In this document: positions 1 to 64,000 of the stretch, one piece after another
Numbering within the stretch: position 1 is the stretch's first letter
Layout of the letters: each line of letters opens with the position of its first letter
Assembly: GCF_023055435.1 (NCBI RefSeq)
Contig: NW_025963813.1
Coordinates: 30,070,001-30,134,000 of the forward strand
DNA: 64,000 nt
DNA from: Haliotis rufescens
Lineage: Eukaryota
Reading direction: 5' to 3'
Notes under the pieces: generated by a model
Told to the model about the DNA's origin: nothing
What the model saw: only the letters and a program-made list of their open reading frames with translations
Databases searched by the model: none
Program-made: the position numbers and the translations under genes

Positions 1-640
1 GCAGTTTCAATTTAGAGATATATTCTTATTTTAAGAATGCAGAAACAGACAGACAGACAGACAGACAGACAGAATGCAGAAACAAGTCCCATGGGTTGTG
101 CCCTGCATAGCTTATGCAAGTGCAGTTGAGCACTATGTAATTATTTAGAGATGTTGTAACCGAGTTGTTTCTTTGTTATAACTCTGTACCGATGTTGCTT
201 GAAACAGTTTTGCAAGTAGTTAGATAGTTTTTCATTTTTAGTTTTGTAACATTGGCATGCAGTTAGTTGCAGGGGAGTGTGAAGGGAGTTTGAAGTGCCC
301 ATATAAGCTACGAAAACTTTGTTAATCTTCGTCAAATTCCGAAAGTTTGTAACTTTTAGATTATTCATTTCCTTCCTATATTTTGTAATTTTCACTTAAC
401 TTTCTTGTAATTATAATTACACGTTAAGTCAAGTCCTCTTTCTAATAATAAGATAATATCTAATTGTAAACTATCTTCGCAACATACGTCACGAGATACG
501 CACATATCATGAGATACGACACGACATCCGTCACGAGATACGACACGACATACGTCACGACATCCGACACATGCACCAAGCCACTATCGAAGATGGCTGC
601 AGACAACAATCTCTCTCGTGCAATAACCGACCGCAAATGA

Positions 641-920
641 GTGAGTGAGTGAGTTGGGTTTAACGTCGCTTTTAACATTATTCCAGTGATATGACGGCGT
701 GTCAGCTTAATGTGGGAGGAAAGCCCGAAGTGATGCAGGTCTCAGACGTCTACCACTTCGGTGAAACCCACGAGCACGGGTATGGTGCTGACAAACCTAG
801 AAACATAATCGGGGCAAACCGGGATTCGAACCCACAATCATTGGTTTCTGGCGTGCCCAAGGGCCGCAACTCTACACAGCGAATCGCGGCGCATTAAACG
901 ACTGGGCCATCCGTGCCCGC
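641..920 (-). mobile_element. tRNA-derived SINE, family A (tRNA-Leu-like head), full length with 14-bp TSD
   Basis: Minus strand has an A-box-like TGGCCCAGTCG, a B-box GGTTCGAATCCC and a (CTCA)n tail. Direct repeat CCGACCGCAAATGA at 627-640 and 921-934. Near-identical copies at 9541, 59650, 62397 and 63236; degenerate copy near 50985. Confidence 0.9.
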
Positions 921-1129
921 CCGACCGCAAATGACCTTCAGTGGTGACTGATGTAACTTCGGACCGATAGTCCCAACTATTGAGTGGGTCAACTGGGGTT
1001 TTTCCTTATTGTCTACGTTGAGATGGAAATAAACATGAACTGACTTCACTCAACCTCGAGTCATATTTGCCGCCACACACAGATTAAAAAAACACCGATT
1101 CCACTATGGATCTGATGGTGTGAAATTTC

Positions 1130-1803
1130 ATCGTCGTCAACACCCCTTTATGGGACTCACTCCACCAACAAAATTCCAATGTGGAGGGACCCTGATGTGA
1201 TTCAAGTCATCAACACCCCTTTATAGGACTCACTCCACCATTGACATTCCATTGTGGAGGGACCGAGGTGATTCAAGTCATCAACACCCCTTTATAGGAC
1301 TCACTCCACCATTGACATTCCATTGTGGAGGGACCGAGGTGATTCAAGTCATCAACACCCCTTTATAGGACTTACTCCACCATTGACATTCCATTGTGGA
1401 GGGACCGAGGTGATTCAAGTCATCAACACCCCTTTATAGGACTCACTCCACCAACAAAATTCCAATGTGGAGGGACCGCGGTGATTCAAGTCATCAACAC
1501 CCCTTTATAGGACTCACTCTACCATTGACATTCCATTGTGGAGGGACCGAGGTGATTCAAGTCATCAACACCCCTTTATAGGACTCACTCCACCAACAAA
1601 ATTCCAATGTGGAGGGACCGAGGTGATTCAAGTCATCAACACCCCTTTATAGGACTCACTCCACCATTGACATTCCATTATGGAGGGACCGAGGTGATTC
1701 AAGTCATCAACATCCCTTTATAGGACTCACTCCACCAACACAATTCCAATGTGGAGGGACCGAGGTGATTCAAGTCATCAACACCCCTTTACAGGACTCA
1801 CTC
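1130..1803. repeat. 71-bp minisatellite, about 9.5 copies
   Basis: TTCAAGTCATCAACACCCCTTTATAGGACTCACTCCACC recurs at 1201, 1272, 1343 etc. (71-bp period). Confidence 0.95.
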
Positions 1804-2834
1804 TGCCTTGGCCCTGAACAAGTTGTAGTGTATGCTTTCGGTCATATGAAAGGCATTTGAAGCGGCCCTACAATATCAATGACAATGCCGTTGCAGAACA
1901 CACCACCTGACACACATTTAAAGGAAGCCATTGATCAATACAAACAGGCTGGAAGACCACAGAAACACTGACTAAAAATAACACGCTTACGGTCGCCGGT
2001 TGTGATGCGTAAACCTCGTTTGGGGATTACTCAGAGCTGGATGAATAATCGATGGATACCTCAATTAACACATAACTGAAAAAAAGAAACATTTTCTTTT
2101 AAGTTTCAAATAAACAACTTGTGACAATTATAGTATTTAGTTCATCGTTTACATATAACTTGTTTCTGAAAATAGGAAAAAAAATAATTTAAGACATGTT
2201 TTGAATATATTTGGTATATTCCTAAATTTCAGGTTTACTATGTACCGAGGCTGCTCATTGTTCTCTCAAAATATGTACTCATCTTTAAATCGGACCGAGC
2301 GTGTTATTGGCATTAGCCAAACAGTTAAACCGGAATAGGCTGAACCCTGTTAATCACTAAAACCACCGACCGATTACTTCTGAGAACGCTTACATGTATA
2401 TCTGTTCACCTTTGTTCTATTCAAGAGTGCGAAATCGTCTCCACTGGAAGCGCTCATAAAATCTCACAACAAAGGACGACGTCGATGCTACTGACAGTGT
2501 CCATTTGTAGTGATTACAAATCTTGTTAACATATTGAGAAAATATGAATGCTTTTCTGAAACAATAACCATAGATGCCATCGCATGTAATTGATATCGAT
2601 CACCGACAAAACAATGTTTATTGTATGATAAATTATCTGCAATCCTTTTTAAGAATGTATTTTATTTAGTGATGTACTGTATGACCCAACTCAACAATAA
2701 ATGGCTGGCAAGCAAAACTGTATTGACAAAATCATAAAGGAATCAACATTAGCAAAAAGAAACCAAAATCCAATAATAGAATTAGTGAATCTAGTTACTT
2801 GCATTCAAATATGCTTTGAGGTTCATGCAGAGGT

Positions 2835-5800
2835 ATCACCATCACCACCATCACCGCCACAACCCATCCATCACCACCATCCCCGCCACAACCTACCATC
2901 ACCACCATCATCGCCACAACCCATCCATCACCACCATCATCGCCACAACCCATCCATCACCACCATCATTGCCACGACCCATCCATCACCACCATCCCCA
3001 CCACAACCCATCCATCACCACCATCATCGCCACAACCTACCATCACCACCATCCCCGCCACGACCCATCCATCACCACCATCATCGCCACAACCCATCCA
3101 TCACCACCATCCCCGCCACAACCCATCCATCACCACCATCATCGCCACAACCCATCCATCACCACCATCATCGCCACAACCCATCCATCACCACCATCAT
3201 CGCCACAACCCATCCATCACCACCATCATTGCCACGACACATCCATCATCACCATCCCCGCCACAACCCATCCATCACCACCATCATTGCCACGACACAT
3301 CCATCATCACCATCCCCGCCACAACCTACCATCACCACCATCCCCGCCACAACCCATCCATCACCACCATCATCGCCACAACCCATCCACCACCACCATC
3401 ACCGCCACAACCCATCCATCACTACCATCACCGCCACAACCTACCATCACCACCATCATCGCCACAACCTATCCATCACCACCATCATCGCCACAACCTA
3501 TCCATCACCACCATCATCGCCACAACCTATCCATCACTACCATCATCGCCACAACCCATCCACCACCACCATCATCGCCACAACCCATCCACCACCACCA
3601 TCACCGCCACAACCCATCCATCACTACCATCACCGCCACAACCTACCATCACCACCATCATCGCCACAACCCATCCATTACCACCATCCCCGCCACAACC
3701 TATCCATCACCACCATCATCGCCACAACCTATCCATCACCACCATCATCGCCACAACCCATCCATCACCACCATCATCGCCACAACCCATCCACCACCAC
3801 CATCACCGCCACAACCCATCCATCACTACCATCACCGCCACAACCTACCATCACCACCATCATCGCCACAACCCATCCATTACCACCATCCCCGCCACAA
3901 CCTATCCATCACCACCATCATCGCCACAACCTATCCATCACCACCATCATCGCCACAACCTATCCATTACCACCATCATCGCCACAACCCATCCATCACC
4001 ACCATCCCCGCCACGACCCATCCATCACCACCATCATCGCCACAACCCATCCATCACCACCATCACCGCAACGATCCACCCACCACCACCATCACCACCA
4101 CAACCCATCCACCACCACTACCATCGCCATAACTCATGCATCACCACCACTGCCACGATCCACCCACCACCACCATCACCGCCACGACGTCCATCACCAC
4201 CACCATCGCCAAAACCCATCCACCACCATTACCACCGACACAACGCGTCCATCATCACCATAACCCCTAGACCCATCCATCATCACCATCACCGCCACGA
4301 CCCATCCATCACCACCATCACCGCCACGACCCATCCATCACCACCATCACTGCCACGACCCATCCATCACCACCATCACTGCCATGACCCATCCATCACC
4401 ACCATCACTGCCACGACCCATCCATCACCACCATCACTGCCATGACCCATCCATCTCCACCATCACAGCCACAACCCATCCATCTCCACCATCACTGCCA
4501 TGACCCATCCATCTCCACCATCACAGCCACGACCCATCCATCTCCACCATCACTGCCACGACCCATCCATCACCACCATCACTGCCACGACCCATCCATC
4601 ACTGCCATGACCCATCCATCACCACCATCACTGCCATGACCCATCCATCTCCACCATCACAGCCACGACCCATCCATCACCACCATCACAGCCACGACCC
4701 ATCCATCTCCACCATCACTGCCACAACCCATCCATCACCACCATCACTGCCACGACCCATCCATCACCACCATCACTGCCATGACCCATCCATCTCCACC
4801 ATCACAGCCACGACCCATCCATCTCCACCATCACTGCCACGACCCATCCATCACCACCATCACTGCCATGACCCATCCATCTCCACCATCACTGCCACAA
4901 CCCATCCATCACCACCATCACTGCCACAACCCATCCATCACCACCATCATCGCCACAACCTACCATCACCACCATCACTGCCACAACCCATCCATCACCA
5001 CCATCACTGCCACAACCCATCCATCACCACCATCACTGCCATGACCCATCCATCTCCACCATCACCGCCACGACCCATCCATCACCACCATCATCGCCAC
5101 AACCCATCCATCACCACCATCATCGCCACAACCCATCCATCACCACCATCATCGCCACAACCCATCCATCACCACCATCACTGCCATGACCCATCCATCT
5201 CCACCATCACCGCCACAACCCATCCATCACCACCATCATCGCCACAACCCATCCATCTCCACCATCACTGCCATGACCCATCCATCACCACCATCACAGC
5301 CACGACCCATCCATCTCCACCATCACTGCCACAACCCATCCATCACCACCATCACTGCCATGACCCATCCATCATCACCATCCCCGCCACAACCCATCCA
5401 TCTCCACCATCACTGCCATGACCCATCCATCACCACCATCACAGCCACGACCCATCCATCTCCACCATCACGGCCACAACCCATCCATCACCACCATCAC
5501 TGCCATGACCCATCCATCATCACCATCACTGCCACGACCCATCCATCACCGCCACACCCCATCCATCACCGCCACACCCCATCCACCGCCACACCCCATC
5601 CACCGCCACACCCCATCCACCACCACACCCCATCCATCACCGCCACACCCCATCCATCACCGCCACACCCCATGCACCGCCACACCCCATCCACCACCAC
5701 ACCCCATCCATCACCGCCACACCCCATCCACCGCCACATCCCATCCATCACCGCCACACCCCTTCCACCGCCAGACCCATCCACCACCACACCCCATCCA

Positions 5801-7135
5801 TCACCGCCACAGCCCATCCACCACCACACTCCATCCATCACTGCCACACACCATCCACCGCCACATCCAATCCATCACCGCCACACCCCATCCCCGCCAC
5901 ACCCCATCCATTACCGCCACACCCCATCCACCGCCACACCCCATCCACCGCCACACCCCATCCATTACCGCCACACCCTATCCACCGCCACACCCCATCC
6001 ACCACCACACCCGATCCAACACCACACCCCATCCACCACCACACCCCATCCATCACCGCCACACCCCATCCATCACCGTCACACCCCATCCATCACCGCC
6101 ACACCCCATCCATCACCGCCACACCCCATCCACCGCCATCACCGCCACACCCCATCCACCGCCACACCCCATCCATCACCGCCACACTCCATCCATCACC
6201 GCCACACCCCATCCACCAACATCACCGCCACACCCCATCCATCACCGCCACACCCCATCCATCACCGTCACACCCCATCCATCACCGCCACACCCCATCC
6301 ATCACCGCCACACCCCATCCACCGCCATCACCGCCACACCCCATCCATCACCGCCACACTCCATCCACCGCCACACCCCATCCACCACCATCACCGCCAC
6401 ACCCCATCCATCACCGCCACACCCCATCCACCGCCACACCCAATCCACCGCCACACCCCATCCATCACCGCCACACCAAATCCACCGCCACACCCAATCC
6501 ATTTCCACACCCCATCCAGCGCCACACCTCATCCATCACCGTCACACCCCATCCATTACCGCCACACCCCATCCACCACCATCACCACCACACCCCATCC
6601 ACCGCCACACCCCATGCATCACCGTCACACCCCATCCATTACCGCCACACCCCATCCACCACCATCACCACCACACCCCATCCACCGCCACACCCCATGC
6701 ATCACCGCCACACCCCATCCACCGCCACACCCCATCCATTACCGCCACACCCCATCCACAGCCACACCCCATCCACCGCCACACCCCATCCATTACCGCC
6801 ACACCCCATCCACCGCCACACCCCATCCACTGCCACACCCCATCCACCACCAGACCCCATCCATCCCCACCACGCCCCATCCACTACCACACCCCATCCA
6901 TCACCGCCACACCCAAAAAATCACCGCCACATCCCATCCACCGCCACACCCTATCCATCACCGCCACACCCCATCCACCACCGCCACACCCCATCCACCA
7001 CCATCACCGCCACACCCCATCCACCACCATCACCGCCACACCCCATCCATCACCGCCACACCCCATCCACCGCCACACCCCATCCACCGCCACACCCCAT
7101 CCATCACCATAACCGCCACACCCCATTCCCCGTCA
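2835..7135. repeat. C/A-rich minisatellite: about 29-bp unit (CCACAACCCATCCATCACCACCATCATCG) grading after about 5540 into a 16-20-bp unit (CCGCCACACCCCATCCATCA)
   Basis: Directly visible tandem array. The unit is not a multiple of 3, so all frames give the same cycling H/P/T peptides. Confidence 0.95.
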
Positions 7136-7532
7136 CAAACATCCACCGCGACATCCATCCACCAGAGAAGGACACTATTCAAGTAAAGACCCTGCGCCAC
7201 ATGACAACTCACATCCTGAAAGACAGGGGTTGTTGACAACTGGGTTAGAAACACTGTACTGCCTACAAGCGTGCATACCACGTCACCAAGTAATACAGAT
7301 AATACCAGTGCCCGAAGTAAACGCGGCAAACATAATCGACAACAGCAACCCACGGAACAAACACAGCCATGTCCGAATACAGTGAAGGTAACTCGTCAAT
7401 CTACAAGTTTGTAATAACAAAACCCTTCGAATTTGAAATATTTAGCGATGTGCATGTACTCTGTATGTTTTTATATTTAGCCCCGTCACGATCATTACGC
7501 AAAAGTTCCATTTCTGCCTTTGAATAGAACTA

Positions 7533-7654
7533 CAGTAAACTACGGTTATAACGAACTCGAAGGGACCACTAACTTAGTTTGTCGGGACCAAAAAATCAGT
7601 TTGTTATATCCGTCAGTTCGTTATAAGCGTGTTCGTTATAAACGTACTTTACTG
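7533..7654. mobile_element. Tc1/mariner (pogo/Tigger-like) MITE, internally deleted copy
   Basis: TA|CAGTAAA...TTTACTG|TA termini with TTATAACGAAC subterminal motifs. Same family at 57426-57602 and 62914-63088. Confidence 0.8.
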
Positions 7655-8092
7655 TATTCTTAAACGCAGCGAATGTTTGTGCACGTATCGTTGTGTCTCG
7701 CACTTATGCAAATATGATCAAAACAATATCTGGGTCAGCTTGACGGTTTCACTGTGAAATTATTATTTTTAACATAGACAAGAGTACTTTCTCAAGCAGA
7801 CCGATACATTAAGGCAAACACTTAGCTGATGTCTAAATGCAAATGAACTTTGGTCAGTGGGTAGCGTATCCAAAAAGTATTATCAGGTTATTAGCCAGCC
7901 GGACATTGCCCACATGAAGAGCTGTGTGTGAAAGGTTACAAACAATGGTATGTAAAGTGCAGCCCTGGTGTCAGGGTGACCTGCGACGTGGCTAGTTATT
8001 TTTAGAGCTATAATGGGATGATTTGAATGTGGTTAACACCACATGAAATAACAGTTTACAAAAATATCATATCACAGCTTGTCAACTTAACC

Positions 8093-8201
8093 ACGGGGGA
8101 CACCTGAAATGGGTCCCACACATTGTACCCATGTCGGGAATCGAACCCGGGTCTTCGGCGTGACGAGCGAACGCTTTAACCACTAGGCTACCCGAACGCC
8201 C
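8093..8201 (-). mobile_element. tRNA-derived SINE family B, partial
   Basis: Minus strand GGGTAGCCTAGTGGTTAAAGCGTTCGCTCGTCACGCCGAAGACCCGGGTTCGATTCCC (A and B boxes). Confidence 0.85.
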
Positions 8202-8721
8202 ACTTGATGTTTGGGGAAGTCTTAACTGCCCAAGGCCTTAGACGTTTACTCATTTGATGAAAACCACGACCCTGATTGTCATGAGCTAAGTTTTCACTCT
8301 TTAAACATTTTAAATTGGCCCCTATATATGAGCCTCCTATTTACATTATTTGTGCACAAAATCAACATTTTCCCCGAGTGCTCAATCAGTATTAGCTGAA
8401 AGCGCTCGTAAAATCGTTAGGTATGGTGAAACGTGTGTTCTGCAAAAAAGGAGTGAGTGAGTCGGTTTTAACGCCGACTTTAACAGTGTTCCAGTTATAT
8501 CGCGGCGTGTCAGCATAATGTGGGAGGAAAGCCCGATGCGTTAAACCCAACTCACTCACTCACTTCAGGCATGCCTGTCAAATCAAACTGACACGTGATA
8601 TAACCGAAACACTGTTCAAAGCTAGGTTGGACCCTCACACTTATTCACTACTAACAACAAACATTTTATAGCCGAGACCCGGGCATTCAAATAGCTTTCA
8701 GTTGACAGTCAAACAGTCAAG

Positions 8722-8950
8722 TACGGAAGCGTAGTGGGGCCACGGTGATTTTTTTTTTATCTAAATATCTCCTACGTAGGACTTAGTATCTTCTACGTAG
8801 GACTTAGTATCTCCTACGTAGGACTTACTATCTCTTACGTAGGACTTAGTATGACCTAGAATCACTATCTCCTACGTAGGATATTATAAGTCCTACGTTG
8901 GAGATACTTAAAAAACAAACACTTCACCGTGGCCCTACTACGCTTCCGTA
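8722..8950. mobile_element. Non-autonomous TIR element (MITE) with 6-bp TSD
   Basis: About 27-bp TIRs TACGGAAGCGTAGTGGGGCCACGGTGA / TCACCGTGGCCCTACTACGCTTCCGTA. GTCAAG on both sides (8716-8721, 8951-8956). Internal about 21-bp TATCTCCTACGTAGGACTTAG repeats. Confidence 0.85.
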
Positions 8951-9275
8951 GTCAAGCTCGTGACTGCGGCTCATATCCTGGTAATAACTATCAGCTACAA
9001 CTGTTTCTCGACATGTCAAGAGAATGAGGCAAGCCTGGATTAAGTACGAAAGCGATATCCCCTCCTGGCCACCATAGATAACGAATTGTTTTTTGACGTG
9101 TGTTATACACACACCCTCTTATCTCTCAGTATTTGATACTAGAGGTCAATATACGACTGCTCCAAGTCCCAGGAGATTCTAACTGAACCTTAGGCCTCTC
9201 TTTTAAATCACTTGGTTCACTGGTTATTGTTCCCGAGCCATGGTTGGAATAAATAAACTGACGTCCAATAGAAAG

Positions 9276-9406
9276 AGTGAGTGAGTGAGTATGGTTTAAC
9301 ACCGCTTTTAGAAATATTCCCGCAATATCACGGCCATGTAGGGAATCGAACCCGGGTCTTCGGCGTGACGAACAAACGCTTTAACCACTAGGCTACCCGA
9401 CCGCCC
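9276..9406 (-). mobile_element. SINE family B (internally deleted) with TSD CAATAGAAAGA
   Basis: Same head and tail as other family B copies; flanking direct repeat. Confidence 0.85.
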
Positions 9407-10158
9407 TCAATAGAAAGAACTCCGTGAGAGACGATTGCAGCTGGGCGAAAGCATGCACGTTAATACATATACATATATCTAAATAATAAGAGTGGTATTT
9501 TAGCATCTTGTGAACAAAACTTCACTTCATAAAAGCAGAGGGGGGCACGGGTGGCCCAGTAGTCTAAGGCGCCGCGGTTCTTTGTGCAGAGTTGCGTCCC
9601 TTGGTCACGCCAGAAACCTATGATTGTGGGTTCGAATCCCGGTTCGGACCGATTATGTTTCTAGGTTTGTCAGCATCATACCCGTGCTCGTGGGTTTCAC
9701 CGAAATGGTAGACCTGCATCACTTCGAGCTTTCCTCCCACATTAAGCTGACACGCCATAATATACAGTCAGGGACGAGCATGGCTTTCCATCTAAGCTTT
9801 ATCGACGGCTTGCCGACTAAAATGCCACTAATTTTGCAACCCCCAAAAATCCCCATAACCCGGTTACTTTGCAAGCAACACACTCCCACCAGTGCCATAC
9901 ACTAACTGCTCCCTTGCCTCAATGCGTGGTGCTATAAATAGACCAGGGGCGGTATTCACAAAGCTTCTTAGAATTTTCTTAAGCCTTAAGAATTCTTAAA
10001 TCCACAAAGAAATCTTAGTTTCCCTAACAACCAACTTAAGTTTTAAAAAATTTCTTAAGTCATATTCACAGAGCTTCTCAGTGCTTAGTTCTTTGCTTAA
10101 GTTTAAGATACCTCATGAGCTTACTTAAGTCCTTAAGAATTTTCTGAAGACATCCAAT

Positions 10159-11779
10159 ATGGCTGCCATAGGTATTGTACAAACCACCGCTAGACGAGAT
10201 GTACTGCAAATATATTCTGACAAAGAACTAATCAGAAGATACAGGTTAAACGAAAGTGGTATTGAATATGTGACTGGGTTAATTGCTGATAAAATATGTC
10301 CTAGCACCTCTCGTTCTCATGCCATGACAGGAACTGAAAAGGTTGTAGCAACGCTACGTTATTTCGCTACAGGCAAAATGCAATTATGCAGCGGGGATGA
10401 CTTGGGTCTTTCCTAATCGTCGGTCAGTCGGGCGATAGAGCAGACAGTGTCAGCTTTGTCCGACGCCGAGATAGCATCCCAGTTTATTCACTTTCCGACA
10501 ACACAGGGTTGTATTCGTTGGAATCAAGCGGCGTTTTACAACATCGCTCTCTTCCCTGGCCTTGTTGGAGTGATTGATGGATCCCATGTGCAGATTATTG
10601 CACCATCTGTTGACGAACCCTCATATGTAAATCGTAAACAGTACCACAGTATAAACACACAGATTGTATTTGATCCAAACAACATGATAATTGACCTTGT
10701 TGCGAAGTGGCCAGGCTCGACACACGACTCGAGAATACTCACCGAAAGCGGGCTTCATATTTTATTTGAACGACACATCGTGCCAACCGGATGTCACCTA
10801 CTTGGAGATAGTGGCTACCCCTGCAGAAACTGGCTGCTTACGCCGTACTTGAGACCAAATCCTGGCTCACAGACATCCTACAATCGGTAATATTCTCCTA
10901 CATTCGTGAACACGCAATCGTAATGAGAGTTATCCCCCTTCAAAATTACAAAAGTGAGAATTGGTTGTTGTGAAAAGTTTAAGTGTTCAAATGTGAAAAG
11001 ATATTTGGTTGTGCATATATATATCGAAAGTGAACATTAAGAAATTACCCATATAAAAATATGAAATATATTTAATGACAGATAAGCAAGAAAAACATTT
11101 ATGTTTAAAAAAACATAAAAAATATTCTAAAAATATATAGGTCAATGTGAATCACTTTTTACAAAGTATAAAAAAGCTAAATATTTTAGTCATTACATCA
11201 AGTGACTAAAACATCTGTCCATTCACCTAACAGACTGGATAATCGTTATTGGAGTTCAAAAGGGCTTAGACACTTCTCAATAATTATTGACTACTCATGT
11301 TCAATCACTGAGTGATGAAATAGAGCATAATAATGTTTGGATTTTTACTCAATTTGTAAGATAACTGAAACAAATTTGTGGAAATTCATTATGGAACACA
11401 CTGACTGTAATACACACATATCTGTAAATTGTTGTGTGTGTGTGTGTGTGTGTGTGTATGTATTAGACGGGTTCTGAACTTGTTTTCCAGAGCACATAAA
11501 AGGACGCGGAGTGTCGTGGAAAGAGGTATAGGCCAGCTCAAGAGACGGTTCCATGTCTTACATGGAGAGATTCGCCTTTCTCCAATTAAGGCATGTAAAA
11601 TCATAACATGTTGTGGAATTCTGCATAACATCTGCAAGATAAGGAATATCCCATTACCTGACAGTGAGTCCAATGATCCGGATGAAGACATGACAGCCCC
11701 CTACAGAGAGAGAGATATTCCTGGCCACAACTTGACCTTCAGGAATCACTTTGCAAACACTCACTTTCAGTGTGAGTGA
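10159..11779 (+). pseudogene. Harbinger (HARBI1-like DDE) transposase of E1; exons 10159-10886 and 11491-11779; premature stop at 10414-10416
   Basis: Motifs [51 protein letters not shown] phase-2 intron in YNR|AHKR. In-frame TAA where E2 has Gln (GLSQ). Confidence 0.92.
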
Positions 11780-14700
11780 TAATTCTTCTTTTAATTGAGT
11801 AAAACCACTATTTAATGAATTATATTCAACAACAAAAAATTTCAGTAAAAAAACAGTTTATTTTAACAAATAAGAGTATAAGAATCAGTTGATAAGGTTT
11901 ACCTTTTTTCAAAAATAATTCACAAACAATTTATTACAACTGGTTAATGAATTTAATATTGTTACTATAATTGTTAAATATTATATATAATTTGTGAATC
12001 TCAAGGATTCTTTAAAAAATGCTCAAGGGTTCAATTGCAATGCATTTTCCCAGTTTACTTACCTGGTATATGAAAATACATTTATCTTCTTGTAAGAAAC
12101 ATCTTATGACAGACAGATTTTATTGTAGTAAATTCAAAAGAACGATAGTACATAAAGTCTTCAATACATAATCATTGTTGAAAGTTAAACACGTTTAAAT
12201 TCTTCCTGCATTTCTTATACATATTTCAGAAATTTAGCAAATACATGTTGTAATACATATCACAATTTCTTGGAGTAACTGGCCCTGTCTGTCATATCAA
12301 ATGCAGTGACACAGAATAAGATATTCATCCTCACTGGCCACTGGCCATAGATAACAATACTGTTTAGCACTGATAAACATACCTGTCAGGTGATAGTCTC
12401 AACAGACGGAGCAAGTACTTTCTACAATTAGTGACAGGCACCCCATAATGGACATCTTCCAGTTTCGCGATAATTAACACAATATGATGACTAGTACCCT
12501 ATTCCTAAAATAGATTAACAAAATCTTTTGTGGATCATTTTGACATTATCCTGAACTGTTTGCCTCCTTGTTGTGGGAACAATATTCTTATAAAAATATG
12601 AAAGGCATTCAACAGAGATACACAATACTGTTCAATGAAATACTTAACTGGAAAAAGTGTGTTACAAGCTTAGTCAGCTAAGGTCTTACATTTTATTGAT
12701 TTTATCCATATCATTGGCACCCAAATACGAAGATTTTGAACCCTGAAATGCAATGTTGCTGTAAGCAGAAGTAAAACATGAGAATATGGTTGAATGAAAA
12801 CACATTCAAATTATGACATGTTATCAATGTATCTATTGATAGAAATGACATTTCACACACTGTAACCTCACACATTAACCAATATTATATTATTGAAGAT
12901 AAATTTAAACTGAAAAGGAGTATGGTTGTGTCAAAATAGGTTTCAAATCTTTCTCTTCAAAGAATACATTACATTTTGAAAACATGGTAAACTCTCTGGC
13001 CTTAAAAAGTGATATGCATACATGGTATAGATATAAATTTTATTCATTCTGCAGTTTTTGAAGTTGAATTTCCATAATTTTCTTCTTAAGACTTAAACAA
13101 TCAGTTTCAAGTTTAAGTTTCTTGTAGAGTAGCTCATCATAGCTTTACCCCAACAGGAAAGTTTGTCGCGAGGACTTTGGCTCCTGGACTGTGCTCCATC
13201 CTGCTGGCCTCTTCATGGATCCCTGTGCTGAGGAGGCGGTGTCTGGCACTGATGGTTCCGGCTGTAAAGGCACAGACACTGTTGATGCAGTAGGGACAGC
13301 TGCTCCCATGGCCTGGAGTGTCTGCAAGTCAAGTGCTGCCATGTCACTGTATTCACTGTATATAAATGGACAGAAAATGTTTTAGTCATTGTTGTTTTTG
13401 AGTATCTATGTATCTGAATAGGGTAAAAATATGAGGTAATAATCAGTTTCAAACACATGGAGTATCAATAATTTTTAGTGATCCCTTCAAATACTTTTCA
13501 CCACAATCTTGCACTTTGCAGGATTTGTTTAGGAAGATAATCAAGATTGGTTATTCGCTGTTATTGATGTGTTATATAATTTAATATGGATGCTTTTATA
13601 GTAATGTGTATGACCACTTATACACAGGAGGTACTTTGCTAACATAATAGTTTTTCATAGCAAATCATTTAAGTAGAGTTATGCTATATGAATGATTATA
13701 CTCACTACAAGGGCAAGGGAATACATCAGTAGAATTACCTTGCATTAACTGTGTCAGAAAGGCTGACCACCTGTAGGAGGGATGTGTCCATGGCTGATGG
13801 GATTCCAGATATGGATACATTATCCTGCCCCAGAATATCCCACACTACCTCGGATGTGGCACTCAAAGTAGGGCATGGTGATGGACCACCACCTGTCGAA
13901 GTGAAAATTATTTTTACTTACATCAGAAAAATTGAGAAAGTTTTATTCTGAATCAATGTGTTAAATAATACTAAAGAAACAATTGAAGACAGCCTAAGAA
14001 TTGTATATACATATGTAAATTCAAACTTTTAAGAATTGATTATACACTGTATGGGACACCAAAATGTACTTAAAGACACCAAATACAAATATTTTTACTT
14101 GAAAGCTAGAATAAACAATAATTGTAACACATTAAGATTAAATGTATCTCAGATCTGGTGATTTATGCACTGTAAAACTACTATTACAGTTCAGTGTTGC
14201 AAAATGTGAACTACAATAATTACCTGTGCTGATAACACCTTGCTTGTACCTTGCAATTTCTCCCCTGGCTTTACTTTGGATGTTATGCCATTTCTTTTCC
14301 ACCTCCTCGGGGGCTCTGATGCATCCTATGATTTACATAAAAATATTCAATTCTCAACTGTGTAATGTAAATTTCAGAAATAAACGAATAGGTACTGGAT
14401 GTGACACTGTAATATAACTGATAACCTGTACAATAACATTTATTTTTTTCTTTCCCTGAAAATAAATTTTATGTTAAATAAAATATAGATCTTATACAAT
14501 ACAATCTAGTTCTATCCCAAACAATCCTTCCGATTTTATGTGCGTTGCTGCTGTGAAAATTTGCAAAATACTTAAATAAGTAATTAAAAATGAAGACATC
14601 TTAAAAACAGTATTTACAATGTTTCTGTTACGCCGTCCGAAAAAGTATCATGTCCGAAAATCCATGATCCGATTAGCAGTTTATAAACAATGTGCTCTTT

Positions 14701-15608
14701 GGGCCTAAATTATTTCGTATTATTTTATTTTATTCAGAAAGAATAACATTTTGATTAGAATTCATGTAAGATTCATATTTAGATAGGTAGCAGCTTAAAA
14801 ACAATGCACACTGTTCAATCATGTTTAATAAATTACTTTATGTCTTCATTGAAGATTAATGTCTTCATAAAAAAGTGAAGGCAAATATGGATTCTTTAGG
14901 GGAGGTGAAATAAAATATGCCTTCAAAAATGTTTATGACATTTCATAATAATAATCATAATCATAATAATAACAACAATAATAATAACGTTTGACAATTA
15001 TAATAACATATTGTATTGACCTTTGTATTTACTGAAAAACTTAACTGACTTAAATAAACAATATTTTCCACTTGACAGTTAGATCTGTTAAAATGTTCTC
15101 ATTACACCATACTATCTGCATGTTATTTCTTTATGGAAGATACATATATACATGTAAAAAATAGACAAAGTAACAATCTTTGGAAAGAAAATGTTGATTT
15201 ATTTCAGTTTACCATAAGCGAAAAAAGTAGAGGCATGTAGAAATTATTATATTAATTTTCTTATGAAGCTCAAACATGATATTAGAATAGACCAAACTGG
15301 AGTAGTTAAAAATTACCTAAAGAAAACAGATGTAGCATTCATACTGAGAATCATTACCAAAAGGTTGAACTACTTTGCATGTGATTAGTATATGATTAAT
15401 TTATGCAGTATGAAATATCTTTTTTTAATATCTGTATAGGCAGTAAACATCATACATATTCCAAAGTAGACACAATTTATGGATAACATTTGACATGTTC
15501 ACCAACTCATACAATATTAGTAAGACAAATTGAGTTATGTCTATTGCGTCACATTAATTTATTGTATCAAGAAGTACATCAACATTAAAAACCTTGTATT
15601 TATTGCAG

Positions 15609-16085
15609 GAGGGGGACCTGGTCCGAGCAAGTTAAGTGTGGTGTCTGAGGCAGTTTACGATGTTCTTGGACACACAAATGTGAGCATAAGTGGAATTGAA
15701 GGGAGCTTTGATTCAACCCTATTCCAGGTCATGGATATGTCAAACAGGTAAACATTTTTTTCTTTAGTGATAAAAAACTTATGATATTTATGTTCTGGTT
15801 TATGGCTCAAACATTTATGTAAAACATTTTCTTTTCAGTTGTCAGGAAGCAGCCATACTTGGCTTGGAATCTGAAGTTTGTGGCCCCTTGCCACATGGAG
15901 TTCAGGCCAGACCTCAAGCAACCTGTACTTCAGCCTCAGCTGGCCCCTGCTCCAGAAAAGAAGACTTAAATGACCAACAACTTCTAAGAAAAAAGACATT
16001 ACTAGAAATTGATGTACTGCAACTTCAGAAAGAAATGCTAACCCTAAAATTAGAGATGATGAGAAAAGATCAGTCTTATAATTGA
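15609..16085 (+). pseudogene. 3' exons (15609-15747, 15839-16085) of the E2 Myb/SANT partner gene; DNA-binding exons not found
   Basis: GGGPGPSKLSVVSEAVYDVLGHTNVSISGI aligns with E1 exon 3 (GGGPSPCPTLSATSEVVWDILGQDNVSISGI). Same intron phases; coiled-coil end LLEIDVLQLQKEMLTLKL. Confidence 0.8.
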
Positions 16086-18067
16086 ATAGTTATTTCACAT
16101 TCTATGCTTAATTAATTCAAGATATCAGTTGCCTTTACAGGAATTTAAATGATTAATTCACTGAAATTCACATAATCAAGTTTTGTTTAGCAATGTTCTG
16201 TAATTTCAGTTATTTCACAAAAGTCTATAATTATAGGTTAGAAAGTAATTTGGATGTTATTTCATAAGAAAACTGTCTTACATTGAAGTAATAACAGGAA
16301 TTTTGAGTAAAAGATTGACAACAATAATCTCAACAACAGTATTAACATTAACAATTGATTGTTTTGATATCTTTCATGTAAATATATTGAGTTAAAATAG
16401 TTTTCAATGATTGTACCAGTTAACCTAAATCAAACCTGTTGCATTATAATATGGGTAAGATTGCTATATATATATATATATATATATCAAAGGTATGTTT
16501 GTAAATAGTGATTTTATTGACATGCAATTTATTGATAAAGTATTTCATACTACTCTGAAATTGAACATAATAATTGGCAAAGATAAGTTTGAATGTAGCA
16601 CATGTATGTTGTCTTTTGTCATGAATAATTTTCCAGATACTACTACAAAGTGGTGAGATTCACTAGTGTACAGTCGCACATATGTAAAGAATTCACACAA
16701 TAATCATATGACATGCATTGTTCTCCAACATGTTTTAGCATTATCTTCCGGAGAATATTCTGAAGATTTTATGAAGATAAAGCTGAAAATTGTAGGAGAA
16801 CAATCTGTGTCGTGTGATTATTTTGTGAATTTCTTTACAAATATAAATATAACACATGTCAAAGCAAATACAATGCAAAGTTTTTGTTTTCCACTCAAAT
16901 GCAACTATCATCTTGTACATTTACTTGGTAATATTTTATTGTTAAATAACACAAATATCATCATCATTCCAGTTGTTGTTTTTATTTTACTTAAACCTCA
17001 CACACAAATGATTTTGGATCTTATTTCGAGGAATGTCCTGTATGATTTTAGTAGAAACAGAGAAAAAGGGAAATTACTCTAACCATCAAAATTTAAAGGG
17101 GATGTTGAGGACCGTGGCCATTTTAGGCTTGGCTAAAGATGTGGGAGTATTCGTCAAAGCTCCCAACTGGTAATCTGGTAGGTAAAATACTGTTTTGATC
17201 AATGGTATTTCATCATAATGATTGTTTAGGGCAATTTCATCTATTCATCAGTGTTCACAAGGGAAACATCATACCTGTTGTAGAGTGACATAGAGAGTTG
17301 AGGTCGCACATATGGTGTCAGGAGCCTGAAAAACGTGCGATGTTCATGAACTCTGCTAAACATGCCTCCTATAACATGCCTCCAACTCTAACCTGCTGAA
17401 GACAAGGAGACCTTGATGAGATTTATGTTCTTGAACTGTGAATTGAGAATAAACTTTTTAACAAGACATAAAACAATACTTTTTTCATGAAAACTTTGTA
17501 CCAAACACTTACATATCAGAAATATTTAATAATAATCAAATATCAGAAAATGGTTCATTATTATTAAACGTTTTATTCTTGTCACACATTTACAAGTCGT
17601 AAGTCAGTCTCCTTAGAGATACTGCAATGGTTACATCCATTCTGTCTGCTTGTTGTACAATAGATTACAAAAATGACAAATGGTACTTCTATTTACAAAG
17701 ATATTTTTTTCATGTGGCAAAATAGTAACAAGATTATGTTTACCATTTTTTTTTAAAATGTATGTAAAACATTGTTGTGATGGGAGGAAGATCAGATATT
17801 TTTTCTTTTTTTCTATAATTTGGTTTAAAAGTATGAAACATCATTGACAGAATTGTTTTCCCATAGATCAAGTTTGTTTTAAATGTTACAAAAGCAAAAT
17901 GAAGAATGATTAAGCTTGCATAATTTGGCATTAACAATTTTGACATGTTCATATCATATCAAGCTGACAAATAGCAAATGGTGATAAGGTGGTAGATTGG
18001 TAATGAATAATAAGAATTCAGAATAAAGAATTATATTAGTTACTAATAAATATATAAACTAAATATA

Positions 18068-18166
18068 TTATGCACACATACTTTGAAAGTGAATGTTAGC
18101 GAAGTTCTCCCTGAACAAACGACCATCTCCCATAGCCTGTGGCAAGTGGTTGGGAGGATTGTTATT

Positions 18167-18197
<31 letters not shown>

Positions 18198-19770
18198 CTG
18201 TTTCTGTCATCATCACCAGCACCACCTGGCAAAAGGATGTTCCTCTGTTTGCATATATTGTGTAAGATGGCACACACAATTACCACCTTGCAAACCTTCA
18301 CTGGGTTGAGTCTGACCTCGCTGTGTAGGACATGAAACCTTCTTTTCAGTTGTCCTATACCCCTTTCGACCACACACCTGGTGCGTTTGTGAGCTCTAGA
18401 AATTAAATTACATCATTTTTAGATTCAGATTATGTATTGGTCTTAACAAACATACATATACATCATTCAATATTAAATTACTTTAACTACAATACATTTA
18501 CATTTTTAAATAATTGTAAATATTTTAATGGGTTTTTTCATTCTGTTGTAAATATTTCATTTACAAAATTCCTACATTAGCTTGACTTCAATAAATAATT
18601 GAAACAATATTTTAAAATATGTTTTCATTATTTTCTAAATATTTCATAAATAATGATGTCAAGATCTAGATCTAAACGAGTTTTACAATAATTATTTACA
18701 GATTTACAGATTTTTCCACAATACAAAAATGCTATATTCAGTTTTAATATTTACATTTTCTGTTAGCATACTTTGCATGTCAGCATACATATAAATTTTA
18801 AAAAAATTACGTCCAAAAACACAATCTTAACATTTAATTATTTTCAAAACAATAATTCACGTATTGATATCAAGGGGAAGTCACTCTAATACCAAGTGCA
18901 CGAGTGACAAATTTGTAAACGACTAACTGCAACGAATTATTATAACCGTTAACGTGGAATCTTTTGATGTTATTGTTATAAGCAAAGACAGTAATTCGTC
19001 GGTGGGGTTAACAACTTCACGTACCTGTTGTATCTAGTTTGTGGACCGGGTTGGGGTCTAAGGTAAGGTGTTAACAGCCATCTTCGAGACGGATAGCCGC
19101 TGTCTCCGAGCAAATGGCAGCCTTGAGGGACGAAATGTTGTTCGAATGCGGTTCGGACACCGCTCTCATTTAAAATTCTTGCATCGTGCGTAGATCCTGG
19201 CCACTTGGCAACGATGTCAAGTATGTTGTAGTGAGCATCAAATACTATTTGCACATTAATGCTGTGGAAATGTTTCCTACAAACGTACTCCGGCTCATCG
19301 ACACTCGGGGCAATTATGCGGACATGGGTGCCGTCAATTACACCAAATACGCCAGGAAAGCCAGCAATTGCCATGAACGCTGCTTGATTACGTTGGATGT
19401 CTGTTCGTTGTACAGGTAATTTGACAAATTGTCGGACAATAGCCGGTGTTGACAATGCATCAATTGTTTCACTGACAATACGGCTTATGGATGGCTGACT
19501 TAACCCAAGATCATCGGCGTTACACAGTTGCATTTTCCCAGTTGCAAGATAACGCAGCATGACAGCTATTTTCATCTCCGGGGTGATAGCATTGTTTCTT
19601 TGTGTAGGGGAGGTAAGCCTATCCCTGATTAAATTTGTGACAAATAATATACCTGCACAGTCAAGACGAAACCGCTGGATAAGTTCCGTGTCTGAATACA
19701 CACTGAAAATGTTTTTCCTTGGCCTGAAAGTTCTCAGCTGATGCGGCTGGGGTGCCCCAGCTGCCGCCAT
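18068..19770 (-). CDS. Harbinger DDE transposase of E2, apparently intact; exons 19770-19025 and 18395-18068
   Basis: Open spliced frame with [21 protein letters not shown] and VVERGIG catalytic motifs. Same intron position as E1. Poly-Asp tail from a (GAT)n run. Confidence 0.9.
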
Positions 19771-22073
19771 ATTGGATACTTAAGAAAATTCTTAGGTAGC
19801 TAAAAGCCCTCTTGAGTACTCTTAACTTTAGGAGTACTCTTAGTGCTAAAAGTTTTTATGAATATGACTTAAGAAAATTCTTAGATTTAATAGTAACTTT
19901 TGGTTTTTCTAAGAATTTTCTCAGACTTAAGACCTCTTTAGCACTCTAAGAATGTTTATGAATACCGCCCCTGGCTTTTATACCCACGGTGCTAACCATA
20001 TTCATAGGTCACGGGTCATACAATCTTCTAAGCTTCTCATTGGTCAAATGATAATTCCTAACATAGCGTGCTCGGCGCCACCTATCGAACCGGAAACACG
20101 CTACGGCAGGAAGACATGCGGACCTCGCAACCGTCACAGGGAATTCCAATGGAATTTTACTGCCAAACGTGAGTAATAAATAGATTAACTGACTACAAGA
20201 TAACGACTTCCACCAGCCCTGCTGAAGCACTACAAAGCCCTATAATTTACAACCCGTACCGTACATAAAACTTAAACTTGCCGCCATACTACCCGATAAA
20301 TTACGATCTATTTTTAGCCCAACTACCACAGCACTAAGCGTCGGTCCATATCTTCTTCTTTTGCACATTTGTCACGGTGTTGCAAAACGCCGAAAATAAA
20401 ATGTGATGATTTTTCTCCACTTCTTGAATTAATATGTCCACTTCAATAGGCATCCAGTTTACTTTCCTGATGCGTTTATTTTGTCGGAGGTGAGTCCATG
20501 GCGCACAGATGACAGGTATCGTCTGCCCGTCAATGTAGGTCAAGGGAATTCCCTAATGACGTCACGGGAAAACACCCGACTCTTTCTATCTCCGACAGAA
20601 AAGAGCTCCCTGTCTTAGCCGCGACAGCTGTCGTAGCTGGGACACGGCTATGATAGGTTTAAGACAGCTTCAAGAATAGCTCTTATGGCAGTCGTAATTT
20701 TTATCGTAAGTAGCTAAGAAGAAAGAAAATGGCCGACAAGCATGAATTTGACAGTGAGGCAGGTAGGTACCTTTTAACAAATTTCACTGAATCTACTGAC
20801 ATTTCAACGATCATAACCTGCATACTGATACATAAGACATCAGAGAATGCGTAGATACAAGAATTTACATGACTTATCTTTCCATAAGATGGTTGTTTTC
20901 TTTTTTAAAATGCCATTCCATACCATGATTGTTTTTCATTTGTACCATGTTGTACGGCATGCCATCCAAAAGTTCATGACAGTTGTATGGCATGCTGTCC
21001 ACAGTAACTTTTGGATGGCATGCCGTCTTTATTGAGGAAAAGGAGCATTCATTACATTATGTTGATTAGAATTATTAACTTTGTCTTGTATCAAAACTGA
21101 GTTATTCCAAGTCATGCCAACTAAAGATGACAGGGCATGAACTGAAATAGTGAAAGTAAATAACAACACAGATCTGATTGAAAAAAAGCTACCAGCAGAA
21201 TTTTTTTCCTGGACTTGCAAGGACAAATCATTTGTTATTATCATGATTATTGGCAAAAGAGAGTATGAACATGAATGCTAACATCATCCTAGTAATTCAG
21301 GGATGTGAAATCTCCGCGGAAACGCGGAAAATCGCGTTTTTTAAAACAGTAGTCCTTGGAAAAAATCATCATCCGCGTAAAAATTCAATCAAAAATTAAA
21401 AAAAAACACTCCGAAAATATGATCGAAAACCGGACAATCATCGCGGATTGTCCTGTTTTCGATCAGAGCTTACACCAGCATTGGTTTTCGGACATCATAC
21501 GTTTTCTATCATGAATACTTGCACTATAACGTGGGGTGTGGCGTCACACAGAAATTGTAAATACTCAGAGTCAGCTGATGGCTTGCTTTTAAGATAAAGT
21601 TGTCTTTTAGCCTGTAAGTGAATGAGATGTTTTACAGTTGTTCATGTGATTAGCGAGAAAACTATGAATGTTTCTTCAGCGTCCAAAACCCCATAGCATG
21701 TTGTATTTCTGTACGGAATGCCGTCCAAATATGTGTATACACGGCTTACCGTCCAAAATGGAATATTGTATGGACGGCATGCCGTACAAAAACATAGAAT
21801 TAAATTCAACATGTTCAATGAACACTCCCTGAAAAAATTGTACGGCATGCTGTACACTTTTTAACTACACGGCATGCCGTCTTCAATTTTATCAACAATA
21901 AGACGGCATGCCTTACTAAGTGTAATGGACGGTTTGTTGTGCGTGTCCCTGACTGATATAACTGGAATACTGTTAAAAGCGGCGTTAAACCCAACTCACT
22001 CACTCATAAAAGCAGAAACTTTACTTGTAACAATGACACAAAGATACGGGGGGTCAGAATGAGATAATTAGAA

Positions 22074-22238
22074 GATAAATACTATGTGTGTGTCTTTTTC
22101 CGGGATTTTATCGAGTATTTGCATCTTGGAAATTCATCTCGAGACCCGAAAGCGTTAGCTTGAGGGGCTCGAATGAAAATTTCCAAGATGCAAATACTCG
22201 ATAAAATCCCGGAAATAGACACACACATAGTATGTATC
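22074..22238. repeat. Long fold-back palindrome (about 65-bp arms)
   Basis: ATACTATGTGTGTGTCT...CGGGATTTTATCGAGTATTTGCATCTTGGAAATT and its reverse complement around a short loop. Confidence 0.9.
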
Positions 22239-23920
22239 GATATTGTAAACCTATTGTTTTATTTAGAAAAAAACATGCGCACTTTTTAACACCTCGTACT
22301 TACTCGGTTGTGAGGGATCAACATCGAACGTTCTGTTGTTGCTATGGTGATTGTGATTTTGGTAATGATGGCGGACTACTTTCCTGAGTGTAAGTCATTC
22401 ATAAGTTGCTGGTGCTTCAGTCGAATGTTCACCGTATAATTAATAATAAAAATAAACAAACTCGAAATCGTCTGTGAGTTTGTTTGTTATTATTATCAGT
22501 TACATTATCTGTTGTTATGTCAACATAATCGTTTTTTTCAGAGTGTAAACCCCCTGGATGCCACAGCGACACATATGTCCCTCCTCTTCAACCCTCACTT
22601 CGAAATCGAATAAAATTCAAAATACATTTCGCAGATTAATACACTTCACAGTTTTGAATTCCCCTTTCTGTTTATCATTTACTGTCATTTTAGGCAATTC
22701 AAAATTACTGAAAGTGACTTCTGAAAATTAGGTACATTGTAAATCTCGCCAAATGACAATTCACGGCGTTACATAAATATATTTACTGTGTGTTTAGAAA
22801 TCTAAATATCGGATATTTACTCGAATAATTAAAGTAGAAAATTAGCGTATTAGCGATCACGGGTATCAAATCACTACTGATAATTCTGAAACGTCGCTGA
22901 TAAGCCTGGAATGTTTTGGAAAATACGTATACACGAACGCCGAAGTGTACGTTCCGCCATATTGGATTGTGTTTACAAAATGACGGTTATGAGACGCCTA
23001 TTCGATCAGGTATATTTCAATATTTAATGCTATGCATGCATCCCTGAATTCCTCATACATTTTCGAAACAATGGATAAATGGTCTTTGTCACCAATGCAA
23101 ATTATCTAGATGAAATCATGCGAAATAAGTTAGGTATGGAAATAAAAACTGTGCTCGGAAAACTGTACTTGCTGAAATGTAAACAAGGCAAAATTCAGAT
23201 TTTACACTGTGTAGCCTTTTTAGAGGTACTTTTGTCTAATTGTTGCATACATTGGCTCGATCACGCGTTTGAGAATATTCATGGGAAGAGTATCGTTGCA
23301 CTAATTATGGAAATACACATATATACATTACAATGATGTGGTAAATTCAACAGGAGCCGTTTACAAAAGTTTCCGTCCTGTGTGGCGCCATGACTGACGC
23401 TAAATCACGCACAACGATGACGGTAGTTATCTGCATTTCTGACTAATTCTCTTTCTTACATTGGAAAACATGGTAAACAATGACAGTACGCAGATTGTCA
23501 GAATGCTTCTGATTACTTACGTGACCCATTTATGTGTATACGATCCCTCAATCAACGAAAATCCTCCTCTGGAAATCCCGCGTACTGTTGTCAGTGAACA
23601 CACCATTTTGTGAAAGTCGGTCACCGGTAGTGATGTCATACGGAAGTAAACATTATTGTACATATTTGGTAATTTCTTTGAGGTGTAAACTTTCAACTTG
23701 GCACCCAGCGTGTTCTTTGTCTTTGTGTAGTTTGCATTTTCATCATCGCCTTGATAATCCAGATATGACGGAAACCTTTTTGTGTCGGGTCACATTATTT
23801 ATGAGTGGTAAGCAGCACATAGGATGACGTCACTTATGACAGTGGTGTCATGTATAATGCGCCACTGCAATCATGACAAATTCATCGGTTCGATGCTAAA
23901 AAGGTGCTATTTTGGGGCGT

Positions 23921-24079
23921 GGAAGAAACAGATTACTGCACTCGTGCCTGTCAGATACCACTGATCTTACAACTCGTTACAAATCGTATCTAACTCGCTT
24001 TCGCTCGTTAGATACGTTTTGAAACAACTCGTAAGATCAATGGTACCTGACAGACACTCACGTAGTAATCTCTATTTCC
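23921..24079. repeat. Second long imperfect palindrome with CTCGCTTTCGCTCG loop
   Basis: GATTAC...CTGTCAG...GATCTTAC...CGTATCTAAC mirrored by GTTAGATACG...GTAAGATC...CTGACAG...GTAATC. Confidence 0.85.
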
Positions 24080-24229
24080 TACACAGTGATTCAGTCGCTT
24101 GCTTCAGGGAATTCAAATCATATTTTCACCCTTTGACATTTGGTCATGTGACCCAAATTAGCCAATCACAACACAGAACACACTTTCTCTTGGTTTACAA
24201 TTAACATTGTCTAAAGTCATTGTAAAGTC

Positions 24230-24925
24230 GTAAATCACAGTCAAACGCCTCTGACGTGAACGGTAATCCGTGGTAATGTCTCGATGAGACATCGCTCCAG
24301 GTCCTGACGGTTGCAGGCGATATTGATCACCATCTGACTTGCCTGTCAAGATGATCCCACAAAGGATCGATGGGGTTCATGTCAAGAGGCCATGGCAAAA
24401 CATCAACGTTCATGTTGTTGTAGAAGTCCCGTGTCGGCGCTGCATTATGGGGTCTAGCGTTATCATGCTGCAATACTATATACTGTGTGGCTGTTGTTGG
24501 ATAAATGACAACACAATGAGTCGCGATACCTCTGTGCGATACCTCTGTGCAAAATGGCTTAACTTCCTGGACAGTTTGGCTCTTGGCGTTCTTGACGTCT
24601 CATCATACGCTGTCGATCATCAGCTTGAAACAGGCAAAACCTACTCTCATCAGAGAACAGGACCGTCCCCAGTCTCGAACCTGCCGACGCTGAACCCGCC
24701 TTGCCCAAATCCGTCAACGTCATTCCACGGCGGGGGCGACGTACTCGGATACCATGTTCCCTCACTCGCCGTGACACTGTCTGTCGTCTGACACGATGTC
24801 CGTGTGTCGTCGATGACGTTGCTGTCGCGGGGATGAAGCGGTTTCGGAGATTAAATCCACGGATGTATCGGTCGTCAAGTGGCGTGATCACACGGGCTCC
24901 CCACTCCTAGGCCTGTCTGTTGTCT
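24230..24925 (-). pseudogene. Decayed Tc1-family transposase
   Basis: Across frames: DDRYIR...RQTVSRRVREHGIRVRRP, VLFSDESRF, LQHDNARPH, DMNPIDPLWDHL. Confidence 0.9.
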
Positions 24926-25087
24926 GAACTTGTTATGAAATTTGGTATGTGTTTAGTTCGTGGGGAACGCAAAACATTTGTTTTTCGCAATATTTGAAAT
25001 TATTACCTTTTTTACCACACTGGAAACGTCATCGCCTTTGAAATTACCAGACTGAGGAAACAACTAGCACTTATGGACTTTACTGGC

Positions 25088-25330
25088 TCCGTGAAGATCC
25101 GGGTTAGAATTGGTCTTTAGCAATCCATTCTTGCCATAAAAGGCGACTATGCTTGTCGTAAGAGGCGACTAACGGGATCGGGTGGTCAGGCTTGCTGACT
25201 TGGAAGATGTATGTCATCGTATCCCAATTGTCACTGGAGTGTCTGGTCTAGACTCGATTATTTAAAGACCGTCGTCATATAGCTGGAATATTGCTGAGTG
25301 CGGCATAAAACAACAAACAAACATACATAC
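25088..25330 (+). mobile_element. Short retroposon family C (non-tRNA head, (CAAA)n tail)
   Basis: CCGTGAAGATCCGGG(G/T)TAGAAT head and TATAGCTGGAATATTGCTGAGTGCGGC tail. Further copies near 33411, 34200, 37190, 39842, 40163, 53474, 54980, 55866, 60097, and one split by the LTR element (26490-26523 / 32114-32175). Confidence 0.85.
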
Positions 25331-26199
25331 TTTGCTGTACTTTTTAATTTGAAGTTACCAGTATTTATGCAGCAAACATCTAATATAAACTTTTGTTAAG
25401 TGGCATTCTTTGTTGATATTTTAAAGGGTGCATATCAAAGTGAGCTTCAGTGCTGTGCCACTATTTTTCACACTTTTGGGCGGATGATCCATAAACAAGT
25501 AAACAAGTAATTACAACAAGCCTGATGCGTGCTTTGTCTGACTGAGACCCTTGACTATTTCCAGTGCCCTACATGTACGTCCAATGTTGGCTCGCATGAC
25601 AATGATATCTCTGGGACGGTCACGTGCCTTCTACTTCAAGGACAGTTGTCCACTGTAGCATCTTTGCCCGGCGGCGGAAGGCGCCGGTATACTGGTTGTT
25701 CTGAGATTGTGTACTGGGGAATTGTGGGGAGCAGTAGTTTATGTGACAAAAGATTTCCTGGTCAAATTAATGGAAGCGAGGATAAGATATATTATATTAT
25801 TGGTTTTATTGCATGTAATTCATTTACACCTACTTGGGTGTCCCACTTTTTCTGCATTAGATCTCTGATGTAACATCTAATTACAGGTTTATAGTCACTG
25901 TAGGGTATAAGAAGTGGTGTGGGGGTGCCTCGGTAGTATAGAATGTGATTCACCCTCCTAGCTCCCAACCCACCATGGAGTGTCTACGTGGACGTCTGTG
26001 CATCTCCAACAGACTGCACCAAGGATGTCAGGAGGGTATACTCAAGCAGATATATATCTTGAAAAGATGGCACTGGTTTCTGGGCGCACATTTTGTATTT
26101 ATCAAGTAGTGTGAAAATCAATATTCATGTATATTCAAATATTTCTGTCATAAACAGACTTCCAAGCCAAATAGCGAAAAGAGCAAGAAAAGTAAAGTG

Positions 26200-26441
26200 C
26201 TCAGGGCTTGGCATGACCAGCCGATTGATAGAATCGGGCCCATTCTACCACCAAGTTAGGGTCAAAGTGGTGTTTAGGGCTAAGGAACACTATTGCCGGC
26301 CCAGGCGCCCTCAACCACCAGACTACCTTTCTCTGCCGACACAGGGACGCAACCCACGGCAAACAGGCTGTCCAATTTGGTCGCCTTTTACGACCAACAA
26401 TGGGGTGCTGAGGACTCATTCTACCCCGAGTCCACACGGGG
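26200..26441 (-). mobile_element. Element sharing the family C 5' head but with a different body (retroposon 5'-end-like)
   Basis: Minus strand CCCGTGTGGACTCGGGGTAGAATGAGTCCTCAGCACCCCATTGTTGGTCGTAAAAGGCGACC, then unrelated sequence. Confidence 0.6.
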
Positions 26442-26939
26442 GAAGAGTGATTAGCGTTACCCAGCACTCACCACGTGGCTGTAGAAGCATTGTTGTTTGT
26501 TGTTTAACGCAGCACTCAGCAATCGCCAGTTAGGTTAGGAGGAACTGTACACTTGTCACACATCGACAGGACACAGGTAAACACTTGATGATATTTATTG
26601 GCAACACTCGAAACGAACCGCGAACCCAAGCGAGCCTCCCAAGACAGGCGAGCTACCAAGGGGAGCTAACCCTGCTTACATTAAAGCATGCCAAGCAAAC
26701 CTGCGTTGGCGTGACTGTCTTTTTTTTCTTCATAATAAACGTTATCTAAACAAACCATAATGAAGGAAATAGGCGTGAAAAACAACTTGGTAAGTAAACA
26801 ATGATGTAATAAAGATCCAATTTCTGGTTAACCATGAAACCAATTGGTAAGTAAACCATCATAGGGAAGACTGCCCTCTGGTCGATGGGGATTATTCTGC
26901 CCCTCACAAACATAACATTTAATAAACAAACACAATACT

Positions 26940-29900
26940 TCAAAAGTCCAAAACGTATTCATCAAATCGCTTTGGTCGTTGACGTTGACGCGATGGCCTT
27001 GAAGTTGAAGATGACTGTATACCTGGGTCAAATAGGGGGTCAGATTGATCCGACGCAGAACTGATGTCGGTTGGGTGATTGTCATCAAACACGTCATCTT
27101 TAAGCGGTGGCAGAGGAGGAGTAGAAATTTCCAGAGGAATGTGCGGAGTCTCCGGTGTCTGGTGAAGTGTCTCAGGTGGGTCATCATCGATGTCAGATGT
27201 GTCCTCACTGTTCGCTTCATGCACACGTGTCTTGTTCCAAAGGGGGACTTTAAAACATTCTGAGAGCTTAACTCTGTATGAAGTGTTCCGCAGTTGGGTC
27301 CCAACGAACTTGCGGACATTGCACCAGAGGCCATCTTTGGTGACTATTAGGTAACGATTCCGTGCACATGTTTTATTGCGATCGTTATGAAGGTACACCA
27401 GGTCGCCAATCTCAATTTGATCAATAACAGGTCGATGACTCCGAGGAGCCTTGGATTTTTCACTGTGACCGTGGTTTTTTTGGCGATTAACATGTTGCTC
27501 TGTGATCAACTGCTTGTCGGACAGAGGCAACTGACAGTTTGTGAATTGGTCTCTCTGGGTCCACATCTCTCGAGAAGACAGGCCTCGTGAACGAATGCGT
27601 GTGTTTAGGCGGGCGACAGCGATGGCAAGAGCTGTTGGTGTAGTGGGGCCCCGTACAGGGTCTTGGCGCACAAGCTCATCCTCTAATTCTTGTATGGCCT
27701 TTTCAGCAACTGGGTTCTTGTTCACTTTCTTCACTCTGCCTATTTCTAGGGTAATTCTATGTTGCTGGAGACGTTCATCCGTGACTAGACTGCTAAAGCC
27801 TGGAGCTGGGTCAGTGCGGATAACAGCGTGAGGACCATCAAGTGGACGGAATTCAATGCTAAGACGAATCAATGCCTCACACAGGGTGGAGCCACGCTCA
27901 TCGGTAATGATGCACGCCGCAGTGTAGGATGTGACACATTCACGTAGAACGAGGATTAGTTGTCGTTCCCTGCGCATAACATCTGACGCAAATGCAAACC
28001 CAACAGTTTCAGGTGGATCACTGGTGCTTTGGTCCACAACAACATGAGGTGTCTTACGCAAGGAGGCGCACCGGTGACAAGATTTTGAGACAGTGTTTAT
28101 GGATCTGTCAAGGTCCAAAGCAAAGAAGTATCTATGGCATACTTGCTTGAGTTGGTGTGCAGATGGATGATCCAGTTGTATGTGTAGGGCAGTCAGGACT
28201 CCGTCTAATACTTGTCTTGGAACAACAATGCACTCTCTTGGTGAACCGAGTGGTTCAGATTTTCGGACAACAAGCAATCCATCCTTGGAGATGGTTGCTG
28301 CATTTAGGTATCGTTTGACATCCCTGATGTTTGTTATCTTCTTGGATGGTCGGGTACCTTGGAGAAGATGAGCATGTGTTCGTCGAAGATCCTGGCACTC
28401 CTCTTGCAAGGAACGCCAAGCAGACCTGCTTGTGAAAGGAAGGCGGGTTGTTCCATTCATGATGTCCTCTATAGACAGTTGTCGAACAACAGAGCTTTCT
28501 GTGCGCTCAATGAAGGAGCAGATTTGGCAAGAGGGATTGTCACATTCTGGTGCATTTCTGCTTGCAAAATCGGATGGCACATTTGCAGAACCAGCGAGAT
28601 GTTGTATCGTTGCTTGGTAGCGGCTAACTGTCGATAAGAAGGTAGACACCCGAGGACTAGCAGAGAACTCCCCACGGCATAACTTCTCAAATGCCAAAAC
28701 ACATGGTCTACTGTCGGTAAGGATACATGCTTTGTGTTTTGACTGGATAATGAAAGGACTGAAATGCTTTGTAGCGATAGCAATTGAAAGGGCTTCCACT
28801 TCACATGGTAACCATGCGACCTGTTGTCGCCGAAGCTTGGCACTGAAGAATCCTGCTAGTCGTGGCGAGTCACTACGTGTTACATAAAGTGTTGTTCCAA
28901 TTCCTGGTTTCCTAACAGCACCATCAGTTACAATCCAGAGTTGGTCATCAGGGTGGGGCAGTACTATGGATTTGTTGGATGCGAGACCAGTCTGTGCTGT
29001 TTTGAAGGCATCGAGCAAAGAATCAGACCACAGAAGCTTTTTTCACTGGACTGGCGACCGCCCACTTCAGCATCAAGTGGGGCAAGGAGTGTGGAACAAC
29101 CAGGTATTACATGGGACAAGACCTTGTAAGCTCCAATAAATGACCGTAAGCCAGTCACTGTTTCCGGAGGTGAACAAGAAGCCAGAGTTGATATGCGGTG
29201 TTGACTTGCCTGAATGGATCCTTGGTGCCATTGCCATCCTAGGATGGTTGTTGTCCTGGGAGCAATGACTGTCTTGTTAGGAGATAATCTGAGATTGTTG
29301 TGTTTGAGCGCTTCAAGTACGCGTCTCCAATGAAGAAGTAACTCATCCGGGCTATCAGCACCACAATAAAGGTCGTCAGCAAGCTTAGCAATCACCCCTT
29401 CCTCTAAAAGATCCCCTAGTACGCGGCGCATGAGCTCCTCCAATGCAGTTTCAGAGCCCGGCATTCCGATTGCAGACCTGGCATATACTCTCACACCACG
29501 GAACGGGGTCACTACACCGCAGTATTTCATCGATTCCTTGGACAGAGGAATCTGATAAAAGGCATTGGTTAAATCTGTGGTTATAATGTACTTCCACTTG
29601 GCAATCTGTCTTAGAGTAGAATCGACATCAGGCATGAGGGAAGGTTGTGGCTTACTGTATCGTCCTACATCAGAGAAGGCGGTCACCAATCTGTAACCAC
29701 CAATGGACTTCTTGATTAGGAAAGAAGGGTTGAGGTATTCTACTTGGATACCAGCATCTTCAGGTCGTACAAATACACCCATCCGCTCAAGTTCATTGAA
29801 CTTTTGTTGGAGCTTAGAAAGTTTATCTCGTGAGTATTGCGGGACACGACCCTTCCGTTGTGGAGGTTGTACAGGTCCCATGTTAACAAATGCTTGAAAG

Positions 29901-31786
29901 GGGCCTGAAGCACCATTATAGCCATCGATATGTTGGTTAAACACATCGTCGAACTCCGTAAGTAGTAACTCAAACTGAGATTTGGTATCTTGCGGGAGGA
30001 TATTGTCTGGGTCTACACAAACAGTGGATGAGAAACCAATGTCCTTAATTTGAGGGGACATAGTTGGTGGTAGCAGATGTGCGGGCTCAACATCATAACC
30101 AGGGTCGCAGTCAGGTATAAAAACTGGGCGAATCTGGCAAAAGTGCTCGTGTTTCTTGAGCAGTTGTGGAGTGTCGTACAGATTCGGGATCCTGATTTTG
30201 CCTGAGACACTTGAGATAATTCCTAATTCTGGCCAAGTGGATGATAAGGTAGAGCGTCCAGGTCTGGTATCTATGCGGGGTTCTATGGCAAATGTGAAAT
30301 CCGAAGGAGCAAAGCTTTCAGGAACCGGCACCTCAATAAAGTCTCCAGGCCATATGGTAGTAGAAGTGTCTGGGGCTCTGAGTACGCAAGCTCGTCTCAC
30401 AGTATGTTTGTCACCAGTTGTTTCTGTGGAACCGTATGTGTATGTCGTACCATCACCAAGTATGATCCGATGTTTTCCAGGGCGTACTGCCACATCGTTG
30501 GCCTCCATAAATGGTATGCCTGCAAGGACTTCTACATCCAGGTTTTCCACCACAAGACCACTAAAATCGAACTCCTTGTTGTCGCGTGTGAAAAGGATTC
30601 TTGTCTCTCCAACGACCTTCAGTGGGGAAGAACCATCTGCCTGATGGGCTGACTGAGAGCTAGTCTTGATGTCAGCGCCGAAGCCTGTTGCTGTTGAGAG
30701 GCGGATCATATTACCAGTAGCTCCACTATCTACAGTGACTAGTGCCGTCTGGTGGCCACAAAAACAGTACATATAGGGCGACTGACGGACTTGCACACGA
30801 AGAGTTGAGACAGGTTCAGTAGATGGCACTGCACACGCATTTTCAACTGTATCACTAGCATCGTCAGCAGGGTCATCAAGTATACTGGCAATTTGTCTTG
30901 CCATGTATCTCCGGTCATGATCTGGAAGGAACTTGCACTCGCTGAGATAATGAACATGATCGCTGCGTCCTGCAGCTTTACACAGTGGGCATGATTTTGG
31001 AAACTTTCTACCCGTTTGTTGTGCTTTAGCAAAACGTGAGAATGACAAGCGCTGTTGTGAAGTGTTTGTCCTCATAACCTTAGCATCCTCTGCTGTGCGG
31101 ATTTCATCTAAAAGTGAATCGAGAGCCTGTTAGATTTCAGGTTTCAAAGAGGAAATTGTTTGTGAGCGAAGATCTGTCCCATAACGTTGTTTGACGAGCT
31201 TTGGAAGTTCAACGTGTATTAGCCTCAGCCATGTAAGCACAACAAAATTTTCTAACGATGGTGACAATTCCTCGTCCTCTTCAGGTGCATTGCCATAGTG
31301 GGTTATTCCCCCTTCACGGCGGAGTAAATTGTCCTCCACAAAAGCCATTAGTCTCTGATACAAATCTTCCGGTCTCTCGTCATTTTCAAGTTTGATTTCG
31401 GCAAAGTCAATGAAATGAGCGCCAGTTGCTTGGAACCCGAAATGTAGGCGTATGGCATCTACAGACGTTGAGGATTTTATTATGGTGTTCCGTGAAATTA
31501 TCGGACAATAATTGGCAATCTAGCCGAGCATAAGCTCCAAACTGCTAACCTTTTGTCTTGCAGTTCTCCTAACAGCTTCACGGACGTCTTCCCCGTCGTC
31601 AGTCATGCCCCTGAGTGGCGTGGCCCTAGTTTTCTTATGCCAGACTGCCCCGTCGGCAAGAAATGGAGTAAAATTTGTGTCCAAAGATAATGTATAAAGG
31701 AGATTTTGCCTCCAGTTCTCGAAAGAATTTACAGTCTCAATCTTACCGAGGCACCATTGCTTCGGGGCACGTTGAGCGTTGGCCAT
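26940..31786 (-). pseudogene. gag-pol polyprotein with stops at 31520-31522 and 31130-31132 and a frameshift near 29030
   Basis: Gag Zn knuckle CPLC...H...C; protease VDSGA; RT TDLTNAFYQIP and LADD; RNase H VTDGA, EVEAL, LTDS; integrase HHCC and D...D(35)E (SDV, RTDP, VAEK). Confidence 0.92.
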
Positions 31787-31913
31787 AATGACAGTCTTGT
31801 TTACTCTGCGTTATCCAGGCACTCTACCGCCTGACCTGTTGATCACGTTCAGTGAAAGTATGCAAGTACTACAGTTCGTTGTGCCGCCTGCTTCGTTAGA
31901 CGTGAGTTCAAAC

Positions 31914-31925
31914 CCGCTGCCACCA
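31914..31925 (-). promoter_or_regulatory. Primer-binding site complementary to a tRNA-Leu 3' end
   Basis: TGGTGGCAGCGG is the reverse complement of ...CCGCTGCCA-CCA, the 3' end of metazoan tRNA-Leu(AAG/TAG). Confidence 0.75.
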
Positions 31926-34840
31926 CGCCAGTTAGGTTAGGAGGAACTGTACACTTGTCACACATCGACAGGACACAGGTAAACACTTGATGATATTTAT
32001 TGGCAACACTCGAAACGAACCGCGAACCCAAGCGAGCCTCCCAAGACAGGCGAGCTACCAAGGGGAGCTAACCCTGCTTACATTAAAGCATGCCAAGCAA
32101 ACCTGCGTTGGCGAATATTACAATTTTATGACAGTCTGTAAATCAAGTCTGGACCAGAAAATCCAGTGATTAATAATACTGTAATCATCATCCTTTCCCA
32201 AAGAACACACGCAAGTCGTTGCCACAATCAACACACGTCTTTATTTCATTACTGAACAAATCCAACTGTCCTAATGGTCTGACTGCCCCCTACTTTATTC
32301 TATTCTTACCGTGTACCCGCTTACCAAGCAACCATCCCCTTCGTCCGCCATATTCGTTCTGCCTCCGTTTAGAGTTATCCCCCTTATACAGCCAAGCTCC
32401 TCACAGCAATATCCCGTTCGCGGAGCTCTCTATTTACTATCGCTGACACCAGTCAAACTCCCCACGGTGATAGATGACCAAAACCATGCTTGGAGTTGAA
32501 CTCGCAGCCGATTGACCGTTATGTTTACAAACAAGTGACGACTGTCGTGACGCCGAATACACTTACCGCTGATAAATTACTTTCTTTGTTTGTCAATTTG
32601 AATTTCTATTTCATTAAAATTATCATGTAATTGATAAAGTAAGAATGTAAGGGAGAAGTTGGTTGATTTTCCGTTAGTCTGCAATCTCGAACCAATCTGA
32701 TTATACAAACAACAAAGTAAATTCATCTGGAAAACATGGTCAGTCGTAAACCTTTTCAAAATCAAATATGATGGTATTCCGAAAGATATAAACAAAAGTA
32801 TAAACGTTACTACATTTGGGGTTAGAGGGCAAATTTCAAGATTCTTGTAATGGCCGCGCCCACTCTGGTGGCAGCGATGTTACCGAGAGTGTAACGAAGG
32901 TGTCACGCACTGGGAAGGAGCTTGTGACAGTGCATATAGGGTAACACAAGTTGCCTCCCCTTATACAATACTTCAACGCTCCACGTCGTCGGGACATGCA
33001 ATCGATTACGCCTACTCTTCCGACCAGCTAGGGACGTATTCTAACCACAGGGTTTATAGAAATAACGGTATATCCGTTAAAACAATCAAAAAAAGCGGAG
33101 TGATCAAGACGAATCAGGCAAAGTGGTTGTTTGAAGGCTGTCAAGGTCAGAGATGACACATAGCAAGTCACACATGTAACTAACCAATACTCAAGCCACA
33201 AAGTATTTTTGCTAAGCGTATTATCCATATGCAATAACATTGCAAAGAAGCTTACCCCCGCGAGGATTTCGGTTATTGGTCCATAGCAACCCATGACGGT
33301 CGGTATAGGCGACTCAATGGGTCGTACATGATAGGTACAATGCGGTTCTCTCTTTATATGGGGACGTAACCCCCTTTTGGTACGCGGGATTCGCGAGTTT
33401 GTTGGCATGGTATGGTTTCTTGCTTAACGCCAAACTCATCAATATTCCAGCTATATGACGGCGGTCTGTAAATAATCGAGTCTGGGGACCAGACAATCCA
33501 GTGATGAATATCATGAGCATCGATCGATGGGATCGATGACATGCATCAACCAAGTCAGCGAGCCTGACCACCCGATCTCATCAGTCGGATCTTACGACAA
33601 GCATAGTCGCCTTTTCCGCCAAGTTGTTGTTGAAAATAAAATGCAACAAACGGTAACCTGCTTGCTTATGTTCAAGAAACATTCATCAATGACATCCTTC
33701 TTATGATTTTGTGAGAGTTAAACAGTGACAGTTTCTTTATGTATGAGAAACCCTCATCAATGGCCTATATGCCACGTACATGTAGGTTACAAGCAAAACA
33801 AGCAAGAGTGAGCCAGTGAGTTAAAATGTAACATCAAATCTGCATAATAATTTTACAATTTCAACCCTACCAGGGGCACAGTCACTAAAAATCACAGTTA
33901 ACAATCATTTACTACCGATTTATGAAATAACTAACTTTGTATGTCATTTTTTTAAAATTCTATTTCTTTTAATAAGCACAATATTAAATGAAAATTATCA
34001 TTAATAATGAAGTCTTTGACATTTTTTCACTGAAATATTTATCCCTTGTGATGGCAAAATCAATACAGTCAGGCAGGACATGCTTGATCCTCTCCTTTTA
34101 AATGGATATTTCTGTGAATATCTGCTGTGGCCTTTACGGGGGCGGTCGGATAGCCTAGTGGTTAAAGCGTTCGCTCGTCACGACGAAGACCCGGGTTTGA
34201 GCCTGACCACCCGATCCCGTTAGTCGCCTTTTACGACAAGCATAGTCACCTTTTACAGCAAGCATGGGTTGCTGAAGACCTATTCTATCCCGGAATCTTC
34301 ACGGGTTGGGGTTTGTTTGGAGGGTATTCGGGACTCAGTAGTGTGGTACACGGGATGGCTATAAAGACATATTTGGTACGCAGATTCAACATTTAAAAAG
34401 AATATTGGTGTGCGTAAAAAAATCCTTCATATATTTTTTCGACATTATTTTGAGTAATTTAACTTCAGATCGCACCCTTTTAGGGCCAAGGAACGTGTTC
34501 TGTAGGTTTTTGTCTGTGATTGACATTCTGCCTTCATCGAGTGAATTCTATGAATTAGTTTTGATATTTGTGTCAAGTAGTATTCGGGATTCAGGGGTGA
34601 GCACATGAGACTCGGGATTCAGGTGAGGTGGTTGTGGCACTCCCTTAGAGTGGCTATCGGGTAGCCTAGTGGTTAAAGCGTTCGCTCGGGTTTCGATGCC
34701 CGACATGGGTACAATTGTGTGAAGCCCATTTCTAGTGTTCCCCGCCGTGATATTGCTTGAATATTGCGAAAAGCGGCGTAAAACCATACTCACTCACTCA
34801 CTTAAATTGCAGAGAAATACTTTTGTGACCATCTTTCTAA

Positions 34841-38617
<3,777 letters not shown>

Positions 38618-38636
38618 AGCAACATTGAGTCATTTA

Positions 38637-39840
38637 GGAGATAAACATACTGTGTTTTCAATGTAGAGCTAGGTTAACTGTAGATTTAACCGCGTGAAAT
38701 TGAATTTGGAAACGAACGCGCAGCGTGAGGTTTCAGATGTTAAATTTAGCCATTATGACGTCATATTGCCCTTTGTGACGCAATAGATATGACGTCACGG
38801 TCGTAAACAGAAAAGCGTCAAATTCCAAGCACTCTGTTGTCTCAAACCTTAAACACATTCTCTTGTAGATTTCTATCGTGATTTCTGCACGAAATGTATT
38901 GCCCCACATCCTTCGAATATTGTAGTAACCGCACCTTTGAATGTTGTAACCTGTAATTGTAGATATAATTATTTAAATATGCCTTCCGACAATGACTGAA
39001 AAAAGTGCTATTCTATGAATATGAGCTTACGCCGTAGTGCGGCCGTCAAACCAGCTGTTTCAATCAGACGGGGTTTATTTTGATTTAATAGCCTCTCATT
39101 GACCAATCAGAATCGAGTAATTTGCAAATTCATGGTAGAAGGAATATAAGGAGTTGAAGCGACTGTGTTTTCAATGTAGAGATAAATGTACAGGAAACGT
39201 AGCTCTACATTGAAAACACAGTATGTTTTACTCCATTCTATCATGACTAAATAAGGCGCGAACTATTTGGTGTTAGCAGATATATTGAGTGAAGCGGCAT
39301 GGGTTGAGTCCAGTGTTTTGAGTGGGTTTTCTATCTATATTTCGGAATCACCGACAAAGGCCTTTAAACACAATATGGAGCTGTTTTTGCTCAAGCATTT
39401 TGTAATGCTCAAGCATTTTGTAATTTTGTAAAGCACACTGTAATGCTTCACTCGAATGTACGCAGGGCAACTTCGTAAGCTAACATGAGGTGGGCACCCC
39501 TGAAGAACACAAATCAAACCTTGCAAAGCTTTAGTTTCTACACCGCGCGTCACCATTATGACGTCATCTCACATTGTGACGTAAATGATATGACGTCACA
39601 GTCGTATATAGAAAAGTGCCAAATTCCAAGCTCTCTGTTCTCCCCAAGACTTAAAACACTTTCTCTTTACAGATTTCTATCGTGTTTTCTGCACTCAATC
39701 TATTGACACACATCCTTTGAATACTGTAGCGACCGCCACTTTGCACTTTGTAATCTATTATTGTAGATATTAATTATTTAAATATGCCTACAGACAATGA
39801 CCAAAGAATACTATTCTATAAATCGGCTGTTTCAATCAGA
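38637..39840. mobile_element. Inverted-repeat element (38637-39235) plus a diverged second copy of its interior (39550-39840), just after the CDA stop
   Basis: GGAGATAAACATACTGTGTTTTCAATGTAGAGCTA is mirrored at 39200-39235. Segments 38750-39070 and 39553-39840 align (CATTATGACGTCAT...AGATTTCTATCGTG...CTGTTTCAATCAGA). Confidence 0.7.
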
Positions 39841-40035
39841 TTCCGGGGTAGAATAGGTCTTCAGCAACCCATGCTTGCCGTCAAAGGCGACTTTGCTTGT
39901 CGTAAGAAGCGACTAACGGGATCGGATGGTCAGGCTCGCTGACTTGGTTGATGCATGTCATCGCAACCCAATTGCGGGAATCGATGCTCATGAAATCAAT
40001 GACTGGATTGTCTGGCCCAGACTGATCGCAGCGTC

Positions 40036-41770
40036 ATGGGTGTAAGTCTAGAAGTTAAGAGACAGCGAATTGAGACTTTTCTCCTAAGCCACCTGGCAAG
40101 ATCAACGAAACGCCATGTTGACAGCAGCTACTTTATGTGGCGATGTTGAATTAAACCCTGGCCCCCGTGAAGATCCGGGGTAGAATAGGTCTTCAGCAAC
40201 CCATGCCTGTCGTAAAAGGCGACTATACCTGTCTTAAAAGGCGACTAACGGGATCGGGTGGTCAGGCTCGCTGACTTGGTTGATGCATGTCATCGATCCC
40301 AATTGCGTGGATCGATGCTCATGATATTAATCACTGGATTGTCTGGTCCAGACACGATTATTTACAGACCGCCGTCATATAGCTGGAATATTGCTGAGTG
40401 TGGCGTTAAACAACAAACCCAGGAATGATAGTGATGCATCCCCAAAAGATACGAAGAACTGATTTCTGTCATAAACTCGTCGGGTATGATGGAGCTGAAA
40501 GCAGAGACGAGTAAACTGAAGATGAAGGTCAGTAAAACACAAACACAGGTGTTAGCGCAGCTGCTGAGCCAATGACGAAAACAGTAAAGGTCAAATGTAA
40601 TGACTCTAAAATGTGGCTTGGCAAGGAATGCAATTTCTATAGATGTGAATGTCCTCGACTCCTCCTGGTTTAAAGATAGCGTAAAGATTGCGAGTCCCTC
40701 AGACGTTACATAAGAGCAAGAAAGTACACTATTGCATTACGGGAGAAGAAAAGACGGCATAATGATTCTATTCGTGATACACTAACAGCCAACATAAATA
40801 ATGCAAAAGAGTTTTGGGAGGGGTACGACATATGACTGAAATTAACCAACACAATCCGAATATAATTACTGATGATGGTAATGTTGATGCTATTGTTATT
40901 GATAACACTGATGTCCATGTTGATGATGCAGCTGTCAGTATTTAGATGTACCAATTACAAAAGCTGAAATATATCAATGTATAATGGAGTTAAAATCATC
41001 CAAATCTGCTGGGTCGGATGATATTATTGCCGAATTCTTTAATGGTGGCAACGACTTGTTATTACAGAACCCTGAACTCATTTTTAATATATTGTTTGAT
41101 TCAGCGCACTTTCCACAATCCTGGAGCACAGGCATATTTATACCAATTATCAACACCAAGTCATATGGTATATATTTTGGCTATATTTGGGAACATCAAT
41201 CTGTCGGTAACGTTCTTACATTTATTTCAGAATTTACATTTCGGTTAAAGTCATCCTACGAACAAAACTGGCATGATGCCCCCCCCAAAAAAAACCTGTT
41301 AAAAACCGCATAGTTATTCTTTGTTTGGTCTGGAAATGTATCTATGTAATCAGTGTCTCTAAGTTTAGAAAATGTCTTACAAACCAGAGATGTCGTTCCC
41401 ATCAGTGAGAATTGAAACCGGACGACACTGCCAACAACCAAGATGTGAGAGAGTATGTTTACTGTGTAACAAATTGTATATAGAAGATGATTACCATTTC
41501 ATCCTTGTTTGTGATATATATCAATCCTCCAGGAACTGTTATATACCAGCCAAATTCTGTGTCAATTATTCTATAAATGAATTTAATACGCTCATGTCCA
41601 GTAAAAATGAAGGATTTTAAAGAATCGTGCAATGTATGTATATAAATCTACAGAACTAAGAAGATCTCTGCTAGACCAAAATAACACTGTCTCTCTGTTG
41701 GATAAGTGATATGTTCAATCTTTATTTCACATACTGAAGAGGCCACAGGCCTATAGTACAATTTGAAGAA
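40036..41770 (+). mobile_element. Heavily deleted non-LTR retrotransposon (RTE-X-like) with N-terminal 2A motif, interrupted by a family C copy
   Basis: MGVSLEVKRQRIETF...CGDVELNPGP; pre-RT LKSSKSAGSDDIIAEFF...FPQSWSTGIFIPI; C-terminal IETGR...ERVCLLC...EDDYHFILVC. Clade assignment tentative. Confidence 0.7.
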
Positions 41771-41799
41771 TATACAATTTTATACCATTTATGTACATA

Positions 41800-42420
41800 T
41801 CTCACCAAGTCACCCCACGTCATTCCACCTCGCATCTCAACGCAGTCGCATAATTTCACATATACAGTACAATACCATACCCTGTAATTTCATAATTTCT
41901 ATTTTACCATATCACAACTTGTTATATCATACAACATATTCTATAACATCATATCATATTGCATCATTACTATAAGATCATACTATATAGTATTATTTCA
42001 TATACCATTATCATATCATAACATACCATACATACCATTGTACCATATATCACACCTATATTATATCACATTTCAACGTGTCATATCACACAACACATTA
42101 GCAATTTCACAGCTTGTCCCATCATATCTTATCATATCATACCATATAATGCCATGTCATTCCATGCCAATTTATTTCATATCAATCAATATGTATTCAA
42201 CACTGGAAGACCGCAAGCCATATAATATGTACACTAAAAAACAGTATTTACACAATTTCTATAATACACATAACATATTGCATCATATCCCCTCATGTAT
42301 CATATCACACCACAACACTTATCATATCATATCACATCATGTCATGTCACATCATATCATTTCATATACATATAACTATACTAAACCATTTGTAATATCA
42401 CGTCCCACAATGTCATATGA
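41800..42420. repeat. Degenerate (ATCAT/ATAC)n microsatellite between two converging LINE 3' ends
   Basis: Low-complexity pentamer array. Confidence 0.8.
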
Positions 42421-42469
42421 CAGCCTAGTAGTTTAAAACCATTTCTAACTCTTTTGTTTGTAGTTTATT

Positions 42470-43760
42470 CAGATGGCAAATATCTATAAATATGTACTTA
42501 ATGTATATACACAATAGTTTCCTAATACCAAACAGCTAAGATTATTCTTTCATAAGGTTCTGTCGGTTTAAAGAGGCATAATATATGTACATGGAAACAT
42601 TTTGTAAGATACTTCTTTTTGTGTTTGACAGCAGTGTAACAAATTTAATAATATTAGGGTACCTGTAATAATAAGCTTGCAGGTATTTTTCTCTAAGGTG
42701 TAAATACACCCGACATACGAGTAAGAAATGAAATTCATCTTCTACTGAGTTTAAACTACATAGATTACAGATTCTTTCTTCACGAGGAATGTTTACATAG
42801 CGCCCTGTTTCTATTAAAAGGTCCTGAGAAGAACGTCTAAAACGTGAAAGAGCCGTTCGAAATTTTTTAACATTAACTTTTGATAAATAATCTTCTATAA
42901 TTATTTCTGATTTAAACATTTTGTAATAAAAGCACTTGTTTGTTAGAGTCAATGATGCAGTCCAAGATTGTAAATAAATATCCTTTAATCTCTAATGAAA
43001 GTATAAACATTGATTTGGCATACACATTTTGGTTTTGCCAAATATCACCAAAGCCACAACTGAAAAGTAATTCCCTAACACCTGTAACCCAGTTTCTTTT
43101 CCCATTATTATCATAAACTATCATCATATTATAACACTTTTTTGGCAATCTATATGAGGGCATGTCAAGAAGTCTCAGCCAGTATTTAATAACTTTTATA
43201 TTTGAATATACATAGAGAGGGAATCTTCCACCTTCTCCATACACCACCAAGCTGGAAGTGTTTATTTACTACACCTAAATACTTTTTGCAAACATATAAA
43301 TGAATCTTTTCTATGGCATCAAAGTGCTGTAAACCTCAGACTTCTGCCCCATACAACATAATGGGGAGTATCTTTATATCAAATATTCTTTTTAAAAGAT
43401 TGATGAGAAATGGTTTCTAAAACTTTCAAACTCTTATGGATACTTACAAAGACCTTTCTTGCTTGAAAGGTAAAGCAGCTTGATACAAATGTTTATACCA
43501 TGACACGTTTCTACTGAAGTAAACACCAAGATATTTATAAAATCCTGTAGTTTCTATTTTTTGTCCTTTAAAGGACCAATATTCTTTACTTGCTGAATGA
43601 CCTCCATTCTTAAATACCAAAAGTTTTGTTTTACTCATGTTAACTGTTAGCTTCCATTTATTGCAGTAACTTTCAAGTTCATTAATTTGACACTGCAGTC
43701 CTTTGATTGTAGATGAAAAGAGAGCAATATCATCTGCACATAAAAGTTAAAATATCTGTG
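42470..43760 (-). mobile_element. 5'-truncated non-LTR retrotransposon (RTE-X-like), RT C-terminal half
   Basis: ADDIALFS...LESYCNKWKLTVNMSKTK, YKYLGVYF, VYGEGGRFPL, IETGRYVNIPREERICNLC...EDEFHFLLVC, with frameshifts. Confidence 0.85.
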
Positions 43761-44189
43761 ATATGTTATCTATGTGATAAGTGTCTTGAAGCCATTGTTG
43801 TTATCCCAGATGGAACGATACTGGACGGAAGACTAGACCAGCACGTCAATGCGACGAACAAAGACCCCAGACGAAAAAAAAGTGAAATACACGTAACAAG
43901 ACTTCCGGTTTATTAACATAACACAAACTTCTACATCCCTCCCTTTTTCAGAGAAATGTGATACATACACTAATATTATTTGGACCATGTACAATATTAA
44001 ACTACTACAATAATAAACAAGTTTCCCCCAATTCTTGCTAAATTTTTGCAAAATCCTGTTCTGTCTCTCTACTTCACTATTTGCCTGAGGCCAAAGGGGA
44101 GTAACTTTATGATGATGATGAATCCATTTTACCTGCGTCCCTGTTGGAAATGGTCCAGGTAGGACACCTTACGATGGCCCAAAGGGTAT

Positions 44190-44730
44190 CTGCGTACGAG
44201 CTAAAGGTTCGCTTGTTGTTGGTTGTTGACACTCATGACAAGTTCCACACTTCTCTTCTACATTGTTGTCTATACCAGGCCACCAAGCCTTAGTACGCAG
44301 ACGTTGCTTTGTCTTCACGATGCATTGAACACCTTGATGTGCTAGTTGGATAACTCTTCGTCCCAGAGATGTCAGAACTACTAACCTATTTCCTTATAAG
44401 ACCGACTGTCCCAAAATAATCAATTTATCAGACTCCTGCTTGCATACATGATGACGCGCTCTTATCCGTTTTGTTTTCCTGTATCAACACTGCATCAGCC
44501 ATCACCCTAGTTTTAGCCTTGCTATCGAAATAAGCTAGTCTCTCTGCATTAGCTAATCCGTCTTTCAATTTCTGGAACGCCTCTGCTTGCCCCCCTTTCT
44601 AAACAAATAGAGTCTCTTTCCTAGTTAATGTCCTGAGGGGCAAAATTCTGTATGAACCGAGCAAGAAACTTTACAAGTCCCTTAAAGCTTCGTACCTCTG
44701 ATACATTTTGACGTTCTTCAGCCTAGGCCG
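44190..44730 (-). mobile_element. Decayed Gypsy pol fragment (RT connection/RNase H start and integrase Zn-binding region)
   Basis: Minus-strand pieces AEAFQKLKDGLANAERLAYFD...VMADA and LAHQG...IVKTKQRLRTKAWWPGID...CGTCHECQ. Confidence 0.75.
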
Positions 44731-45254
44731 CCAAGAGCGTGTCCCACTGTTACTGTGAGCCCAGTCATGCAACAACGACGTACTTGTGTCAACTCCCGAT
44801 GTCGTATCTCAGTGTACGATATTCCGGCGTGTTGCAATATTCCGGTACTCCGTGTTGTGTGTGCATGAAACATCATTATACACAACCACTATCACCATCA
44901 TTAAGCACCACCACCACCTCTGTCTAGCACCATTAGTTTCACTACAGATAAGCTCTATCAACAAAGTTCCATACTTCTCAGCGGCGTGTTTCGATTTATC
45001 ATATTACGATACAATGAAATATAATTTAGGTTCTCATTCTTGTACAGTACGGCAATTTGATTGACCCTTTCATGATATGGTAAGACACGCTCTGATTGGT
45101 CGGATGAAAGGTGGTTCTGGTGTGATCCACAATGGCGAGATTTGATGTTAATCAGAAACAATCTTGCACATCTCCGTATGCAGGAATTGTGAGTGCGTGA
45201 GTAATGTGTTTGTAAAGTCCATCATAGAGAACCTTGAATATGTCAAATTATAAT

Positions 45255-48073
45255 TTATGTTGTAATTCTCGAAAAGAACGGCAGTTCGTGAAGTTCTGCC
45301 CGATAGTCTCGGTACCATTGACCTCCCTCGACCTGCTGTTTCCGGAGCTCGTCGAACCAAGTGCCTTCTGGGAGGTAAATATCACGTGACGTGGCCCCTT
45401 TCTCAACTACCGGTGCTACAAGCAAGTCGTTGCCAAGGAGATATTCGGAATCAATCGTTAGCGCGGCCTCGTCTTGAGGAGCTATCCACCATATCGGACG
45501 AATGATTGGTTCACCAGTTCTCACCGAGTCTTCAGCAAGTTTTATAATTGTTGATGTGTAATTTTCGTGAAGCTCCGCGAAATATCGCGTGATTTCAACG
45601 ACAGTCTCGTTGTTGTAAACCCAAGGAACGACCGAGAACTGAAGCGATGGGAGGAAGGTATTGAGCTGCATCCATCTTATAAACAATTCTTCATCCGGGT
45701 AATTACGTGCCTCTAAACCGGAAGAGTTGTCATAAGCATTTCCGCCAATCATGTCCGGTAGAATAAACGGGTACCCAATCAGCCCCATGGTAAGCGCACA
45801 GGGAATAAGTGTCTTCAAGCCATTGTTGTTATCCCAGACGGAATCTTTGTCCATCATGCGCACAAATATGGGTACATTCTGACTTCCGGCCCCAACCCTG
45901 ACCTCTTGGTGTCTTACATCCGGGTCAGAGCGGTAGGCAAGGTCAATCCATTTTCTCGTGTACTCATTCGGGTTTAGGTAAGTTCTATTGACACTGTAAA
46001 TAAAGGGAAGCCATGCTACCTCGCCGGCGTCAAACTTGAAGGAGCTAATGTTGTAGGTGTCTTTCAGAAAGTTGGTCTTATTGAGGTACCAGTCCACGGC
46101 ATACGGGTTAGTGACATCGAGTGTACCCGACAGTTGACCCCGCCACCAGGATGTCAGAGCCGGAAGTTTGCGCTCTGGGGCTCGAACCAGGTAACCCAGT
46201 GCGGCTGCTTCATTAAAAGCGCGGGAATCGATATTAAAGAAAGGATGGACCCAGACTGTCACCCTGAAGCCGTCCTTATTGAGTTGTGATATCATCCCTC
46301 GAGCATCCGGGAACTTGTTTGTTGTGAAGTCCATGTCACCATATAAAGTAGTCCACTCGTCATCAATCTCAAGCTGGGAGTGACTGAAGCCGTTGCTGAC
46401 GATGTCGTTAGCCAGCTGTAGGACCTGTGTCTGGTTGATGTCTTTCTTGTACATGGCCCACGTTGACCAGATAGGGGAACGGAACAGGCGGCGATCAGGG
46501 ACGCCTTCAGGGCGGGGAATGTACTTCGCGGACATGTAGTCATGAACTACCCGGATGTTGTTGGCTTGACACACAGTGTAGGAGAGACGTGGTGGTTTGT
46601 TGTCGATGTTGATGTAAGGCGAGCGTTCAAATTTGGCCGACATACACATTAAGTTGCTGCTTTTATCGTTGAAACTAAGATAAAGGGGAATATTTGAATC
46701 AATGAATATACCTAAACCAGTGGATGATAGGAAGTATCTCTCCAATACACCGCCGTATTTCTTGGCGTAGGAATCCGTCGCAACATAGGCCGCCATTTCC
46801 TGTTGTATCTCATTCATCGGCCAGTATTGGTGGTAGTCCTCAAATCCCCCAAACCAGTGACCACGTGACAGTTCAACACAATCCTTCAGTTCCTGTGACA
46901 CGCAGTTGACAGCCTCCCACGTGACATTGTAGCACGTGACTTTATCGTTTCCTGTCTTGTATATCTCCAACTTCCGGTCTCTTTCCCACGAGAGACATAC
47001 ATCCGCTTCCGGCGTGTTGCAATCCTTATGTCCAGCAGTTCTCCAGTCATAACCCATGAAGATCTCTCCGGTGATCACATGATTATGACGTATGTTCATG
47101 TGCACCGTATTCTGTTACAGAAGGAAAAGTACATCAGTACCATAAATGAAAGGATCGTGGACACTGTTTCCCTGCTCCCAAACATCAGTTGTAAATCGAG
47201 GTCATTTTTGATAAATGATAACGTAACGTTGAAACATTCTACATACTAGCCATAATCACTATATTTTTCTGTGACATTGAAATAGCTTTTCCACTGAGGT
47301 TGTCAAACTAAAAGATTCAAATGAGCAATTTGAACACACTTCTGAGAGTATTATTGGCTTTCTTGCTCGGGTGTTTTCGGAGAAGAGGAAAATGCGAAAG
47401 GTTTAAGTACTAAATACCACGTACGCTATTATTTTCGACATAATTGCAGTCCTTTCAAGCAGTTTTATTCATCCCTTCGTTCTTTCCGCACTTTGAATAT
47501 TCTCATTTAAAGTTTAATTGCCAGGCATGGGTACAATATGTGAAGTCCATTTTTGGTGTCCCCCTCTGTGATATTGCTGGAATATTGCCAGGCGTAAAAC
47601 CATACTCACTCACTCACTCATTGTAAGTTATCAGTGGGGGTTGAAGTTGAGGGGGTGGGATGGAGCGGGACCACCTTCAGTCTAATTGAACATCAGTACA
47701 ATTTTAGTAGTCAAAGAAAGTAAGTGAGTATTGTTTCACGCCGCTTTTAGCAATATTTCAGTAATTCCACCAATATTCACTGCGGGGGACACCAGAAATG
47801 GGCTTCACACATTGTACCCTTCAAAGAAACAGAGATGCGTTTTGATGTGTATACAGTATAAGATAAATATTAATATGGGAATGTCAACCCGACCTGTATA
47901 TGAATCTCGGCGTCTCCTATCTCGTACACGGCACGTGACATAAAGGGCGTGCCTTCTTGTTGATCACGTGTTTCCTCCCACACGGCGACACCAACGACGA
48001 CGACCATGACGACGACTGCAGTCAGAGCAAATGCGACAGCGCAACGTCCCCTTCCCTGTTGGTGGGAAGCCAT
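45255..48073 (-). CDS. MYORG: MYORG-like type II membrane GH31 glycosidase, about 678 aa; coding exons 48073-47894 and 47111-45255
   Basis: N-terminal TM anchor; PIWSTW, EIDDEW, VTVWVHPF, nucleophile FKFDAGE, acid/base MMDKDS, LPDMIGG, LLGNDLLVAPV. Phase-0 GT-AG intron. The symbol denotes the family; orthology is untested. Confidence 0.9.
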
Positions 48074-48129
48074 GATATCTGCAGGAACAAGGGTGAGATA
48101 GCGGCAGCCGTAAATAGGGGTATGTTGTA

Positions 48130-49330
48130 AGCCGAGAAAAGGGCATTGGGTTAGCCTAGAACAAGGCACTGTGTTAACCCAGGCACCGTTTTCGCCTGGA
48201 AAAAGACATTGTATTAGCCCAGAGCAAGGCACTGTTTTAGTCTAGATTAAAGCACATTGTTAAACTATAGAAAGGCACTGTATTAGCCTAAAGCAGGACA
48301 CTGTTTTAGCCTACAGCAAGGCACAATGATAACCTACATCAAGGCACAGTGTTAGCCTAGAGCAAGACACTGTTTTAGCCTAGAGCAAGGCACAGTGTTA
48401 GCCTACAGCAGGACACTGTTTTAGCCTCAGCAAGGGACAGTGTTAACCTATAGCAAGGCACAGTGTTAGCCTAGAGCAGGACACTGTTTTAGCCTAGAGC
48501 AAGGCACAATGTTAACCTACATCAAGGCACAGTGTTAGCCTAGAGCAGGACACTGTGTTAGCCTAGAGCAAGGCACAATGTTAACCTACATCAAGGCACA
48601 GTGTTAGCCTAGAGCAGGACACTGTGTTAGCCTAGAGCAAGGCACAATGTTAACCTATAGCAAGGCACTGTGTTGGCCTAGAGCAAGGCACAATGTTAAC
48701 CTACATCAAGGCACAGTGTTAGCCTAGAGCAGGACACTGTGTTAGCCTAGAGCAAGGCACAATGTTAACCTATAGCAAGGCACTGTGTTAGCCTATAGCA
48801 AGGCACTGTGTTAGCCTAGAGCAGGACACTGTTTTAGCCTACAGCAAGGCACAGTGTTAGCCTAGAGCAAGACACTGTTTTAGCCTAGAGCAAGGCACAG
48901 TGTTAGCCTACAGTAGGACTCTGTTTTAGCCTCAGCAAGGGACAGTGTTAACCTATAGCAAGGCACAGTGTTAGCCTAGAGCAGGACACTGTTTTAGCCT
49001 ACAGCAAGGCACAATGTTAACCTACATCAAGGCACAGTGTTGGCCTAGAGCAGGACACTGTGATAGCCTAGAGCAGGGCACTGTGTTAGCCTAGAGCAAG
49101 TCACAATGTTAACCTACATCAAGGCACAGTGTTAGCCTAGAGCAGGACACTGTGTTAGCCTAGAGCAAGGCACAATGTTAACCTACATCAAGGCACAGTG
49201 TTGGCCTAGAGCAGGACACTGTGATAGCCTAGAGCAGGGCACTATGTTGGCCTGGCGCAAGGTATTGTGTGAGCGTAGTCTAAAACGTAGGACATTATAT
49301 TTGCAAGGTATTGTGTTAGCGATGAGCGAA
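48130..49330. repeat. 23-bp minisatellite (CCTAGAGCAAGGCACTGTGTTAG) with 69-bp higher-order pattern
   Basis: Three unit variants recur in order (GAGCAGGACAC / GAGCAAGGCACAA / CATCAAGGCAC); edges are degenerate. Confidence 0.93.
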
Positions 49331-51760
49331 TGACATCGTTTCAGCCTCGAAAGGACAGTCCAAGACTTGACTGATGGGCATTGCTCAAGCCTAGAACGGA
49401 GTCACTGTACTAGCCTCGAGCGAGGATTGGTTCAAAGTATAACTTGTATTAGCCAAGGTATGTGTCCCTCTCTTAGCCTAGAATAGGGATAGGTCAACAA
49501 CGTATGCTTAACAACATATTAAAAGCATACAGCATTCAGCTGTACGACTGTATGCAGCTACATGCGAGACGATGACGACTGTCCTGCTACAATGACCGTA
49601 ATACGACTTCAGACACCGCAGTTCCGACTGTTATATGGTGATTGGGAAACACAAATTAAGACCAATATCATGTTTTAAGTTATAATAAGCTATGTCATAT
49701 CTACTCACCTTGACTTAAGTACGCAACGTTGCTGCGGGCGACTTGTCACGCCCGTATCGCCACTGTTAAATGAAGGCAAATAAATACAGATGGTCACTGA
49801 CAGTAGAATGGCTGTCGCTGTGTTTACTTTATCAACACTGATACAGAAGGTAGCCAAGCACAAGAGGAATTTTACATCAAGAGTCTTACTGTGGAAGCGT
49901 TGTAGCCCCTTCGCGTGTAAGGCGCTACAAGGTGCGTTTAACACTGCATACTGTCTACCTGTAGTCCGCACACCGATACTAAGATTATTCATGTAAACTA
50001 ATCAAGCCATATGAAACATCACTTTATGTTTTTGTGATTATTCAAGATAGCTATCCAATTTAATTCAGTTTTAACGATGTTATAAACAAGATCTTTGCTA
50101 AACCTCTAGTTCCTAGAATGCACCTACACAGACGTTTGCCTACTCCCCGTGACATTGTTAGCCTTGTTAGTAATATGTTTATTGTTGTTTATGTTGTTTT
50201 ACACCATATATATCAATGTTCCAACTATATGACGACGGCTGGTAGAGATCCTTTCTGGGGCCGGACAAACCAGTGATTGATATTATCAGCACGTCTCATG
50301 TCGTCTTGGTACAAAACACAGTCAACCTGGCCTCAACACCCACTTCAGGTTAGTCGCCTCTTTCGACAAACTATTGAATACAGTAATGGATGCTCTTGTT
50401 TTCGCATGTTCTCACGACCCCAACCTTTCGGAACCATCTCAAATGGCAAAAAAATCAAGGAACAATTGATTAAGCTAAAATCTTGTGTTTCGCACATGGT
50501 AAGTGTACTTTTTCAAAAAGACCGTGAACGCGAGAATGCCCTTTACGGTATTCCATATGTAATCTTAAAGCATCACTATGAATTATTAGATTTAAATCAG
50601 ATTCGGATGAAAGTGAACTTTAATAATAGCGCGTACCGAGTACAGGGCGTACTTGAGAAATCGGGGGAAAGTTAGGAAAAGAAGCATCCGTAATATATAT
50701 ATATATAAATTTTATTTACAAACTTCGCGTTTATCTTTTCAGTACTATAACCACAATATCCCGACGGGACCCCAATTTTACCAATTCACCATTCATGAAC
50801 ACGTCATCTACTTCCCAATTCATGAACACAACTAATTCTCCATTCATAAACACACCAATCACCTCACCATTCATGAATGCTTAAAACCGCTCAATCATTC
50901 AAAATTGAAAATGGTCGTTTTAAGTCATGATGCCAACGCGAAACAAAGTTACAATTGTTATTTCAGACAAGGCATGGTGATCAGTTGGGCGAGACGTCTT
51001 AGACGCCGCCGTTTGCTGTGCCGGAGTTGCGTCCCTTAGACGTGCCAGAAACCGTGGGTTCAAAACCGGTTCACTCTGATAATGTTTCTAGGTTTATCAA
51101 CACCTCACTCACTCGTGCTCGTGGGTTTCACCAAAGTGGTAATTAAACGTCTGAGACCTGCATTACTTCGGGATTTTCTCCCACATTAAACTGACAGTAC
51201 ATTTATTTTCATTCAGATTCCTTTAACCTTGTGAAATCAAACGTTGTTACAGTATCGTCACCCCGATCAATGGATCAGTGTGTACTCGAATTACATTCTC
51301 AGCTGCCTGGGGAGTATACAACCTGCTTATGAGGCGCCAGAAGGTTAACGAAAAGCCACATTACAATTTCATCCTACCGGGTACCCATTCACAGCTGGAT
51401 GAAGGGAGGCAGATGACGAACATCTCTTTCCCATGGAGACACTTTTATTTTAATCCGTGATAGAGTGTTGTGCCACTCTCCTACCCAGAGTTCCATGCGG
51501 TCAGCATAATACGTCACATCTTACAAAGTCCATTTAAAATATTGCATATAGTTTTCATCTGTTTCTTTTTTACGAATTAATACATCTAGATAAACATATA
51601 TCACAGAATAGTTAACGTTCATTGAGAAATAATCCCAAAACGTGAAAGACTATATCCATTTGCATAGTTATCCTTTGTTGCCATTGGTTGCATGGCTCCA
51701 CGTGCTGTCATCCAAGGCCTACGGACAGCTAGCTATACGGTCACTCGATATATTAATATA

Positions 51761-52020
51761 CGAGGGGCGTTCAATAAGTTTTGCAACTTCAATATAATAC
51801 CAAGTCGCAGAAAATATTTTGCACTTTTATTTTTCAATATAATCTCCTTTCAACTCAATACACTTATTCCATTTGTCCTTCAAGCTTTTAATACCACTTT
51901 TATAGAAATCCGCAGATTGGTTTTGGGGTGAATGGAGATTATATTGAAAAATAAAAGTGCAAAAGATATTCTGCGACTTGGTCTTATATTGAAGTTGCAA
52001 AACGTATTGAACGCTCCTCG
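51761..52020. mobile_element. Mariner-derived MITE built from two 3' ends
   Basis: TA|CGAGGGGCGTTCAATA...TATTGAACGCTCCTCG|TA with about 88-bp arms. Minus strand encodes the mariner C-terminus FYKSGIKSLKDKWNKCIELKGDYIEK*. Confidence 0.88.
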
Positions 52021-52265
52021 TATATTGTCATGCAACTCACTGTCACAGTTGTACTAGCATCAGTATATAATAATGTAAAGCGCGCCGAAAGGCCTGTATC
52101 AGGTCAGTCTGTTCTGTTTTCAGAATGAGCGTCTGTTGCAAAACGCCCTTCGTATATTGTCATGCAACTCACTGTCACAGTTGTACTAGCATCAGTATAT
52201 AATTATGTAAAGCGCGCCGAAAGGCCTGTATCAGGTCAGTCTGTTCTGATTTCAGAATAAGCGTT
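52018..52265. repeat. About 132-bp direct duplication adjoining the mariner MITE
   Basis: TCGTATATTGTCATGCAACTCACTG...TTTCAGAAT occurs twice. Confidence 0.9.
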
Positions 52266-53074
52266 TGTTTATAAACGAGAAAAAAGTCCGGTCACATGAT
52301 ATGCAAATTAGCCTGTGGCAGGAATGTTATGCTAAGGCACCAATGCGCCGGAGTGTGATGTTGTGCAAGACTGGACGAACTGACATGAGTCATGCTGCCG
52401 AACTATGTCACCCATCCAACTCCTCTCCGCAGCCAGCGTTTCCTAACTTCTTGACTTGATCGCTGAACACAGGACCATCGGCATATCTCAGCCTAATAAG
52501 GATTATGCCATGTCAGGGGCGCAAAATAGTTCACTGCATGTAAATAAAATATGTTCTGGTTTATTTGTCCGTCTCCTACTAAAATTGCATGTCTGTGGAG
52601 AACTTGCTCTCCGCTGTTTAGTCAGGGGGTCTAACTAGGCTTTTATAGACTACCTGACCGGAACTAAAGTTATACGGTGCCAATACCGTAGGGCAGTGAA
52701 TAATGAACTCTCGTTAACCGTGACCTAACGAGAGTGGGATTTCTAAAGCTCCCACAACTGTGCACACCTGTTGATAAGGGAGGTAGATTGCCTCGTGTAT
52801 TGCATTACAAGGTCAACAGAGCTCTACTCTCTGTACACAAAACATGCAGCCGACGTCATGATTTATACGACACGTAACTAGGTCATGTTGTGTTGGGTAG
52901 TTTAGGCATGTGTACACAGTGAAACCTCTTTAAACCGGATGGCACCCTTCCTCGCGAAATCGCCTGGATGAACGCGAATTCTGGTTCTAATCTTCCATTA
53001 ATATAGACGTTACCAACAAGATCGACCCGTCCGTGAGGTGTTCATACTAACATACTAATAGATAGGATAAAATG

Positions 53075-53279
53075 TCCGCCCGGAGAGTGGAAGGTCGGGG
53101 TTCGATCCCCGGCCGCGTCATACCAAGAGACGTAATACTATGGTACTTGTTTTTCCCTGCCTGGTGCTCGGCATTTAGGGGACAAAACAAAGTCTGGTCG
53201 GATCGGAGTCAGTATACTGTGTCTGTGTCAGCATAGTATCTCAGTGGGGGCGAACTAGTAAACCAACATTAGCCAAGCA

Positions 53280-53355
<76 letters not shown>

Positions 53356-53425
53356 TGTATGCATGTCACTATATTGGTGCAATTAATATTGAAGGCCGGG
53401 TTAAACCCATTTCACCTCACCTGAA
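53075..53425 (+). mobile_element. tRNA-derived SINE with Meta-domain-like body and internal (CA)n (53281-53352)
   Basis: B-box GGTTCGATCCCC followed by GTCATACCAAGAGAC...TGGTAC...CCTGCCTGGTGCTCGGCATT; tail GTTAAACCCATTTCACCTCACC. Domain name from memory. Confidence 0.6.
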
Positions 53426-53473
53426 ACTAACGAGGTCCAGTCTAAGTATATAGGTGTCACTGTCCTCAGTTGG

Positions 53474-53755
53474 GACCCTGTGAAGATCCGGGGTAGAATA
53501 GGTCTTCAGCAACCCATGCTTGCCGTAAAAGGCGACTATACTTGTCGTAAAAGGCGACTGTGCTTGTCGTAACAGGCGACTAACGGCACGGGTGGTCAGG
53601 CTCGCTGACTTGGTTGATGCATGTCATCGATCCCAATTGCGTGGATCGATGCTCATGATGTCAGTCACTGGATCCAGACTCGATTATTTACAGGCCGTCG
53701 TCATATAGCTGGAATATTGCTGTGTGCGACGTAAAACAACAAACAAACAAAACAA
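53474..53755 (+). mobile_element. Family C retroposon with three copies of the GTCGTAARAGGCGAC hairpin module
   Basis: Matches other family C copies; one extra module. Confidence 0.88.
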
Positions 53756-56241
53756 GCCTAACAAGGTCATGTCTTGATTTTGTTGCTTCGACCGTTGAAC
53801 TGCGCACTTTGCTTAAAAAACTTATTGTGAATTGTTGGTGCTCCGGATCTGATAACCCAGTAAATAGTCTATATATGTTCCCGTGATCGTAAATATCATG
53901 AACTGTTTATTTGTTCCCCTATAAAAAATAATTAACCGGTTTCGGTGTAGCCGCGTTTATGAGTATAGTGATTCGAATGAGGGCAGCTATGGGTATAACT
54001 GTAATTCTATTAACGACAACCCAGCTACAAAGAGCTCAAACAACATGAATATTTTGTGTAGTTAATCGCATCTTTCCGGAATGACACGAATGGTCACGAA
54101 TGTCTTCTTTCTTTCCCCTATGAATTTGTCTCTCAATAGAGTGAGTGAGTGAGTATGGTCTTACGCCGCCTTTAGCAATATTCCAGCGATATCACGGCGG
54201 GGGACACCAGAAATGGGCTTCACACATTGTACCCATATGGGGAATCGAACCCGGGTCTTCGGCGTGACGAGTGAACGCTATAACCACAAGGCTACCCCAC
54301 CGCCCCGCCAGGAATGTTGTTAAACGCGGCGTAAATCCATACTCGCTTACTCTCTCATTTCTACTGGACACAATTGCCGGGGCTTCCGAAATTCTGAAAG
54401 AATATTTAAGACACCATTATGGAACAACAAAAGACTAACAGTTAGTGAATGGAAGAAAATATAGTTAACTTTTAATTTGCTAAATTGTCTTGTGATATAT
54501 AATAGAAAGGAGAGCAGAAAATGTCATCATTTTAGATAATAGAGAAGCCAACCTATTAAAACTATTATGGGATTGCTTGGGATATTTTTCCTTCAGAGTC
54601 TCAACTGTCTCGTAGATAGAAGACACTATATGCAACATTGCTAAGTCTGACAAACTGTGACATGACACCACTGAGTACACAGGGCCGTAAGATATATCTA
54701 CACCCTGTCATGAACTTAACTGGTGTATTTATTTGTAAGGGCCAGATCACGACTATCATATCTCTAAGTAAGCGAGTATATGCTGGTGGGAAATAATAAC
54801 GGAACACTTTGCAACAAAGAGGAACATGGTTTATTGCTGTGTTCAATTTGTACAACGTGACAGTGAAACCTCGATAATCCAAACGGTTTTTCCCCCCTAA
54901 AAAAAATCCGGATTAGCAAAGAATGGACATGATAAATGAACTTTTAGGACGGATGAAAATGTGATTATTTTAGGTTTGGTTTGGTTTGTTGTTTTACGCC
55001 GCTCTCAACAATATTCAAGCTATGTGACGGCGGTCTGTAAATAATCGAGTCTGGACCAGACAATCCAGTGATTGACATCATGAACATCGATCCACGCGAT
55101 TGGAATCGATGGCATGCATCAACCAAGTCAGCAAGCCTGACCACCCGATCCCGTTAGTCGCCTTTAACGACAAGCATGGTCGCCTTTTACGGCAAGCATG
55201 GGTTGCTGAAAACTTTAAGTTAAATACTTAAAATATTAAAATATTGTTTTGACTATCATCAGACATTTTCAAATAGCTGACAACTAGCCTTTTTGTCTCT
55301 ACCACTAATCTGACATGATTGCATACGTACATAGCGCTAAAAGGTGTAAAGAACGCCGATCAAGAGAAGGCCTTACAATGAACCCACAAATCTGTACTGT
55401 TTTCATCTACATCTCCTTAGAAAATCAGCTGGTGTCAAAGACTTTTCAAATATCAGAAAACACGCTTCCCCGAAAGCTCTAAAATTAATTTTATTGTTGT
55501 TATAACTTCAAAACATGCAAGTGTCAAAATGAACAGTGATAAATCCATTCATACCAACATATTGGATGACTTTAATAACTATTTCTTAACGTTTTGAATG
55601 TTTGTCAAATCATGCATATCCTGTATCTAAGTGTTTATGTTGTAGCAAATGTTATGTAGACAGCACAAATATATTGGAATGAAAAGCAATTTGGCACATT
55701 TTTGAACCATGTAAAAACTCCGTTTCAGGTTCCACTTGAAGTAGACTCTACCTTGAACCCCTCTTAACACTGCGTTCAACGTTGAACTTCGTCCTCTTTC
55801 CATGTAATGTCGTTCATCACTCCATGTAATCTCGCTTAACGAGTCATGATCTCTCCATGTAATCTGACCCGTGGAGATCCGGGGTAGAATAGGTCTTCAG
55901 CAACCCATGCTTGCCGTAAAAGGCGACTATGCTTGTCGTAAGAGGCGAGTAACTGGATCGGGTGGTAAGACTCGCTGACTTGATTGATGCATGTCATCGT
56001 ATCCCAATTGCATAGATCGATGATAGTCCAGACTCCATTATTTACAGACCGCCGTCATATAGCTGGAATATTGCTCAGTCCGGGGTTAAACAACAAACAA
56101 ACCAAACCCTGTAATGTTGTTCAACGTTCAACTAAATGTGGTCATAAAACTATATGCACAAGGTAAGTTTCGATTCGCTTATTTACTGCATGTATTGCTT
56201 CACAGCTGTGATGTCATTTAGTCATTTTGTCATCGGTATAT

Positions 56242-56410
56242 GGGGCGGTCGGGTAGCCTAGTGGTTAAAGCGTTCGCTCGTCACGCCGAAGACCCGGGTT
56301 CGAATCCCGACATGGGTACAATGTGTGAAGCCCATTTCTGGTGTCCCCCGTCATGATATTGCTGGAATATTGCTAGAAGCGGCGTAAAACCAACTCACTC
56401 ACGCACTCAC
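56242..56410 (+). mobile_element. SINE family B, full length, TSD TCATCGGTATAT
   Basis: A/B boxes, (CTCA)n tail, direct repeat at 56230-56241 and 56411-56422. Other copies near 34655, 36781, 47525, 47720, 54139, 61203, 63705. Confidence 0.92.
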
Positions 56411-56699
56411 TCATCGGTATATATTGAACAGTCGTATTTTTATATCGATTAACGGGGGGAAAGTGCTCCATTAACAATCCATGAGACGTTATAACCATAC
56501 CCTCCGGGTGGAACTTGATATTGGTTCAACGTTACACACCAATCCATCTACACTTGATATGAGTGCATCTGAGGTGAGTACTTTGCGTTTACATGGAACG
56601 TACATATTTATATCAGTTGATGGAGACCTAAACCATTCCTAAATAACATGGACACAATTACTATTTTGTATTGTAAAGATAAAACACGGCTGTTAAGAT

Positions 56700-56854
56700 G
56701 CACTAATAGAAGTATCTAAGGGAACTAACTCTTAAAAACTAAGGGAAGTAACTCTTCTATACTACCTACGGGTTTACGTCAGAATGGTTCGTTCACAAAA
56801 AGGCGACACACACACACACACACACACAGACACATACATACATACATACATACA

Positions 56855-56886
<32 letters not shown>

Positions 56887-57056
56887 GCGTAGAGAGATCT
56901 GTTTCCATCATAAACTCACCTGGTGTGAAGACAAAGGCATGTACCTTGCATAAAATTCCTATTAATCTTACGATTGTTTTCAATTACAAAAATGCACTTC
57001 TCATAAGAAGGTCTAGTGTTATGAACAATATTTACCTCACCCGGTGAGCTTTTACA
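56700..57056 (-). mobile_element. Probable Helentron-associated (HINE/DINE-1-like) non-autonomous element with (CA)n(CATA)n microsatellite
   Basis: AGCTCACC...GGTGAG end motif, internal GTAT/GT microsatellite, then GTGAACG and GAGTTACTTCCCTT motifs. Confidence 0.45.
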
Positions 57057-57425
57057 TAACTATAACGGAATTATGTATCGTTCAGTCTTTTCAAACCTGC
57101 TATCTGTTGTCAGTGGATCGATCACTCAAGATTACAACTACAATTAGCTCACTGAATATGCAATATAAAATCACAATCAATCAATTACAAATATTGGGTA
57201 CAATTCATGATGATGTGAATAAACATTTGGGTTCCTAAACTGTTGCAGGGTGTACATAAGACTACATATCCCTTTTTTTCTAATTGTGACAGGGAGCGAC
57301 TATATGGGAAGGGGAGTTAAATACGTTCAATACAATGTAAAAATATCACTAAGCGGCAGTCTAGTTTGGTATTATGTTTATAGTTTATATACATTTTCTA
57401 TAAATTAAAGCTTTAAAGTAAACTA

Positions 57426-57602
57426 CAGTAAACTGCGGTTATAACGAACTTAAAGGGACCACTAAATTTAGTTCGTAATAACCGTAGTGCGTTATAAGCA
57501 TATACATATACAGCATAATTACGGCAAATGGACGGGACAAAAAACTGTTCGTTATATCCGTCAGTTCGTTATAAGCGTGTTCGTTATAAACGTACTTTAC
57601 TG
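57426..57602. mobile_element. pogo/Tigger-like MITE
   Basis: TA|CAGTAAA...TTTACTG|TA; same family as 7533 and 62914. Confidence 0.85.
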
Positions 57603-58089
57603 TAACTTATTTTCCTTTCAAGTCTAGAATCCTTAAATGGGAAAGTCAATAAGCAGGAGTCAGTGAAAAAAGGACTAAAAAGAGAAAAAAAGATTGTCGT
57701 TCAAGCTTGCAAAGGTTGCAGCTTGTTTTGTTATGCAGTGGTATTGATGCTCAGTTCTTAGGGCTTGAAAGTATTTTACAACCATTCGTTGAAGAGATGA
57801 AATATATAGCAGAGAATGAGATTGCCGTTGTGCCTGGTTTGGAAGAGAATGTCAAACAATGACTTGTGTATGTTTGTGGAGACAATTGGTGAAGTCATTT
57901 CCCGGGAGGATGCACTCAGTGCTTTAACAGACATGCTACCAGAATCTGTACGTTTTGTTAAGCTACTGGAACAGATGCTTCTAAATGTGTTGAGACGTCA
58001 TCTTTACAAAGGAGAAATATTAAAAAATCATCGTCGCCATCTACAAATGATAGTCCTACAATGTCCTACAATGTCCTACAATTAATGCT

Positions 58090-58330
58090 GCGAAGTGAAA
58101 TTTTTCACTCTGGATTTTTTGAATAGCAGAATTAACAGTTTGTGTTATGGTGCTTTGGATGAAGCAGATTGGCCTCAAGAGATGCCCCAAAGTGTGGTCA
58201 TTAAAACCCACGCCCATGAAGTCTTCTTTGTCTATTGTCCACACTTATTGGGCATAGAGTTCCTGGAGATTACACGCCCTGCAAACCTTTGATGTCGTTG
58301 AAGGAAATATGTTCTCCACGAATGTGCGCG
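58090..58330 (+). pseudogene. Decayed EnSpm/CMC-like transposase fragment
   Basis: FFTLDFLNSRINSLCYG...D.P and (frameshifted) LIGHRVPGDYTP..LMSLKEI resemble animal EnSpm transposase motifs. TTTACAGTG (reverse complement of CACTGTAAA) ends at 59538. Confidence 0.55.
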
Positions 58331-58609
58331 TATGCCACATCCCTAAAATTAGTATTCCATGAACCATGTATTTTAAATTCTGGATACGTTGTTCATCTAA
58401 AAGTAGTAGAATGGATTTAGCTCGACAATCCCGATGAAGCTAGTTAGCTTGTGTTTGTGATCACTGCTGTTCGCATGTCTCTTCTACGTACACGTTCTAC
58501 AATTAGAATTTAGCTCTGTTATTGTCACGTGATTTATACAGAACTGACATGTCGTAGTATTTCTTTCTGTGTTATTATGCAACCATGTGTCGTCACAAAG
58601 CCAGATTCG

Positions 58610-59380
58610 TCAACGTTGAACCACAGGATAGGATACGCAGTAAACCTTGAACCACAGGATATAGGATACCCAGTTAACGTTAAACCACAGGATATAGGAT
58701 ACCAAGTCAAAATTGAACCACAGGATAGGATACCCAGTCAACGTTGAAGCACAGGATAGGATACCCACTCGGCAGTAAACGTTGAACCAGACGATAGGAT
58801 ACCCAGTAAACCTTGAACCACAGGATGGGATACCCAGTAAACCTTGAAGCACAGGAATAGGATACCCAGTAAAATTTGAACCACAGGATACAAGGATATC
58901 CAGTAAAAGTTGAACCACAGGATAAGATATCCAGTAATCGTTGAACCACGGGATACAAGGATACCGAGTTTGCTCGAATATTTGAACCACAGGGTATAAG
59001 GATACCCAGTAAACGTTGAAGCACAGGATAGGACACCCAGTAAACGAGGAACCACAGGATATAAGGATACCCAGAAAAACGTTCAACCACAGGATATAAG
59101 GATACCCAGTAAACGTTCAACCACAGGATATAAGGATACCCAGAAAACGTTCAACCACAGGATATAAGGATACCCAGTAAACGTTCAACCACAGGATATA
59201 AGGATACCCAGAAAACGTTCAACCACAGGATATAAGGATACCCAGTAAACGTTGAAGCACAGGATAGGACACTCAGTAAACGTTCAACCACAGGATATAA
59301 GGATACCCAGAAAACGTTCAACCACAGGATAAAAGGTTACCGATTAGGTTGAACCTTGAGCCAGAGTAAACGTTGAACTT
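58610..59380. repeat. 31-34-bp minisatellite (AACGTTCAACCACAGGATATAAGGATACCCAGTA)
   Basis: Directly visible tandem array; 34-bp period in the homogeneous right half. Confidence 0.93.
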
Positions 59381-59649
59381 ATTTTAAGGTGTAACTTTGT
59401 TGCATCCAATATTTGGCCCAAGGTCGAACCAAAATCAGGTCTAACACAAGTGTCACATTTATCATTAAAGTTGCTCAACATTGAACTTATTGTTAGTAGG
59501 AGTAACACCTTCAACGTTTACGTCTAGTATTTACAGTGGTATAGGTTTGCGAATATATGATGACAGAAAGACCAAAATCTCATTAATTATGCTTTCCTTT
59601 TTTGAAGTATTTTAAGTAGTCGCCCTTTTCTATTTATAGTATAAGGTTT

Positions 59650-59933
59650 GGGGGGCACATGGGTGGCCCAGTCGTCTAAGGCGCCGCGATTCGCTGTGCA
59701 GAGTTGCGTCCCTTGGGCACGCCAGAAACCTATGATTGTGGGTTCGAATCCCGGTTCGCCCCGATTATCTTTCTAGGTTTGTCAGCACCATACCCGTGCT
59801 CGTGGGTTTCACCGAAGTGGTAAACGTCTGAGACCTGCATCACTTCGGGCTTTCCTCCCACATTAAGCTGACACGCCGTGATATAACTGGAATACTGTTA
59901 AAAGCAGCGTTAAACCCAACTCACTCACTCACT
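59650..59933 (+). mobile_element. SINE family A, full length, TSD ATAAGGTTTGG
   Basis: Matches 641-920; direct repeat at 59641 and 59937. Confidence 0.92.
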
Positions 59934-61394
59934 GTGATAAGGTTTGGTACATGGTTCCTTCTTTCTGAATATACAAACAGAACCATCATCCTTGAACCAT
60001 TTACTGTAGTTCCTGGTATGTCTTCTTTCCAAGGACCCATCCTACAAAACAAGAGCCACGGCTATCGTAGCTCCCATACCTTAACATAGGCTTGCTTTTG
60101 TTTGTTTGTTGTTTAACGCTGCACTCAGCAATATTCCAGCTGTATGACGGATGTCTGTAAAAAAATCGAGTCTGAACCAGACAATCCAGTGGTTGATATC
60201 ATGAGCATCGATCCACGCAATTTCAATTCGATGACATGCATCAACCAAGTCAGCGAGCCTGCTCATGATAGCAATCACTGGATTTTCTGGTGCAGACTCA
60301 GTTATTTACAGGCCGGCGTCACAAAGTTGACATACTGCTGAATGTTGCGTTACGCAACAACCAAATAATCCGTGAGGTACTCCCTTAATGAGGTTGGTTT
60401 TAGATGTGAAAATTGATTGGACTGCAATTTTTATCGTCTTCATTCGAATCTGGCACACAACGAAGCGGTGGTGAATGGGAACAGAGCATTTATCCTGATC
60501 GATTGGAGATACTACCCTGGATAATCTCGGATGACACAGCCAGGGAACAGTATGTTTACACTCCCCCTTCTATATGTTTACAACGGTGTATATGGTCGGG
60601 CTGCATAATTCTCAATCGTCGCCATTGTTGGTTTGACCGTGACACAGTTTCCTGTTCTTCAGTGGCATAAGACACAATTGACTGAGTTTACCGTTACATA
60701 GCGCGACAGGTGCGCGAACCGACATGTTTTGAGGTACAGGGGCGTGAGAAGCCGACTACAGCAGTTCAAGGTACTGCAGTTCATTCGGGAAAATACAGGT
60801 ACGTTTATCCGACAATCTTTTTACAAAATGTAACATACATTCAGCAAGCTAGGCGAGTTTTATGAAATAGGAATTTTCCAATATTTGTAATGAAAGTATG
60901 AATTTGAGACATACGCAAGTGTTCTCTTTTGGCGTTTAAATTTCTGCATTTGATCTACAATTCATTATGTGTTCATTTGAAAGGGGTATCAACTACATGC
61001 TTAAGCCCAGTGTTGGGCGTGTAAGATCGACTACAGCAGGTGAAAATAAGGCAGTTTTACGAAATATTAAATCTTAATTGCTGATAATTTTGTCTTTCGT
61101 TATGTGTAAGAGTGTATGCACGTCGACATGTGTACCTGTGTCACACAGATGCCACATATTCCCGCGATATTTACGTCATGCTTGAAACACATGCTTCAGA
61201 TGGAGTGAGTGAGTGAGTGAGTATGGTTTTACGCCGCTTTTAGCAATATTCCAGCAATATCACGGCGGGGGACACCAGAAATGGGCTTCACACATTGTAC
61301 CCATGTCGGGAATCGAACCCGGGTCTTCGGCGTGACGAGCGAACGCTTTAACCACTAGGCTACCCGACCGCCCCTGCTTCAGATTGAAGGTACA

Positions 61395-61795
61395 TGTTAG
61401 TAGCAGTAGAAGTAGTGGTAGTGGCAGTAGTAGTAGTAGCAGTAGTAGCAGTAGTCGTAGTAGTAGTAGTAGTGGAGGTAGTAGCAGTAGCACCAGCAGT
61501 AGTAGTAGTAGCAGCAGTAGTAGTAGCTGCAGTAGCAGTAGTNNNNNNNNNNNNNNNNNNNNNNNNNNNNNNNNNNNNNNNNNNNNNNNNNNNNNNNNNN
61601 NNNNNNNNNNNNNNNNNNNNNNNNNNNNNNNNNNNNNNNNNNNNNNNNNNNNNNNNNNNNNNNNNNNNNNNNNNNNNNNNNNNNNNNNNNNNNNNNNNNN
61701 NNNNNNNNNNNNNNNNNNNNNNNNNNNNNNNNNNNNNNNNNNNNNNNNNNNNNNNNNNNNNNNNNNNNNNNNNNNNNNNNNNNNNNNNNNNNNNN
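61395..61795. other. (TAG/CAG)n microsatellite running into an assembly gap (N at 61543-61795)
   Basis: Directly visible. Confidence 0.97.
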
Positions 61796-62218
61796 AACAA
61801 TACATTATAGAGATCGTCACCAACTGAAGGTAGACCACCACACTGGGGACCATGGGGACTTACAGTACTTTTGCTACCCGCATGGACCCCAGCAGGATTT
61901 ACATCATCCCTTCAGTTGTTGGCCTAACACATTAAAATGACATATATTCTACGATTAAAAACGTGGTAGTTCGAAATTTACTTTGAAAGATATGAAGCTT
62001 ACGTAACCTCTCAGGGGGACAATAATTTTACAGTACCTTAACCCCTTCAAGGATACCGCCACCAACAATCTCAGCTGCTAATTTAAGCTACCAATGTTTA
62101 AACGACATATTTTTACAAAACAAAGTAATCAAATGTTTTGAAACAATTCAATTTCTGTTTTAAAAAAACAATAATTAAATGAGAATTGATACTACAAAAA
62201 AAATCCTTAATTATGGAA

Positions 62219-62317
62219 TACTGTAAGGGACATTTTCGCGATCTCGACCTTTGGAAACGAGCTAAATATGCCCAAAACACGAGTATGCGAGATCGCGAGA
62301 ATGCCCCTTACAGTATT
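62219..62317. repeat. Small fold-back element
   Basis: ATACTGTAAGGGACATTTTCGCGATCTCG mirrored by CGAGATCGCGAGAATGCCCCTTACAGTAT. Confidence 0.75.
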
Positions 62318-62396
62318 TTAATAGATGATGTTTTGAAATAGTTATCCCTTGTGATGGAAAAATCTATAGTCAAGAGGATGGTCCCACTGTAATCTC

Positions 62397-62680
62397 GGGG
62401 GCACGGGTGGCCAGTCGTCTAAGGCGCCGCGATTCGCTGTGCAGAGTTGCGTCCCTTCGGCACGCCTGAAACCTATGAGTATGGGTTCGAATCCCGGTTC
62501 GCCCCGATTATGTTTCTAGGTTTGTCAGCACCATACCCGTACTCGAGGGTTTCACCGAAGTGGTAAACGTCTGAGACCTGCATCACTTCGGGCTTTCCTC
62601 CCACATTAAGCTGACACGCCGTGATATAGCTGGAATACTGTTAAAAGCGGCATTAAATCAAACTCACTCACTCACTCACT
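62397..62680 (+). mobile_element. SINE family A immediately upstream of a splice acceptor
   Basis: Full head, body and (CTCA)n tail; imperfect TSD CACTGTAATCTC / CACTCTACTCTC. Confidence 0.9.
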
Positions 62681-62709
62681 CTACTCTCGCAATGTCTCCT
62701 TCAGTTACC

Positions 62710-62889
62710 ATGGGAACCAAGCAGATCAGCGGACGATGGGCCCTCATATTTGCTCTGGCGGCCGTCGTCGTCGTAGCAGTCATCACTGGGGTCGTGGTGT
62801 GGCACGTCGCGCGCACACAGCAAGAAGAAGGAACGCCACCCTCGTCACGTGACGTGTACAAGATTGGAGAAGCTGAGCTACTTCTTCAG
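62710..62889 (+). CDS. First coding exon of a second MYORG-like GH31 paralogue (remainder presumably beyond the window)
   Basis: MGTKQISGRWALIFALAAVVVVAVITGVVVWHVARTQQEEGTPPSSRDVYKIGEAELLLQ aligns with exon 48073-47894. Both are 60 codons, 5 nt after an acceptor, and end CAG|GTCGG. Confidence 0.85.
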
Positions 62890-62913
62890 GTCGGTTTCAT
62901 CACAGAGGAAATA

Positions 62914-63088
62914 CAGTAAACTACGGTTATAACGAACACGCTTATAACGAACTGACGGATATAACGAACTTACTTTTTGGTCCCGACTATTTGCTGTAGC
63001 TATGCTATATATATGCTTATAACGAACTACGGCTATAACGAACTAAAATTAGTAGTCCCATTGAGTTCGTTATAACCGTAGTTTACTG
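62914..63088. mobile_element. pogo/Tigger-like MITE, opposite orientation
   Basis: TA|CAGTAAACTACGGTTATAACGAAC...GTTCGTTATAACCGTAGTTTACTG|TA. Confidence 0.88.
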
Positions 63089-63235
63089 TAAGTGATCTAC
63101 GTTCGCTGTGAGGGATTGTAGCTGTTGGATGGGCGTCTACACCACGAGACCGAATTTGTCATGCCTTGTCTCATTAATAGCCACTGTCTATTCATAGCTT
63201 TCGGACAATTTATACTTATCAGAGAGGTACACAAA

Positions 63236-63493
63236 GCACGGCGGCCCAGTCGTCTGAGGCGCCGCGATTCGCTGTGCAGAGTTGCGTCCCTTGGGCACGC
63301 CAGAAACCTATGATTGTGGGTTCGAATCACGGTTCGCCCGGATTATGTTTCTAGGTTTGTCAGCACCATACCCGTGCTCGTGGGTTTCACCGAAGTTGCC
63401 TGAATCACTTCGTGCTTTCCTCCCACATAAAGCGATATAACTGGAATAGTGTTGAAAGCTGTTTTTACCCCAACTCACTCACTTACTCACTCA
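63236..63493 (+). mobile_element. SINE family A with small deletions
   Basis: Matches other family A copies. Confidence 0.88.
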
Positions 63494-64000
63494 CGAAGCA
63501 CCTGATCTAGTCTTAACAGATTTTGTGGAAGCCTCGGTGGCTGAGTGGGTAAGATCGCTGAGTTTGTGTGCCTTACTCTGAGAGTGTGGGTTTGAATCCC
63601 CGATGGGACTCAAGCCAAAAACGTACTTTACTAGGAAGGTGTTTTCCAAAATATAACACTTGTTTCTAAAAGGTATTGTATTCATAATACTCATTAGTTT
63701 GGGGGCCCGTGTTCGATTCCCCATGTGGGTACAGTGTCCGAAGCCCATTTCCGGAGTCCCCCGTCGTGATATTGCTGGAATATTGTATAAAGGCGGCGTA
63801 AAACTACATTCATTTGTTTGGTATAATCTCTAACCGCTTAAGACCTGCAAAAACAAAAATTAAAAAGAGCTAAAAGGGAAGACTATAACATATAATAGTT
63901 AAATAGACATACTGACACACAATTAAAACGCATAATCAAGTTTTAAAGCATTACGCGTGTTTCTGTGCTCAAGTCCATTCTGAAACACTTGGAATGAGAT

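What the first reader, a model, noticed from the sequence alone, without database searches (positions are those of the whole stretch)
26370..26441. Non-tRNA retroposon head folds into a covarying stem plus pseudoknot and hairpin: candidate structured RNA or ribozyme
Seen: family C (about 11 copies) has no recognisable Pol III A/B boxes and starts CCCGTG-AAGATCC-GGGGTAGAAT-AGGTCTT-CAGCAACCC. The element here starts CCCGTG-TGGACTC-GGGGTAGAAT-GAGTCCT-CAGCACCCC and then has a different body. The stem differences are compensatory (A-U to G-C, C-G to U-A, U-G to C-G), while the loop GGGGTAGAAT is unchanged and can pair with the downstream ACCC(C) as a pseudoknot. A GTCG-TAARAGG-CGAC hairpin follows, and in family C the 5' CCCGT can pair with ACGGG after CTAA. 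Knowledge: several non-LTR clades (R2, RTE, Ingi) use 5' HDV-like ribozymes, but this topology does not fit the HDV, hammerhead, twister or pistol folds as I know them. Inference: a conserved functional RNA module (5'-end processing, promoter or RT-loading signal) shared by different retroposons. Covariation rests on only two sequence types.
Basis: partly seen in the sequence, partly recalled or inferred. Interest (0 to 1): 0.78.

Follow-up and report, generated by a model that had tools for sequence, protein, structure and literature searches.

The report
Folded LINE leader that heads SINEs
The flagged 72 bases are a conserved folded RNA piece from the leader of an abalone LINE retrotransposon, lying just behind a small HDV-like self-cutting RNA, and the same piece alone forms the head of a very abundant SINE of a kind first reported in molluscs in 2016.

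Summary
The motif is real (window 26441..26370, minus strand), but the element does not start there. It is nt 59-130 of the 5' UTR of an APE-RT-RNase H LINE of Haliotis rufescens. Intact copies begin 58 nt upstream with a minimal HDV-like ribozyme. The window copy is cut off inside that ribozyme and is internally deleted.

The stem is a true conserved helix. In 17 sequences (7 abalone, 10 metagenome LINE lineages; unfitted alignment), 90% of cells pair, against 29-49% in slid controls, and 20 of 25 pairs change on both sides.

That C-run is the loop of a small covarying hairpin (AGC/GCU) and pairs with a G-run behind the GUCG hairpin, giving a different pseudoknot.

"Family C" (at least 14,670 copies) starts with this module and lacks the ribozyme. 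It fits the LP-SINEs (LINE-derived heads) of Matetovici et al. 2016.

The module shows no ribozyme features. I read it as an RNA-level cis signal of the LINE that the SINE borrows, possibly also a promoter. This function is inferred, not shown.

Two earlier findings of this scan on other DNA of this genome (s1-811101, s1-811094) reached the same reading.

The parts
26199..26478 (-). 5' UTR fragment of an APE-RT-RNase H LINE (LINE nt 22-311). The copy is 5'-truncated.
   Evidence: BLAST of the full LINE L060:85-6283 against the window gives 82.1% over 290 nt. Upstream sequence departs from the 27 other LINE-type copies aligned.
26442..26478 (-). Remnant of the HDV-like ribozyme (LINE nt 22-58): 3' part of L3, P3 3' strand, P1 3' strand, GG of P1.1, J4/2 and P2 3' strand. 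The P1, P2 and P3 5' strands are missing, so it cannot fold.
   Evidence: Homology to L060 85-142, where the three best Rfam matches are all HDV-type. Window sequence.
26436..26441 (-). C-run plus GU linker (LINE nt 59-64), conserved in front of helix H1.
   Evidence: Pairing with the loop G-run is inconclusive.
26410..26435 (-). Helix H1 with the conserved purine-rich loop GGGGUAGAAU (loop 26418-26427).
   Evidence: 6 of 7 pairs change on both sides on the unfitted alignment A2 and 7 of 7 on the model-fitted A3. RNAalifold predicts it independently. It is in the MFE fold of the window copy.
26396..26409 (-). Small hairpin H2a (AGC/GUU here, AGC/GCU in intact copies) whose loop ACCCCAUU holds the C-run.
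   Evidence: RNAalifold on A2. 3 of 3 pairs change on both sides, 98% of cells paired.
26379..26395 (-). Hairpin H2 (GGUCG-UAAAAGG-CGACC).
   Evidence: 3 of 5 pairs change on both sides, 94% of cells paired. Present in MFE folds.
26372..26375 (-). 3' strand of the pseudoknot helix, which pairs with the C-run in the H2a loop. It is weakened in this copy (UUGG against RUGGG in intact copies).
   Evidence: 4 of 4 pairs change on both sides, 75.8% paired on A2 and 83.6% on A3.
26349..26371 (-). Helix H3 (RCAGCC-UGUUUGCCGUG-GGUUGC), the most conserved block of the LINE 5' UTR across lineages.
25800..25920 (-). Piece of the same LINE family's ORF2 3' end (LINE nt 5229-5349). The copy is internally deleted.
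   Evidence: blastn 90.9% over 121 nt and tblastn to ORF2 residues 1091-1134.
40161..40415 (+). Full family C SINE copy whose head is the module without ribozyme. Further copies with heads lie at 25089-25315 (+), 34199-34305 (-), 53476-53741 (+) and 55868-56095 (+).
   Evidence: The head aligns to LINE nt 57-120.

Best explanation
The flagged stretch is nt 59-130 of the 5' UTR of a dead copy of a Haliotis rufescens LINE (ORF1 with three CCHC knuckles; ORF2 with APE, RT and RNase H). The copy is 5'-truncated and internally deleted.

In intact copies, nt 1-58 form a minimal HDV-like self-cleaving ribozyme whose cleavage site coincides with the element's first base. The flagged module follows directly. 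The module is a conserved RNA fold with these parts:
- helix H1, capped by a purine-rich loop (G-run plus UAGAAU);
- a small hairpin H2a, whose C-rich loop pairs with a G-run lying 3' of hairpin H2 (loop UAARAGG), which makes an H-type pseudoknot;
- in LINEs only, helix H3.

An abundant SINE (family C, an LP-SINE) starts exactly with H1 + H2a + H2 and has no ribozyme.

Inferred mechanism: the module works as RNA. It is a 5' cis signal bound by the LINE's own proteins. ORF1p's zinc knuckles on the exposed G/A-rich loops are the most concrete candidate. The signal would serve RNP assembly or 5'-end handling during retrotransposition, and the SINE copies it, together with a LINE-like 3' tail, to be mobilised in trans.

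The same DNA may also carry the internal promoter proposed in 2016. The identity and the fold are shown. The binding partner and the role are inferred.
For: Identity:
- L060 is a 6.2-kb element with a 12-bp TSD, ORF1 and ORF2. ORF2 carries Exo_endo_phos, RVT_1 and RNase_H.
- Window 26478..26199 equals LINE nt 22-311.
- Species: ORF1 is 100% identical to a Haliotis rufescens protein on a contig whose length equals that of C1.

Ribozyme:
- The three best Rfam matches at L060 85-143 are all HDV-type and begin at or within 2 nt of the element's first base (RF02682, 27.5 bits, E 0.0022).
- P1 is 7 of 7 with a G1.U pair, and P2 is 7 of 7.
- P1 and P2 differ yet stay complementary in L126, L168 and L169.
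- The first 35 nt occur 993 times.

Fold:
- On the unfitted alignment A2, 90.4% of 416 cells pair, against 29-49% when partners are slid. 20 of 25 pairs change on both sides, against 3-5 when slid. 0 of 500 shuffles reach the observed values.
- On the model-fitted A3, 22 of 23 pairs change on both sides.
- RNAalifold finds H1, H2a, H2 and H3 on its own.
- G.U pairs outnumber A.C 65 to 22, so the sense strand is the one that folds.

Constraint:
- The first ~190 nt are almost invariant in LINE lineages whose ORF1 is only 59-67% identical.
- The module recurs upstream of ORF1 homologues of 33-64% identity in metagenome contigs.

SINE:
- 14,670 heads.
- TSD and start at GACCCGTG.
- The head matches LINE nt 57-120.

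ORF1 knuckles: invariant C/H columns in A1.
Against: - No test of binding, cleavage or transcription was possible.
- Single-sequence folding energies are not better than shuffles (z from +0.11 to -1.92).
- The conserved loops and flanks could equally be DNA-level promoter motifs.
- Rfam scores for the ribozyme are below the gathering thresholds (27.5 against 44), because P4 is almost absent.
- Nine metagenome loci gave no Rfam match at E <= 0.05.
- The similarity of the SINE tail to the LINE 3' end (score 46) lies within the range of shuffles (maximum 49), so the partner LINE is not proven.
- A3 was fitted to the model and leans towards it.
- No long-RNA raw reads were available, so RNA 5' ends are unseen.
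Confidence: 0.5

Rival explanations
1. The module is chiefly an internal promoter acting at the DNA level (the 'LINE promoter' idea behind the name LP-SINE). It directs transcription to start at or just upstream of itself. This is why it heads the SINE and some LINE lineages.
For: - It sits at the exact 5' end of at least 14,670 SINE copies, where SINE promoters lie.
- Two copies of one metagenome LINE lineage (L113/L114) and the abalone copy L055 diverge right upstream of the C-run.
- The promoter role was proposed by Matetovici et al. 2016 (PMC4758252, section 10 read).
- Loops and flanks are sequence-conserved.
Against: - A DNA promoter does not need base pairing, yet 20 of 25 pairs covary and G.U pairs exceed A.C 65 to 22.
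- In abalone LINEs the RNA must start at least 58 nt upstream of the module to include the ribozyme.
- The authors themselves say the role is untested.
Confidence: 0.3
2. The module is itself a self-cleaving ribozyme of a new or degenerate kind. It would define the 5' end of the SINE and of LINEs that lack the HDV-like fold.
For: - Discrete 5' ends lie exactly at the module.
- The order C-run, H1 5' strand, G-run, H1 3' strand has the same interleaved topology as P1/P2 of HDV-like ribozymes (my reading).
- A conserved AGAAU precedes the H1 3' strand.
Against: - There is no P3/L3 equivalent and no conserved C. That position is U or C in abalone and U in others.
- HDV models match only the upstream 58 nt and nothing in the SINE head.
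- The C-run:G-run pairing is inconclusive (25 of 500 shuffles reach it).
Confidence: 0.05
3. The module is a translation or stability element for the uncapped, ribozyme-processed LINE RNA (IRES-like, or a block to 5' exonucleases). The SINE carries it only as a relic.
For: - It lies directly behind a 5' ribozyme and about 440 nt (LINE nt 59 to about 498) upstream of the ORF1 start.
- From memory, not read here: HDV-like ribozymes of LINEs were reported to aid translation initiation (Ruminski et al. 2011).
Against: - A non-coding SINE keeps H1, H2a and H2 at its very head in at least 14,670 copies and even duplicates the H2 unit.
- A pure translation role does not explain that.
Confidence: 0.1
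4. There is no function. The similarity is common descent of young repeats, and the pairing is chance.
For: - Folding energies are not significant.
Against: - Covariation is seen across lineages with 33-64% ORF1 identity.
- 0 of 500 shuffles reach the observed values, and the slid controls are far lower.
Confidence: 0.05

Closest known systems
[quoted passage not shown] 2016, Genome Biol Evol, PMC4758252; sections 9-10 and figure legends read)
   Same: - Short TSD-flanked retroposons with 3' tandem repeats.
- Their first ~70 bp are homologous to the 5' part of a LINE 5' UTR (Nimb-17_LMi, I-3_DR, RTE-9_CPB).
- Reported in Haliotis diversicolor and H. midae.
- The head is proposed as a promoter.
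- Family C here has a 63-nt head matching the abalone LINE 5' UTR.
   Different: - The paper describes sequence homology only. It gives no RNA fold for the head and no link to a ribozyme.
- I could not see its figure 3 or its supplements, so identity of its head with this module is inferred from length, host genus and abundance.
- In the abalone LINE the module is not terminal but follows a 58-nt ribozyme.
HDV-like ribozymes at LINE 5' ends (L1Tc L1TcRz/Pr77: PMC3185411 and PMC3383444, abstracts seen in a search listing; R2: PMC3774820, abstract seen; RTE recalled from memory)
   Same: - The 58 nt upstream of the module show P1 with G1.U, P2, P3, an L3 of UCCUCGU type, P1.1 and J4/2.
- The cleavage site lies at the element's first base.
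- As with Pr77, non-autonomous relatives share 5' sequence with the LINE.
   Different: - The flagged module is not this ribozyme.
- The SINE shares the piece behind the ribozyme, not the ribozyme itself.
- P4 is almost absent, and Rfam scores stay below the gathering thresholds.
Conserved 5' RNA pseudoknot of R2 that binds R2 protein (Christensen 2006; Kierzek 2008-2009; recalled from memory, not read here)
   Same: A covarying pseudoknotted RNA in the 5' region of a LINE transcript, thought to act through the element's own protein.
   Different: - A different LINE clade, with no sequence or fold similarity shown.
- The R2 motif is not known as a SINE head.
- Binding is untested here.
UnaL2/UnaSINE1 shared 3' stem-loop (PMC1636434, abstract seen in a search listing)
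   Same: A LINE and its partner SINE share a conserved RNA hairpin used as a recognition signal.
   Different: That signal is at the 3' end and is recognised by the RT for priming. This one is at the 5' end.

Membership tests
HDV-like ribozyme (asked of the flagged module itself) | Nested double pseudoknot with P1, P1.1, P2, P3/L3 and P4 | tested here: not met
   Rfam HDV-type models match only L060 83-143, upstream of the module. They match nothing in the window copy or the SINE head. No P3/L3 equivalent lies between the H1 5' strand and the G-run.
HDV-like ribozyme (asked of the flagged module itself) | Conserved catalytic C in J4/2 | tested here: not met
   The position before AGAAU is U or C in abalone (14,670 against 598 copies) and U in other lineages.
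HDV-like ribozyme (asked of LINE nt 1-58, of which the window keeps nt 22-58) | P1 of about 7 bp starting at the cleavage site with G1.U; P2; 3-bp P3 with a 7-nt L3; GG for P1.1; C in J4/2 | tested here: met
   P1 is GGCACUC/GAGUGCU, 7 of 7. P2 is GAAGAGC/GCUCUUC, 7 of 7. L3 is UCCUCGU and GGG follows. P1 and P2 covary in L126, L168 and L169.
HDV-like ribozyme (asked of LINE nt 1-58) | Score at or above Rfam's gathering threshold | tested here: not met
   27.5 bits against 44 (RF02682), 21.7 against 50 (RF00094) and 16.5 against 37 (RF01787). P4 is reduced to about 2 nt.
HDV-like ribozyme (asked of LINE nt 1-58) | Self-cleavage 5' of G1 | not testable with these tools
   Indirect only: the TSD abuts G1 in L060, and most of the 28 copies aligned start at the same base.
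LP-SINE (Matetovici 2016) | Short non-autonomous element with variable TSDs and 3' tandem repeats | tested here: met
   L059 has the 12-bp TSD CTATATGTATCG, about 255 bp and a (CAAC)n-type tail. There are 14,670 heads.
LP-SINE (Matetovici 2016) | Head homologous to the 5' part of a LINE 5' UTR, not to tRNA, 5S or 7SL | tested here: met
   The head aligns to LINE nt 57-120 at 79-81% identity. There is no tRNA or other Rfam match.
LP-SINE (Matetovici 2016) | Head homologous to the first ~68 bp of Nimb-17_LMi, I-3_DR or RTE-9_CPB | not testable with these tools
   Those Repbase sequences, the paper's figure 3 and its supplements were not available.
tRNA-derived SINE | tRNA-like head with A and B boxes | tested here: not met
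   The Rfam tRNA model hits only 8126-8197, 56247-56318 and 61298-61369. ARAGORN finds none. An E-value search of the SINE head finds no tRNA.

The most novel reading that the evidence does not exclude
The module, together with helix H3 behind it, is an undescribed, widely distributed structured RNA family absent from Rfam. It would be a pseudoknotted 5' recognition domain of I/Nimb-like LINEs, bound by the LINE's own proteins. LP-SINEs would then be the first SINEs that mimic their LINE at the 5' end as well as the 3' end. In lineages without the HDV-like ribozyme, it would also define the RNA 5' end.
Probability: 0.3. Interest if true: 0.7.

Novelty: new member of a known kind. Interest (0 to 1): 0.5.

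Why it matters
How LP-SINEs work has been open since 2016. They are the only SINEs whose head comes from a LINE rather than from a small RNA gene.

This work shows that the head is a covarying RNA fold with a pseudoknot, conserved across distant LINE lineages. It also shows that in the abalone LINE the head sits directly behind a minimal HDV-like ribozyme.

That turns the vague 'promoter?' idea into testable alternatives: an RNA signal against a DNA promoter, separable with compensatory stem mutants. It also supplies a seed alignment for a new RNA family model.

Tried and rejected
- **Rfam on the module.** Gathering thresholds on the whole window gave only three tRNA-like SINE heads. E-value searches on the window copy and on a SINE copy gave only noise.
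- **tRNA origin of the head.** I noticed a likeness of GAUCCGGGGUAGAAU to tRNA D-arm or B-box regions. I dropped it because no model supports it and because the LINE, presumably a Pol II transcript (my assumption), carries the same piece.
- **An HDV-like fold built on the module itself**, with P1 GUGCUG/CAGCAC. Dropped once full-length copies showed the true P1 (GGCACUC/GAGUGCU) and P2 upstream.
No covariation.
By homology the GGG pairs with the H2a loop. The divergent copy at 33257-33330 keeps ACCCAU/AUGGGU but has no ACGGG. Not formally tested.
- **Folding-energy z-scores.** Not significant.
- **Rfam on nine metagenome LINE loci.** No match at E <= 0.05.
- **SINE tail against LINE 3' end.** The best local alignment lands at the LINE's last 75 nt, but its score (46) is within the shuffles (maximum 49).
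- **RNA 5' ends.** Only small-RNA raw reads and unstranded contigs were on offer, so there is no evidence on transcript starts.
- **Literature.** No paper in the library holds both 'Nimb' and 'HDV-like', or 'LP SINEs' and 'HDV-like'. The 2016 paper's secondary-structure text concerns another domain. Its figure 3 and supplements, which I could not see, may show the head sequence.

Full report
**What is at the coordinates.**
- On the minus strand, 26440..26402 reads CCCGTG-TGGACTC-GGGGTAGAAT-GAGTCCT-CAGCACCCC, followed by GGTCG-TAAAAGG-CGACC.
- The exact loop decamer occurs 5 times in the window: here and in four family C copies.
- BLAST of one family C copy finds 13 pieces in the window, five of them with an intact head.

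**Scale and organism.**
- The frame CCCGTG-N7-GGGGTAGAAT-N7-CAGC has 14,670 exact matches in the 1.33-Gb genome and none for the reversed control.
- 682 of these have a stem that does not begin with AA.
- 598 further copies carry the loop variant GGGGCAGAAT.
- The genome is Haliotis rufescens. The ORF1 of the element below is 100% identical to a protein named from that species, on a contig of 94,228,061 bases, the length of C1.

**The element in the window is a LINE, and the module is not its head.**
- I aligned the flanks of 28 copies with LINE-type stems. Most share a further 58 nt upstream of the module and start at the same base, GGCACTCGTG....
- One such copy (L060) is a 6.2-kb element flanked by the 12-bp duplication CTATTTTATTCA.
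- It has a 487-aa ORF1 and a 1,228-aa ORF2.
- ORF2 carries Exo_endo_phos, RVT_1 (1.5e-36) and RNase_H (3.2e-11). ORF1 has no Pfam match but has three CCHC-type knuckles (invariant C/H columns in alignment A1).
- I call it I/Nimb-like from this architecture. The clade was not tested.
- The family looks young and diverse. Many ORF1 copies have open frames, and lineages differ by up to about 40% in ORF1.

**An HDV-like ribozyme occupies LINE nt 1-58.**
- In an E-value Rfam search of L060 60-330, the only three matches were HDV-type models lying within L060 83-143, at the element's 5' end (nt 1 = position 85).
- They were RF02682 (27.5 bits, E 0.0022), RF00094 (21.7 bits) and RF01787 (16.5 bits). 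All are below the gathering thresholds because P4 is almost missing.
- The fold has:
  - P1 GGCACUC/GAGUGCU, 7 of 7, with a G1.U pair at the cleavage site;
  - P2 GAAGAGC/GCUCUUC, 7 of 7;
  - a 3-bp P3 with L3 UCCUCGU;
  - GG for P1.1;
  - a C followed by UAAUA before the P2 3' strand.
- In relatives from metagenome contigs, P1 and P2 have other sequences but stay complementary (L126, L168, L169).
- The first 35 nt occur 993 times in the genome, against 1 + 1 for the control.
- Against this, nine metagenome loci searched whole gave no Rfam match at E <= 0.05.

**Anatomy of the window copy.**
- LINE nt 22-311 align to 26478..26199 (82.1%), and LINE nt 5229-5349 align to 25920..25800.
- The copy therefore starts inside L3 of the ribozyme, lacks the 5' strands of P1, P2 and P3, and is internally deleted.
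- LINE nt n corresponds to window base 26500 - n over the module.
- Its H1 variant (TGGACTC...GAGTCCT) is unique in the genome.
- The other two (A-U to G-C, U.G to C-G) separate real multi-copy lineages.

**Relatives elsewhere.**
I therefore used an ORF1 alignment to fetch 80 metagenome contig pieces encoding ORF1 relatives of 33-64% identity.
- 42 of the 80 hold the block CTGTTTGCCGTGGGT with at most 3 mismatches upstream of ORF1. A few of these (for example L103, L172) look like chance.
- About a dozen lineages carry the whole module: C-run, H1 with a loop of the type GGG(U)UAGAAU, CAGC...GCUG, GUCGUAARAGGCGAC, G-run and H3.
- Others (L126, L138, L163, L171, L140, L144, L156) have a longer HDV-like ribozyme followed by different hairpins and the same H3 block.

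**The fold.**
- I aligned 17 sequences with MAFFT (alignment A2): 7 abalone sequences including the window, and 10 metagenome lineages.
- Left out of A2 were:
  - near-duplicates L108 and L114;
  - L094, which is cut at its 5' end;
  - L116, L125 and L139, which carry inserts;
  - all SINE copies.
- RNAalifold on A2 predicted H1, H2 and H3. It also predicted a small helix I had not proposed, AGC/GCU, enclosing the C-run.
- I then counted my full model, with the C-run:G-run helix written as a pseudoknot, on this unfitted alignment:

| Measure | Observed | Controls |
|---|---|---|
| Cells paired (of 416) | 90.4% | 29-49% when partners are slid |
| Pairs changed on both sides (of 25) | 20 | 3-5 when slid |
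| Covariation score | 0.442 | 0.05-0.105 when slid |
| Shuffles reaching the observed values | 0 of 500 | |

- Per helix, on A2:

| Helix | Pairs changed on both sides | Cells paired |
|---|---|---|
| H1 | 6 of 7 | 86% |
| H2a | 3 of 3 | 98% |
| Pseudoknot helix | 4 of 4 | 76% |
| H2 | 3 of 5 | 94% |
| H3 | 4 of 6 | 98% |

- A covariance model built from A2 (R1) found 64 matches in 91 sources. On that fitted alignment (A3), 22 of 23 pairs change on both sides and 88.1% of 1,121 cells pair.
- G.U plus U.G cells number 65 against 22 A.C plus C.A, so the sense strand is the folding strand.
- Single-sequence energies are not better than shuffles, with z from +0.11 to -1.92 over six sequences.

- Loop GGGG with ACCC(C): 81.7% of cells pair and 0 of 4 pairs change on both sides. 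All 500 shuffles are at least as high, and a slide of -1 does as well. This gives no support.
- Pairing of the 5' C-run with the loop G-run: 88.3% paired, with one double change in each of 2 pairs. 25 of 500 shuffles reach it. This is inconclusive.

**Family C.**
- It starts GACCCGTG next to a 12-bp TSD and ends in a (CAAC)n-type tail (L059).
- Its first 63 nt align to LINE nt 57-120.
- It has no ribozyme and no H3.
- The H2 unit is present 0 to 3 times. Among 27 copies, 4 have none, 8 have one, 14 have two and 1 has three.
- Matetovici et al. 2016 (PMC4758252; sections 9-10 and legends read) described 'LP-SINEs'. Their first ~70 bp derive from the 5' part of LINE 5' UTRs (Nimb-17_LMi, I-3_DR, RTE-9_CPB).
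- They reported LP-SINEs in Haliotis diversicolor and H. midae, and proposed an untested promoter role.
- They give no fold for this head.
- Family C fits that class. Identity of their head with this module is my inference, because their figure 3 and supplements were not available.

**Mechanism.**
- Shown: position, fold, covariation and sharing between LINE and SINE.
- Inferred:
  - The module acts as RNA, because pairing is preserved through sequence change and through G.U pairs.
  - Its role is not translation alone, because a non-coding SINE keeps it at its head.
  - The LINE's proteins are the likely partners. ORF1p has three CCHC knuckles, and the two conserved loops are exposed and G/A-rich.
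- A promoter role of the same DNA is not excluded and may coexist.
- The module shows no ribozyme features.

**Reads.**
- On L059, which holds a LINE 5' end and a SINE head back to back, one small-RNA run (X20) gave 127 of 128 reads starting at + 1500. These are 31 nt long, begin with U, and are antisense exactly over H1 of the LINE.
- In the same run, 63 of 74 reads start at - 1812, antisense to the SINE body.
- The sister run X19 laid only 7 reads.
- No long-RNA raw reads existed, so 5' ends of transcripts remain unseen.

**Verdict.**
- The thing is a new member of a known kind: the LP-SINE head and LINE 5' UTR module, next to an HDV-like LINE ribozyme.
- The new information is the covarying fold.
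- Two earlier findings of this scan on other pieces of this genome (s1-811101, s1-811094) came to the same reading. I reached it from my own calls before looking them up.

Noticed in passing
L059:1500-1530 (+), antisense to LINE nt 64-94: A 31-nt small RNA beginning with U lies antisense exactly over helix H1 of the LINE. 127 of 128 reads in small-RNA run X20 start at the same base, and the sister run X19 has almost none. A second pile (63 of 74 reads) lies antisense to the SINE body at 1812..1782. These are piRNA-like, but they may be copies of a few molecules.
   Followed up: partly
L003-L005 (G000:C1 about 867,000), L030 (C1 about 4,063,400), C1 about 9,113,300: Tandem arrays made of the SINE head alone (H1 plus linker), with periods of about 44, 48 and 87 bp. 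This is a satellite derived from the module.
   Followed up: no
L060-L092 (abalone LINE 5' ends): The first ~190 nt of the 5' UTR are almost identical in LINE lineages whose ORF1 proteins are only 59-67% identical. This points to very strong constraint or to repeated 5' UTR exchange between lineages.
   Followed up: partly
window 33257-33330 (+): A divergent module-like head (C-run, weak H1, AGCAACCCAU, GUCG-GUAUAGG-CGAC, AUGGGU) is followed by a different body. This is possibly an older family with the same kind of head.
   Followed up: no
window 26490-26520 and 32114-32175 (-): A family C SINE copy appears split by the LTR element that another note places at 26521-32116. Its tail lies 11 nt upstream of the truncated LINE copy.
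   Followed up: partly
L126, L138, L163, L171, L140, L144, L156 (metagenome contigs): Related LINEs carry a longer HDV-like ribozyme with a long P4, and some with a large insert between P1 and P2. Different hairpins follow, and then the same UGUUUGCCGUG helix H3.
   Followed up: partly
L113/L114 (metagenome) and L055 (abalone): These copies begin directly at the C-run of the module, with unrelated sequence upstream. Some lineages or copies therefore lack the ribozyme, as the SINE does.
   Followed up: no
window 8126-8197 (-), 56247-56318 (+), 61298-61369 (-): Weak tRNA matches (30-34 bits). The one read (56247-56318) looks like the head of a separate tRNA-derived SINE family, and a further copy of it lies inverted inside the family C copy near 34160-34200. 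The matches at 8126 and 61298 were not examined.
   Followed up: no

Follow-up and report, generated by a model that had tools for sequence, protein, structure and literature searches.

Troyka LTR retrotransposons were reportedly described by Kapitonov and Jurka in 2008, and LTR integrases generally follow two rules, joining CA ends and leaving target-site duplications (TSDs) of 4–6 bp. The primer-binding site (PBS) of the Ty1 element adjoins its LTR with zero spacer. A survey of the termini and TSDs of 603 Troyka LTRs was published by Kojima 2025 (PMC12440569), with abalones among the hosts, and Gong and Han 2024 (PMC11673190) gave IADD, VADD or LADD as the reverse transcriptase (RT) motif of Kuafuorterviruses, which are stated to include Troyka and for which three Haliotis species are listed. 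Both papers moved the group out of Gypsy; in the available part of PMC12859917, Troyka is cited only.

The window analysed here is a 64,000-nucleotide stretch of the Haliotis rufescens genome. The element it encodes was alike to Troyka in all defining features, although this copy is broken. The shared features were CGCCA...TGGCG termini, a 3-bp TSD, an LTR within 100–400 bp, a gag-PR-RT-RH-IN organisation, a gag knuckle of the form CX2CX8-10HX4C, the lack of env and of a GPY/F motif, and an aquatic animal host (PMC12440569). Its length and RT motif class were those of Kuafuorterviruses, which are 5–6 kb long (PMC11673190), and one Haliotis Kuafuortervirus RT row had in common with the window RT, by eye, the stretches around YSKPQPSLMPDVDSTLRQIA and AKLADDL. 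Ty1 (Pseudoviridae), whose integrase joins blunt cDNA ends (available part of PMC2939329), served as a working analogy for the zero-spacer PBS; unlike the window element, it has TG...CA ends and a 5-bp TSD and belongs to the Copia lineage. The integrases of the RSV, MMTV, HIV-1, PFV and Ty3 intasomes share the fold and the D-D(35)-E triad of the window integrase but have a CA end, a 4–6-bp TSD and other catalytic-loop residues, at an identity of only 13–21%.

Architecture and insertion site of the copy

The Troyka copy lay on the minus strand between 26524 and 32113, with a 188-nt LTR at each end. The 3′ LTR (26524–26711) and the 5′ LTR (31926–32113) were 100% identical and both ran CGCCA...TGGCG, as had been claimed in an earlier note on this DNA. 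The PBS (31914–31925, minus strand) adjoined the 5′ LTR without a spacer, which was also claimed before, and its 12 nt were complementary to the 3′ end of host tRNA-Leu (TAG/AAG) including the CCA. At the other end, a tract of 14 purines followed by CAGTCA (26712–26731, minus strand) adjoined the 3′ LTR, its final four bases being RYYR; from its position, this is probably the plus-strand primer.

Two open frames were present between these sites, both on the minus strand. The first, of 721 aa (28964–31129), encoded a gag zinc knuckle (CX2CX9HX4C, 30935–30991), an aspartic protease and an RT whose catalytic motif at 29372–29383 was indeed LADD in place of YxDD, and the second, of 700 aa (26940–29042), encoded RNase H and an integrase with an HHCC zinc domain, D-D(35)-E residues at about 27983, 27812 and 27704, and SH3-like C-terminal strands. 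Upstream of the 721-aa frame, the region starting at the first ATG (31130–31786, minus strand) was broken by stops at 31520–31522 and 31130–31132; its position and the intact relative P0001 suggest that it is the N-terminal part of gag. No further long sense ORF was found in the element.

The trinucleotide AAT flanked the copy on the left (26521–26523) and on the right (32114–32116), and the insertion split a high-copy host interspersed repeat with a simple-repeat tail (26494–26520, resuming at 32117–32176). After excision of the element and a single AAT, the flanks aligned over the junction to nine other copies of this repeat in the window. The best match (40325–40418) improved from an E value of 4e-19 with both AAT to 2e-22 with one removed, and the alignment was better for 8/9 copies and worse for 1/9. 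The exact sequence CACTCAGCAATATT occurred three times in the window, and eight times at ≤2 mismatches against 0.74 expected. The restored repeat alignment and the AAT at both edges bear out the 3-bp TSD proposed earlier. Element-skipping joints in the contigs of four DNA runs derived from paralogs of the high-copy host repeat and gave no allele evidence.

Termini, duplications and target preference across the genome

At least seven Troyka-type families were found in the genome. An examination of 100 LTR loci from three related families showed that 93 began with CGCCA and 93 finished with TGGCG, while TG...CA at both ends was present in none of the 100. Single-ended TG or CA was seen at L018 and L143, which began with TG, and at L035 and L159, which finished with CA. 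An exact 3-bp duplication flanked 43 of 44 two-sided insertions of three related families in the same genome; one of the 44 also fitted 5 bp and none fitted 4 or 6 bp, so this tabulation rejects a TSD of 4–6 bp. The earlier note had set its claim against the prospect of TG...CA ends or 4–6-bp TSDs in other copies, and the tabulated loci went the other way. Duplicated loci (L124/L130, L133, L158, L160), single-sided LTRs and the older copy L060 were left out of the count of 44. A TSD mismatch of one base was seen at L060 and at the solo LTR L032, and the flanks of a metagenome copy (L186) did not match. Automatic pairing recovered LTR pairs in 45/61 stretches, with L050, L063 and L075 partial; L070, L071, L082 and L098 were rejected as LTR pairs, being flanking repeats.

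The central TSD base was an axis of symmetry of the target profile (r 0.78, with r ≤0.25 for 13 other axes), and the preference was centred on C-W-G. The middle TSD base was A or T in 40 of 43 insertions, C was first in 18 and G was last in 29, and a YR step lay within the target in 35/43. In this family the preference may also be skewed with orientation: the third TSD base alone was G in 11 insertions, against 1 in which the first alone was C. A central YR step is also favoured at PFV integration sites (available part of PMC6784120). No paper on target choice in connection with CG termini or 3-bp sites turned up in a literature search.

Primer junctions, integrase and end formation

The PBS TGGTGGCAGC adjoined the LTR in 7/7 families in the genome and in 13/36 metagenome loci, and the purine tract ended in RYYR before the LTR in 7/7 families and in 18/18 metagenome loci with a located tract. 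RYYR before CGCCA resembles the ACCA end of the tRNA, and TGGCG is followed by YR at the two internal junctions. By comparison, the tracts of Ty1 and Ty3 are termed short purine runs (available part of PMC3185511). Host tRNA-Leu was recovered by a pattern search, the Rfam tRNA search not reaching tRNA-Leu; judged from the junctions, the family likely primes reverse transcription on this tRNA. A scan of viral contigs for the LTR-PBS junction returned 120 loci with 0 tblastn matches to the PR-RT frame of the element. A search for an integrated LTR-LTR circle junction gave a single genome match, which was chance sequence.

The integrase model had a pLDDT of 77.9 and a pTM of 0.53, falling to a pLDDT <50 in the loop at 188–191. 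Superposition on RSV integrase (Z 17.9, rmsd 2.2 over 147 residues) and on Ty3 (Z 15.9) showed the predicted structure to have the retroviral integrase fold; when the integrase served as a single-sequence query against solved structures, no match fell below E 0.19. Among 117 aligned integrases, all close relatives with ≥56% identity, the catalytic loop had K at E-9, N at E-6, P at E-3 and E at E+5 in all 117, and K at E-5 and V/I at E+3 in 116. In five distinct control integrases (about three families, from 16/30 loci fitting the chosen motif), the residues at E-9, E-3 and E+3 were Y, G and N, respectively. The GPY/F motif was absent from the window integrase, with RxRY at the likely equivalent place, and occurred elsewhere past the core in 3/116 relatives. 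An altered end recognition by the integrase, as proposed in the earlier note, would fit this lineage-specific loop.

We consider it very probable that this is a Troyka copy whose family was likely primed by tRNA-Leu, likely joined blunt CG-ended DNA untrimmed, and inserted at C-W-G with a 3-bp stagger. The blunt-end step taken by itself, in which CG-ended DNA is joined without trimming at the 3-bp stagger, is only moderately probable. As no spacer separates the PBS from the LTR, minus-strand DNA would begin exactly at the LTR border. The plus-strand primer would terminate in RYYR, a context shared with the ACCA of the tRNA, so that RNase H would set the two ends in one and the same way. Reading of the CG end would fall to the rewired loop that precedes the catalytic Glu, and a sharp bend of the target at a flexible pyrimidine-purine step would give the short stagger.

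Alternatively, the linear cDNA may carry 2–3 extra bases per end (CA or CCA from the tRNA, YR or YYR after the purine tract), which the integrase would trim behind CG. Such removal of 2–3 bases is the retroviral norm (available part of PMC6784120), whereas the zero-spacer PBS resembles that of Ty1, a blunt-end user (available part of PMC2939329). The extra bases vary (CA, TA, TG, CG), although those inside the two LTR ends are symmetric, the PBS contributing TG and the purine tract invariably YR; TGGCG followed by YR at both internal junctions is equally compatible with symmetric trimming, and YYR would remain if the primer were cut behind the last purine. Trimming also requires RNase H to leave 2–3 tRNA ribonucleotides, and RNase H enzymes are not known to leave more than 0–1. 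We regard trimming as a possible but less favoured route than untrimmed joining. Troyka may even have its own logic of end-making and joining, combining a purine tract that mimics tRNA-Leu, one RNase H rule, a nearly invariant loop that reads CG in place of CA and bends C-W-G to a 3-bp stagger, and, in this family, non-equivalent LTR ends that bias the target by orientation; this wider proposal is tentative and rather doubtful as a whole.

Age, classification and wider meaning

Besides its two stops, the window copy had a frameshift near 29040, where the RNase H frame was out of register with the protease-RT frame, and two small deletions. The closest protein, labelled Haliotis cracherodii, was 98% identical, and relative P0001 (97–98% identical) encoded a single 1616-aa ORF with RH about 65 aa past RT; through P0001, as the window copy is broken, the element has a single Gag-Pol in the order PR-RT-RH-IN with no tether and no env. 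Private substitutions of the window copy numbered 31/5211 (0.59%). It is a recently inserted, now broken Troyka LTR retrotransposon. A copy already defective at transposition and mobilised in trans would explain LTRs that are 100% identical beside an ORF with two stops, a frameshift and two deletions. A divergence of 0.59%, however, predicts about two LTR differences and zero has a probability near 0.1; decay after insertion therefore suffices, and we think mobilisation in trans improbable.

The window element almost certainly belongs to Troyka (Kuafuortervirus). The earlier assignment to the Troyka group holds, given the CG ends, the 3-bp TSD, the knuckle spacing, which was of the Troyka type in 109/120 relatives, and the [ILVM]ADD motif, found in about 117/120; its description as Gypsy-like is outdated, since Kojima 2025 and Gong and Han 2024 place the group outside Gypsy. 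Placement of the RT was by eye, against Kuafuortervirus supplement rows. Of the Ty3/Gypsy features, TG...CA ends with a 4–6-bp TSD and YxDD were lacking in the window element, and the PR-RT-RH-IN order was present but is common to Ty3/Gypsy, Troyka and BEL and so non-diagnostic. An ordinary Gypsy element with misread ends or TSD, or with TG...CA ends mutated in one copy, deserves hardly any credence and is refuted by the terminus and TSD tabulations, for despite the Gypsy-like domain order, a best solved-structure match to Ty3 Gag-Pol (E 3e-33) and the loci that begin with TG or finish with CA, such single-ended changes are expected CpG decay, the 3-bp duplication recurs across insertions and paralogous empty sites agree, GPY/F is missing at the expected place, and LADD and CX2CX8-10HX4C are family-wide.

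The CG ends, the 3-bp TSD and LADD are already published (PMC12440569, PMC11673190), and the novelty is below what the earlier note implied. The tRNA-Leu PBS adjoining the LTR, the RYYR edge, the C-W-G preference and the lineage-specific integrase loop appear undescribed in the main texts of these two papers. The main text of Kojima 2025 (PMC12440569) made no mention of a PBS, primer tRNA or purine tract, and no treatment of target preference or integrase residues was seen in it, though its supplements or the 2008 Repbase report may cover the primer sites and target bias; none of termini, TSD or primer site was seen in the main text of Gong and Han 2024 (PMC11673190). Literature searches found no Troyka biochemistry.

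Troyka is a natural exception to the CA-end and 4–6-bp rules of LTR integrases, and element finders that demand TG...CA ends and 4–6-bp TSDs would miss such elements. The conserved primer junctions, the C-W-G bias and the loop residues make the reading of CG and the 3-bp cutting testable with short oligonucleotides.

Structure, insertion site and identity of the element

The LTRs of the element (26524–26711 and 31926–32113, minus strand) were direct repeats of 188 nt with no difference between them, and both ran CGCCA...TGGCG, as the earlier note had read. AAT was present on either side of the element, which split a high-copy host repeat. The flanks, joined without the element and one AAT, aligned to nine paralogous copies of this repeat within the window. 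In this comparison with paralogous empty sites, 8/9 alignments scored higher with one AAT removed than with both kept, which bears out the 3-bp target-site duplication (TSD) claimed earlier. Two tRNA-like heads seen by eye close to host-repeat copies (34131–34177 and 34642–34688) suggest SINEs. The window also contained a 4.3-kb C/A-rich minisatellite (2839–7161; 29-bp unit, about 146 copies), which produces a strong GC skew.

Gag, protease-reverse transcriptase (RT) and RNase H-integrase were spread over three frames, interrupted by stop codons at 31520–31522 and 31130–31132 and a frameshift near 29040 (all minus strand). The nearest protein was P0001, a Gag-Pol of 1616 aa that carries the label Haliotis cracherodii (98% identity across RNase H-integrase, 97% across protease-RT), which makes an abalone host likely; further named matches were from corals, a sea anemone and pearl oyster. 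Private substitutions amounted to 0.59%, a figure compatible with breakage by post-insertion decay. A cysteine-containing stretch lay between RNase H and integrase (28460–28640, minus strand), where a PF25112 zinc-finger match was faint (E 0.05, under cut-off).

Troyka elements were defined as having CG...CG termini, TSDs of 3 bp and a CX2CX8-10HX4C knuckle, with tether, env and GPY/F all lacking; CGCCA was reported in 573/603 LTRs and TGGCG in 522/603, and abalone elements were mentioned (Kojima 2025, PMC12440569). The same lineage was named Kuafuorterviruses, with the RT motif IADD/VADD/LADD and three Haliotis species listed (Gong and Han 2024, PMC11673190). All defining features tested here hold for the window element. 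Judged by its sequence, the element is a real, well-supported feature and a member of Troyka, as had been proposed; the accompanying description "Gypsy-like" is outdated, as Kojima proposes a superfamily outside Gypsy. The unusual ends, TSD and RT motif are already published, abalones included.

Termini and target choice across the genome

The LTR query returned 53 candidates in the genome, with 40 matches scored, and the integrase query revealed additional families; seven were delimited by eye from LTR sequence. We inspected 100 LTR loci from three related Troyka families (A, 40/40; B, 30/35; C, 30/33). CGCCA began 93/100 and TGGCG ended 93/100, and TG...CA was found at both ends in 0/100. 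The TSD was exactly 3 bp in 43/44 independent two-sided insertions; in the remaining one its copies differed at one base. The flanking base profile was symmetric around the central TSD base (r 0.78) and so independently supported the 3-bp register.

The central base was A/T in 40/43 TSDs (p about 1e-5 versus flank composition), the first was C in 18/43 and the last G in 29/43. A pyrimidine-purine step occurred within 35/43; PFV integration prefers such flexible steps (PMC6784120). In family A (L001–L040), a post hoc comparison of small n showed an orientation bias, with G at the third base only in 11 and C at the first only in 1 (two-sided p 0.006), or 16 versus 4 with single-sided copies added (p 0.012). 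No such bias was found in families B and C (8 versus 7).

In family C (L101–L130), many LTR pairs were 99.5–100% identical and several long frames were uninterrupted, which argues for very recent activity in this genome. One solo LTR recurred at L157, L158 and L160, each time flanked by a TTG duplication; the 3-kb surroundings of these three loci were 92% alike, indicating that it was carried within a larger duplicated or mobile unit.

Primer sites, integrase and a proposed route of integration

The primer-binding site (PBS) began immediately at the LTR edge, consistent with the spacer-free arrangement noted earlier, and was complementary over 12 nt to a host tRNA-Leu end plus CCA. A tRNA-Leu-type PBS adjoined the LTR in 7/7 families and in 13/36 metagenome loci, where the pattern covered the tRNA-Leu type alone and many other contigs stop short of the 5′ LTR. 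In 7/7 families, and in 18/18 metagenome loci with a locatable purine tract, the tract preceding the LTR ended in purine-pyrimidine-pyrimidine-purine (RYYR). All of these families and loci, for PBS and RYYR alike, are related elements and not independent trials. Because the tRNA-Leu end ACCA also fits RYYR, both primer-DNA junctions look alike. The main text of Kojima 2025 (PMC12440569) does not mention PBS, primer, tRNA or polypurine, and the primer-site and target-preference details appear undescribed within the published main texts that our literature search covered.

Genes for tRNA-Leu occurred in tandem arrays (L161–L168; G000 C57 and C24), and the tRNA-end pattern had 190 exact matches in the genome. 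One metagenome contig contained a 2.4-kb Troyka with an internal deletion (L185:4591–7005); it had CG ends and a tRNA-Leu PBS and was flanked by a TAT duplication. At L191:1386, upstream of a Troyka LTR, another primer site of a different type followed a CA-type end and probably belongs to a canonical LTR element that is adjacent or nested.

The integrase model (49 sequences, pLDDT 77.9, pTM 0.53) matched retroviral and Ty3 integrases, with D-D(35)-E spacing. The region around the catalytic Glu was nearly invariant in 117 close relatives. Compared with control integrases (five distinct sequences from the same genome), Troyka relatives had K in place of Y at E-9, P in place of G at E-3 and V/I in place of N at E+3 (counted from the catalytic Glu), and E at E+5 was invariant. 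This region touches the DNA end in retroviral intasomes. Its residues are candidate determinants of CG recognition in a model whose loop is partly poorly resolved.

On a somewhat favoured reading, tRNA-Leu would prime the minus strand at the LTR edge, the plus-strand purine-tract primer would terminate at RYYR, RNase H would strip both primers at the primer-DNA junction, and integrase would insert the blunt CG ends with a 3-bp stagger. Symmetric trimming of 2–3 bases from both ends before joining is a possible but less probable account, favoured by the occurrence of TGGCG followed by YR at both inner junctions. A genome search for an LTR-LTR circle junction found none. For direct joining of blunt CG ends by Troyka, Ty1 may offer an analogy, as it joins blunt ends (PMC2939329).
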